IMG/VR virus record: IMGVR_UViG_3300034053_000055 | Location: 1-36,016 of that record | Origin: a virus | Taxonomy: Duplodnaviria; Caudoviricetes | Reading direction: 5' to 3' (one strand) | DNA length: 36,016 nt | Part shown: piece by piece, positions 1-36,016 of the stretch | Layout: the number at the start of each line of letters is the position of its first letter | How positions within the stretch are numbered: position 1 is the first letter of the stretch | Position numbers and translations under genes: made by a program | Notes under the pieces: generated by a model | The model's input: only the letters and a program-made list of their open reading frames with translations | Database searches by the model: none | What the model was told of the DNA's origin: nothing

Positions 1-1
1 G

Positions 2-535
2 GCGCGCGCCGCCCGGGCCCGCCTGCCGGAAGGGCCGCTGGTCGTCGTCAATCCCTGCGGCAGCGGCCCGGCCAAAACCTGGCCGCACGCCCGGGCCTTT
101 CTCGAACGCATGGCCGCCGCCCGCATCCCCACCGTGGTCCTCGGCGACACCCGCGACCTCGACCTGCAGGACATCGAGCCTTATGTCCTTGTCGTCGGCA
201 CGGCCTGGCCGATCCGCGCGGCCATGGCCTTCGCCCAGTGCGCCGATGTCGTCGTCGGCACGGAAAGCAGCATCCTCAACAGCGTCGCCAGCCTGCCCTC
301 GCTCAAGGTGGCGCTGCTCTCGCACAGCAGCGCCGAGAACCTGACCAAGCACTGGACGAACACCGCCGCCATCGAGCCGCAGGGCGTGGCCTGCCACCCC
401 TGCCATCGCGTGCATGGCGCGCACCTTGGCTTCTGCAGCCGCGACACCCACAGCGGCGCCGCCGCCTGCATGGCCAGCGCCGGCCCGGACCTGGTCGCCG
501 ACTTCATCCTCGACCGCCTGAAGGCCGCCGCATGA
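2..535 (+). CDS. C-terminal part of glycosyltransferase family 9-like domain (continuation of the gene starting at 35061)
   Basis: Open frame from base 2: VVVNPCGSGPAKTWP...AQCADVVVGTESSILN...CHPCH, typical of the heptosyltransferase-like GT9 C-domain. In frame with the ORF running off the right end. Confidence 0.75.
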   Translation, partial: ARAARARLPEGPLVVVNPCGSGPAKTWPHARAFLERMAAARIPTVVLGDTRDLDLQDIEPYVLVVGTAWPIRAAMAFAQCADVVVGTESSILNSVASLPSLKVALLSHSSAENLTKHWTNTAAIEPQGVACHPCHRVHGAHLGFCSRDTHSGAAACMASAGPDLVADFILDRLKAAA

Positions 536-810
536 CCCCCGCCCTCGCCGCCGACCTCGCCGCGCTTTTCTCCGACTTCGGCGTCCCCGCCACGGTCGGG
601 GGCGTGGCTGTCACGGCGATTTTCGACAACAACTACGCCGAGGCGCTGGGCTACACCGCCGGCGCCAAGCCCATGCTGCTGCTCGCCACGGCCGGCGTGC
701 CGGATGTCGCCGCCGGCGATGCCGTCGTGGTCGGCTCGGTCAGCTACACCGTCGCTGGCATCGAGCCGGATGGCACCGGGCTCACCGTCCTGCGCCTGGA
801 GTCGGCATGA
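532..810 (+). CDS. head-tail joining protein (gpFII-like)
   Basis: ATG overlaps the upstream stop (ATGA). 92 aa ending GDAVVVGSVSYTVAGIEPDGTGLTVLRL. Position before tail genes. Confidence 0.7.
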   Translation: MTPALAADLAALFSDFGVPATVGGVAVTAIFDNNYAEALGYTAGAKPMLLLATAGVPDVAAGDAVVVGSVSYTVAGIEPDGTGLTVLRLESA

Positions 811-1247
811 GCCACGTCCGCCAGCAGATCCGCGAAGCGGTGGTCGCGGCCCTCACCGGCCTCGCCACCACCGGCAGCCGGGTTCATGCGTCGCGGCTGC
901 GCCCGCAGGGCGACGCCGGGCTGCCCTGCCTGCTGGTGACGACCGAGTCCGAAGAGGTCGTCGAGACCAGCATCCTCGGCCTGCAGCGCCGCGAGCTGGT
1001 CGTGCAGGTGCGCGGCTACGCCAAGGCCACCGGCGCGCTCGACGACACGCTCGACACCATCGCCGCCGAAGTCGAAACGGCGCTCGGCGCCGACGTCACC
1101 CTCGGCGGCCTGGCCAAGGGCAGCCTGCTGCTCGCGGGCATCGACATCGATTTTGACGACGCGCTGGACAAGCCGGTCGGCGTGGTCGTTTTGCAGTTCA
1201 AGGCCGGCTATTACACCGTCGCCGGCGCACCCGGCGTGCTCGCCTAA
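807..1247 (+). CDS. tail terminator/completion protein (gpU-like)
   Basis: 146 aa, MSHVRQQIREAVVAAL...LDTIAAEVETAL, immediately upstream of the tail tube gene. Confidence 0.7.
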   Translation: MSHVRQQIREAVVAALTGLATTGSRVHASRLRPQGDAGLPCLLVTTESEEVVETSILGLQRRELVVQVRGYAKATGALDDTLDTIAAEVETALGADVTLGGLAKGSLLLAGIDIDFDDALDKPVGVVVLQFKAGYYTVAGAPGVLA

Positions 1248-1269
1248 CCCGCTCTCACAGGAGACAGAC

Positions 1270-1926
1270 ATGCCCACCATCCGCACCCCAGCCGGCACCA
1301 AGATCTACATGGCCTCCGCCGCCGCCGGCACCGCCCAGTCCATCACCGGCATCACCAAGGCCAGCCCCGGCGTCCTCACCTACTCCGGCGCCGACACCTT
1401 CACCAACGGCACCTATGCCGCGCTGTCGTCCATGTTCGGCATGACCGAACTCGAGGATGCGCTGATCCGCGTCGCCAACGTGAACACCGCCGCGAATACC
1501 CTGGAGCTGGAAGACCAGAACACCAGCGCCTACAGCACCTTCGTCAGCGGGAACATCTCGCCCGTCACGCTCGACACCGAGATCGTCACCGCCACCGGCT
1601 TCACCATCTCCGGCGGCGACCAGCAGTTCGCCGAGTACACCTACCTGTGGGACAAGATCACCCGCAAGCAGCCGACCACGAAGTCTGGCATGACCATCGA
1701 GGTCCCGGCGATCTGGGACCCGCAGGATGCGTCGTCCATCGCCATCCTCGCCGCTTCCGACGCCTCGGCCAAGCGCGGCTTCAAGGTCGTCCTGCCCGAT
1801 GGCCTGGAGATCCTGTTCTTCGGCTATATCGGCTCCAGCGGCCTGCCGCGCGTCGACAACATCAACAGCGTCATGCAGACGACCTTCACGATCGCCGCCG
1901 CGAGCCGCGTCCGGTACGTCTACTAA
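1270..1926 (+). CDS. major tail tube protein
   Basis: AGGAG RBS before ATG 1270. ITGITKASPGV and FKVVLPDG..ILFFGY motifs of siphophage tail tubes. Followed by chaperones and tape measure. Confidence 0.8.
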   Translation: MPTIRTPAGTKIYMASAAAGTAQSITGITKASPGVLTYSGADTFTNGTYAALSSMFGMTELEDALIRVANVNTAANTLELEDQNTSAYSTFVSGNISPVTLDTEIVTATGFTISGGDQQFAEYTYLWDKITRKQPTTKSGMTIEVPAIWDPQDASSIAILAASDASAKRGFKVVLPDGLEILFFGYIGSSGLPRVDNINSVMQTTFTIAAASRVRYVY

Positions 1927-2025
1927 GCCGTTTTGCCGGCGGCAGCGGACCTCCCGCCGCCAGTGTCGCGCCCACCTCACGCGACCGCCGCCGGCTCCCT
2001 GTTGAGGTGACCGCATGAGGTGACC

Positions 2026-2337
2026 ATGTTCAAGATCGACCCGAATCCGACCTTCGAGGTGCGCGTCGCCGGCTTCGTGCCGGGCCGCCCCACCGATGGC
2101 CTGACCGTCAAGTACCGCTACCAGAACGGCGAGCAGTTCCAGGCCTGGCTGCAGTCCTTCGCCGACAAGACCGTCGAGGACCTGCTGCTCGACATCATCG
2201 ACGGCTGGCGCGACGCCCCGCGCGAATTCAGCCGCGAGGCCCTGCAGGATGTCTGCAAGGCCTACCCGGCCTTCGCCACCGCCCTGATCGACGCCTACCG
2301 CGGCGAGCTGTTCGAGGCCAAGCGAAAAAACTCCTAG
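2026..2337 (+). CDS. tail assembly chaperone (gpG-like)
   Basis: MFKIDPNPTF...EAKRKNS, between tail tube and tape measure, ending in a slippery site. Confidence 0.8.
   Translation: MFKIDPNPTFEVRVAGFVPGRPTDGLTVKYRYQNGEQFQAWLQSFADKTVEDLLLDIIDGWRDAPREFSREALQDVCKAYPAFATALIDAYRGELFEAKRKNS
2325..2331 (+). other. programmed -1 frameshift site A_AAA_AAC
   Basis: X_XXY_YYZ heptamer just before the gpG stop. The -1 frame stays open to 2660. Confidence 0.8.
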
Positions 2338-2660
2338 AGGCCGCGCGATGCCTGTACACGCCCAGCAACGCGCAGCAGACGGCCTCGGAACTCCTGGGCC
2401 TGCCGGTGGAACGCGCCGCCGGCTTTGCCGCCGCGCCGCTGGGCATCTGGCCGGGCAACTGGAAAACCGTCCTGCTCTTCGCGGCCCTGGGCACGCAGTG
2501 GCGGGCCGGCATGGCCGGCCCGGTGGGGCTGGACTACGCCGTGCTGCCCATGGTGGCGCGGCAGCTGCGCATCCGCCTGAAGCGCAGCCGTTTCGCCGCC
2601 CTGCAGGCCATGGAGGCGGAAGTGCTGCGGATCTTCAAGGAGCGGCGTAGCGATGGCTGA
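2331..2660 (+). CDS. tail assembly chaperone gpT-like portion (DUF1799-like), made as a G-T frameshift fusion
   Basis: IWPGNWKTVLLFAALGTQWR..GPVGLDYAVL motif in the -1 frame after the slippery site. Confidence 0.75.
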   Translation, partial: LLEAARCLYTPSNAQQTASELLGLPVERAAGFAAAPLGIWPGNWKTVLLFAALGTQWRAGMAGPVGLDYAVLPMVARQLRIRLKRSRFAALQAMEAEVLRIFKERRSDG

Positions 2661-5600
2661 GAACAGCACCAAGATCGTCATCAGCGCGGAAGACCGCGCC
2701 AGCGGCACGCTGAAGGGCATCGGCGCGCACATGGGCGGCCTGAGCGGCGCCGCCGCCGCCGCCAACGCCGCCCTGGCCTCCCTCTCCGCCGGCGCCGCCC
2801 TGGCCGGCCTCGCCGCCACCGCCAAGGCCGCCATCGACGCCGCCGACAACCTCAACGACCTGAGCCAGAAGACCGGTATCGCCATCAAGGACCTCGTCGC
2901 CTACAAGCTGGCGGCCGAGCAGTCGGGGACCTCGCTGGATGTCGTCGCCAAGGGCATGAAGGCGCTGGCGGTCGGCATGATTGAGAACAAGGACGCGCTG
3001 ACCGCTGCCGGAATCACCGCCAAGGACACCAGTGGCGCCATGCGCCAGCTCGCCGAGCTGTTCAGCCAGATGCCGGACGGCGCGGAGAAAGCGGCCATCG
3101 CCACCAAACTGCTCGGCAAGGCCGGCACGGACCTGATCCCGCTGCTAAATCTGGGCACGAAGGGGCTCAATGACTCTGCCGAAGCCTCGGCGCGCTACGG
3201 TGCCGCCATGGCCGCCCTGGCGCCGCGGGCAGATAAGTTCAACGACGACATGAGCGCCCTATCGCTCAATATGCAGGCGATCGGCGCGGAGTTGGCGCAG
3301 GCGGTCGCGCCAGCGTTGAATGTGCTTGCCGAGGAAATGCTGGCGGCCAGCAAGGAAACGACCGGGTTGTCGACCCAAGCCAGCGTCCTGAAAACCGTTT
3401 TCGAGACAGTGGTGGTCCTCGGTGCCAATGTTGCCTACGTTCTAACGGGCATCGGGAAAGAGATTGGTGGCGTGGCCGCGCAGATGGCGGCCCTGGCGCG
3501 ATTCGACTTTAAGGGCTTTGTCGACATTCATCGGTGGATGGAAGAGGACGCCGCGCGCGCGCGGAAGGAAATCGACGCCCTGAGCGAGCGGCTGCTCAAT
3601 CCGCCGGCGATGAAGTCGGAGCAGAAAAGCGCCCCCTCCGACGACCTGCTGCGCCGCTTGGAGGAACTGAAAAAACGCCTGGCCGGCGCCGGAACTGCCA
3701 GCAAAACCGCCCGCGATGCCTACGAGGAACTGCTGACGCGCCTCAACGCCAAGGACGCTGGAATCGACGCGGGGTTCTTCAAGGACCTGCAGACCTTGCA
3801 GGCCGGCTTCGCCAAGCATGGCGACCTGGCCCGGCATCAGGCCGAGGTGCAGAAACTGGTCGAGACGCAGGGCTACTACAAGGACGCGCTGAAGGCGACC
3901 GCCAAGGCCGAGGAGGACTGGCAGAAGAGCGTCGAGAAGGCCCGCCAGGCCGTCGATGACGAGATCCGCAAGCTGGAGGAGCGCGCCAGCGCCGCCGAAG
4001 GGGAACTGGAGACCTACGGCAAGACCAAGAGCGAGATCGAGGCGCTGATCATCGCCCGGCTGGAAGAGCAGAAGGCCATGACCATGGGCCTCGATTCGCA
4101 GGAGGAACTGGTCGCCAATCTCGAAAAGGAGATCGCCGCCCGCAAGCGCGCCCGCGCCGCCTTCGCCGGCGTCGAGGCCAAGGACGCCGCCAAGAAGGCG
4201 GCCGAGGATGCCGCCCGCGCCTGGGAGGACTTCGCCCGCGACATCGAGCAGTCGCTGACGGACGCCCTCATGCGCAGCTTCGAGGCCGGTGACGACTTCG
4301 GCCGCGCCTTCGCCAAGAACCTGGAAAACATCTTCAAGACCATGATCCTCAAGTTCGCCATCCAGGCCACCATTGGTGGCGCCGGGCAGCTGCTCGGCAT
4401 CCAGACCTCGGCCGGCGCGACGAATGCCTTCAGCACGGCCGCCAACCTGTGGTCCACCGGCAGCGGCCTCTACCAGGGCTGGACCGGCCTGACGACCGGC
4501 GGCGGCCAGGGCGCCTGGGGGCAGGCCGGCAACTGGCTGGGCAACCAACTCGGCACCTACCCGACGGCCGGCGGCTCGCTCAATGCGTCGGCGGTCAACT
4601 ATACGAACAGCATGGACCTCGCCAGCGACGGCGCCGGCAGCATGTCCGGCTCGATGGCCGGGCTTGGCTACATGGCCGCCTTCATGGCCGTCGGCATCGC
4701 GCTCGGTGAGTGGTTGGACTCCAAGGCTGGCGGCGTCAAAACAGAGGGCGACGCTTTTATGACTGTTGGTGACGACGGCCCAACCTTTGCCGACCGCTTC
4801 GTCACCGGCTCTGACATGTTTTCCGGCAATACCGGCGTCGCGTTCGTGGATGTCAACGGCAACCCGGCCGGCGAGACGACGAGCTTCTACAGCGAGGCCA
4901 ACGGCTTCACCGACTACCTCTACAACACCGTCACCCGCCGGGTGTCGGATCAACTCACCGACCTGCTGACGCCGTTCAGCGGCGCGGTGCGCGACTTCAT
5001 CGGCGAGCTCGGCGGCGATGCCTCCGGCCTGGCCTTCGCGCTGGGTTATTCGGCCGATGCGCAGGGCAAGGCGGGCGTGACGCTGGGCTCCGGCGTGGCC
5101 GGCGCCGATGGTGTGCAAATCTACGGAGGAAACAAGAGCGTCAGCGGTGACCTTGGCGCCGAACTGAACCTCGAACTGCAGCGCATGCTCCTCGCCTCGA
5201 TCAAGGCGGCCGACGTGTCGAGCCTGTTCAAGGACGCCCTTGCCGGCGTGGACATTGCCGCGCTCGACGGCGAGGGTATCGCCAAGATGTTCAGCAACAT
5301 CGGCCTGCTCAAGCAGGCCTTCGACCAGTTCGAGGACCTGTTCCCGGACCAGGGCGGCCTGACCAGTGGCCTGCTGAAGGCCATGGGCGGCATGGAGGCC
5401 ATGCAGGCATCGCTCGCCACCTACTACGACGTGGCCTACAGCGCCGAGGAAAAGCAGGCGATGCTGCGCCGCGACCTGGAGGACCAGTTCGCCGCGCTCA
5501 ACGTCGCCATGCCAGATTCCGTCGCCAGCCTGCGCGCCCTGGTGGAAGCGCAGGACCTCTCGACCGAATCCGGCCGCGCCCTGTTCGCCGCCCTCATCAA

Positions 5601-6906
5601 GCTCGCGCCAGCCCTGGCGCAGGTGACCGACTCGGCCAGCGGCCTGCAGGACCCCGTGCAGGCCGCCCTGGCCGGCGTCGATCGCGCCGTGCGCGCCGAG
5701 AAGGACCGCCTGCAGTCGGCCTACGAGGCGAACATCGACAGCCTCGACCAGCGCCTGGCCGCATCCGGCAGCCGCTACGACACCCTGCAATCGCTGGCGC
5801 AGACCCTGACCGGCGCGCTGGGTGGCATGGGCGCGGATTCGCCGCTCACCCTGGCCCTGCGCCGGCAGGCACAGGCGCAGCTCGGCGGCATGGCCGCCAT
5901 GGCCCGCGCCGGAGGCGTCCTGCCGACCCCCGACGCCCTGCAGCCGCTGCTCGCCACCCTGGGTCGTCCGGCCGGCGACCTCTACGCCAGCCGCGTCGAT
6001 TTCCTGCGCGAGCAGGCGCAGACGCGCGCCGCGCTGCTCGGCCTCTCGCAGGTCACCGACAGCGCACTGACCATCGAGGAGCAGACCCTGGCCGAGCTCA
6101 AAGCCAGCCGCGAGGCCGCCGAGCGCGGCTACCGCGAACAGGTCGACACCCTCGACGCGCAGCTCGCCGCCGCCCGCGACCAGGTGGACATCCTCGCCGG
6201 CATCGACAAGAGCGTGCTGTCGGTGCGCGATGCCATCGCCGCCCTGGAGGCCGCCATCACCGGCAAAAAGGGCGCTGCTGCGGCAACGGCCGCGAAGCCA
6301 ACGACGGCCACCACCGGCCCGGCCTCCGTCTTCGGCCCCGGCGGTGGCGCTGCGCCGGTCGCCGAATTCCGCGAGCAGTTCAACCTGCTCGGCACGCCGT
6401 ACTTCCGCGACGTGACCGACCCGACGGCCATCTCGCGCTACCGCGACATCGCCGCCTACGTCCGCGAGCATTACGACCCCGCCGACCCGGCGACGGTGCG
6501 CAGCATCGCCGCCGCGGCGGACCAGTACGACGTGAGCCAGCGCGACATCGCCACCGCACTGGGCGTCGATCCCGACTACGTGCGCAAGATCTTCGAGCAG
6601 GCCGGCATCCCCGCCTTCGCGGCCGGCGGCGACCACCTGGGCGGCCTGCGCATCGTCGGCGAGCGCGGCCCGGAACTGGAGGTCGTCGGCCCGGCGCGAA
6701 TCTTTAATTTCGACCAGATGCGCGGGCTGCTCCAGGGCGAAGACCTCGCCGCCGAACTGCGGGCCGTGCGCGCCGAACTGGCCGCCCTGCGCGCCGAGAA
6801 CGGTGCCGAGAACCGCAGCATTTCCGCCGCCACGGCCAAGACCGCCCGCCTGCTCGACCGCGTGATCCCGGACGGCGACGCCCTGGCCGTGAGGACCGCC
6901 GCATGA
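2653..6906 (+). CDS. tail tape measure protein
   Basis: 1417 aa, Ala-rich and helical. N-terminal KIVISAEDRAS, C-terminal PAFAAGG..GGLRIVGERGPELEV. Confidence 0.9.
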   Translation: MAENSTKIVISAEDRASGTLKGIGAHMGGLSGAAAAANAALASLSAGAALAGLAATAKAAIDAADNLNDLSQKTGIAIKDLVAYKLAAEQSGTSLDVVAKGMKALAVGMIENKDALTAAGITAKDTSGAMRQLAELFSQMPDGAEKAAIATKLLGKAGTDLIPLLNLGTKGLNDSAEASARYGAAMAALAPRADKFNDDMSALSLNMQAIGAELAQAVAPALNVLAEEMLAASKETTGLSTQASVLKTVFETVVVLGANVAYVLTGIGKEIGGVAAQMAALARFDFKGFVDIHRWMEEDAARARKEIDALSERLLNPPAMKSEQKSAPSDDLLRRLEELKKRLAGAGTASKTARDAYEELLTRLNAKDAGIDAGFFKDLQTLQAGFAKHGDLARHQAEVQKLVETQGYYKDALKATAKAEEDWQKSVEKARQAVDDEIRKLEERASAAEGELETYGKTKSEIEALIIARLEEQKAMTMGLDSQEELVANLEKEIAARKRARAAFAGVEAKDAAKKAAEDAARAWEDFARDIEQSLTDALMRSFEAGDDFGRAFAKNLENIFKTMILKFAIQATIGGAGQLLGIQTSAGATNAFSTAANLWSTGSGLYQGWTGLTTGGGQGAWGQAGNWLGNQLGTYPTAGGSLNASAVNYTNSMDLASDGAGSMSGSMAGLGYMAAFMAVGIALGEWLDSKAGGVKTEGDAFMTVGDDGPTFADRFVTGSDMFSGNTGVAFVDVNGNPAGETTSFYSEANGFTDYLYNTVTRRVSDQLTDLLTPFSGAVRDFIGELGGDASGLAFALGYSADAQGKAGVTLGSGVAGADGVQIYGGNKSVSGDLGAELNLELQRMLLASIKAADVSSLFKDALAGVDIAALDGEGIAKMFSNIGLLKQAFDQFEDLFPDQGGLTSGLLKAMGGMEAMQASLATYYDVAYSAEEKQAMLRRDLEDQFAALNVAMPDSVASLRALVEAQDLSTESGRALFAALIKLAPALAQVTDSASGLQDPVQAALAGVDRAVRAEKDRLQSAYEANIDSLDQRLAASGSRYDTLQSLAQTLTGALGGMGADSPLTLALRRQAQAQLGGMAAMARAGGVLPTPDALQPLLATLGRPAGDLYASRVDFLREQAQTRAALLGLSQVTDSALTIEEQTLAELKASREAAERGYREQVDTLDAQLAAARDQVDILAGIDKSVLSVRDAIAALEAAITGKKGAAAATAAKPTTATTGPASVFGPGGGAAPVAEFREQFNLLGTPYFRDVTDPTAISRYRDIAAYVREHYDPADPATVRSIAAAADQYDVSQRDIATALGVDPDYVRKIFEQAGIPAFAAGGDHLGGLRIVGERGPELEVVGPARIFNFDQMRGLLQGEDLAAELRAVRAELAALRAENGAENRSISAATAKTARLLDRVIPDGDALAVRTAA

Positions 6907-7811
6907 CGACCACCACCCGCCTGCTGCGGCCGCTGACCATCACCGACGCGATGCTCAACAGCAGCACCGCGCCGGAGAACGACCACGCCGCCTGGTCCGG
7001 CGCCACCACCTACGCAGCCGGCGACCGCTGCATCAAGACCAGCACCCACCGCATCTACGAGAGCGCCCAGGCCGCCAACCTCAACCACGACCCGGCGACC
7101 GACGACGGCACCTGGTGGCTCGACGTGGGGCCGACCAACCGCTGGGCCATGTTCGACCAGGCCGTCGGCAGCCAGACCAGCCAGGCGACGCCGCTGACGG
7201 TCGAGATCGAGCCGGGCGCCGTCATCGCCGGCCTGGCGCTGCTCGACGTGGAGGCGGCCACCGCCACCATCACGATGACCAGCGTGGCCGGCGGCGGCAC
7301 GGTCTATTCCGCCACGCACGACATGATCGACGGCGCCGACCTGCTCGACTGGTACGCCTACTTCTTCGACGACATCGTGCCGCGCGACACCCTGATCATC
7401 GATGACCTGCCGGCCTACGCCGACGGCATCCTCACCGTCGCCCTGGTGGCGGCGACCACCGCGCGCTGCGGCACCCTGGCCATCGGCAGCCTCGCCGAGA
7501 TCGGCCAGCCGCTGGCTGGCGCCGGCATCGGCATTATTGACTACAGCCGCAAGACCACGGACGACTGGGGCATCACCACCTTCGTCGAGCGCTCCTTCGC
7601 CAAGCGGATCGAGGTCGGCGTGATGATCGACGCCGCCGCCGTCGACTACGTCGCCCGCGTCCTGGCCGCCGTGCGCGCCACGCCATGCGTCTGGATCGTC
7701 GCGGAGGCGTACAGCAGCCTCGTCCTGTACGGCATCGCCCGCGACTGGGGCATCGACATCGCCTACCCGACGCACGCCGTCGGCCGGCTCACTCTGGAGG
7801 GACTGACCTGA
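6903..7811 (+). CDS. tail tip/distal tail protein with a short carbohydrate-binding-like motif
   Basis: Follows tape measure with ATGA overlap. Contains AWSGATTYAAGDRC..YES (CBM5/12-like). Confidence 0.6.
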   Translation: MTTTTRLLRPLTITDAMLNSSTAPENDHAAWSGATTYAAGDRCIKTSTHRIYESAQAANLNHDPATDDGTWWLDVGPTNRWAMFDQAVGSQTSQATPLTVEIEPGAVIAGLALLDVEAATATITMTSVAGGGTVYSATHDMIDGADLLDWYAYFFDDIVPRDTLIIDDLPAYADGILTVALVAATTARCGTLAIGSLAEIGQPLAGAGIGIIDYSRKTTDDWGITTFVERSFAKRIEVGVMIDAAAVDYVARVLAAVRATPCVWIVAEAYSSLVLYGIARDWGIDIAYPTHAVGRLTLEGLT

Positions 7812-7812
7812 C

Positions 7813-8445
7813 ATGACCACCATCACCGCCCTGCCGGACCCGCCCGACCGCGGCGACCCGACGAATTTCCGCACCCGCGCCGACGATTTTCTCGGCGCGC
7901 TGCCGACCCTTGTGACCGAGATCAACACGGTGGCCGGCGAGATCAACACCGCCAGCGCCGCTGCGGTCACTGCGCAGGCCGCCGCCGAGATCGCCGCCGC
8001 CGACGCGCAGGCTGCAGCCGACGTGACCAAGTGGATCAGCGGCACCACCTACGCGCAGGGCGTCTGCGTCTGGAGCCCGGCCGACTACCAGACCTACCGC
8101 CGCAAGGTGGCCGGCGCCGGCACCACCGATCCGAGCGCCGACGCGACGAACTGGGCGCGCATCCTGTCCCGGTCGGCGCCGTGGACCACGCTGACGGCCT
8201 CCGGGACGCTGACGACGAACTCGAACAACCGCTACGCCACCACCGGGCAGACCTACACCCTGCCCGCAACGGCAAACCTTGCGGATGGCGACGAAGTGCT
8301 GCTGGTCAATACCGGCAGCGACCTGACCAACATTGCCGCCGCCAACAGCGGGCAGACCATCGTCGGCGTCGCCAGCCGGACGCTGGACGCCCCGGTGGTG
8401 CGGCTCAAGTGGTGCGCAGGACTGACTGACTGGAGGGCGGTATGA
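7813..8445 (+). CDS. putative tail fibre/tip protein
   Basis: 210 aa with WISGTTYAQG...TDPSADATNW motif, in the tail module. Confidence 0.55.
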   Translation: MTTITALPDPPDRGDPTNFRTRADDFLGALPTLVTEINTVAGEINTASAAAVTAQAAAEIAAADAQAAADVTKWISGTTYAQGVCVWSPADYQTYRRKVAGAGTTDPSADATNWARILSRSAPWTTLTASGTLTTNSNNRYATTGQTYTLPATANLADGDEVLLVNTGSDLTNIAAANSGQTIVGVASRTLDAPVVRLKWCAGLTDWRAV

Positions 8446-8735
8446 GCGGATTTTTGGAACTGGGCGGCGGGCGAATCAAGAGCATCCAGCGGGGGACGAT
8501 CACCGTCGGCCCAACGGGCGGCGGCAGTAGCATTTCATCGGCCACGGCGACGATTACGGCCGTTGACACCGCAAAAAGCATCATCAGCTTCCTCGGCGTT
8601 ACGGCCGGCAGTGGCGGCGGTGGTGGCGATGCCCGCGTCGAGCTGACCAATGGAACGACCGTGACCGCGAAATGCCAGTCCTATGGCGTCGTCACCACGG
8701 TCATCGTTGGCTACCAGGTCGTGGAGTACTACTAA
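8442..8735 (+). CDS. small tail-associated protein
   Basis: IKSIQRGTITV...YQVVEYY, beta-rich, translationally coupled. Confidence 0.55.
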   Translation: MSGFLELGGGRIKSIQRGTITVGPTGGGSSISSATATITAVDTAKSIISFLGVTAGSGGGGGDARVELTNGTTVTAKCQSYGVVTTVIVGYQVVEYY

Positions 8736-9100
8736 TGCCCTACGCCCAACTCGCCGCCAACAACATCGCCCAGGCCGTCACCGACCAGGCCATCCCCGGC
8801 AGCATCCCCTGCGAATGGTCCGACATCGGCCGCCACTGGACCGGTGCCGCTTTCGAGGACGTGCCGCCCGGCCCGCCGGCATCCATCACCCCCCGGCAAT
8901 TCCGCCTGGCCCTCAACGCCACCGGCCTGCGCGCCGCCGTCGATGCCGCGGTGGCCGCCGCCGACCAGGACACCCGCGACACCTACGAGTACGCGACCGA
9001 GTTCCGTCGCAGCGACCCGGTGCTGCTCGCCATGGCCGCCGCGCTCGGCAAGACCGAGGCCGAGATCGACGCGCTGTTCGCGCTCGGGGCGACCTTGTGA
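8735..9100 (+). CDS. tail fibre assembly-like hypothetical protein
   Basis: TAATG coupling. SITPRQFRLAL...EYATEFRRSDP...IDALF motif common beside tail fibres. Confidence 0.6.
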   Translation: MPYAQLAANNIAQAVTDQAIPGSIPCEWSDIGRHWTGAAFEDVPPGPPASITPRQFRLALNATGLRAAVDAAVAAADQDTRDTYEYATEFRRSDPVLLAMAAALGKTEAEIDALFALGATL

Positions 9101-9357
9101 AATTCTGGGCGCGGCAGGTGCTGGTCGCCCTCGACCAGCTCATCAACGCCATCCTCGGCGGCTGGGCGGACGAATCGATCAGCGCCCGCGCCTGGCGCTG
9201 CCGGGAACGCTGGCCCTACCGGGCCTATCGCTTCGGCATCGACCTGCTGTTTTTCTGGGACCGCGACCACTGCGAGACGGCCTACCACAGCGAGATCGAG
9301 CGCGCCCAGTTCCCGCCGGAGTACCGGGACCACTTCATGCCGGAGGCGAGGGAGTGA
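9097..9357 (+). CDS. conserved phage hypothetical protein
   Basis: GTGA coupling. ALDQLINAILGGWADESISARAWR...DHC..AY motif. Confidence 0.6.
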   Translation: MKFWARQVLVALDQLINAILGGWADESISARAWRCRERWPYRAYRFGIDLLFFWDRDHCETAYHSEIERAQFPPEYRDHFMPEARE

Positions 9358-9947
9358 CCTACCTGCTCAAAAAACTCCTGCTCGACCTGTTCCTGGCCGC
9401 CACCGCGCCGCTGGTGTTCGCGTTCGTCCCGCGCGAGTGGAACCGGCTGCCGCGCTGGCTGCGCTACTACGAGGACGCCCACTATGGGATCAATGGCGAC
9501 GATCAGTGGATCAATCCCGCTCTCCCCGATCACCCGCCGAACGATGCGGCGGCTCGGGCTTGGCGATGGCGCGTGCGCTGGTCCTGGCGCAACGCCAACA
9601 CCTGGGACGCCGAAGCGGGCCTCGACACCCGGACCGTCGTCCGTGTCGAGTGGGACGGCGACATCGGCATCCGCAACAAACCCGCCCCCGGCCGCTCCGG
9701 CACCTGTCGCATCCGCGCCTGGGACAACCAGGGCCGGCAGTGGGACTGCACCTACACCGTCAGGCAGTGGGGATCAAGTGGCCGCTGCTTGAGGTACTAC
9801 AGGGGCTACAAGTTGATGGACCTCGCCCAGCACGCCGCCCGCACCAGCGGCGACCTGTCTCCGAAGCTGATGGACGAACTGGGCCTGCGGCGCGTCCTTA
9901 ATCGCGTCTGGGCGTGGAATCCCCTGATGGGGTTCGCCCGCGAGTGA
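9354..9947 (+). CDS. hypothetical phage membrane-associated protein
   Basis: GTGA coupling. N-terminal hydrophobic stretch followed by LPRWLRYY...GDDQW...WSWRN. Confidence 0.55.
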   Translation: MTYLLKKLLLDLFLAATAPLVFAFVPREWNRLPRWLRYYEDAHYGINGDDQWINPALPDHPPNDAAARAWRWRVRWSWRNANTWDAEAGLDTRTVVRVEWDGDIGIRNKPAPGRSGTCRIRAWDNQGRQWDCTYTVRQWGSSGRCLRYYRGYKLMDLAQHAARTSGDLSPKLMDELGLRRVLNRVWAWNPLMGFARE

Positions 9948-9958
9948 AGGCAGGAGAT

Positions 9959-10033
9959 TGGTGGGCGATGCTGGTGTCGAACCAGCGACCTTCCGCGTGT
10001 GAGGCGGACGCTCTACCGCTGAGCTAATCGCCC
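9959..10033 (-). tRNA. tRNA-Val (anticodon CAC), full length with CCA
   Basis: Minus strand GGGCGATTAGCTCAGCGGTAGAGCGTCCGCCTCACACGCGGAAGGTCGCTGGTTCGACACCAGCATCGCCCACCA forms a complete cloverleaf. Confidence 0.93.
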
Positions 10034-10210
10034 GGATTGCACCGGGAATTGCACCGGAAACCAGAAAACCCGCATGGTTGAGGCAAAAAACCCTGCCGTG
10101 TGAAGGCGTTTGAGGGGTCCTGACCGCCTCGGAAAGTCGCACTACATCGTGATCTGCCCGTCTCCGCGAATCTGTGGGTGGTGTAAAATTACACCGAAAT
10201 TTACACCAGG
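10034..10210. repeat. putative attP arm-type integrase binding repeats (consensus about ATTRCACC)
   Basis: ATTGCACCGG twice (10036, 10048) and GGTGTAAAATTACACCGAAATTTACACC (10180-10207), next to the integrase. Confidence 0.55.
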
Positions 10211-10217
10211 AACGTCA

Positions 10218-10670
10218 ATGCACGAACAGCACGGCCTCACGAAAACGCCACTCTATATGCATTGGAGAGCAATGCGAAATAGATGTTTGGGGACGGATAA
10301 GAATAAGATCAGGCACTACCAGTCAAAGGGCATAAGAATCTGTAAGGAGTGGGATTCTTTCCCGGTATTCATGGCGTGGGCTATAGAACACGGATGGGAA
10401 AAGGGGTTGACTCTCGACAGAATCGATCCCCGTGGAAATTATGAGCCTGCGAATTGCAGATGGGCGACCCCATTGCAGCAAGGGGAGACAAAATCAAATA
10501 AGGCCGTCGTTACTGTCGGAGATGAAACGCTCACGGTAAGCCAGTGGTCGCGCCGCATTGGCATAGGTCTATCGACCCTCTTCCGGCGCTACTACAAAGG
10601 CATAAGAGGTGCGGCCTTTGTCGCTCCTATAGACGCTAAAAAATCAAGGCGCATCACGGCATCAATGTGA
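10218..10670 (+). CDS. HNH-type endonuclease
   Basis: HGLTKTPLY..WRAMRNRC...LTLDRIDPRGNYEPANCRWAT. Lower GC than the backbone. Confidence 0.75.
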   Translation: MHEQHGLTKTPLYMHWRAMRNRCLGTDKNKIRHYQSKGIRICKEWDSFPVFMAWAIEHGWEKGLTLDRIDPRGNYEPANCRWATPLQQGETKSNKAVVTVGDETLTVSQWSRRIGIGLSTLFRRYYKGIRGAAFVAPIDAKKSRRITASM

Positions 10671-11613
10671 TCGCCCGCGAAAGCCCGTCCAGCGCCTCGC
10701 GCTGGCGGTCGATCAGCAGGTGGGCGTAGCGCTCGGTCGTGCGGACGGACGTGTGGCCGAGGATGTCCCGGATGACCTCCAGCGGAGTGCCCATGTTGAT
10801 GAGCAGCGAGGCGCAGGAGTGGCGCAGATCGTGAAAGCGGATCTGCGGCATGCCGGCGGCCTCACGGGCGCGGCGGAAGCCAGTTTTTAGACCCTCGAAG
10901 TTGATCTGCAGCGGAATAAACTTCAGCCACGGCCGCAGCGCCGGGACGATGGGCACGGTACGGTGCCGCAGGGTTTTGGTGTTGCCGGCGAGAATGCGCA
11001 GCGTGTCGCGGCCGATGTCCAAGGCGGTGAGTTTGAGGATTTCGCCGCGCCGGCAGCCGGTGAGCAGGGCGATCCAGATCGCGGCGCGCACCTGCTCGCT
11101 GGCGGCATCAGTGAGCCGGCGCACTTCGGCCAGTCTTAGGTATTCGTGCCGGGCGTTGTTTTCGGCCAGGCGGCGGATCTTGCCGCCGTAGTCGCTGGGC
11201 GTCAAACCGCGCAGGTAGGCAATGGTCAGCGCCTTCTTGACGGTGCCGATGGTCCGGTTGATCGTGGCCGGCGCGTAGTGGCCGCGCATGTCGTCGATCA
11301 TGCGCTGGATGGCGACCGGCGCGTCGCTGGCCCGGCGGCCCATCAGCCAGGGCCCGGCGCGGACGGCATGATGGCGCGCGGTTTCCGGGCTGCGCAGGTG
11401 GTCGGCGTGGGCGAGGTAGAGTTCCATCACCGCCGGCAGCATGGGGTCGCCCGGGATGTGGACGTCGCGCCGGCCGGCGGCGCGGCGCAGTTCGGCCTCT
11501 AGCTGCTTGGCATCACCCGCAGATGTGCCCGGCGGCATGCGTCGGTGTAGGCGGCGCCCGCCGACCATGACCGCGACGTGGCGGCGTCCGTCCTTGTCGA
11601 TCCAGATTGACAC
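10654..11613 (-). CDS. int: tyrosine recombinase (phage integrase)
   Basis: GTG start with GGAG RBS. Catalytic residues: R (TGCRRGE), K (NTKT), HDLRH, LGH, Y (TERYAH). Confidence 0.92.
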   Translation of the reverse strand: MSIWIDKDGRRHVAVMVGGRRLHRRMPPGTSAGDAKQLEAELRRAAGRRDVHIPGDPMLPAVMELYLAHADHLRSPETARHHAVRAGPWLMGRRASDAPVAIQRMIDDMRGHYAPATINRTIGTVKKALTIAYLRGLTPSDYGGKIRRLAENNARHEYLRLAEVRRLTDAASEQVRAAIWIALLTGCRRGEILKLTALDIGRDTLRILAGNTKTLRHRTVPIVPALRPWLKFIPLQINFEGLKTGFRRAREAAGMPQIRFHDLRHSCASLLINMGTPLEVIRDILGHTSVRTTERYAHLLIDRQREALDGLSRAITLMP

Positions 11614-11777
11614 TGGTGCTCCCGTAGCCAGCGCTTGACCTCGTCGAGATTGTAGCGCTTGCCGCGCCGGCCGATCGGTGTGTAGGGCAGTCCGTCCAGT
11701 TCCAGGCGCCGGACGGTGCTTTCGCTGATGGCCAGGGCGGCGCAGAGCTGCTGCCGGCTGAGGTCTGCGGTCAGCAT
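11499..11777 (-). CDS. xis: excisionase-like HTH protein
   Basis: LSRQQLCAALAISESTVRRL...RYNLDEVKRWL, overlapping the int start. Confidence 0.75.
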   Translation of the reverse strand: MLTADLSRQQLCAALAISESTVRRLELDGLPYTPIGRRGKRYNLDEVKRWLREHQCQSGSTRTDAATSRSWSAGAAYTDACRRAHLRVMPSS

Positions 11778-12379
11778 GTGATGATCCGATCCAGCGGGCT
11801 CTGTACGCCGCGCCCGCCGCGGTTGAGGACGTGGGTGTCTCTCGATATGGCGGCCGAGAAAGCCCCGTGCAAGACAACGGAAGCGCCAATAAACGCGGCG
11901 GCGGCCTCGGCGGGGGTTGAAAACCGGCCAAGGTAGAGTCGCTTTTTTGTGATGGGCAGTGTAATGCGTGCGGCAAATTTCCCATCTGGGGCGGCGTCGA
12001 CGCCAGTTCCGTGCTTGGATGCTCTAACTCGGTTGGCGATGTTTTGCGCCGGGGTGGCAAGGCGCAGATTTTCTATCCTGTTGTCTGCTGTGTTGCCATT
12101 GATGTGGTCAATATCGCCAACTGGGTACGATTCGTGATGCCAAAGCCAAATGAGGCGGTGAACCTTGAATCGATGCCCCAACAGATATACGCCGGAATAT
12201 CTCTGTGACTTCTGTCCGCCAACAGCATCCCCTGGCTTCTTTGTGATGTTTCGCAGTGGAGCTTTCCACACAAAACAGCCGGCAACCGCGTTGTATGAAA
12301 ATCTCCGCCGCATTTCTGCGAGCAGCACATCGTCTGTTGGCCTCGATCTGGTCCGACGCGCGGTTTCTTGATCAGCCAT
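11771..12379 (-). CDS. HNH endonuclease with AP2 domain
   Basis: HRLIW..IDHINGNTADNRIENLR followed by GV...FAARI..LYLGRFSTPAEAAAA. Confidence 0.85.
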   Translation of the reverse strand: MADQETARRTRSRPTDDVLLAEMRRRFSYNAVAGCFVWKAPLRNITKKPGDAVGGQKSQRYSGVYLLGHRFKVHRLIWLWHHESYPVGDIDHINGNTADNRIENLRLATPAQNIANRVRASKHGTGVDAAPDGKFAARITLPITKKRLYLGRFSTPAEAAAAFIGASVVLHGAFSAAISRDTHVLNRGGRGVQSPLDRIITC

Positions 12380-12665
12380 GATTGGCCTCCTTCGGATTAG
12401 GTAAACCAAGCACTTCGCGCAGATCGTCAATCAGCTTGACGAGCGTTTCGCTCTGGCCGTCGCAGGTATTGCTCCAGTCCGAGGCGAGGTAGCTGCCCAC
12501 GCTGGCGAGTTTGGAAGTCAGGGAGTATTCGTTGCCGTCGAGCTTCCGGATGGCGTCGAACATTGATTGCAGGTCGCTGAAACACGACTGCATCAGGTGG
12601 GTGGTGTTGTGGGCTTCGGTGACGGCCTGACGGGCGGCGTCAACCAGTACGGCGTGTGGGCGCAT
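12372..12665 (-). CDS. hypothetical protein downstream of the C4/ash leader
   Basis: AGAGGA RBS before ATG 12665. 97 aa, helical, overlapping the HNH start. Confidence 0.55.
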   Translation of the reverse strand: MRPHAVLVDAARQAVTEAHNTTHLMQSCFSDLQSMFDAIRKLDGNEYSLTSKLASVGSYLASDWSNTCDGQSETLVKLIDDLREVLGLPNPKEANHG

Positions 12666-12714
12666 AGCGGTAGTCCTCTGAAAACGGTTTGCGTTTTCCG
12701 CTCTCCCGACGCCA

Positions 12715-12796
12715 ATCGGGTGGGCGGAACCGTGCAGGTTGGCGTACCGGTCAGAGGGCCGGCGCGGGTTTCCCCGCCCCACACGGCCCGCCCATA
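12715..12796 (-). promoter_or_regulatory. C4 antisense target region (c4-a1b1/ash-like leader)
   Basis: GGGCGGGCCGTGTGGG...GGTACGCCAACCTGCACGGTTCCGCCC hairpin. Its ACGCCAA is complementary to the C4 loop TTGGCGT. Confidence 0.65.
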
Positions 12797-12801
12797 GGAC
12801 T

Positions 12802-12900
12802 TGCCGCGTACTGCGCACAAAAAAGCCTCGACATGAGAATGCGAGGCTGTGCGCCTCTGATACCAGGACGCCAATCCTGACCGCTGGATTTACAGCGGCA
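12802..12900 (-). ncRNA. C4-type antisense RNA (P1 C4 / P4 CI family)
   Basis: Three hairpins: CCGCTG/CAGCGG, CAGGA-TTGGCG-TCCTG, GCGCACAGCCTCG/CGAGGC(T)nGTGCGC. Has its own upstream promoter. Confidence 0.7.
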
Positions 12901-12905
12901 GGCGA

Positions 12906-12934
12906 ACGGTACGCCGCGAAAATCGTCATGTCAA
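12906..12934 (-). promoter_or_regulatory. sigma70 promoter for the C4 RNA
   Basis: TTGACA-17 bp-TACCGT directly upstream of the RNA. Confidence 0.65.
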
Positions 12935-12953
12935 CTTCAGCTATCTGCATGCC

Positions 12954-13044
12954 GCCTAACTCGTCGATGGAAAGCACGCCGCGCGGTAATGTGGTGGTGA
13001 GTGAAAGACATCATGGCGCGGCGGCTTTCATCTCTGCGTTCGGC
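12954..13044 (+). mobile_element. integron attC site A
   Basis: R'' GCCTAAC, 5 bp spacer, L'' GATGGAAA vs L' TTTCATC (one extra base), extrahelical A in GCACGCC, R' GTTCGGC. Confidence 0.8.
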
Positions 13045-13628
13045 GTCTCAAGAACGCCCGTCACTTCGTTGCCCATCGCTGTCCATCCTTCGCGGACTCG
13101 GCGCGCAAACATTTCGTGGTAATCGCCGGGGCTCACGCGCTCCACCATCTCGTAGAACTCTTCCGGCTTTTCGCTGTGCCGGCCGCGGGGCCACTGAAAC
13201 CACGTCCCGCGCGTCTTGCCGAACGCATTGCCGGCCGGGCCACCCTTCCGGCACAGCAGAACTTGCTCGGAGTTGCATTGAAACTGCCCGGTCCCATAGC
13301 CAGGCTTGCACCACGTCAGCGTCTGCTGCGGCTCAAAGCCCCACGCCCGCGCAACGCGCACGGCCCAATCCAAATGCTGGTTCAGCGCCCACAGGTACAG
13401 GTGCGCTTTCGGCTCTGTCTCGGGCCGCATGGCCTCTATCGCATCAACCGTCAGCAGCGGGTAATACCGCTGCGGCCCTGCGCGGTACGGACCTTCGCGC
13501 CGGCCTACGGTGTTTCGGTGCAGGCTCGGCCACCAGGGCGGGTCGGCCACCACTGTTCGCGGGAGCCGCCGAACCCGTTGGTCAACCGGACCTGCCGCAA
13601 TCGGAGTTTTCACAAGTTCAGTCTCCAT
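13011..13628 (-). CDS. MT-A70 family N6-adenine methyltransferase
   Basis: VVADPPW catalytic motif, HLYLW, HSEKPEEFY, EMFARR. A GTG at 13613 with GGAG RBS is an alternative start. Confidence 0.88.
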   Translation of the reverse strand: METELVKTPIAAGPVDQRVRRLPRTVVADPPWWPSLHRNTVGRREGPYRAGPQRYYPLLTVDAIEAMRPETEPKAHLYLWALNQHLDWAVRVARAWGFEPQQTLTWCKPGYGTGQFQCNSEQVLLCRKGGPAGNAFGKTRGTWFQWPRGRHSEKPEEFYEMVERVSPGDYHEMFARRVREGWTAMGNEVTGVLETPNAEMKAAAP

Positions 13629-13663
13629 CTGGTGCGGCAGGCCGGTTACCGCCAGCGTTAGGG
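13568..13663 (+). mobile_element. integron attC site B
   Basis: R'' GCCGAAC, L'' GGTCAACC vs L' GGTTACC (extra C), GGACCTGCCGCA/TGCGGCAGGCC stem with extra A, R' GTTAGGG. Confidence 0.88.
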
Positions 13664-13667
13664 GCCT

Positions 13668-13910
13668 TCATTGCGTAGCCACCGCCGGCAGCAAATCGCC
13701 GTTGTCCTCGAAGTCATCGCGCAGGATTTCCAGCGAGTGGTCAGCGGCGACCTCGATCACTTCGCGAAACGACTTGAACCGCTCGCCAGTCGCCGGATTG
13801 ATCTCGGGGGCGCCCATCGCGTGTTTCGTGGCCGCCTTCGCCCAGCCTGGCAGCATCTCGAAAGAGCGGTCCAGTTGGTCAATCAGTGCTGCGCGTTCTT
13901 GTGCTTCCAT
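13668..13910 (-). CDS. hypothetical protein (cassette cargo)
   Basis: 80 aa, AAGGA RBS, stop just before R' of attC B. Confidence 0.7.
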   Translation of the reverse strand: MEAQERAALIDQLDRSFEMLPGWAKAATKHAMGAPEINPATGERFKSFREVIEVAADHSLEILRDDFEDNGDLLPAVATQ

Positions 13911-13911
13911 G

Positions 13912-14241
13912 TCAGTCCTTTCCGGGGCGCTCGGCCCCTAACACGTCATTCGAGAGGGACGCTTCGCCATGAAGCCGGCTCGCGCCCCTCAATTCGGCGT
14001 TGTGCCCCTCGGGTGCCGTCCTGCCAGCGTCGACTTTTGTCGGGGCAATGTGAAAATCGCAATCTCCAGCATTCGGGCAGTCGTCTGGTTCGCACGGGCC
14101 AAGGTATCCGGGCGCGCAGGCCGGGGATGGTTCGCCGCATGGCATCAAGTCGTCCGTCTTGCATGCGCAGCCCCAGTCCGAATAAAGGCCGTCGAAACCT
14201 TCCGCCGTAAGTGCTTTTACTGTTATGTCTCGCAGGTTCAT
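13912..14241 (-). CDS. Cys-rich hypothetical phage protein (cassette cargo)
   Basis: GGAG RBS. GFDGLY..GCACKTDDLMPCGEP..C.PGY. The C-terminus is translated attC C. Confidence 0.7.
   Translation of the reverse strand: MNLRDITVKALTAEGFDGLYSDWGCACKTDDLMPCGEPSPACAPGYLGPCEPDDCPNAGDCDFHIAPTKVDAGRTAPEGHNAELRGASRLHGEASLSNDVLGAERPGKD
13936..14005 (+). mobile_element. integron attC site C
   Basis: R'' CCCTAAC, ACGTC spacer, ATTCGAGAGGGACGC...GCGCCCCTCAAT, R' GTTGTGC. Confidence 0.85.
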
Positions 14242-14266
14242 TTCTGTCTCCGTTGTCAGCGCCGGG

Positions 14267-14337
14267 GCACAACCCGTCACTCGTGTGGGACCTGCCGCGA
14301 TAAAGCCGCGTCAGGTCCCACAGTTCTAGCGTTGTGC
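14267..14337 (+). mobile_element. integron attC site D
   Basis: R'' GCACAAC, CCGTC spacer, ACTCGTGTGGGACCTG...CAGGTCCCACAGT, R' GTTGTGC. Confidence 0.85.
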
Positions 14338-14609
14338 CCCAAAGCCTTCGCAACCGCCGCCTCAGCCATCGCCACTGCTTTTTCGGTGTGCGCAAAGAGC
14401 AGCTCTTGGAGCGCGGCCAGAAGGTCAGGCGCTGCGGCCATCAAATGTGCGTCGACGGCGGCACATTCATCGTGGTGGCCTAGACTCACAATACGGACGC
14501 GATCGGTTTCCACTGCGTAGCCTCGGGAGTCGAGCGCCACAAACCAGGTTCCTAGCGTTCGCTTGACTTCCAAATCATGCGGCGCTCTTGCGGTTCTGTT
14601 GGGTTCCAT
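14277..14609 (-). CDS. hypothetical phage early protein
   Basis: DAHLMAAAPDLLAALQEL...AEAAVAKALG motif common in phage early genes. The C-terminus reads through attC D. Confidence 0.7.
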   Translation of the reverse strand: MEPNRTARAPHDLEVKRTLGTWFVALDSRGYAVETDRVRIVSLGHHDECAAVDAHLMAAAPDLLAALQELLFAHTEKAVAMAEAAVAKALGHNARTVGPDAALSRQVPHE

Positions 14610-14848
14610 TACCCTCTCCTCATTTCGCGAGTCCGTCCCCACTCCCTCGCCTCCCGCACCGCCCGCTCCAGCGAGAAATCCCGCCCATGCGGCCGATTCC
14701 ACGCCTCCACCGCGGCTGAAACGTCGTCGCAGACCGGCCCGACGCACCCGCACTCCGGGCAGCAGATCGCGTAGCGCCCGGGCGACACCTCATCGACCTC
14801 AACGTCATCGTGGTCGCAGAACGGGCAGGCGTGGATTTCAATTTTCAT
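14609..14848 (-). CDS. Lar-family restriction alleviation protein (zinc ribbon)
   Basis: CPFC...CPECGCVGP...AVEAWNR. Confidence 0.75.
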   Translation of the reverse strand: MKIEIHACPFCDHDDVEVDEVSPGRYAICCPECGCVGPVCDDVSAAVEAWNRPHGRDFSLERAVREAREWGRTREMRRG

Positions 14849-15308
14849 CGTTCCACCTGGCATACGTCAGGGGCCGCTGCTTCGTCACCACGCACTGCCC
14901 GCGGGCGGCCAGCCGCGCCATGGCGCTGCGGGCCGTGTTGTGATTGACGTCGGCCGCCGCGGCGATGGCGCAGACGGTGCCGGGCATCGCCGCCAGCAGC
15001 GCGGCATCCATGGCCGCCCGCGCCTTCTCGGTGACCGATTGGTCGTCGTAGACCGCGCCCGGCATCGGCCGGAAGCGCATTGGTCGGCCGCCGAACTGCA
15101 CGGCACCACCGTCGACCAGCTTCATCAGATGATGTCTCGCCGCCCGGTTCCTGCAGCCGAGTGCCCTGGCCACCTCCTGAATCGTCGCCGGCAGCAGCTC
15201 CATGATCCGTCGCCGGATCACGCAGCCGCGTGTCGGCGCCCGGCGCGGAGGTGCCGGTAGTGCCCCGCCCGCCCGGGCGGACAGACTGGCGATCTGCTCG
15301 GCCCACAT
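14838..15308 (-). CDS. tandem winged-HTH DNA-binding protein
   Basis: Two HTH-like repeats: PATIQEVARALG...RHHLMKL and PGTVCAIAAAADV...RSAMARL. Confidence 0.55.
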   Translation of the reverse strand: MWAEQIASLSARAGGALPAPPRRAPTRGCVIRRRIMELLPATIQEVARALGCRNRAARHHLMKLVDGGAVQFGGRPMRFRPMPGAVYDDQSVTEKARAAMDAALLAAMPGTVCAIAAAADVNHNTARSAMARLAARGQCVVTKQRPLTYARWNDEN

Positions 15309-15655
15309 CAGCCGGGTCTCCCGACCGGAATTTCATCGACCCCGCGGCAGGCCAGGTAGGTGCGGTTGCCCGCGCTGTCCTCGTAGTAGTGTCCGCTCGC
15401 CCGGCCGTTCAGGCAGGCCAGCAGCGCCGCCTGGTTGAGGTCCGCGCGAGTCTGCTGGCGCTCGGCCTCGGCGCGCAGCGCGTCGCGGTAGTCCATCTCG
15501 CCGACGATGCCGTACACCACCAGCATCAGCAGCAGCGTCAGCGCGATCTGCCAGGTGCCGATGGCGTCGTCGTGCGCCTCGGCCAGCGTCGGCCGGCGGG
15601 CCTCCCAGCGCAGGCCCCGGGAAAGGCGCCAGCGGTCGATCATCCGGGTCAGCAT
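15308..15655 (-). CDS. hypothetical membrane protein
   Basis: Single TM segment (IALTLLLMLVVYGIVG), coupled to its neighbours. Confidence 0.6.
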   Translation of the reverse strand: MLTRMIDRWRLSRGLRWEARRPTLAEAHDDAIGTWQIALTLLLMLVVYGIVGEMDYRDALRAEAERQQTRADLNQAALLACLNGRASGHYYEDSAGNRTYLACRGVDEIPVGRPG

Positions 15656-15897
15656 GGCACGGCCTCCAGTTCGCGTTTCGCCCGCGCCAGGGCAGCCTCG
15701 GCGATGATCCGGTGCAGCATGTTGGCGCCGTAGTGATGGAGCTGGCTGGTCGATGGGTGGCGGGCGATGTTGGCGATCGCCTGCGTCATCGCCTTGTGCC
15801 GCTCGCCACCGGCCGCCTGGATTTCCTCGATCAGCTCGACGACGGCCAGTTCGTCGTAGAGCATGTCCGCGGCCAGGCTGTGGATGGTGGCGTTCAT
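15649..15897 (-). CDS. hypothetical protein
   Basis: MNATIHSLAADMLYDE..., ATGA overlap with the upstream gene. Confidence 0.55.
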   Translation of the reverse strand: MNATIHSLAADMLYDELAVVELIEEIQAAGGERHKAMTQAIANIARHPSTSQLHHYGANMLHRIIAEAALARAKRELEAVPC

Positions 15898-16277
15898 GAC
15901 ACCACCAGCGGGCCCTGCACGATGGGCGTGCAGAAGCGCTTCATCACCGGCAGGCAGTAGCCGCTCGCCCGAGCATAACGCTCGGCCGACTCGATCGCCG
16001 CCGGGATGCTGGCGGCCGTCTCGGTCGACGTCCAGGTGGTGCCGTCGCGAAAGTGCAGACGGACTCGGTATTCCTGCATGGTGTTGTCCTCCAGGTCGAG
16101 CCGGCCCTGCGCCGGCGAAAGACGACGCCGGGCCCGCGCCCGCGCCGCCAGGGTCAAAGCCGTCCGCATCACCGGCGTGGCCACCGCTCGGGCGAAACTC
16201 CACCCCTGCCGCCAGATCCCGGCGCGGCGGTAGCTTTCCTGCAGGTCGGCGGTGGTGATGGGGGTGGTGCTAGACAT
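15894..16277 (-). CDS. hypothetical early protein
   Basis: GGAGG RBS before ATG 16277. A second GGAGG/ATG at 16079 suggests an internal start. Confidence 0.55.
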   Translation of the reverse strand: MSSTTPITTADLQESYRRAGIWRQGWSFARAVATPVMRTALTLAARARARRRLSPAQGRLDLEDNTMQEYRVRLHFRDGTTWTSTETAASIPAAIESAERYARASGYCLPVMKRFCTPIVQGPLVVS

Positions 16278-16779
16278 CACCCACCTCCATGGCAAGCCAG
16301 ATCGCCCAGGCCATGTCATAGTCACTGTTCAGGCAGCGGACCTCGCCGGCAATGCCGAGCCCGGCCGCGGATTCCGTGATGACGATGGGGGGAGTCAAAT
16401 GCAAATCGAAAGCCGCCTTGTTCCGCAACCCGGCCAGCAGTGGTACCTGCTCCTCGACACGACAGTCGATGGGCGCGAGCTGGTAGCGACCTTGATCGTC
16501 GGCGACCAGCGCAAGCAGAAGGTAAGCGCCACCGGCGCCGAGTGCCTGCGGCGACTCGCCGAATATCACCAGCGGCGCTTCCCGCAAGGTCGCCTGCTGG
16601 AAATCGAAATCCGCCTGCGCGACCACCTCGAGGCACGGGTGCAGGTCGCGCTGGAGTCGGCCCAGCAGGGCGACGCCCTCGTCTTCTGGTGCCGCGATCA
16701 GCAGCTTTACGACGCGGTATTCCCGTGCCTGGGCTTCGTCGCCTGATGCGGTAGTGATGGGGGTGAACGGGTAGGGCAT
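16270..16779 (-). CDS. possible first PL gene (leaderless), antisense to 16399-16746
   Basis: ATG 6 nt after the PL -10 box and stop coupled to the next gene, but the central part may be a shadow ORF. Confidence 0.35.
   Translation of the reverse strand: MPYPFTPITTASGDEAQAREYRVVKLLIAAPEDEGVALLGRLQRDLHPCLEVVAQADFDFQQATLREAPLVIFGESPQALGAGGAYLLLALVADDQGRYQLAPIDCRVEEQVPLLAGLRNKAAFDLHLTPPIVITESAAGLGIAGEVRCLNSDYDMAWAIWLAMEVGDV
16399..16746 (+). CDS. hypothetical protein (accessory, opposite to the early operon)
   Basis: GGGGGAG RBS, GC-rich third codon positions, 115 aa. Confidence 0.6.
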   Translation: MQIESRLVPQPGQQWYLLLDTTVDGRELVATLIVGDQRKQKVSATGAECLRRLAEYHQRRFPQGRLLEIEIRLRDHLEARVQVALESAQQGDALVFWCRDQQLYDAVFPCLGFVA

Positions 16780-16785
16780 GGACGA

Positions 16786-16826
16786 AGCCTAGCGGAACGC
16801 TAGAAGCCTGTCAAGCAGGGCGCTAG
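16786..16826 (-). promoter_or_regulatory. PL promoter with operators OL1 and OL2
   Basis: TTGACA-17-TAGGCT. Operator palindromes CTAGCGgaaCGCTAG (16789-16803) and CAAGCAgggCGCTAG (16812-16826). Confidence 0.8.
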
Positions 16827-16836
16827 ACTTTCGTGT

Positions 16837-16863
16837 AAAAAAAACCCGCCGAATGGCGGGGGC
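16837..16863 (-). terminator. rho-independent terminator of the repressor operon
   Basis: CCCGCC-ATTC-GGCGGG followed by a T run on the minus strand. Confidence 0.75.
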
Positions 16864-16888
16864 AGCAGCTTGCTTCGAAAGTATTTGA

Positions 16889-17398
16889 TCAGTTATTCAG
16901 AAGCTCGCTGGCCGCCTTGATGAACTTCTGTTTTTTGATGCTAATGTTTTTTTGGTTTCCGCATAGTTTGTTTGCAACACCAAAAAACGCGACCCTATAG
17001 CCTGTGGGTCTGGAAGCAATTTTTTGAATGAGTGAGTGCGCCTCTGCCTCTGTGGTCGAGTTATCGACGCGCAACCCGGCGTTCAATTTGTCGATGTCTT
17101 TGAATGCTGCCTGGTTGATATTGGTGCCTTGCTCGACGCAGAAACGCATCACAGTGCGCAATTCCTGCTTGCTAACGGTGCCATCGGAGCCGGCAAGCCA
17201 GCACAGTGATTCCGTCGCTTCGGGATGATCTTGGCGGCACGCGATAAGCGCTGCGTTGAGTCGCTCCTGGGCCTGCCGTAGTTCTTTTTCCCACTCGCTT
17301 TCGTCGCTGGCTTCTTGCGTTAAAGGTTCAGTCCGATTTTTCTTCAACAGAAAATAAATCACGGCAACGGCAATGCCGATAAAAATGATGGCTTCCAT
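16889..17398 (-). CDS. membrane-anchored protein with a TerB-like domain (immunity-region accessory gene)
   Basis: N-terminal TM segment, LAGSDGTVSKQELRTV resembling the TerB A.aDG.vs..E motif, low GC. Confidence 0.55.
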   Translation of the reverse strand: MEAIIFIGIAVAVIYFLLKKNRTEPLTQEASDESEWEKELRQAQERLNAALIACRQDHPEATESLCWLAGSDGTVSKQELRTVMRFCVEQGTNINQAAFKDIDKLNAGLRVDNSTTEAEAHSLIQKIASRPTGYRVAFFGVANKLCGNQKNISIKKQKFIKAASELLNN

Positions 17399-17463
17399 GT
17401 CTATGACTTTCGTCTAATTGTCAGGAAATATTGTTGCTTGCATCATACGCTTGCGCCATTCCG

Positions 17464-17889
17464 TCATGCAGATAATTTCGGCTTTGCCTTAACACGCCCG
17501 GATGATTTAACAAGGCAGTTGGCGTAGCCGATTAATTCCCGCAGGTCGTCATCGCTCATCTTCTCGGCAATGGTGCATATTATTTGAACCAATGGCCTCG
17601 CAGGCTCCGGCGTTGCTGTATAGGGGGGGGCTGCTATGTCTCTGACTGAGCTAGGCGATTGATTTTGAGGATCGAGCCAGTCTGGAAATGCTTGAGTGAG
17701 TTTTCCGCGGGCTAGTTTCCCGATGCTTCTTTTCTGTCCGCTTTGCATCGGCTTGCCAGAAATAATCTGGTAGATGTACTGCTCGGAAAGCCCGGAAAGC
17801 TCGGCGACGCGATGCCGCCCTTTAAGTGGGTCGATAGAAAAGCGCTTGCACAGCACAATCAGCATCGTGATCAAGTAGTCATCGTTCAT
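17464..17889 (-). CDS. CI-like repressor (XRE HTH, no evident S24 peptidase domain)
   Basis: RHRVAELSGLSEQYIYQIISG...RSIG...WLD, divergent from cro across the operators. Confidence 0.75.
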   Translation of the reverse strand: MNDDYLITMLIVLCKRFSIDPLKGRHRVAELSGLSEQYIYQIISGKPMQSGQKRSIGKLARGKLTQAFPDWLDPQNQSPSSVRDIAAPPYTATPEPARPLVQIICTIAEKMSDDDLRELIGYANCLVKSSGRVKAKPKLSA

Positions 17890-17902
17890 GACGAGCATTT
17901 TG

Positions 17903-17955
17903 CTAGAAAATAATCTAGCGGGCCGCTTGACTAACGGCTAGCGCGCCGCTAGACT
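17903..17955 (+). promoter_or_regulatory. PR promoter with OR operators
   Basis: TTGACT-17-TAGACT (17927-17955). CTAGCGcgcCGCTAG (17938-17952) and CTAGCGggcCGCTTG (17915-17929) match the OL sites. Confidence 0.8.
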
Positions 17956-17962
17956 GCGCCGC

Positions 17963-18205
17963 ATGGACCTCAAACACTATCTTGAACCGCGCGGCCGAGT
18001 TAATGATCTGGCTGCCCTCATAGGCGCACCTAGTGCGCTCGTCAGCCAGTGGAAAACCGGAGTCCGAAAAGTCCCCGCCGAGCGCTGCCCCGCCATCGAG
18101 CGCGCCACGGGCGGCGCGGTGCGCTGCGAGGATCTGCGGCCCGATGTCGATTGGGCCTACCTGCGCGCCACGGATTGCCCGGTGACAGAAAGGGAGGCGG
18201 CTTGA
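17963..18205 (+). CDS. cro: Cro/YdaS-family transcriptional regulator
   Basis: LAALIG...VSQWKTGVRKVPAERCPAIERATGGAVRCEDLRPDVDW. Confidence 0.88.
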   Translation: MDLKHYLEPRGRVNDLAALIGAPSALVSQWKTGVRKVPAERCPAIERATGGAVRCEDLRPDVDWAYLRATDCPVTEREAA

Positions 18206-18309
18206 GATGAGCGAACTAATGCTCGATTTTGCCAATCTGGCCGCGCTGGTTGCGATCTGGATTGAGTTGCGCACCTCCCGCACGAAAGCGGAGGCCGAAC
18301 ATGCGGCGG

Positions 18310-18495
18310 TCAGCCGCCGAGCTTCTGGACGACAAGAGGCCGAAACTCGGTGAGTTCGGCGATGGCGACCTCGATGTATGGCCAGATTTCGTCCGGGCGC
18401 CCGGGTACGCAGTCCGGGTTGTGCGCTTTGAGCTTCCGGGCTCTTTCCAGAACGAAAAAGGTGAGCAGCAGTTCTGCTGCCGATGTGGTTTCCAT
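18310..18495 (-). CDS. small hypothetical protein
   Basis: AAAGGA RBS, 61 aa, antisense between cro and the next regulator. Confidence 0.45.
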   Translation of the reverse strand: METTSAAELLLTFFVLERARKLKAHNPDCVPGRPDEIWPYIEVAIAELTEFRPLVVQKLGG

Positions 18496-18779
18496 GGCCA
18501 GTCCTTTCGGTGGTGTCGGTGGGTGGTACCTCGATTCTATCCGTCATGGACTGGCCGCCTTTTCCTCCCGCTGCTCCTCTGCCCGGTCCGCCGGGCTTCG
18601 GCCGGCCTTCGGGTCGGCCGCTTTCTATTCCGGGGGTCGGCATTGAAAACGCCGGCCGCCAAGCACCCATCCCCCGCCGCCCGCCGGCGGGAGCAGCTGC
18701 GGCAGGAGCGCCTGCGCGCCCTGGCGCGCTATCCGCATGCCCCGGCCCGGCCGGTTTCTGGAAAACGGAGCATTCCCCT

Positions 18780-19010
18780 ATGAGCGCTGAACTCAAGGAT
18801 TTCCGCGGCAAACTCACGCCCCTGTCCTGGTGCTGGCTGGAGGCCGAGCACCGGGCGACCGGGCGCGACCAGTCGGAGATCGTCCGGGAGTTGGTGCATG
18901 CGTGGGCGGCGCAGAAGTCCATGGCCTCCATTGAAGCGCACCGCCTCATGGAAGCCGAGGGAATCGCAGGGAACATCGGGGAACGTCAGGGAGCGGCAGG
19001 GAAGCGCTGA
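18780..19010 (+). CDS. small ribbon-helix-helix-like regulator (CII position)
   Basis: GGAG RBS. WLEAEHRATGRDQSEIVRELVHAW. Confidence 0.55.
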   Translation: MSAELKDFRGKLTPLSWCWLEAEHRATGRDQSEIVRELVHAWAAQKSMASIEAHRLMEAEGIAGNIGERQGAAGKR

Positions 19011-19219
19011 TGTCCATGCCGACGATCAAGTCCTGGGTGGACCTGCTGCGCGAAGTGTTTGGTGCGGCCGAAATCGACGCCGCCCTGCGGCAGTTCGGCT
19101 ACCTGGCCAGCGAAGGCGGTCGCGAGATCGACACCCGCAAGGACAAGGCCGAGCGCGGCTTTACCCTGGCCGAAATGGTCGTGCTGCGCCCGCGCGAAGA
19201 GGTCAAGCGTGGTCGATAA
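19010..19219 (+). CDS. hypothetical protein
   Basis: TGATG coupling, 69 aa, overlaps the primase start. Confidence 0.55.
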   Translation: MSMPTIKSWVDLLREVFGAAEIDAALRQFGYLASEGGREIDTRKDKAERGFTLAEMVVLRPREEVKRGR

Positions 19220-21365
19220 ACGGATCGACGTCGATGCGCTGCTGGCGACGGTCGATATCGTCCAGGTCATCGATGCCTATGTCCCGCTGACGAAGAGCGG
19301 CGGCGAATTCGAGGCCTGCTGCCCGTTTCACAGCGAGGCGACGCCCTCGTTCAAGGTCAGCCCGGCCAAACAGTTCTACCACTGCTTCGGCTGCGGCGCG
19401 CACGGCAGCGCGCTCGATTTCCTGGTGCAGTACCGGGGCCTCGACTTCCTCGATGCCGCCGCCGAACTGGGGGCCGCGCTCGGCGAGCGTTCCGCCGTTC
19501 CGCCGCGTTCCGAAACGCCGCCGCCGCGTTCCGCCGCCCGCGAAAAGGCCCGGTCGCCATGGGTGCCGGTAGTGCCGGCGCCGGCCGATGCGCCGCCCCC
19601 GCCGGCCGCCCACTATGCCCGCGGCCGCCCGCAGAAGGTCTGGACCTACCGCGATGGCGAAGGCCGGGTGCTCGGCTACGTCTATCGTTTCGTCACGTCG
19701 GACGGCGGCAAGGAAGTCCTGCCCGTCGTCTGGGCCCGCCACGAAGACACCGCCGCCACCGAATGGCACTGGATGACCTGGCCGGAGCCGAATCGGCCGC
19801 TCTACGGCCTGGACCGCCTCGCCGCCAAGCCCGAGGCCGTCGTCCTGCTGGTCGAGGGCGAAAAATGCGCCGATGCCGGGCATGACGAACTGCCCGACTT
19901 CGCGGTCGTGTCCTGGCCGGGCGGCGGCAAGGCCGACGGCAAGGTCGATTGGTCGCCGCTGGCCGGCCGAAAAGTGGTGACCTGGGCCGATGCCGACGCC
20001 AAGCGCGTGCCACTGACGCCGGCCGAACGCGACGCTGGCCTGACGAAAGACGCCAAGCCCCTGCTGCCGCTCGAACAGCAGCCCGGCTATCAGACCATGG
20101 CGCGCATCCGCGAGCGGCTGCGTTCCATGGGCTGCGCGCTCTGGGACGTGCGTTTGCCGCCCCTGGGCAGCCAGCCGGATGGCTGGGACATCGCCGACGC
20201 GGTCATGGATGGCCTGCGCGGCCCGGAATTGGTCAAATTCCTCCGCGAAAACACCCGTTCCGCCGTTCCGCAGCGGCCGGCTGAAATCGCGGAACAGCCA
20301 CATGGCGAGGGCGTTTCCAGCGGAACGGAGCCGCCGCCGCGCGGAGAGAAACGCGGCAGCAGCGGGCCTTTGCTCATCGACGCCACGGTCTGGCTCGACC
20401 AGGCGCAGCCCATGGAATGGATCATCGACGGCCTGATCCAGCGCGGCCAGCTCTACGCCATGACCGCGATCACCAACCACGGCAAGACGGCCATCGGCCT
20501 GCTCATGGCCATGGCCGTCGCCGCCGGGCGGCAGTTCGCCCAGCGCGACATCCTGCCCGGAAAAGTTTTGATCCTGTGCGGCGAAAACCCGGACGGCTTT
20601 CGTACCCGCCTCGACGCCACGCTCGACCACATGGGTCTGGAGCGCACCGACATCGCCGGCCGCGTCGTCGTCCTGCCGCAGGCCCTGCCGCTGGCCGGAT
20701 GTGCCGAACAGATCCTCGAAGAGGCGCGGGCAGGGCAGGGCGACTACTCGCTCGTCCTGGTCGATACCTCGATCAGCTACTACAGCGGCGACGACGAGGA
20801 CGACAACCTGCAGGCGCGTACCCACGCCTGGCACCTGCGCGCCCTGGCCGAGCTGCCGGGCCGCCCGGCCATCATCGCCAACTGCCACCCGACCAAGAGC
20901 GCCGACCGCGACACCCTCCTGCCCAGGGGCGGCGGCGCCTTCCTGAACGAAATCGATACGAACCTCACCGTATTCGCCGAAGGCGAGACCGCGCACCTGC
21001 ACTGGCACCGGAAAAAGCGCGGCCCGGATTTCGACCCGATCCCCTTCGAGTTCCACGGCAAGACCATCGAGGAACACGGGCGCAAGGTGCCCACGGTGGT
21101 CGCCGCGCACATCACGGAACAGCGGGCGCTCGAACTGAAAAAAGCGCGCACCGAGGCCGAAAACCGGCTGCTGTTCGCAATGCTGCGGCACCCGGATTCG
21201 AACTACGCCGAGTGGGCCTCGGCCTGCGGCTGGAATGGCGACAAGGCGAAAAGCCGCGTCCATCGGACGATGGAGCGGCTGAAGGAAGACAAGCTGGTCA
21301 CGAAGTACCGGGGATCGTTGAAGCTGACGAAACTCGGCGAGGAAGAAGCGAAGCGAATCAACTAG
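19209..21365 (+). CDS. primase-helicase fusion (CHC2 zinc finger, TOPRIM, RepA/AAA_25-like helicase)
   Basis: CCPFHSEATPSF..FYHCFGCG, VLLVEGEKCAD, DAD, Walker A TAITNHGKT, Walker B LVLVD. Confidence 0.88.
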   Translation: MVDKRIDVDALLATVDIVQVIDAYVPLTKSGGEFEACCPFHSEATPSFKVSPAKQFYHCFGCGAHGSALDFLVQYRGLDFLDAAAELGAALGERSAVPPRSETPPPRSAAREKARSPWVPVVPAPADAPPPPAAHYARGRPQKVWTYRDGEGRVLGYVYRFVTSDGGKEVLPVVWARHEDTAATEWHWMTWPEPNRPLYGLDRLAAKPEAVVLLVEGEKCADAGHDELPDFAVVSWPGGGKADGKVDWSPLAGRKVVTWADADAKRVPLTPAERDAGLTKDAKPLLPLEQQPGYQTMARIRERLRSMGCALWDVRLPPLGSQPDGWDIADAVMDGLRGPELVKFLRENTRSAVPQRPAEIAEQPHGEGVSSGTEPPPRGEKRGSSGPLLIDATVWLDQAQPMEWIIDGLIQRGQLYAMTAITNHGKTAIGLLMAMAVAAGRQFAQRDILPGKVLILCGENPDGFRTRLDATLDHMGLERTDIAGRVVVLPQALPLAGCAEQILEEARAGQGDYSLVLVDTSISYYSGDDEDDNLQARTHAWHLRALAELPGRPAIIANCHPTKSADRDTLLPRGGGAFLNEIDTNLTVFAEGETAHLHWHRKKRGPDFDPIPFEFHGKTIEEHGRKVPTVVAAHITEQRALELKKARTEAENRLLFAMLRHPDSNYAEWASACGWNGDKAKSRVHRTMERLKEDKLVTKYRGSLKLTKLGEEEAKRIN

Positions 21366-21459
21366 CGCCTGCCGATATCACAGCCGGGTCGTTTGAGTGC
21401 GTCACCGGGGAATCAAAGTCGTCAGGATGAGGTAGTGGCAGGCCGCACGGCCGATGCTG

Positions 21460-21702
21460 CGGGAACGAAAGCGAGACAGGGAAAGAACAGTTCCGGAACT
21501 GTTCCGCCGGTGCGGAACGAAACGGAACAAAGCGGAACGCGATGGAACGGCGAGGCGAGTTTTCGCCTGTTTTTTGGGCTTTTCGTTCCATGCCCCGGCG
21601 GGGTTTGGGTTTTTTCCCTCCCGTAGGGAGGGGAAAAAAACCCAAGAACCACCCCGCCGGCTGGGTCGGCAGATCGGAACGAGGAAAGGAGTGGAACGGA
21701 AC
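21460..21702. repeat. putative replication origin with GGAAC iterons and palindromes
   Basis: Many GGAAC(G)/GTTCC copies, perfect palindrome GAACAGTTCCGGAACTGTTC (21485-21504), inverted repeat about 21601-21650, directly after the primase-helicase. Confidence 0.6.
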
Positions 21703-22497
21703 GTGCTGAAGATCGAGATTAAAGGGCTGGAAGCGGTACAGCAGCGGCTGGCTGGGATGCAGAAGCAGGTGCGCTACGCCGCCAGTCGCGCGCTGAACAA
21801 CGTCGCCTTTGCCGTCAATGCCGAGATCAAGGAGGAAATGCAGCGGACCTTCAGGGGTGGCGCCACGCCTTACACCTTGGCGGCATTCCGGGTCACAAAA
21901 GCCACCCGGGAGAATCTGACGGCGGCAGTCGCCTTGCGCGGCGACAGTGGTGGAAAGGCGCGGTCCTATGACGTGACCCTGAAGCACCTTTTCTCCGGTG
22001 GGTCGCGGACATGGAAGGGCGTGGAGGGCGCATTCAGGCGCCTCGGTGTCCTGCCGGATGGCGACATGATTGTGCCGGGAACCGGCTGCCCGCTGGATAG
22101 CTACGGCAACCCGCCGCGCGGACTGATCGTGCAGTTGATCAGCTACTTCAACGGGTTCGGCGAGCAGGGGTACAAGGCCAACATGAGCGACAAGCGCCGC
22201 GCCAGTTTGGCCAAGGTCGGAAGATCGGCCAGCGGTTACAAGACGATCGGCGGCGTGCAGTACTTCGTCAGTCGAGGAAAAGGGCAATGGTACGGTCGCC
22301 GGCAGCATCTGCCGGCCGGGATATGGGCAAAGACGGGCACACATGGCGCCGACGTCAAACCGATGTTCATGTTCGTGCGGAAAGGCAGGTGGCGTCGATT
22401 CATTGATCTCCAGCGCATCGGCGAGCATGTCGTCGGCCGCCGCTGGCAGGATGAGTTCAATCGCGAGCTTGCCGCCGCGCTGGAGAGCGCCAAATGA
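21703..22497 (+). CDS. lambda gpZ-like minor tail/neck protein
   Basis: AAGGAG RBS and GTG start. KQVRYAASRALNNVAF...ATPYTL...LPAGIW. Confidence 0.6.
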   Translation: MLKIEIKGLEAVQQRLAGMQKQVRYAASRALNNVAFAVNAEIKEEMQRTFRGGATPYTLAAFRVTKATRENLTAAVALRGDSGGKARSYDVTLKHLFSGGSRTWKGVEGAFRRLGVLPDGDMIVPGTGCPLDSYGNPPRGLIVQLISYFNGFGEQGYKANMSDKRRASLAKVGRSASGYKTIGGVQYFVSRGKGQWYGRRQHLPAGIWAKTGTHGADVKPMFMFVRKGRWRRFIDLQRIGEHVVGRRWQDEFNRELAAALESAK

Positions 22498-22505
22498 TCG
22501 GCGCC

Positions 22506-22548
22506 GGGTCCTCCCCCAAACATCCCCGCAAGGGTAATGCGAACCGCG
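22506..22548 (+). other. putative cos site (cosQ GGGTCCT and cosN-like GGGTAATGCGAACC)
   Basis: Exact lambda cosQ heptamer 19 bp before a GGGTAATGCGAACC element, upstream of a lambda-type terminase. Confidence 0.55.
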
Positions 22549-22590
22549 ATTGGGCGCTAGTTTTGAGGTTTTTCTAAGGGGGTTCCGGGC

Positions 22591-23244
22591 ATGGGAATGG
22601 ACGAGTCGCTGAACCTGTTCGATTTCGATCTGGAGTCAGATCCGGCGCTAAATCTGTTGATCGAGGGAGCCTGTCGGTCGGCGTCGGCCGTGCGGACGGT
22701 TTGCCGGACGGAAGCGCGCCGCGCCCGGTCCGAAGCGGTCCTGGCCGACATTCTGCCAGCCGTGGTTGAGCAGGGCGAGGCCTGGCATGTGATGTCCGCC
22801 GGCGATGTCGATGCGCTGTCATACCTGGCGCACCTGCTGAAAGCCACGCCAATGGACTACGTCGCTTTTTCGACGTGGTGTATGGCGATCGAGGACGTCT
22901 ATCGCCTCGCCGACTGGCCGGCCGATGGCAGCATCGGCCGGCTCGATGCCTACGTCGGCGAGATTTTCTCGGGCAGCTACGCTAAAGAGCACGCTGCGCT
23001 GTGCGATGTCGTGCGCCGCTGCGGCGGCCGCGTCGCCATCTTCCGCAACCACAGCAAAGTGTTTCTTTGCCGCGCGGGCGAGCGCGCCTGGGTGATCGAA
23101 AGCAGCGCCAACATCAACACCAACCCGCGTACCGAAAACACGGTCATCACCGCCGACGTCGGCCTGTACCTGCATCACAAGGCGTGGTTTGACTCCATTA
23201 AATCGTTCGCCCGCGACTTCGACGACTGGAGCCCGGCGACATGA
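22591..23244 (+). CDS. phospholipase D-like (HxK) domain protein
   Basis: RNHSKVFL...WVIESSANINTNPRTE resembles a degenerate single HKD motif with the GSxN/E segment. Confidence 0.6.
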   Translation: MGMDESLNLFDFDLESDPALNLLIEGACRSASAVRTVCRTEARRARSEAVLADILPAVVEQGEAWHVMSAGDVDALSYLAHLLKATPMDYVAFSTWCMAIEDVYRLADWPADGSIGRLDAYVGEIFSGSYAKEHAALCDVVRRCGGRVAIFRNHSKVFLCRAGERAWVIESSANINTNPRTENTVITADVGLYLHHKAWFDSIKSFARDFDDWSPAT

Positions 23245-23927
23245 GCAAGGACGCCGGCGTCACGCACGACACCGCCGCCCGCCTGATCGGCATCGCGCCA
23301 GTCGAGCTGGAGCGCCTGGTGCGCGATGGATTCATCCGTCGCAATGACCGCAATGCCTACAGCGTGCCGGTCCTCATCGAGCACTACGTCGCCTGGATCA
23401 AGGCCAGCGTCACCGGTACGCTGGGCCATCCGAAACAGGCCGACGTCGCCGCGCACCTTGACCTGTCCGCCCGCAGCGTCCGCGAACTCGAATTGCGCCT
23501 CGCGTTGCCGCCCGACTACTCCCTGCACGATTTCCGGATTGCCTACATCCGCCACCTGCGCGAGACCGCCGCCGGGCGGGCCGCGTCCGGCGATCTCGAC
23601 CTCGCCACCGAGCGGGCCCGTCTGGCCTCGGAACAGGCCGACCGGATTGCCATGCAGAACGCCGTCGCCCGCGGCGAGCTGGCGCCGGTGTCGTTGATCG
23701 AAGAAGTGCTGACCAAGGCGGCCGCGAAGATCGCCGGGATTTTCGACGCCATCCCGGGCATGGTGCGCCGCCGCGTGCCGTCCCTGGGGGCCGCCGAGAT
23801 CGATCTGATCGCCGACGAGATCGCCAAGGCGCGCAACAGCGTCGCCTCGATTTCGCTGGCGGATCTCAAAATCGACGACGAGGTGGACGCCTCGTCACCT
23901 CCTGACCTGGACGATGGGCGCGTTTGA
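23241..23927 (+). CDS. terS: terminase small subunit (Nu1-like)
   Basis: N-terminal HTH-like segments and LATERARLASEQADRIAMQNAVARGEL coiled coil, directly upstream of the large subunit. Confidence 0.82.
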   Translation: MSKDAGVTHDTAARLIGIAPVELERLVRDGFIRRNDRNAYSVPVLIEHYVAWIKASVTGTLGHPKQADVAAHLDLSARSVRELELRLALPPDYSLHDFRIAYIRHLRETAAGRAASGDLDLATERARLASEQADRIAMQNAVARGELAPVSLIEEVLTKAAAKIAGIFDAIPGMVRRRVPSLGAAEIDLIADEIAKARNSVASISLADLKIDDEVDASSPPDLDDGRV

Positions 23928-25902
23928 CGCTGGCCTGCATCGGCACCTCAGCCGTGGGCTCGAAGCCTTCGGCGTGCCGGCGCCCATCACGCTCGAAGAA
24001 TGGGCGCGGGAGCACTTCTACCTGTCGGCCGAGTCGAGCTACGTCGAGCAAGCATGGGCGCCCTGGTGGTTTCAGTGCGCCATCATGGCCTGCATCAGCA
24101 ACGACGACATTCGCGAGGTTATTTGGCGAAAGCCTGCGCGCGTCGGCGCCACCAAGATCATCCTGGCTGCCATCGGCTACACCGCCGAGCACAAGCGCCG
24201 CAACCAGGCGCTCTGGCAGCCCACCGACGACGACCGCGACGAGTTTGTCAAGGCCGAACTCGAGCCGATGCTGCGCGACGTCGCCGCCATGCAGCGGGTT
24301 TTCCCGGCCTTCCTGCGCCGCGACAAGGACAACACCCTGCAGGCCAAGAAGTTCCTGGGCTCGCTGTTGCACCTCAAGGGTGGAAAGGCGGCGAAGAACT
24401 ACCGCCGAATCAGCGTCGATACCGCCTACCTCGACGAATACGACGCATTCGACGCCAACATCGAAAAAGAGGGCGACCCCGGCACGCTGGCCGCCAAGCG
24501 TGTCGAAGGGGCCACATTCCCGAAGATCGTCTTCGCCAGCACCCCGAAGCTCAAGGGTTTCTCGAACATCGAGAAGCGCGAGCGGGATGCCGACCTGCTG
24601 GTCACGCCGGAAATCCCCTGCCCGGAATGCGGCGAATTCCACGCCCTCACCTGGGGCGGGAAAGACGACCCGCACGGCTTCAAGTGGCAGGACGACGATC
24701 CGGACACGGTCCGCCACCTCTGCCCCCATTGCGGCGGCCTGATCGACCAGGCGCAGTACCTGGCCGCCGCCGATCCCGACCGCTGCCGATACCGCGCCGA
24801 GGACGGCACCACGCTCGACCGCCGCGGCATCTTCCGCGATGCCGCTGGCGCGATCGTCCGCGCCCCTGAACGTATCGCCTTCGTCGGCGTCTGGAGCGCC
24901 TACAGCCCGAACGTCTCCTGGGCCGGCATCGTCAGGGACTTCCTCGCCGCCAAGCGAGAGGCCGGCGAAGGGAAAAAGGAAAAGCTCCAGGCCTTCGTCA
25001 ATACCACCCTCGGCGACTACTGGGCCGAGGAGTACGAAAAATCGGACGAGAACGAACTGCGCGCCCGTGCCGAGCCCTACCCGCTTGGGCGCTGCCCCAT
25101 GGGCTGCCTGCTCCTCCTCGCCGGCATCGACACCCAGCCGAACCGGCTGGAGGTCGGCGTCCGGGGCTACGGCCGCGGCTGCGAATCCTGGGCGATCGAC
25201 CATAGGGTCTTCTTCGGAAACCCGAACGAGGACGAGGTCTGGCACGAGCTTGAGGAGTACCTGTTCGAGACCGACTTCCCGCACGCCGCCGGCAGTCGCC
25301 TGCGCATCGCCGGCGCCGCCATCGATACCGGTGGCCACAACACCCACGCCGTCTATCACTGGTCGGCCAAGCACGCGCGCCACAAGGTCTTCGCCGTCAA
25401 GGGCCGCAGCGGCCGCGAGCGCAGCATCAAGGACGGCGCCAGCAAGGTCGACATCGACTGGCGCGGCCGGCTGCGCAAGCACGGCCTCGTCCTCTGGCAC
25501 GTCGGCACCGCGCATGCCAAGGACCTCCTGCACGGCCGCCTGCAGATCCAGCGGCCAGGGCCCGGCTACATGCACTTCAGCGCCGAGCTGTCCGACGAGT
25601 GGTATCGCCAGTTCACCGGCGAGGCCCGCACCACGCGCCGCACCTCCCGCGGCGACGAATCGAGCTGGACCCCGACCCGCAAGCGGATCGAGGCCTGGGA
25701 CTGCACCGTCTACATCGTCTGGCTCGAATCGTATTTTGAACTGGCCAAGAAGCCGGCCAAATACTGGGACGACCTGGCCGAAAAAGTACAGCCGGCCGTC
25801 CCAGACCTGTTTGATTCGCCGGCAGCGAGCGTGCCGCCGGTTGCCTATCCCAAACCACAGCAGGCCGTGCGCCGCATCGGCCGAATCGGGGGTTTTTCAT
25901 GA
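23914..25902 (+). CDS. terL: terminase large subunit (lambda gpA family)
   Basis: KPARVGAT Walker A, LDEYD, ASTP, CPECG/CPHCG, AGIDTQPNR, IDTGG. Confidence 0.93.
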   Translation: MGAFDAGLHRHLSRGLEAFGVPAPITLEEWAREHFYLSAESSYVEQAWAPWWFQCAIMACISNDDIREVIWRKPARVGATKIILAAIGYTAEHKRRNQALWQPTDDDRDEFVKAELEPMLRDVAAMQRVFPAFLRRDKDNTLQAKKFLGSLLHLKGGKAAKNYRRISVDTAYLDEYDAFDANIEKEGDPGTLAAKRVEGATFPKIVFASTPKLKGFSNIEKRERDADLLVTPEIPCPECGEFHALTWGGKDDPHGFKWQDDDPDTVRHLCPHCGGLIDQAQYLAAADPDRCRYRAEDGTTLDRRGIFRDAAGAIVRAPERIAFVGVWSAYSPNVSWAGIVRDFLAAKREAGEGKKEKLQAFVNTTLGDYWAEEYEKSDENELRARAEPYPLGRCPMGCLLLLAGIDTQPNRLEVGVRGYGRGCESWAIDHRVFFGNPNEDEVWHELEEYLFETDFPHAAGSRLRIAGAAIDTGGHNTHAVYHWSAKHARHKVFAVKGRSGRERSIKDGASKVDIDWRGRLRKHGLVLWHVGTAHAKDLLHGRLQIQRPGPGYMHFSAELSDEWYRQFTGEARTTRRTSRGDESSWTPTRKRIEAWDCTVYIVWLESYFELAKKPAKYWDDLAEKVQPAVPDLFDSPAASVPPVAYPKPQQAVRRIGRIGGFS

Positions 25903-26168
25903 CCACAGGAGTCTCCCAGATGATCGACACCATGCTCCGCGAACTCGAAACCGCCCTGGCGCAGGGCATGACCCGCGACGAAGCGCGGCTGCGCGCCGAA
26001 GTGGCCGTCCGCCGCGAGTATGCCGGCGAGCGCGTCTATGTCGCCGCGCTGCCCGCGCAGGCGCGGTCGGTGCAGCTGGCCGAGCTGGGTAAGCGCCGGC
26101 AGATCGACCTTGCCCTGGCGACCGGCCTGACCGTGCGCCGCGTCCGGCAGATTCAGCGCGGCCGCTGA
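25899..26168 (+). CDS. Mor/C-family late transcription activator
   Basis: EYAGERVYV motif plus C-terminal HTH (LALATGLTVRRVRQI). Confidence 0.7.
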   Translation: MTTGVSQMIDTMLRELETALAQGMTRDEARLRAEVAVRREYAGERVYVAALPAQARSVQLAELGKRRQIDLALATGLTVRRVRQIQRGR

Positions 26169-26236
26169 CAGGAAATTTTTTGCCTTAACTTCATCCCTGC
26201 CGGGCGGCATCCTGCGGCCATCCTTAAGGAGGCCGC
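26164..26236 (+). repeat. 73-bp direct repeat copy 1 (putative late promoter and RBS)
   Basis: 71/73 identical to 32998-33070, ends in AAGGAGGCCGC before the start codon. Confidence 0.9.
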
Positions 26237-26797
26237 GTGTCTGCAGAGATTCCGAGCACTGAGCCGGCCGCACTGCGGATCGGCGACACCTGGAAGTGGA
26301 CCAAGTCGCTCGCCGACTATCCGGCAACGTCCTGGACGCTCAAATACCGATTCAAAACGGCTGCCGGGGGCTTCGAGGTCACCGCCTCGGCCTCCGGCAG
26401 CGACCACGCCATCACCGTCGCGGCCACCACCACCGCCGCGCTGGCCGCCGGCGACTATGGCTGGCTGGCCTGGGTCGAGTCCGGCGCCGAAAAATACACC
26501 GTCGGCGCCGGCACCGTCGAACTGCTGCCGGACTACCGGGCGGCCGATGCCACCGCCGGCCTGGACGACCGCAGCCACGCGCGCAAGATGCTCGACGCCC
26601 TGGAAGCCTGGCTGGAATCCCGCGACCCGGCGGTCGCCGAATACGAAATCGCCGGCCGGCGGATGAAGTACGTCCCGCTGCCCGAGCTGGTGCGCCTGCG
26701 CCAGCGCTATGCCACCGAAGTCGCCAACGAGGTCGCCGCCGCCAAGATCGCCGCAGGCCTCGGCACATCCGGCCGGCGCATCCAGTTCCGGGTGTGA
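26237..26797 (+). CDS. head completion/adaptor protein (gpW-like C-terminus)
   Basis: AEYEIAGRRMKYVPLPELVRLRQRY, between terminase and portal. Confidence 0.7.
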   Translation: MSAEIPSTEPAALRIGDTWKWTKSLADYPATSWTLKYRFKTAAGGFEVTASASGSDHAITVAATTTAALAAGDYGWLAWVESGAEKYTVGAGTVELLPDYRAADATAGLDDRSHARKMLDALEAWLESRDPAVAEYEIAGRRMKYVPLPELVRLRQRYATEVANEVAAAKIAAGLGTSGRRIQFRV

Positions 26798-26798
26798 G

Positions 26799-28301
26799 AT
26801 GGGGATGATCGACACCCTGCGCGCCTGGTTTGCGCCAAAAAAGCGCGCCAGCGACGCCAACTTCGCCGCCACCTTCGGCAGCGGCGCCGGCGGCGGCTTT
26901 GCCGGCGGCGGCGTCTCCCGCCTGACCGCCAGCCTCGCCACCTGGTCTGGCGCCGTCAATCTCGATCTGGATGGCAGCCTGGTGATCCTGCGCGCCCGCG
27001 GCCGGCAGCTGGCGCAGAACAACGAGCATGGCCGCCGGTTCCTGTCCCTGGTCGCCACCAACGTCATCGGCCGCACGGGTCCGAAGCTCCAGGTGCGCGC
27101 CCTGTTCGACCGCCCGGACAAATCCGGCCGCCCGGTCCTCGACAAGGCCGCCAACGATGCGGTCGAGGCGCACTGGGCGCGCTGGAGCGACCACTGCGAC
27201 GTCGGCGGCCGCCTGACCCTGCCGCAGATGATGCGCGTCGCCATCAAGGCCGTGGCGCGGGACGGCGAATCCCTGCTGCGCATCGTCCGCGATGCCGCGC
27301 TTCCCTGCGGCATCGGCCTGCAGCTGCTCGAAGCCGACCGGCTCGACGAATCCATCAATGTGATCGTCACCGACCGTGGCACCACCATCCGCCAGGGGGT
27401 CGAGATCAACCGCTACGGCCGGCCGGTGGCCTACTGGATCAAGACCGCCCACCCCGGCGAGCGCTATGGCGCCAGCGCCTACGACGTCGAGCGGGTGGAT
27501 GCCCGCGACGTCCTGCACCTCTACCTGCCCGAGCGCGCCGAGCAGCTGCGCGGCTATACCTGGTTCCATGCCGTTCTGCTGCGCCAGCACCAGCTGCACG
27601 GCTTCAACGACGCGGCGGTCCTCGCGGCGCGCATCGGCGCGAGCAAGATCGCCGCCCTGGAGCGCAGCGAGGACGCGCCCGACTCCACCGCGCAGATGGC
27701 CGACGCCCAGAGCGGCGGCGCCATGCAGATGAACGTCGAGGCCGGCGAGCTCTTCGAGCTGCCGCCAGGGTACAAGCTCAACTCCTGGAACCCCGAATAC
27801 CCGCACGCGAATTTCGAGAGCTTCGTCAAGGCCGCCCTGCGCGGCGTGGCCACCGGCCTCGATGTCGCCACGCACAACCTCACCGGCGACATGACCGACG
27901 TCAATTACAGCTCGGCGCGCATCGCCGAACTGGCCGAGCGGGAAATGTGGATCGTGCTGCAGGACTGGTGGGTCGCCGCCATGGTGCAGCCGATCTACCG
28001 GCAGTGGGCCGCCAGCGCCTTTCTGCGCGGCGACGTCACCTTCCCGAGCGGCAGCGTCCTGCCCGCCGAAAAGCTCAACAAGTTCATCGACGCCAGCCGC
28101 TTCCAGGGCCGCCGCTGGGGCTGGGTCGATCCGGTCAAGGAGGTCAAGGCCTTCTCCGAGGGGCTGGCGGCCCGCGTCACCAGCCGCACCCGGATCTGCG
28201 CCGAGCAGGGCGACGACTTTGACGACATCCTCGACGAACTGGCCGCCGAAGAAGATGCGCTGGCCAAGGCCTTCGCCGCCCCGGAACCGGGGGCCGCATG
28301 A
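26799..28301 (+). CDS. portal protein, lambda family
   Basis: RGRQLAQNN, DGE, LQLLEADRL, RGYTWF, DVNYSSAR, WVDPVKE. Confidence 0.92.
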   Translation: MGMIDTLRAWFAPKKRASDANFAATFGSGAGGGFAGGGVSRLTASLATWSGAVNLDLDGSLVILRARGRQLAQNNEHGRRFLSLVATNVIGRTGPKLQVRALFDRPDKSGRPVLDKAANDAVEAHWARWSDHCDVGGRLTLPQMMRVAIKAVARDGESLLRIVRDAALPCGIGLQLLEADRLDESINVIVTDRGTTIRQGVEINRYGRPVAYWIKTAHPGERYGASAYDVERVDARDVLHLYLPERAEQLRGYTWFHAVLLRQHQLHGFNDAAVLAARIGASKIAALERSEDAPDSTAQMADAQSGGAMQMNVEAGELFELPPGYKLNSWNPEYPHANFESFVKAALRGVATGLDVATHNLTGDMTDVNYSSARIAELAEREMWIVLQDWWVAAMVQPIYRQWAASAFLRGDVTFPSGSVLPAEKLNKFIDASRFQGRRWGWVDPVKEVKAFSEGLAARVTSRTRICAEQGDDFDDILDELAAEEDALAKAFAAPEPGAA

Positions 28302-29008
28302 TCTGCGAAGCCGCCCGCACCCTCATCAAGCAGTCCGAAGGCCTGCGCCTGCGTGCCTATTTGTGCCCGGCGGGCGTGCCCACCATCGGCTACGGACACA
28401 CCCGCAGCGTCACCGCCGAGGATGTCCGGCTGGCGCGCAAGATCCGCCTCGACGAAGCCGAAGCGCTACTCGACCAGGACCTCGCCGAGTTCGATGACCT
28501 GGTGCGCCTGTGCTGCACCGTGCCGGCGAACGAAAATCAGCATGGCGCCATGGTCTCGTTGGCCTTCAACATCGGCGCCGAGGGCTTCCGTAAGTCCTCG
28601 GTTCTGCGCGCCCACAACCGCGGCGACTGGGCCATCGCCGCCCAGGCGTTCAGTCTCTGGAACAAGGCCACGGTCGGCGGCCGGAAGGTTGTGCTGCCCG
28701 GCCTGGTGGCCCGCCGCGCCGCCGAGGCGGCGCTGTACCTTCAGCCGGTCGGTCCGGTCGATCACCGGCCCATGCCGCAGGCCGTCGAGCCCGAGAAGCC
28801 GATGGCGCAAAGCTCGATCATGCAGGGCGGCGTCATCACCGCCGCCGCCTCCGCCCTGGCCACGCTCTCCGAGGCCGCCCGGCATTTCGCCGACATCCGC
28901 AGCCACCTTGGCGATGTGTTCCCGCAGGTGGCCCTGCTCGTCACCCTGGTCGCCGGCTGCTGGATCATCTGGCAGCGCTGGCGGCAGCGCGCGGAAGGGG
29001 TCGCCTGA
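28298..29008 (+). CDS. endolysin, lysozyme GH24, with C-terminal hydrophobic segments
   Basis: EGLRLRAYLCPAGVPTIGYGHT...AFNIG...GLVARRAAE. Confidence 0.9.
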   Translation: MICEAARTLIKQSEGLRLRAYLCPAGVPTIGYGHTRSVTAEDVRLARKIRLDEAEALLDQDLAEFDDLVRLCCTVPANENQHGAMVSLAFNIGAEGFRKSSVLRAHNRGDWAIAAQAFSLWNKATVGGRKVVLPGLVARRAAEAALYLQPVGPVDHRPMPQAVEPEKPMAQSSIMQGGVITAAASALATLSEAARHFADIRSHLGDVFPQVALLVTLVAGCWIIWQRWRQRAEGVA

Positions 29009-29607
29009 TGCGCGCCACGCTCGCCGCCTTCGCCGCCGGCCTGCTGCTCGCCCTGGCCATCTGGGCCCTGTGGCCGGCCCCGGCGCCGATCGTCGAAACG
29101 GCCGCCCCGGAAGTGCGGCAGGACGACGGCTCGGTCATCCTCGAACGCCAGCCGACCACCCCGGACGCCACGCCCGCGCAGGCGGTGCCCAAGGGCGCCA
29201 AGGTCGAGCGCGTCGTGCAGGTCAAGGTCCAGCCCCACCGCCCGGCGCCGCTGCCGGCCGGCGACGGCCTCAAGCCCGCCGGGCCGCTCATTGACATTCC
29301 GCCCTGCCCGCCGGTCACGGTGGATATGACCCTGCTGCGCGAGCCTGACGGCAGCCGCCGCGTCGTCGCCAGCAGCCCGGACGGCCGGATCGTCGGCGGC
29401 GTCGACATTCCCGTCGAGACCCCGCCGCCGCCCGCCGCGCGTCGCTGGGCCGCCGGCCTCAGTCTCGACCCGATCCACCAGACCCCCGGTGTCTGGCTGG
29501 AGCGCGACCTGATGCGCCTCCGGGTCGGCGTCGAGATCAACCAGATCGCCACGCGCAATGCCGGCCGCGAAGGCGAGATCCGGCTGCGCGTCGGCATCGT
29601 GTTCTAG
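29008..29607 (+). CDS. membrane-anchored lysis-module protein (possible spanin)
   Basis: N-terminal TM segment, Pro-rich middle, C-terminal amphipathic beta strands ending in Phe. Follows the endolysin. Confidence 0.5.
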   Translation: MRATLAAFAAGLLLALAIWALWPAPAPIVETAAPEVRQDDGSVILERQPTTPDATPAQAVPKGAKVERVVQVKVQPHRPAPLPAGDGLKPAGPLIDIPPCPPVTVDMTLLREPDGSRRVVASSPDGRIVGGVDIPVETPPPPAARRWAAGLSLDPIHQTPGVWLERDLMRLRVGVEINQIATRNAGREGEIRLRVGIVF

Positions 29608-29616
29608 GAGGCGCCG

Positions 29617-29967
29617 ATGAGCCCCAGAACCAGCAAAAAAGCCGCAGAGATCGACGACATGGAACTCCGGGAAATGCTTGTCACCCACATCGCCGCCGAA
29701 GAAACCCGGCTCGACACCATCATCCGCGCCCTGTTCATCATCGGCAGCCTGAGCACGATGATTCTTGCCTCATGGGGCTGGGTGTATTTCGAGGACCGCG
29801 CCGACAACAAGGCCGCCAGGGCGCTGCAGAACGAGATGATGAGCACGATCAAGACGATGCTGCTGCGGCATGAAGAGCTGGAAAAAGACGTGCGCCGGGA
29901 GTTCGACCGCGTCGAAAAGCAACTCGACAACAAAGCACCGAAACACAACTGGCAGGCGCCAGGCTAA
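29617..29967 (+). CDS. putative holin/membrane protein
   Basis: One TM segment (ALFIIGSLSTMILASWGWVYF) plus coiled coil, in the lysis cluster. Confidence 0.45.
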   Translation: MSPRTSKKAAEIDDMELREMLVTHIAAEETRLDTIIRALFIIGSLSTMILASWGWVYFEDRADNKAARALQNEMMSTIKTMLLRHEELEKDVRREFDRVEKQLDNKAPKHNWQAPG

Positions 29968-29977
29968 AGGAGACACC

Positions 29978-30190
29978 ATGAAAATCGAATGCCTCACCAC
30001 CTTCCTCGATGGCACCGACCGCTTCGAGGCCGGCGACATCCGCACCGTCGATGACGAGCGCGGCGCCCGCCTGGTCGGCAACGGCTGGGCCAAGGACACT
30101 GCCGGCCGCGTCGCCACCGGCGCCCCCGGCGGCAACGCCGACCTGAACATCGACAACAGCCGGCTCGGCCTGGGAGACAATCATGGGTAA
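29978..30190 (+). CDS. small virion-associated hypothetical protein
   Basis: AAGGAG RBS. FEAGDIRTVDDERGARLVGNGWA motif typical of head-region small proteins. Confidence 0.6.
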   Translation: MKIECLTTFLDGTDRFEAGDIRTVDDERGARLVGNGWAKDTAGRVATGAPGGNADLNIDNSRLGLGDNHG

Positions 30191-30563
30191 GGCCGCACAT
30201 GACGACATGATCGACGGCGCGCTGAACATCCTCAAAAACAACGTCACGCGCCAGGTCGCCTGCTCCGCGCAGCCGACCACCTACACCGAGGCCAACGCCA
30301 CCTACGCGCTGGCCGACGTGACGTTGGCCGGTACGGATTTCACCAACGCGAACGGCGACACCAACGGCCGCAAGACCACCGTCGCCGCGAAGTCCTCCGT
30401 GCTGATCGACACCACCGGCACCGCGACCCACATCGCGCTGCTCGATGTGGCGAACAGCAAACTCCTGTACGTCACCACCTGCACCAGCCAGGCTTTGACC
30501 GCCAACGGCAGCAATACGGTCAATTTCCCGGCTTGGGATATCGAAATCGGCGATCCAGTCTGA
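30183..30563 (+). CDS. putative virion structural protein
   Basis: Beta-rich, TGTATHIAL...NTVNFPAWDIEI, coupled. Confidence 0.6.
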   Translation: MGKAAHDDMIDGALNILKNNVTRQVACSAQPTTYTEANATYALADVTLAGTDFTNANGDTNGRKTTVAAKSSVLIDTTGTATHIALLDVANSKLLYVTTCTSQALTANGSNTVNFPAWDIEIGDPV

Positions 30564-30565
30564 TC

Positions 30566-30955
30566 ATGAGTCTGCGCGACGAAATCCTCGCCTCCGGCCT
30601 GCCACTGGACGATCACGGCGCCATTGCCGCGGCGCTGTCGGTCGGCCGCGCCAAAATCACCTCGCGGATGATCGGGGTCGGCACCATCCTCGCCGTGTTC
30701 GGCGGCGTCGGCGGGCAGTTCCTCGACGCCCTGCAGGCGGCCGGCGAGAGCAACCGCGACCTGCACTGGCTGCTCCAGTCGAACATCATGCGCGGCGAGT
30801 TCGACGTGGGCGACCGGGCCAGCCGCGCCGGCATGCAGGCGCTGGCGGCAGCGATGCCGCCCTTCGCCGCCGGCATCAACGCCCTGCTGGCCCTGGCCGA
30901 GGTTCCCGACCCGGTGAGCAGCCAGGAGGTCACCCGCGCCCTGGAGGGACTCTAA
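30566..30955 (+). CDS. hypothetical protein
   Basis: 129 aa Ala-rich ORF within the operon. Confidence 0.55.
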   Translation: MSLRDEILASGLPLDDHGAIAAALSVGRAKITSRMIGVGTILAVFGGVGGQFLDALQAAGESNRDLHWLLQSNIMRGEFDVGDRASRAGMQALAAAMPPFAAGINALLALAEVPDPVSSQEVTRALEGL

Positions 30956-31411
30956 ATGGCCACCATCACCGCCGTCGTCGGCACGCGCACCAGCCTCACC
31001 ACCACCGCCCTGGACTCGCTGGCCAACGGCACCTACGTCTCGGCCGGCACGCTGAACCACACGACCAACGATCCGCTGGACGTGCTGATCGAGGTCAAGG
31101 TCACGCCAGGCACCGTCAGCGGCAACAAGCAGGTTGTGGTGTTCGCTCAGAAATCGCTCGACGGTACAAACTTTGAATCCGGCCCGACCAGCGGCACGAC
31201 GACGACCGACGAGCCGAACCTGGCTTTTGTCGGCGTGGTGCCGTGCAACAGCAACAGCACCGCGCAGACGCGGGTGTTCTCCCTCGCCGCCGCGTTTGGC
31301 GGCACGCTGCCGCAGCAGACCAAGATCATCGTCAAAAACGACAGCGGCGCCGCGCTGGCGGCATCCGGGCACCACGTCTACTACTCCGAAGTCACCGGCA
31401 ATTCGGCCTAA
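30956..31411 (+). CDS. putative virion structural protein
   Basis: GGAGG RBS. LDSLANG...SLDGTNF...KIIVKNDSGAAL beta-sandwich-like sequence. Confidence 0.6.
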   Translation: MATITAVVGTRTSLTTTALDSLANGTYVSAGTLNHTTNDPLDVLIEVKVTPGTVSGNKQVVVFAQKSLDGTNFESGPTSGTTTTDEPNLAFVGVVPCNSNSTAQTRVFSLAAAFGGTLPQQTKIIVKNDSGAALAASGHHVYYSEVTGNSA

Positions 31412-31414
31412 GCG

Positions 31415-32713
31415 ATGGCGCTGCTGCTGACCCCGCGCATCTGGACTAGCCAGCCGCAGGGATATGTCCCTGTAAGCGATCCAGCATGGAAGTGCGTAAT
31501 CAATCCGGCCGTTGCGGATTTGCGGAGTTTGTCCTATCCGCCGATTGCATATACCTCGTCTGGGACAGTGCGTGGGGGTATTCCTGGACGAGTTCGGAAC
31601 AATAATTCGACTAGCTCGGTTACCAACCTGATAACTCCGGTGTCTGTTCCTGGTGGATCAGATTTCACCGCAGTCATGGTGCTTAGCCCAGTTAGCGCCC
31701 TCACCTATAACGGTGGATTTTTCAGGTCTGCAACCGGTGGGGATACATTTTGTGTGATTAAAACCGGCACATGGGGTAATTTGCCCTTTGTCAGGTTGAA
31801 TACTGTTACCGTTCTTAATGCCTCATCCGGGCCGGCCGTGCCAAATGGTCGGCTTGTTACTGTCGTATTCACGGTTAGGTCTGGTAAATCCGTTCAGGTG
31901 GCGTGGGATGGAGCGATACAGCATAACGCAACTTTTTCAACTACAACCCCCGCTTTTACCTTTACAACGGTCGGCCACCAGGGTAACGAACCCGCTGGGG
32001 ATTACGCCCTTTTTTCCTTCGCCACCCAAGCGTTTGATGCAGCGAGTCTCTCCGCTAATCCCTGGCAAATCTTCGCCCCGCAACAACGGCGGATATTCAT
32101 CCCGGCGGCGACGGGTGGGGGCACCAGTACCAGTCTCGTCATCGCCGACGCCACCCACGGCCATGCAGCGGACAATCTCACGCTCAGCGCCACCGGCTCC
32201 ACGAGCCTGGTGGTTGCAGATGCGAGCCACGCCCACACCGCCGAATCGCCTGGGCTATCAACGCAGTTGCTCCTTGCTGTTGCGGATGCCGCGCATGCGC
32301 AGGCCGCCGACAACCTCACCCTTACCGTCAGCGGCTCGACGGACCTGACGGTGGCCGATGCCGCGCACGCCCATGCGGCCGACGCGCCCACGCTCTCGAC
32401 CGACTGGCTGCTGTCGGTGGCCGACGCGGCACACGCGCACGCGGCGGATAACGTCGCGCTGTCGCTGATCCCGGAGCTGGTGATCGCGGACAGTCTGCAT
32501 GGGCATGTGGCCGATGGACCGAGCCTTACCCTCTCGACCTGGCTGGCCGTGGCCGATGCCACCCATGCCCACCGCGCCGACAACGTCGCGCTCACCCTGC
32601 CGGGGGCCACCCCCACCTGGGCGCGCCTGCGCAGCACCCTGGCGCGCCGGGCCCGCCTGACGCCGGGCGCCCGCCGGGCCGCCGCCCTGACCACGGAGAT
32701 TGCCCATGTCTGA
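31415..32713 (+). CDS. putative fibre/adhesin: lectin(LamG)-like domain plus His-containing repeats
   Basis: Low-GC beta-rich domain ending LSANPWQIF, then 7 repeats of L.VADA.H.H.ADN..L. Confidence 0.6.
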   Translation: MALLLTPRIWTSQPQGYVPVSDPAWKCVINPAVADLRSLSYPPIAYTSSGTVRGGIPGRVRNNNSTSSVTNLITPVSVPGGSDFTAVMVLSPVSALTYNGGFFRSATGGDTFCVIKTGTWGNLPFVRLNTVTVLNASSGPAVPNGRLVTVVFTVRSGKSVQVAWDGAIQHNATFSTTTPAFTFTTVGHQGNEPAGDYALFSFATQAFDAASLSANPWQIFAPQQRRIFIPAATGGGTSTSLVIADATHGHAADNLTLSATGSTSLVVADASHAHTAESPGLSTQLLLAVADAAHAQAADNLTLTVSGSTDLTVADAAHAHAADAPTLSTDWLLSVADAAHAHAADNVALSLIPELVIADSLHGHVADGPSLTLSTWLAVADATHAHRADNVALTLPGATPTWARLRSTLARRARLTPGARRAAALTTEIAHV

Positions 32714-33002
32714 CACCTGGATCGCCGGCGAAACGGCGCGCATTTCCCTCAGCGTCGCCGACACCACCGGCGCCGCCGTCGACCCCTCCGTGCTGCGCCT
32801 CAAAGTGCGCGACCCGGGCGGGACCGTCACCACCTACACCTACGGCAGCGACGCCGAAGTCGTCCGCGCCGCGCTCGGCGACTACTACGCCGACCTCCCG
32901 CTCGATGTCGCCGGCCGCTGGGCCTGGCGCTGGGAGGCCGAAACGCCCTCCGGCGTCGCGGAATCGTCGCAGCAGGTCACGGCCAGCGCCGTGGTCGGCT
33001 GA
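32706..33002 (+). CDS. small Ig-like structural protein
   Basis: GETARISLSV...VRDPGG...GDYYADL..DVAGRWAWRWE. Confidence 0.6.
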   Translation: MSDTWIAGETARISLSVADTTGAAVDPSVLRLKVRDPGGTVTTYTYGSDAEVVRAALGDYYADLPLDVAGRWAWRWEAETPSGVAESSQQVTASAVVG

Positions 33003-33070
33003 CAGGAAATTTTTTGCCTTAACTTCGTCCCTGCCGGGCGGCATCCTGCGGCCATCCTCAAGGAGGCCGC
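32998..33070 (+). repeat. 73-bp direct repeat copy 2 (putative late promoter and RBS)
   Basis: 71/73 identical to 26164-26236, immediately before the capsid ATG. Confidence 0.9.
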
Positions 33071-34984
33071 ATGTACCAGCGAAACGCCACCATCGATCAG
33101 CGCGCTGCCGACGAAGACGGCCTGATCACCATCGCCATCAGCACCGAGGCGCCTTACGAGCGCTGGTTCGGCATCGAGGTCCTGTCGCACCGCGCCGATG
33201 CCGTCGATATGACGCGCATCGCCGACGGCCGCCACCCGCTGCTCCTCAATCACGACACCGACCGCCAGATCGGCAAGGTCGAACGCGCCTGGATCGGCGA
33301 CGACCGCGTCCTGCGCGGCGCCGTGCGCTTCTCCCGCGGCCCGCTCGGCCAGGAGATCCGCCAGGACGTCGAGGACGGCATCCGCGGCCTGGTGTCGGTC
33401 GGCTACCTCATCGACGAGATCGAGGAGGTCGACGACGAAGGCAAGAGCCTGCGCACCCTGAGCGGCGAGGCCTTCGCCGCCGAAATGCGCGCCCAATACG
33501 GCGACGACTTTTACCGCAGCGGCCTGGCGGCTGCGCGCGGCAAAGGCGAGAAGCCGCCCACGTTCGTCGTGACCCGATGGACGCCCTTCGAGGCGTCCAT
33601 CGTGCCTGTGCCGGCGGACGTCAATGCAGGGGTCGGCCGTTCGGCTGGCGCCGCGCCCGTCCCCGCCCCCGCACAGGCTGCACCCACCCCCGCCCCCATC
33701 CAGGAGATCCGAATCATGAGCGAACCCACCCCCAAGACGCCGGCCGAACTCGAAATCGAACGGCGTGACGGCATTGCCGCCCTGGCCGAGAACTACGCCG
33801 AGTGGCTCAAGCCGAACGACGCCGCCGATGCCGTGCGCAACGCACGCAGCGTCGAGCAGTTCAAGGAATTGATCATGGAGCGCATGCGCTCCCGCCACAC
33901 CGACACCAGCGGCATGGCCATCGGCATGACCGCCGGCGAGGTGCAGCGCTACAGCTTCGGCCGCGCCCTGGTCGCCGCCCTGACCGGCGACTGGCGCAAG
34001 GCCGGCCTCGAACTGGAGTGCTCCCGCGCCGTCGAGCAGATCATGGGTCGCGCGCCCGAAGGTTTCTTCGTGCCATTCGACTATCTCTCCAAGCGCGATT
34101 TCAACGTCGGCACCGCCACCGAAGCCGGCAACCTGGTCGCCACCAATCTGCGCCCGGACATGTACGTCGACGCGCTGCGCGCCAACATGGTCATGGGCCA
34201 GCTCGGCATCACCGTCCTCGCCGGCCTGTCGGCCAACGTCGACCTGCCGCGCAAGGCGACCGCCGGGACGCTGGGCATGCTGACGGAAATTGGCTCGGCC
34301 TCCGAAACCGCCCTGGCCACCGCCAAGGCGACCCTGTCGCCCAAGCGGATCGGCGCCTACACCGAGGTCTCCAAGCAGGCCCTGATCCAGTCGGCCATGG
34401 CCCTGGAAGGCCTGATCCGTGACGACCTGGTCACCGGCGCCGCCGTCCTGCTCGAATACCAGGCCATCAACGGCGCCGGCACCGGCGCGGAGATCAAGGG
34501 CCTGCGCAACGTCACCGGCATCGGCACCGTCGCCGGCGGCACCAACGGTCTCGCCCCGGCCTGGTCGCACTTCGTCGATCTCGAATCGGCCTGCGCCAAC
34601 GCCAACGCCGAGCCGGACCGCTTCTCCGGCTACCTGACCAACACCAAGGTTCGCGGCAAGCTTAAGCAGACCCAGTTCGCCACCAACCTGCCCTTCATCT
34701 GGCAGAACGGCCCGACGCCGATCAACGGCTACCGCGCCGCGGTGACCAACAACGTGCCGAGCACCCTGACCAAGGGCACCAGCACCACGGTCTGCTCCTC
34801 GACGCTGTTCGGCTCGGACTGGAGCATGGCGGTCATCGGCCTGTTCGGCGCGCCGGATGTGGTGGTCGATCCATACACCAAGGCCGACACCGGCCAGGTC
34901 AAGATCACCCTCAACCAGTTCGCCGACCTGCAGCACCGGCAGCCGGCCACGCTGGCGAAGATCGACGACCTGCTCGCGGGCTGA
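33071..34984 (+). CDS. prohead protease-major capsid protein fusion (HK97 fold)
   Basis: PLLLNHD..QIG, VSVGY, EASIVPVPAD protease motifs, then GNLVATNL...LSPKRIGAYTEVSKQAL capsid domain. Confidence 0.9.
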   Translation: MYQRNATIDQRAADEDGLITIAISTEAPYERWFGIEVLSHRADAVDMTRIADGRHPLLLNHDTDRQIGKVERAWIGDDRVLRGAVRFSRGPLGQEIRQDVEDGIRGLVSVGYLIDEIEEVDDEGKSLRTLSGEAFAAEMRAQYGDDFYRSGLAAARGKGEKPPTFVVTRWTPFEASIVPVPADVNAGVGRSAGAAPVPAPAQAAPTPAPIQEIRIMSEPTPKTPAELEIERRDGIAALAENYAEWLKPNDAADAVRNARSVEQFKELIMERMRSRHTDTSGMAIGMTAGEVQRYSFGRALVAALTGDWRKAGLELECSRAVEQIMGRAPEGFFVPFDYLSKRDFNVGTATEAGNLVATNLRPDMYVDALRANMVMGQLGITVLAGLSANVDLPRKATAGTLGMLTEIGSASETALATAKATLSPKRIGAYTEVSKQALIQSAMALEGLIRDDLVTGAAVLLEYQAINGAGTGAEIKGLRNVTGIGTVAGGTNGLAPAWSHFVDLESACANANAEPDRFSGYLTNTKVRGKLKQTQFATNLPFIWQNGPTPINGYRAAVTNNVPSTLTKGTSTTVCSSTLFGSDWSMAVIGLFGAPDVVVDPYTKADTGQVKITLNQFADLQHRQPATLAKIDDLLAG

Positions 34985-35064
34985 TGGCGAGATCCACGCA
35001 ACCCGCCCCGCGGAAGCCCGGCCCGGCGCCGGTCTTCCCGTGGTGGGGCCACTACCCGACATGA
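34984..35064 (+). CDS. 26-aa mini-ORF coupling the capsid gene to the MTase-GT gene
   Basis: TGATG overlap with the capsid stop and ATGA overlap with the next start. Confidence 0.35.
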   Translation: MARSTQPAPRKPGPAPVFPWWGHYPT

Positions 35065-36016
35065 CCTGGAGCCTCGACACCTCCTGCGGCGACGAAGCGG
35101 CAAAAATCCGCTTCGAGGTGCTGCCCTACCTCGCCCGCGGCGGCCTGGACATCGGCTGCGGCCCGCGCAAGGTCTGGCCGCACCTGATCGGCATCGATTC
35201 CGGAAAGGACACCGAGCTGTTCGGCGTCGCCATGCGCCCGGACATCGTCGTCGCCCACGCCGCCCGCCTGCCGCTGTTCGCCGACCAGGCGGTCGACGCG
35301 GTATTTTCATCGCACTGCCTGGAGCACATCGAGGACTGGCAGGCCGCGCTGCGCGAGTGGTGGCGGCTGGTCAAGGTCGGCGGCCACCTCTGCCTCTACC
35401 TGCCGCACGCCGACCTCTACCCGAACATCGGCCAGCCGGGCGCCAACCCGGACCACAAGCACGACTTCCGCCCGGAAGACCTGCGCGCCTTCTTCGCGCT
35501 GGCCTTCCCGGACTGGACCTTGCTCGACGCGCAGACCCGCGATCAGGGCAACGAGTACAGTTTTTTGCTGGTCTGGCGGAAGGAAGCCACCGGCGCCGGC
35601 CAGCGCGACAGCACCACCGTCGCCGATCCGCGTCCGAGCGCCGGCCTGGTGCGCATCGGCGCCTATGGCGATGCCCTGTGGGCCAGTTCGCCGGCCGCCC
35701 TGCTGCAGGAGCAGGGCTACCGCGTCACCGCCTACGTCGCCGCCACCGGCGCCGAAGTCCTGCGCCACGACCCGCACATCGACCGTCTGGTCTTCCTGCC
35801 CAATGGAGTCCTGGACGACGACGACCTCCTGGCCTTCTGGGCGCATGAGGCCGCCAAACACGACCGCTGGATCAACCTGATCGGCAGCGTCGAGCAGCGC
35901 CTGCTCTACCACCCGAGCAGCAACGAGTTCTACCTGCCGCAGGCCCTGCGCCACCGCTTCGGCAACCACAACTACCTGGAGATGATCCACGACTACGCCG
36001 GTCTGCCGCATCGCTT
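35061..36016 (+). CDS. class I SAM methyltransferase fused to a GT9-like glycosyltransferase (runs off the end)
   Basis: LDIGCG, DAVFSSHCLEH, WRLVKVGG, then LVRIGAYGDALWAS...LRHDPHID (GT9 N-terminus). Confidence 0.85.
   Translation, partial: MTWSLDTSCGDEAAKIRFEVLPYLARGGLDIGCGPRKVWPHLIGIDSGKDTELFGVAMRPDIVVAHAARLPLFADQAVDAVFSSHCLEHIEDWQAALREWWRLVKVGGHLCLYLPHADLYPNIGQPGANPDHKHDFRPEDLRAFFALAFPDWTLLDAQTRDQGNEYSFLLVWRKEATGAGQRDSTTVADPRPSAGLVRIGAYGDALWASSPAALLQEQGYRVTAYVAATGAEVLRHDPHIDRLVFLPNGVLDDDDLLAFWAHEAAKHDRWINLIGSVEQRLLYHPSSNEFYLPQALRHRFGNHNYLEMIHDYAGLPHR

Follow-up and report, generated by a model that had tools for sequence, protein, structure and literature searches.

Integrons are viewed as bacterial devices, and in their arrays the pairing of the R' of one attC site with the R'' of the next is the established trace left by circular cassettes that were cut open at G|TT. 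In the accessible portions of Cury et al. 2016 (PMC4889954), cassettes are described as mostly transcribed away from the integrase gene, intI, and the mechanism of cassette creation as unknown. More recently, two preprints (bioRxiv 2024.07.02.601686 and 2024.07.02.601719), as far as accessible, describe integrons as reservoirs of genes that act against phages. The premise of the initial annotation of the DNA studied here, that integrons are rare or absent in phages, is in part outdated: the accessible text of Qi et al. 2023 (PMC9892861) reports 17 CALINs and three complete integrons among 10,705 phage genomes, and an assay of phage attC sites against attI1 in which five of six sites recombined. 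In our scan, the TJE1 array from that study was canonical, and another published phage CALIN (L250, MW202573, positions 2069-3738) had four attC sites opposite to the strand of its genes. A literature search, with most subscription papers beyond its reach, returned no paper on an inverted phage integron.

The DNA analyzed here, referred to as the window, is an entire virus record of 36,016 bases whose gene content (terminase, portal, capsid, tail, cro-like, primase-helicase, integrase and tRNA-Val) is that of a temperate, lambda-like phage. An attC array lies in its leftward early region, flanked by a Lar-like gene and an excisionase/integrase (xis/int) pair (Table 1). The four attC sites that the initial annotation had placed on the plus strand, with G|TT crossovers, were confirmed at the same coordinates by a covariance model and by inspection of the sequence. 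The four plus-strand hits that it expected from an attC covariance model were obtained with a substitute model, trained on 51 attC sites that our own scanner had picked from integron loci of bacterial chromosomes; all four sites were matched at full length with 33.9-48.6 bits (E 3e-8 to 3e-5, rough values). Three bacterial loci (L104, L119 and L131) had been excluded from the training set because of inverted calls there. At E<=1, the model gave five matches in the 36 kb, namely the four sites and one partial match with an E-value of 0.52.

Each site is a palindrome of the form R''-spacer-L''...L'-spacer-R' with AAC/GTT ends and extrahelical bases, as originally described, with two amendments to the claimed anatomy: the L'-R' spacer measures 6 nt, not 5, in sites 2 and 4, and sites 3 and 4 show, by eye, three bulged bases instead of a single extra base in L''/L' plus an extrahelical A. 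The bulged bases place the attC top strand on the plus strand. Folding of the bottom-strand DNA gave z-scores of -4.4, -3.6, -1.0 and -8.0 for sites 1-4, so that site 3 is a weak hairpin. A strict attC grammar recovered two of the four sites (0.1 hits per shuffled window), and a looser one recovered three at scores of at least 11.5 (one hit in ten Markov controls), with site 3 scoring 9.6. A further stretch, 29535-29607 (-), reached a borderline grammar score of 11.4 and had no covariance-model support. Judged by its sequence, the set of four attC sites is confirmed as real. With four sites and no more of an integron integrase nearby than a 64-nt intI remnant, the array is a CALIN in the usual sense (at least two attC sites and no integron integrase in the vicinity).

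Table 1. Coordinates of the array and of its surroundings in the window.
Feature	Position	Strand	Remarks
tRNA-Val(cac)	9959..10033	-	same tRNA downstream of int in intI-bearing L028 and L218
Phage integrase (int)	10654..11637	-	PF00589; start codon tentative
Excisionase-like HTH gene (xis)	11499..11777	-	phrog_66; 73% identical to L028 gene
HNH endonuclease gene	11771..12379	-	PF13392, phrog_99; occupies intI position of relatives
3' intI remnant	11775..11838	-	THVLNRGG...SPLDRI; now in-frame tail of HNH ORF
Small ORF downstream of C4 RNA	12372..12665	-	phrog_27414
C4 antisense RNA	12716..12799	-	RF01695, 58.5 bits
attC site 1	12954..13044	+	crossover 13038|13039; loop holds MT-A70 gene stop codon
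Cassette 1	13039..13657	+	inverted MT-A70-family methyltransferase gene; PF05063, phrog_359
attC site 2	13568..13663	+	crossover 13657|13658; loop: GGAG and start codons on - strand
Cassette 2	13658..13999	+	inverted 80-aa gene, 13668-13910 (-), widespread unnamed family
attC site 3	13936..14005	+	crossover 13999|14000; cassette 3 ORF reads through whole site
Cassette 3	14000..14331	+	inverted Cys-rich phage gene, ATG 14241, stop 13912-13914
attC site 4	14267..14337	+	crossover 14331|14332; early gene 14277-14609 (-) stops inside
Candidate leftward early promoter	16786..16814	-	TTGACA-17-TAGGCT plus CTAG-N7-CTAG operator-like motif; by eye

The claim that each R' pairs with the R'' of the next site also held. 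Over the seven bases beyond GTT/AAC, 6/7, 7/7 and 7/7 bases pair with the next site, compared with five, four and three with the own R'' of sites 1-3; site 4, which is self-complementary (7/7 with itself), is the exception to better next-site than own-site pairing. The three cassettes are delimited by the crossovers as initially proposed, a proposal that left unstated that the genes lie on the minus strand and overlap the sites. The window contains gene cassettes in the sense of G|TT-bounded mobile units with an R'' complementary to the preceding R', the evidence for mobility concerning the whole unit for cassette 2 and the sharing of ends for cassette 3 (see below). When four perfectly paired nucleotides were demanded, next-site pairing was found in 79 of 107 viral cassettes and own-site pairing in eight (shuffles: mean 8.4, maximum 17); in bacterial arrays, 53 of 70 cassettes showed next-site pairing. 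The initial reading of the array as IntI-type cassettes in a phage early operon is supported.

The main oddity of the array, absent from the initial annotation, is that its genes are inverted. All three cassette genes are on the minus strand, backwards with respect to attC and in line with the early-left operon of the phage. In a canonical cassette the ORF occupies the attC top strand and precedes its attC; here all three are bottom-strand ORFs. The methyltransferase gene of cassette 1 (13011-13628 (-), or from a GTG at 13610) begins within the site 2 loop and terminates inside site 1. For cassette 2, comparing the longest ORFs on the two strands by a symmetric rule gave a tie (237 vs 240 nt), and the strand call rests on the protein homologues, of which the 80-aa protein has 191; its Atlas matches, all under 0.9, serve as a lead only. 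Transcription of the cassette genes likely starts at an early-left promoter of the phage itself, for which a candidate lies upstream (Table 1). The operator-like motif of this candidate occurs in the window only at 16789, 17903 and 17938, and is shared by the cI/cro promoter region. The promoter at 16814-16786 was read by eye and is absent from the output of a consensus promoter scan, and we therefore only infer expression from it.

Inversion is not confined to the window. According to an RBS-based rule, whose start windows are unequal on the two strands, 81 of 107 distinct viral cassettes were inverted, none was canonical, four had both arrangements and 22 were uncalled, as compared with four inverted, 21 canonical, none with both and 45 uncalled among 70 bacterial cassettes. 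The symmetric longest-ORF rule yielded 50 inverted, nine canonical and 48 tied viral cassettes (n = 107), and one inverted, 57 canonical and 12 tied bacterial cassettes (n = 70). Under both rules the counts are non-independent, since related phages contribute cassettes. Among the 81 inverted ORFs, 44 stop beyond the crossover and 13 start inside their own attC. Of these ORFs, 79 entered a PHROG scan, two near-duplicates having been dropped, and 33 of the 79 proteins found a match; the labels include eight DNA methyltransferases, three Lar-like and three PAPS-reductase-like proteins. Such small early-gene cargo, in particular the methyltransferases and Lar-like proteins, suggests a role in tuning counter-defence. 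Comparison of the 107 viral with the 70 bacterial cassettes gave a single weak body match of 25 aa. The three bacterial integron loci excluded above (L104, L119 and L131) contain a few inverted, phage-like cassettes, and on visual comparison a protein of L104 is similar to the one encoded in the first cassette of phage loci L196 and L199.

The search with the 80-aa gene led to a 100%-complete phage (G001) that has terminase, portal, capsid, tail and replication genes as well as the cassette 2 gene in common with the window. Its IntI scored 453 bits against TIGR02249 (cut-off 265) and is encoded downstream of at least nine attC sites in the same inverted layout; G001 carries a complete integron, with an intact intI, an attI and an attC array pointing away from intI. 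Using the G001 IntI as a query, IntI relatives were found at 50 viral loci. In 30 aligned viral loci, an attI-like motif lies just upstream of intI, with similarity stopping right after G|TT, and a pattern search returned 68 viral stretches, some of them on the same contigs. Related IMG/VR phages carry intI, attI and inverted cassettes upstream of xis/int. Wherever a listed array includes an IntI, its gene and the attC top strand are on opposite strands, so that these are not inverted-integrase integrons. A strict LexA-like box was present in one of 35 viral and four of 62 bacterial intI regions, a count that is uninformative as to LexA control.

In a tree built by a quick method from 114 IntIs (40 viral, collected with a viral query, and 74 bacterial, from a scan of 4 of 64 parts), 33 of the 40 viral proteins formed a virus-only branch (SH-aLRT 99), which nests among proteobacterial IntIs; from its neighbors in the tree, a betaproteobacterial host may be guessed. 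The IntI of one inverted array (L060:6137-10026) does not belong to the main viral branch, and the attI region of this array differs as well. The array may be of independent origin, a hint that phage integrons arose more than once. Three inverted arrays (L019, L227 and L237) show no IntI. That of L019 (3011-8149; a 51%-complete record) comprises ten attC sites, all inverted relative to the genes, and in many of these sites the loop harbors the RBS and the ATG start of the following gene. In L004, L008 and at a loose end of sequencing run X12 (at 13654), cassette 2 homologues follow a different type of site (…CTATTTAG.G|TT), possibly another attI family; no intI was found in the L004 record, which is 38% complete. 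A phage DGR RNA (L227:6477-6612) and a reverse transcriptase (L045:17979-18974) occur in cassette-bearing phages, and two diversification systems may therefore coexist. The window terminase found no match in G006-G010, and the terminase of G008 is of another type. Among GenBank phages, nine records had IntI-like matches, all under 60% identity; one of the phages considered, Rctr41k, has an IntI-like gene with one attC downstream, a different arrangement, and was rejected as an instance of the same layout.

The array had been described as a cassette system without its own IntI. This description is not supported, as the last ~21 codons of intI sit at the position where relatives have an intact intI. 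The remnant is 81% identical to the G001 intI over 64 nt (E 2e-10), and the window is colinear at 70% with an intI-bearing relative (L028) over 10694-11838; the shared gene order extends from the end of intI through xis and int to the same tRNA-Val, which is likely the attP region. The location of this intI 3' end points to a decayed phage integron in the window. The ATG of xis overlaps the end of the remnant, as xis overlaps intI in L028, and the last codons of intI probably survive because of this overlap. The integrase of the window was itself rejected as an IntI (45.8 bits against the TIGR02249 cut-off of 265) and is an ordinary phage integrase.

In the segment 11771-12934, the C4 RNA, the small ORF and the HNH gene stand in place of attI and most of intI; a promoter-like TTGACA-17-TACCGT, read by eye, lies near the C4 RNA at 12934-12906. 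No attI-like motif was found in the window, which lacks the intact intI and attI of a complete integron. Left of site 1 there is no GTT matching the R'' of that site (the nearest sequence, TTAGG at 12397, misses the G), and the C4 module is therefore not established as a cassette. The small ORF ends in ...LPNP..., which brings to mind cassette genes ending across the crossover, but the invariant G is absent at 12396. Loss of intI is recurrent: in L196 and L199, attI persists together with 36 codons of intI, and no IntI match was obtained for L159 and L197, each of which has attI and an array. In L068 and L069, an intI match spans residues 3-342 within about 500 bases, probably owing to an internal deletion. 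L070, with an intI 3' fragment and a C4 RNA, was dismissed as a parallel case, having no attC and its C4 RNA on the other strand.

In related phages, gene content does change at G|TT, where the compared genomes differ by whole cassettes, as the initial annotation had anticipated. In two of them (L043 and L044), identity is 99.9% as far as the attI crossover, beyond which whole-cassette indels occur whose 3' block ends lie at +2, +2, +6 and +19 of G|TT. Another, L041, equals L040 plus one cassette at attI. The cassette of L040 matches one of the distal G001 cassettes at 99.3% identity, although the head genes of this phage (G008/L040) differ from those of G001. Homology to cassette 2 starts at the G|TT crossover in G001, L004, L008 and L009. 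In addition, public sequencing runs (X1, X3, X4/X7, X5, X12 and X20; the identical records X4 and X7 are counted once) contain pieces with 0-3 differences over most or all of cassette 2. The X4/X7 piece corresponds to 13650-14002 with unlike sequence on both sides, on a short contig, and the left neighbors of cassette 2 differ among X4, X12 and X20, likewise on short contigs. By these sequence comparisons, cassette 2 is mobile as a unit. The phage itself was in none of the public runs (best share 0.09), in which no joint skipping exactly one cassette was detected either (at this best share of the phage); cassette 2 had no match in plasmids, and the array gave short methylase matches only against GenBank phages. 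Homologues of cassette genes 2 and 3 occur without attC in other phage-like loci (L005, L251). Moreover, the first ~40 bases and the RBS/attC end of cassette 3 are common to cassettes with another gene, so that some exchange takes place inside cassette ends.

We suggest, with a probability of roughly 0.85, that the array is that of a phage-borne integron which has lost its integrase and carries cassettes with backward genes; IntI likely inserted these cassettes, and the early-left promoter likely transcribes their genes. In intact relatives, the order along the predicted early transcript is promoter, early genes, cassettes, attI, intI, xis and int. As intI, attI and attC keep normal integron geometry with the ORFs flipped, IntI would insert new cassettes at attI as usual, consistent with the L040/L041 and L043/L044 comparisons. 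A repressor-controlled early promoter, not Pc, would express the cassettes together with intI upon induction or infection. The window array would no longer be able to capture cassettes at attI on its own; excision and insertion between attC sites might proceed with the IntI of the host or of a co-infecting phage acting in trans.

A more far-reaching proposal, which we advance tentatively and consider less probable than its negation, is that temperate phages own an integron lineage whose mirror-image cassettes were made by swapping ordinary phage early genes into pre-existing attC frames, some of them leaking to hosts. Gene swapping is proposed because of the end-sharing of cassette 3 and the attC-free homologues of genes 2 and 3, and leakage into host chromosomal integrons because of the inverted, phage-like cassettes in L104, L119 and L131. 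If cassettes are built in this way, phages may be a place where integron cassettes are made.

Among the competing explanations, the one that fares best, although improbable, invokes a host IntI that inserted cassettes in trans at secondary, attG-like sites of an integron-free phage, with selection for promoter-facing genes. Indeed, the window lacks an intact intI and attI, L019, L227 and L237 have inverted arrays in which no IntI is seen, and, in the accessible part of Loot et al. (10.1101/2022.09.11.507474), IntI is reported to insert cassettes outside att sites and most CALINs to lie away from intI pseudogenes. However, the window retains the intI 3' end at the spot of the relatives' intact gene, colinear with L028 through xis, int and tRNA, and ordinary bacterial cassettes would not yield genes that start and stop inside attC. 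We therefore prefer a resident phage integron that decayed, on which in-trans action may still account for later changes.

It is very unlikely that a prophage captured a piece of a host chromosomal integron as passive cargo, as in Vibrio and Shewanella phages. Such captures are described in the accessible text of Qi et al. 2023 (PMC9892861), a model trained on bacterial sites matches the attC sites of the window, and the phage IntIs branch within the proteobacterial ones. Yet bacterial cassettes are mostly canonical and those of the window inverted, the cargo consists of phage early-gene material that has phage homologues lacking attC, the viral and bacterial cassette sets share one weak 25-aa match, and arrays change on a 99.9%-identical phage backbone, by which this explanation is already largely refuted. 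Least probable of all, the sites could be attC-derived linkers for homologous or illegitimate gene swapping, or RNA elements, with IntI no longer active, as the frequent loss of intI (in the window, and in L196/L199 with attI and 36 codons) and the recurrence of cassette 3 ends around other genes might be taken to indicate; but the breakpoints are located at G|TT in sites that resemble one another little, pairing between successive sites reaches the strength found in bacterial integrons, and an intact IntI together with attI is frequently encountered.

The phage-borne integron that we favor points to phages running a gene-cassette system of their own: they appear to use the integron recombination machinery with genes turned to feed the early operon. 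Part of the mosaicism of phages would thereby have a defined, site-specific mechanism, and the inverted cassettes would form a compact collection of candidate counter-defence genes. Homologues found both inside and outside cassettes, and ends shared around different genes, offer material on cassette creation. The contribution of the window itself is the decay step from phage integron to CALIN.

Compared with canonical integrons, the relatives of the window share an IntI of the TIGR02249 family, an attI at the start of intI, attC anatomy, G|TT crossovers and insertion at the first position. Unlike in canonical integrons, the phage cassette genes point towards intI and not away from it. They often overlap attC, and their expression likely depends on a phage promoter at the opposite end of the array instead of Pc. 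In the inverted-integrase integrons of the Treponema group (Cury et al. 2016, PMC4889954, accessible part), the direction of intI is likewise that of the cassette genes; there, however, it is intI that is flipped relative to attC, whereas in the phage type intI and attC are in normal arrangement and the ORFs are flipped. With the SALIN/attG insertions of Loot et al. (10.1101/2022.09.11.507474; available part), the window shares cassettes outside an intact integron, but its intI remnant and its intact relatives suggest that an integron already resident there has decayed. The phage CALINs of Qi et al. 2023 (PMC9892861), as far as the accessible text goes, have attC clusters in phages and DNA methyltransferase cargo in common with the window; that text describes no inverted ORFs or phage-adapted integron, does not remark on the inverted layout of MW202573, and suggests capture or illegitimate recombination. 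Phage CALINs are thus already published, and the window, a CALIN by definition, is on our reading of its sequence a decayed member of a phage type with backward cassettes.

Follow-up and report, generated by a model that had tools for sequence, protein, structure and literature searches.

The 36,016 bases analysed here (the window) make up an entire virus record and carry an array of four attC sites whose genes all lie on the attC bottom strand, the strand that folds into the recombining hairpin. We consider it probable, at roughly three chances in four, that this is an orphan array of phage-adapted cassettes, a mirror image of the bacterial arrangement, likely moved by an IntI supplied from elsewhere and likely read from the leftward early promoter of the phage. 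The array belongs to a widespread phage variant of integron cassettes. That phages carry attC arrays is known: such arrays (CALINs, integrons) have already been published from phage genomes, and bottom strands of phage attC sites recombine with attI1 (Qi et al., 2023; PMC9892861). In the literature covered (texts, mostly non-subscription; figures excluded), no description of phage cassettes that are both inverted and frame-locked was found.

Four attC sites delimit three complete cassettes

We used a scanner built on attC geometry that permits unpaired bases on one arm only, and whose threshold was relaxed once, after a first version had overlooked attC C. Four attC-type sites were identified in the window, all on one strand, against a chance expectation of 0.25 sites per shuffled window for both strands together (20 shuffles). 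Applied in its final form to 890 kb of other loci, the scanner returned 591 sites on the same strand as the anchor site, two on the opposite strand and four in shuffles. Sites and cassettes are as follows.

12954..13044, + top strand: attC A, 91 nt, crossover after 13038; last site in the direction of the genes
13568..13663, + top strand: attC B, 96 nt, crossover after 13657
13936..14005, + top strand: attC C, 70 nt, crossover after 13999
14267..14337, + top strand: attC D, 71 nt, crossover after 14331
13039..13657, unstranded: cassette 1, 619 bp, including attC B; R' and R'' exact complements (GTTCGGC/GCCGAAC)
13658..13999, unstranded: cassette 2, 342 bp, including attC C; met as a unit with other neighbours
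14000..14331, unstranded: cassette 3, 332 bp, including attC D; R' and R'' exact complements (GTTGTGC/GCACAAC)

All four sites form the imperfect palindrome R''-L''-loop-L'-R' with an AAC/GTT core, attC C folding weakly as DNA. Canonical attC sites, our yardstick, have an unpaired T and an unpaired G at a set spacing; the spacing of attC B is the textbook one (T, 6 bp, G, 3 bp, 5-nt spacer), and attC A has a C for the G. A figure legend within the available portion of Loot et al. (2017; PMC5371416) agrees with this geometry. At all four sites the unpaired bases lie on the arm adjoining the left R box of the + strand, which makes minus the bottom strand and + the top. The preliminary description had likewise taken + as the top strand, and its assignment holds, since the crossover position and the intI–attI geometry of complete phage integrons (see below) agree with the unpaired bases, both giving + and not the reverse polarity. 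When bottom strands were folded as DNA and compared with shuffles, z-scores were −4.6 (A), −3.6 (B) and −7.0 (D); attC C in its array form folded no better than shuffles as DNA (z −0.3), and gave z −2.3 as RNA. Rfam had no match at the attC sites, its only matches in the window being a tRNA and a C4 RNA, and a repeat finder overlooked the sites because their sequences differ.

Each of the three complete cassettes starts with an R', left by the crossover, that exactly complements the R'' of the same cassette, as expected if each forms a circle. The same own-end complementarity was present in 98 of 147 viral cassettes; when the two boxes compared came from a single array site, the figure was 17 of 147. 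A cassette belonging to attC A is not recognizable, and no end motif for one was found. With four attC sites in 1.4 kb and no IntI nearby, the array is a CALIN.

Every gene of the array lies on the bottom strand

The following genes and predicted ORFs were assigned to the array.

12937..13011, minus strand: predicted 24-aa ORF, ATG overlapping the MTase stop inside attC A
13011..13613, minus strand: MT-A70 family DNA/RNA adenine methyltransferase (MTase; Pfam PF05063, E 2.5e-12), likely start GTG at 13613
13618..13671, minus strand: predicted mini-ORF of 17 aa, ATG overlapping the gene 2 stop, stopping 4 nt before the MTase GTG
13668..13910, minus strand: gene 2, 80 aa, stop within its own cassette, 4 nt before R' of attC B
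13912..14241, minus strand: gene 3, a cysteine-rich body of 80 aa with a 29-aa tail from cassette 2
14277..14609, minus strand: gene 4, phrog_1273, passing attC D in the Asn frame

As first described, all genes between the sites are on the minus strand: the eight plus-strand ORFs over the region had no Pfam match over the cut-off, and the arrangement of a canonical cassette, a top-strand gene ending at its own attC, was found for none of the genes. The placing of starts and stops within the hairpins was borne out as well. The MTase stop (13011-13013) lies inside the terminal part of attC A, which encodes the final nine residues of the protein from the crossover Asn onward, and the terminal part of attC B contains GGAG (13623-13626), ATG (13628) and GTG (13613). 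An MTase start inside attC B is required because no other ATG, GTG or TTG stands between GTG 13613 and the conserved first strand, because homologues have several residues ahead of that strand, and because related long attC sites of other phages have a start at the matching place. The start is likely GTG 13613, with ATG 13628 as the predicted alternative. In a folding model with the left arm of attC B held open, the paired GGAG was not released.

As described earlier, the frame of gene 3 continues through attC C to a stop 1 nt short of the gene 2 ATG, and gene 4 stops inside attC D. The predicted 17-aa mini-ORF passes the crossover in the Asn frame, as do the other three genes, and the predicted 24-aa ORF, possibly the stub of a lost cassette gene, exits attC A in the same frame as the MTase exits attC B. 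Gene 2 has no neighbour-derived tail and belongs to no Pfam or PHROG family; seven relatives were found in viral contigs. There were 27 database matches to gene 3. No close relative of genes 3 or 4 was found in viral contigs, and two distant relatives of gene 3 were found in metagenome contigs. Upstream of gene 4 no attC or R'' was found, and it is therefore not a complete cassette.

The array sits in a leftward run of small genes

The window has the content of a temperate phage: terminase, portal, capsid and tail genes, an integrase, an excisionase and a tRNA. A cro-like gene is present at 17963, and a run of small genes reads leftward from ~16780 to the integrase, with the attC array within it. 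One candidate promoter for this run was identified.

16786..16814, minus strand: candidate leftward promoter, TTGACA, 17 nt, TAGGCT; a weak regex match, below the threshold of the promoter tool

The candidate (16814-16786) sits among repeats common to the cro promoter region. Short palindromic boxes, likely repressor operators, are repeated at 16789-16829 and 17902-17955 and cover both candidate early promoters.

Directly beyond attC A, at the position of attI–intI in complete phage integrons, lies a C4 antisense RNA region (12372-12934, minus strand) with an Rfam RF01695 match at 12716-12799, a downstream ORF and a promoter-like TTGACA-17-TACCGT at 12934. Similar DNA occurs in Pseudomonas and Bordetella phages, and 29 GenBank phage records match the C4 region and a methylase fragment only, none spanning the array. 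In this phage, a C4 antisense RNA/antirepressor-type module and an HNH gene appear to fill the position that attI–intI takes in complete phage integrons. HNH endonuclease genes lie on either side of the integrase–excisionase pair (10218-10670, plus strand; 11771-12379, minus strand), and the tRNA gene (9962-10033, minus strand) is likely part of the attachment site. The one tyrosine recombinase of the window that was compared scored 45.9 bits against TIGR02249 (IntI), for which the cut-off is 265; as it also adjoins the excisionase and the tRNA, the phage's own integrase was rejected as the cassette recombinase. No IntI was found in the window and the phage attI motif was not matched near the array; an intI and attI adjoining the array are absent here and present in other phages.

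Gene polarity differs between phage and bacterial arrays

A tabulation of gene against attC orientation, proposed in the preliminary description, was made using one strand-specific attC pattern, thus sampling one attC family, in 54 of 64 parts of the viral contigs (129 stretches) and 7 of 64 parts of the genomes (130 stretches), with long flanks taken for 80 loci of each. Genes were called with a home-made caller, which reproduces the family-confirmed genes of the window and missed a Lar-like gene. At 112 viral sites the site-owned gene was inverted in 94 cases, canonical in five and uncalled in 13; at 136 sites in prokaryote genomes it was inverted in 14, canonical in 109 and uncalled in 13. 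The contigs in these tallies are not independent, and the significance of 94:5 versus 14:109 (Fisher p 2e-40) is overstated by relatedness. The proposed phage-adapted class is nevertheless upheld, inversion being usual in viral contigs and exceptional in genomes. Complete cassettes gave 131 inverted, 5 canonical and 11 other in viral contigs (n = 147), versus 22, 91 and 10 in genomes (n = 123), and 15 of the 22 inverted genome cassettes came from two loci with phage genes, L178 (adjoining a holin and an endolysin) and L223 (RecT). Independently of the caller, 40 cassettes drawn from 71 were compared with PHROGs by their longest ORF on each strand: 22 of 40 bottom-strand ORFs had a match, and none of 38 top-strand ORFs did.

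In the sampled viral cassettes, cargo with family matches is rich in DNA methyltransferases and other DNA-modifying enzymes, a composition that points to counter-defence. Of two phage arrays of Qi et al. (2023) that we re-examined, that of MW202573 (L343:2275-3450) is inverted with Asn-frame tails, and that of TJE1 (L342:250-1075) is canonical; inversion is thus not universal in phage arrays. One locus of the viral collection (L065:847-2100) resembles a host-type array and contains IntI fragments and four cassettes that are near-identical.

Many viral genes cross the swap point in one frame and end in the neighbouring cassette

Inverted viral genes that end at a site (219 in total) fall into three groups: 52 terminate ahead of the site, 47 use the TAA of R' as their stop and 120 continue past the crossover. 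By comparison, 5 of 196 canonical genome genes pass a crossover. All but two of the 120 read AAC as an Asn codon (118/120; 104/106 without near-copies). An overlapped start in the Asn frame was present at 28 of 40 viral junctions and, on the top strand, at 24 of 68 bacterial ones. For ORFs ending more than 20 nt into the site, 49 of 132 in the Asn frame ended near a downstream start, 25 with exact overlap; in the other frames the corresponding values were 19 and 6 of 90, and 41 and 13 of 149. The coupling of frame to start is therefore partial, with ends near the next start modestly enriched, and over a third of the tails amount to one codon, a long way from the next start. Sites containing a start together with a ribosome-binding site numbered 14 of 216, and 10 of the 26 long ones.

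The effect on proteins can be followed among homologues, in comparisons that rest on proteins predicted from assemblies. Eleven close homologues of gene 3 have a common body up to the crossover Asn and then 10 other tails, and one further homologue ends earlier than this Asn. In the closest MTase cluster (15 of 49 members listed, 14 of them other than the MTase itself) there are nine members with other tails after Asn, one without the Asn and four that are shorter; a second MTase cluster has 12 tails in 14 members. Conversely, a protein search with the 29-aa tail encoded by the attC C minus strand and the cassette 2 leader, of the kind the preliminary description had called for, found that exact tail on three unrelated bodies, and siblings of two of these bear other tails. 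The earlier claim that C-termini depend on the neighbouring cassette thus stands for MTase and gene 3 homologues, in which the body is kept and the tail swapped at Asn, and at the DNA level for the neighbours of cassette 2 (see below); it reaches too far for gene 2, which has its own stop, and for gene 4, which lacks an attC of its own. Most likely, the tails are tolerated by-products and not selected domains.

Several further variations were noted. The near-identical methyltransferases P0028-P0030 and P0149-P0181 differ at their N-termini, which resemble the second arm of different attC sites; from sequence comparison, it would seem that a gene can exchange its own attC as well as its neighbour. 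The tail of the gene 3 homologue P0183 ends in residues resembling the leader of cassette 3 itself, and may come from a circular or tandemly repeated cassette. Unrelated cassettes at L085, L095, L283 and L309 match cassette 3 (14000-14040) in the last ~40 bases before the crossover, which gives them a common short peptide end, and the leader of a cassette at L017 contains the complement of part of this shared end.

One alternative accepts inversion and mobility as real and holds that frame and tails are by-products of cassette construction and stop loss, with no translational role. Under this explanation, which we regard as a serious possibility though short of an even chance, the frame follows from cassette ends that are inverted repeats of each other, with a start codon often a few bases before RYYYAAC. 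In keeping with it, bacterial sites too are preceded by an excess of Asn-frame start codons, on both strands, canonical genes entering their own attC also favour the Asn frame (17/29), many tails are one codon long, and near-identical proteins freely differ in their tails. Moreover, deletion of attC mostly had little effect on the next cassette, according to the available portion of Carvalho et al. (2024; 10.1101/2024.03.26.586746). However, the phage bias (118 of 120) greatly exceeds 17 of 29; nearby stops are no rarer in a second frame (149 versus 88 of ~255 within two codons), which is almost never used; at L023 the junction is 3 nt longer and the frame is kept; and the Asn frame has about twice the proportion of exact stop–start overlaps.

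Complete phage integrons and the unit that moves

Such sites also occur beside an integrase. In 50 viral records with these sites, out of 69 chosen, IntI scored over the cut-off in three, one of which contains a homologue of cassette 2. A search with one phage IntI gave 51 viral loci, 33 of them with enough upstream DNA, and in 26 of these 33 the array is upstream of intI, its bottom strand is on the intI strand and its genes are co-oriented with intI, so that the intI/attC geometry is regular. This geometry establishes polarity independently of the unpaired bases. Most of the 26 loci have a common attI-like motif, often crossed in the Asn frame by the last gene. Among 60 distinct sites at intI loci, 27 are crossed in the Asn frame and three in other frames, 28 have a gene that stops at or before R', one is canonical and one uncalled. 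The conserved attI-like motif lies just upstream of intI (L282:1370-1423, L283:1360-1423, L281:1335-1423 and ~22 more viral loci). As the last cassette gene often enters this motif and stops ~30 nt before intI, intI would share its operon. In an IntI tree, all 25 integrases with the phage attI motif fell within one branch of 31 viral rows, away from six genome rows; branch support was 94/94 (unstarred), for a set gathered using one of its own members.

Exchange of the neighbours of a single cassette could be read from public sequencing runs. Twenty contain part of the region, and eight, from eight studies, were compared in detail. Cassette 2 is near-identical in all eight, ending at 13641-13656 on the left and, in seven, at 14001-14002 on the right, which is the conserved TT after the attC C crossover, with other DNA beyond. 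Cassette 2 thus ends at the predicted G|TT crossover, and because of these ends the moving unit includes the attC before gene 2 and excludes the one after it. In the eight runs the MTase and gene 4 were uncovered except for pieces of under 50 bases. At viral loci L017, L018 and L023 a gene 2 homologue has three other neighbours from AAC onward, and the loose neighbour end in one run codes for the end of P0022, a bearer of the attC C tail. One RNA-library run has cassette 2 as contigs, from which strand and transcription are not readable. After the cassette 2 homologue at L018, at the operon end, there is an A/T-rich box (4244-4290) unlike attC and unlike the common phage attI; it is possibly another attI type.

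These data bear on a second alternative, that host cassettes were captured backwards or that the array is a dead relic, with no separate phage class. The window itself has neither IntI nor attI, some bacterial cassettes are inverted (22/123) and the TJE1 array is canonical, all of which fit. We consider this account improbable, and in its denial of a class already largely refuted: the orientation of a gene relative to its attC is a property of the cassette that capture cannot alter, it splits by source, complete phage integrons of the same layout exist, and cassette 2 recurs near-identically across eight studies with other neighbours. That polarity was misread, the other strand recombining and each gene travelling with the following attC as in bacteria, is highly improbable, for although R-box complementarity alone is compatible with either crossover, homologous genes also differ in the preceding attC (different N-termini) and a pairwise test of flanking-attC linkage across loci was informative for none of eight pairs, the unit conserved in the eight runs includes attC C and excludes attC B, the attC C tail stays joined to the cassette 2 leader on unrelated proteins, and the attI and intI of complete phage integrons lie at the end predicted from the unpaired bases.

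A model for the mirror-image array

We return to the reading of an orphan, phage-adapted array. In this model, the genes lie on the strand that would fold into the recombining hairpin. As the attC precedes its own gene on the coding strand, and as the upstream cassette contributes only six bases to the next site, a gene lacking a stop of its own obtains a short tail and a stop from the next attC; and since the genes are on the strand opposite to that of bacterial integrons, most reading frames cross the swap point. The common Asn frame would keep tails short after any swap and bring the ribosome near the next start, acting as a convention that makes any junction readable, so that the array would be a continuous, shufflable part of the early operon. 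Long attC loops could carry the ribosome-binding site and start of the next gene. Transcription would come from the leftward early promoter, for which the weak candidate match is on hand, and recombination from an IntI acting in trans, supplied by the host or by a co-resident phage with intI downstream of attI in one operon. Behind a host Pc the cassettes would, by their geometry, be silent; the genes of the window point to the attI end and Pc could not drive them. More speculatively, a bottom strand on the lagging template or the non-template strand might gain in recombination; an effect of the bottom strand being on the lagging template is described in the available part of Loot et al. (2017; PMC5371416).

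Like the window, the phage CALINs of Qi et al. (2023; PMC9892861) have several attC sites without IntI and methyltransferase cargo, and the text of that study, figures aside, makes no mention of genes oriented against attC, of a constant reading frame or of tails encoded by a neighbour. Classical integrons (class 1 and sedentary chromosomal), as presented in the available portions of Cury et al. (2016; PMC4889954) and Loot et al. (2017; PMC5371416), share the attC anatomy, the G|TT crossover and the complementary ends, and complete phage versions share with them the regular intI–attI–attC geometry. The phage class differs in that its genes occupy the bottom strand, face attI and share the orientation of intI, and in how often they enter the neighbour's site (120/219 versus 5/196 canonical). 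Inverted-integrase integrons of the Treponema type have intI reversed with respect to attC; intI is absent from the window, and phage intI loci are unlike this type, their intI/attC geometry being regular in 26 of 33. ORF-11 of attI1 and short ORFs inside attC were reportedly described by Hanau-Bercot in 2002 and by Jacquier in 2009. These ORFs are alike in spanning the crossover and taking a stop from the incoming cassette, and passage of short ORFs through the hairpin has been proposed to aid re-initiation (reviewed in PMC8876359, available portion). They are, however, small top-strand leader peptides, whereas in phages full-length bottom-strand genes cross most junctions in one frame. Translation effects of attI and attC are on record (PMC8876359; Carvalho et al., 2024, 10.1101/2024.03.26.586746), and integron reviews and tools are available (PMC4889954, PMC8618304, PMC13323075), each as far as its available portion extends.

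Implications for phage and integron biology

The prevailing view of integron cassettes is of bacterial genes on the top strand, transcribed from Pc. If phages hold a large pool of opposite polarity, two cassette economies share one recombination chemistry, with no expected expression in each other's platform. As both classes end genes at RYYYAAC and favour the same frame, differing only in which arm bears the unpaired bases, there is also a handle on the origin of cassettes. The layout explains a common class of odd, variable C-terminal tails on phage proteins, and serves as a warning that attC-based annotation assigns phage genes to the wrong site.

A broader, tentative proposal, to which we give somewhat less than even odds, is that phages run a mirror-image integron system of their own, with an IntI lineage and attI, intI as the last gene of the early operon, a separate cassette pool and a universal in-frame Asn joint. 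If true, the flip would let genes run in the direction of phage transcription and replication while placing the recombining strand on the displaced or lagging template, and induction would drive shuffling. Furthermore, counter-defence cassettes of phages would go unexpressed in host integrons, as would host defence cassettes in the phage.
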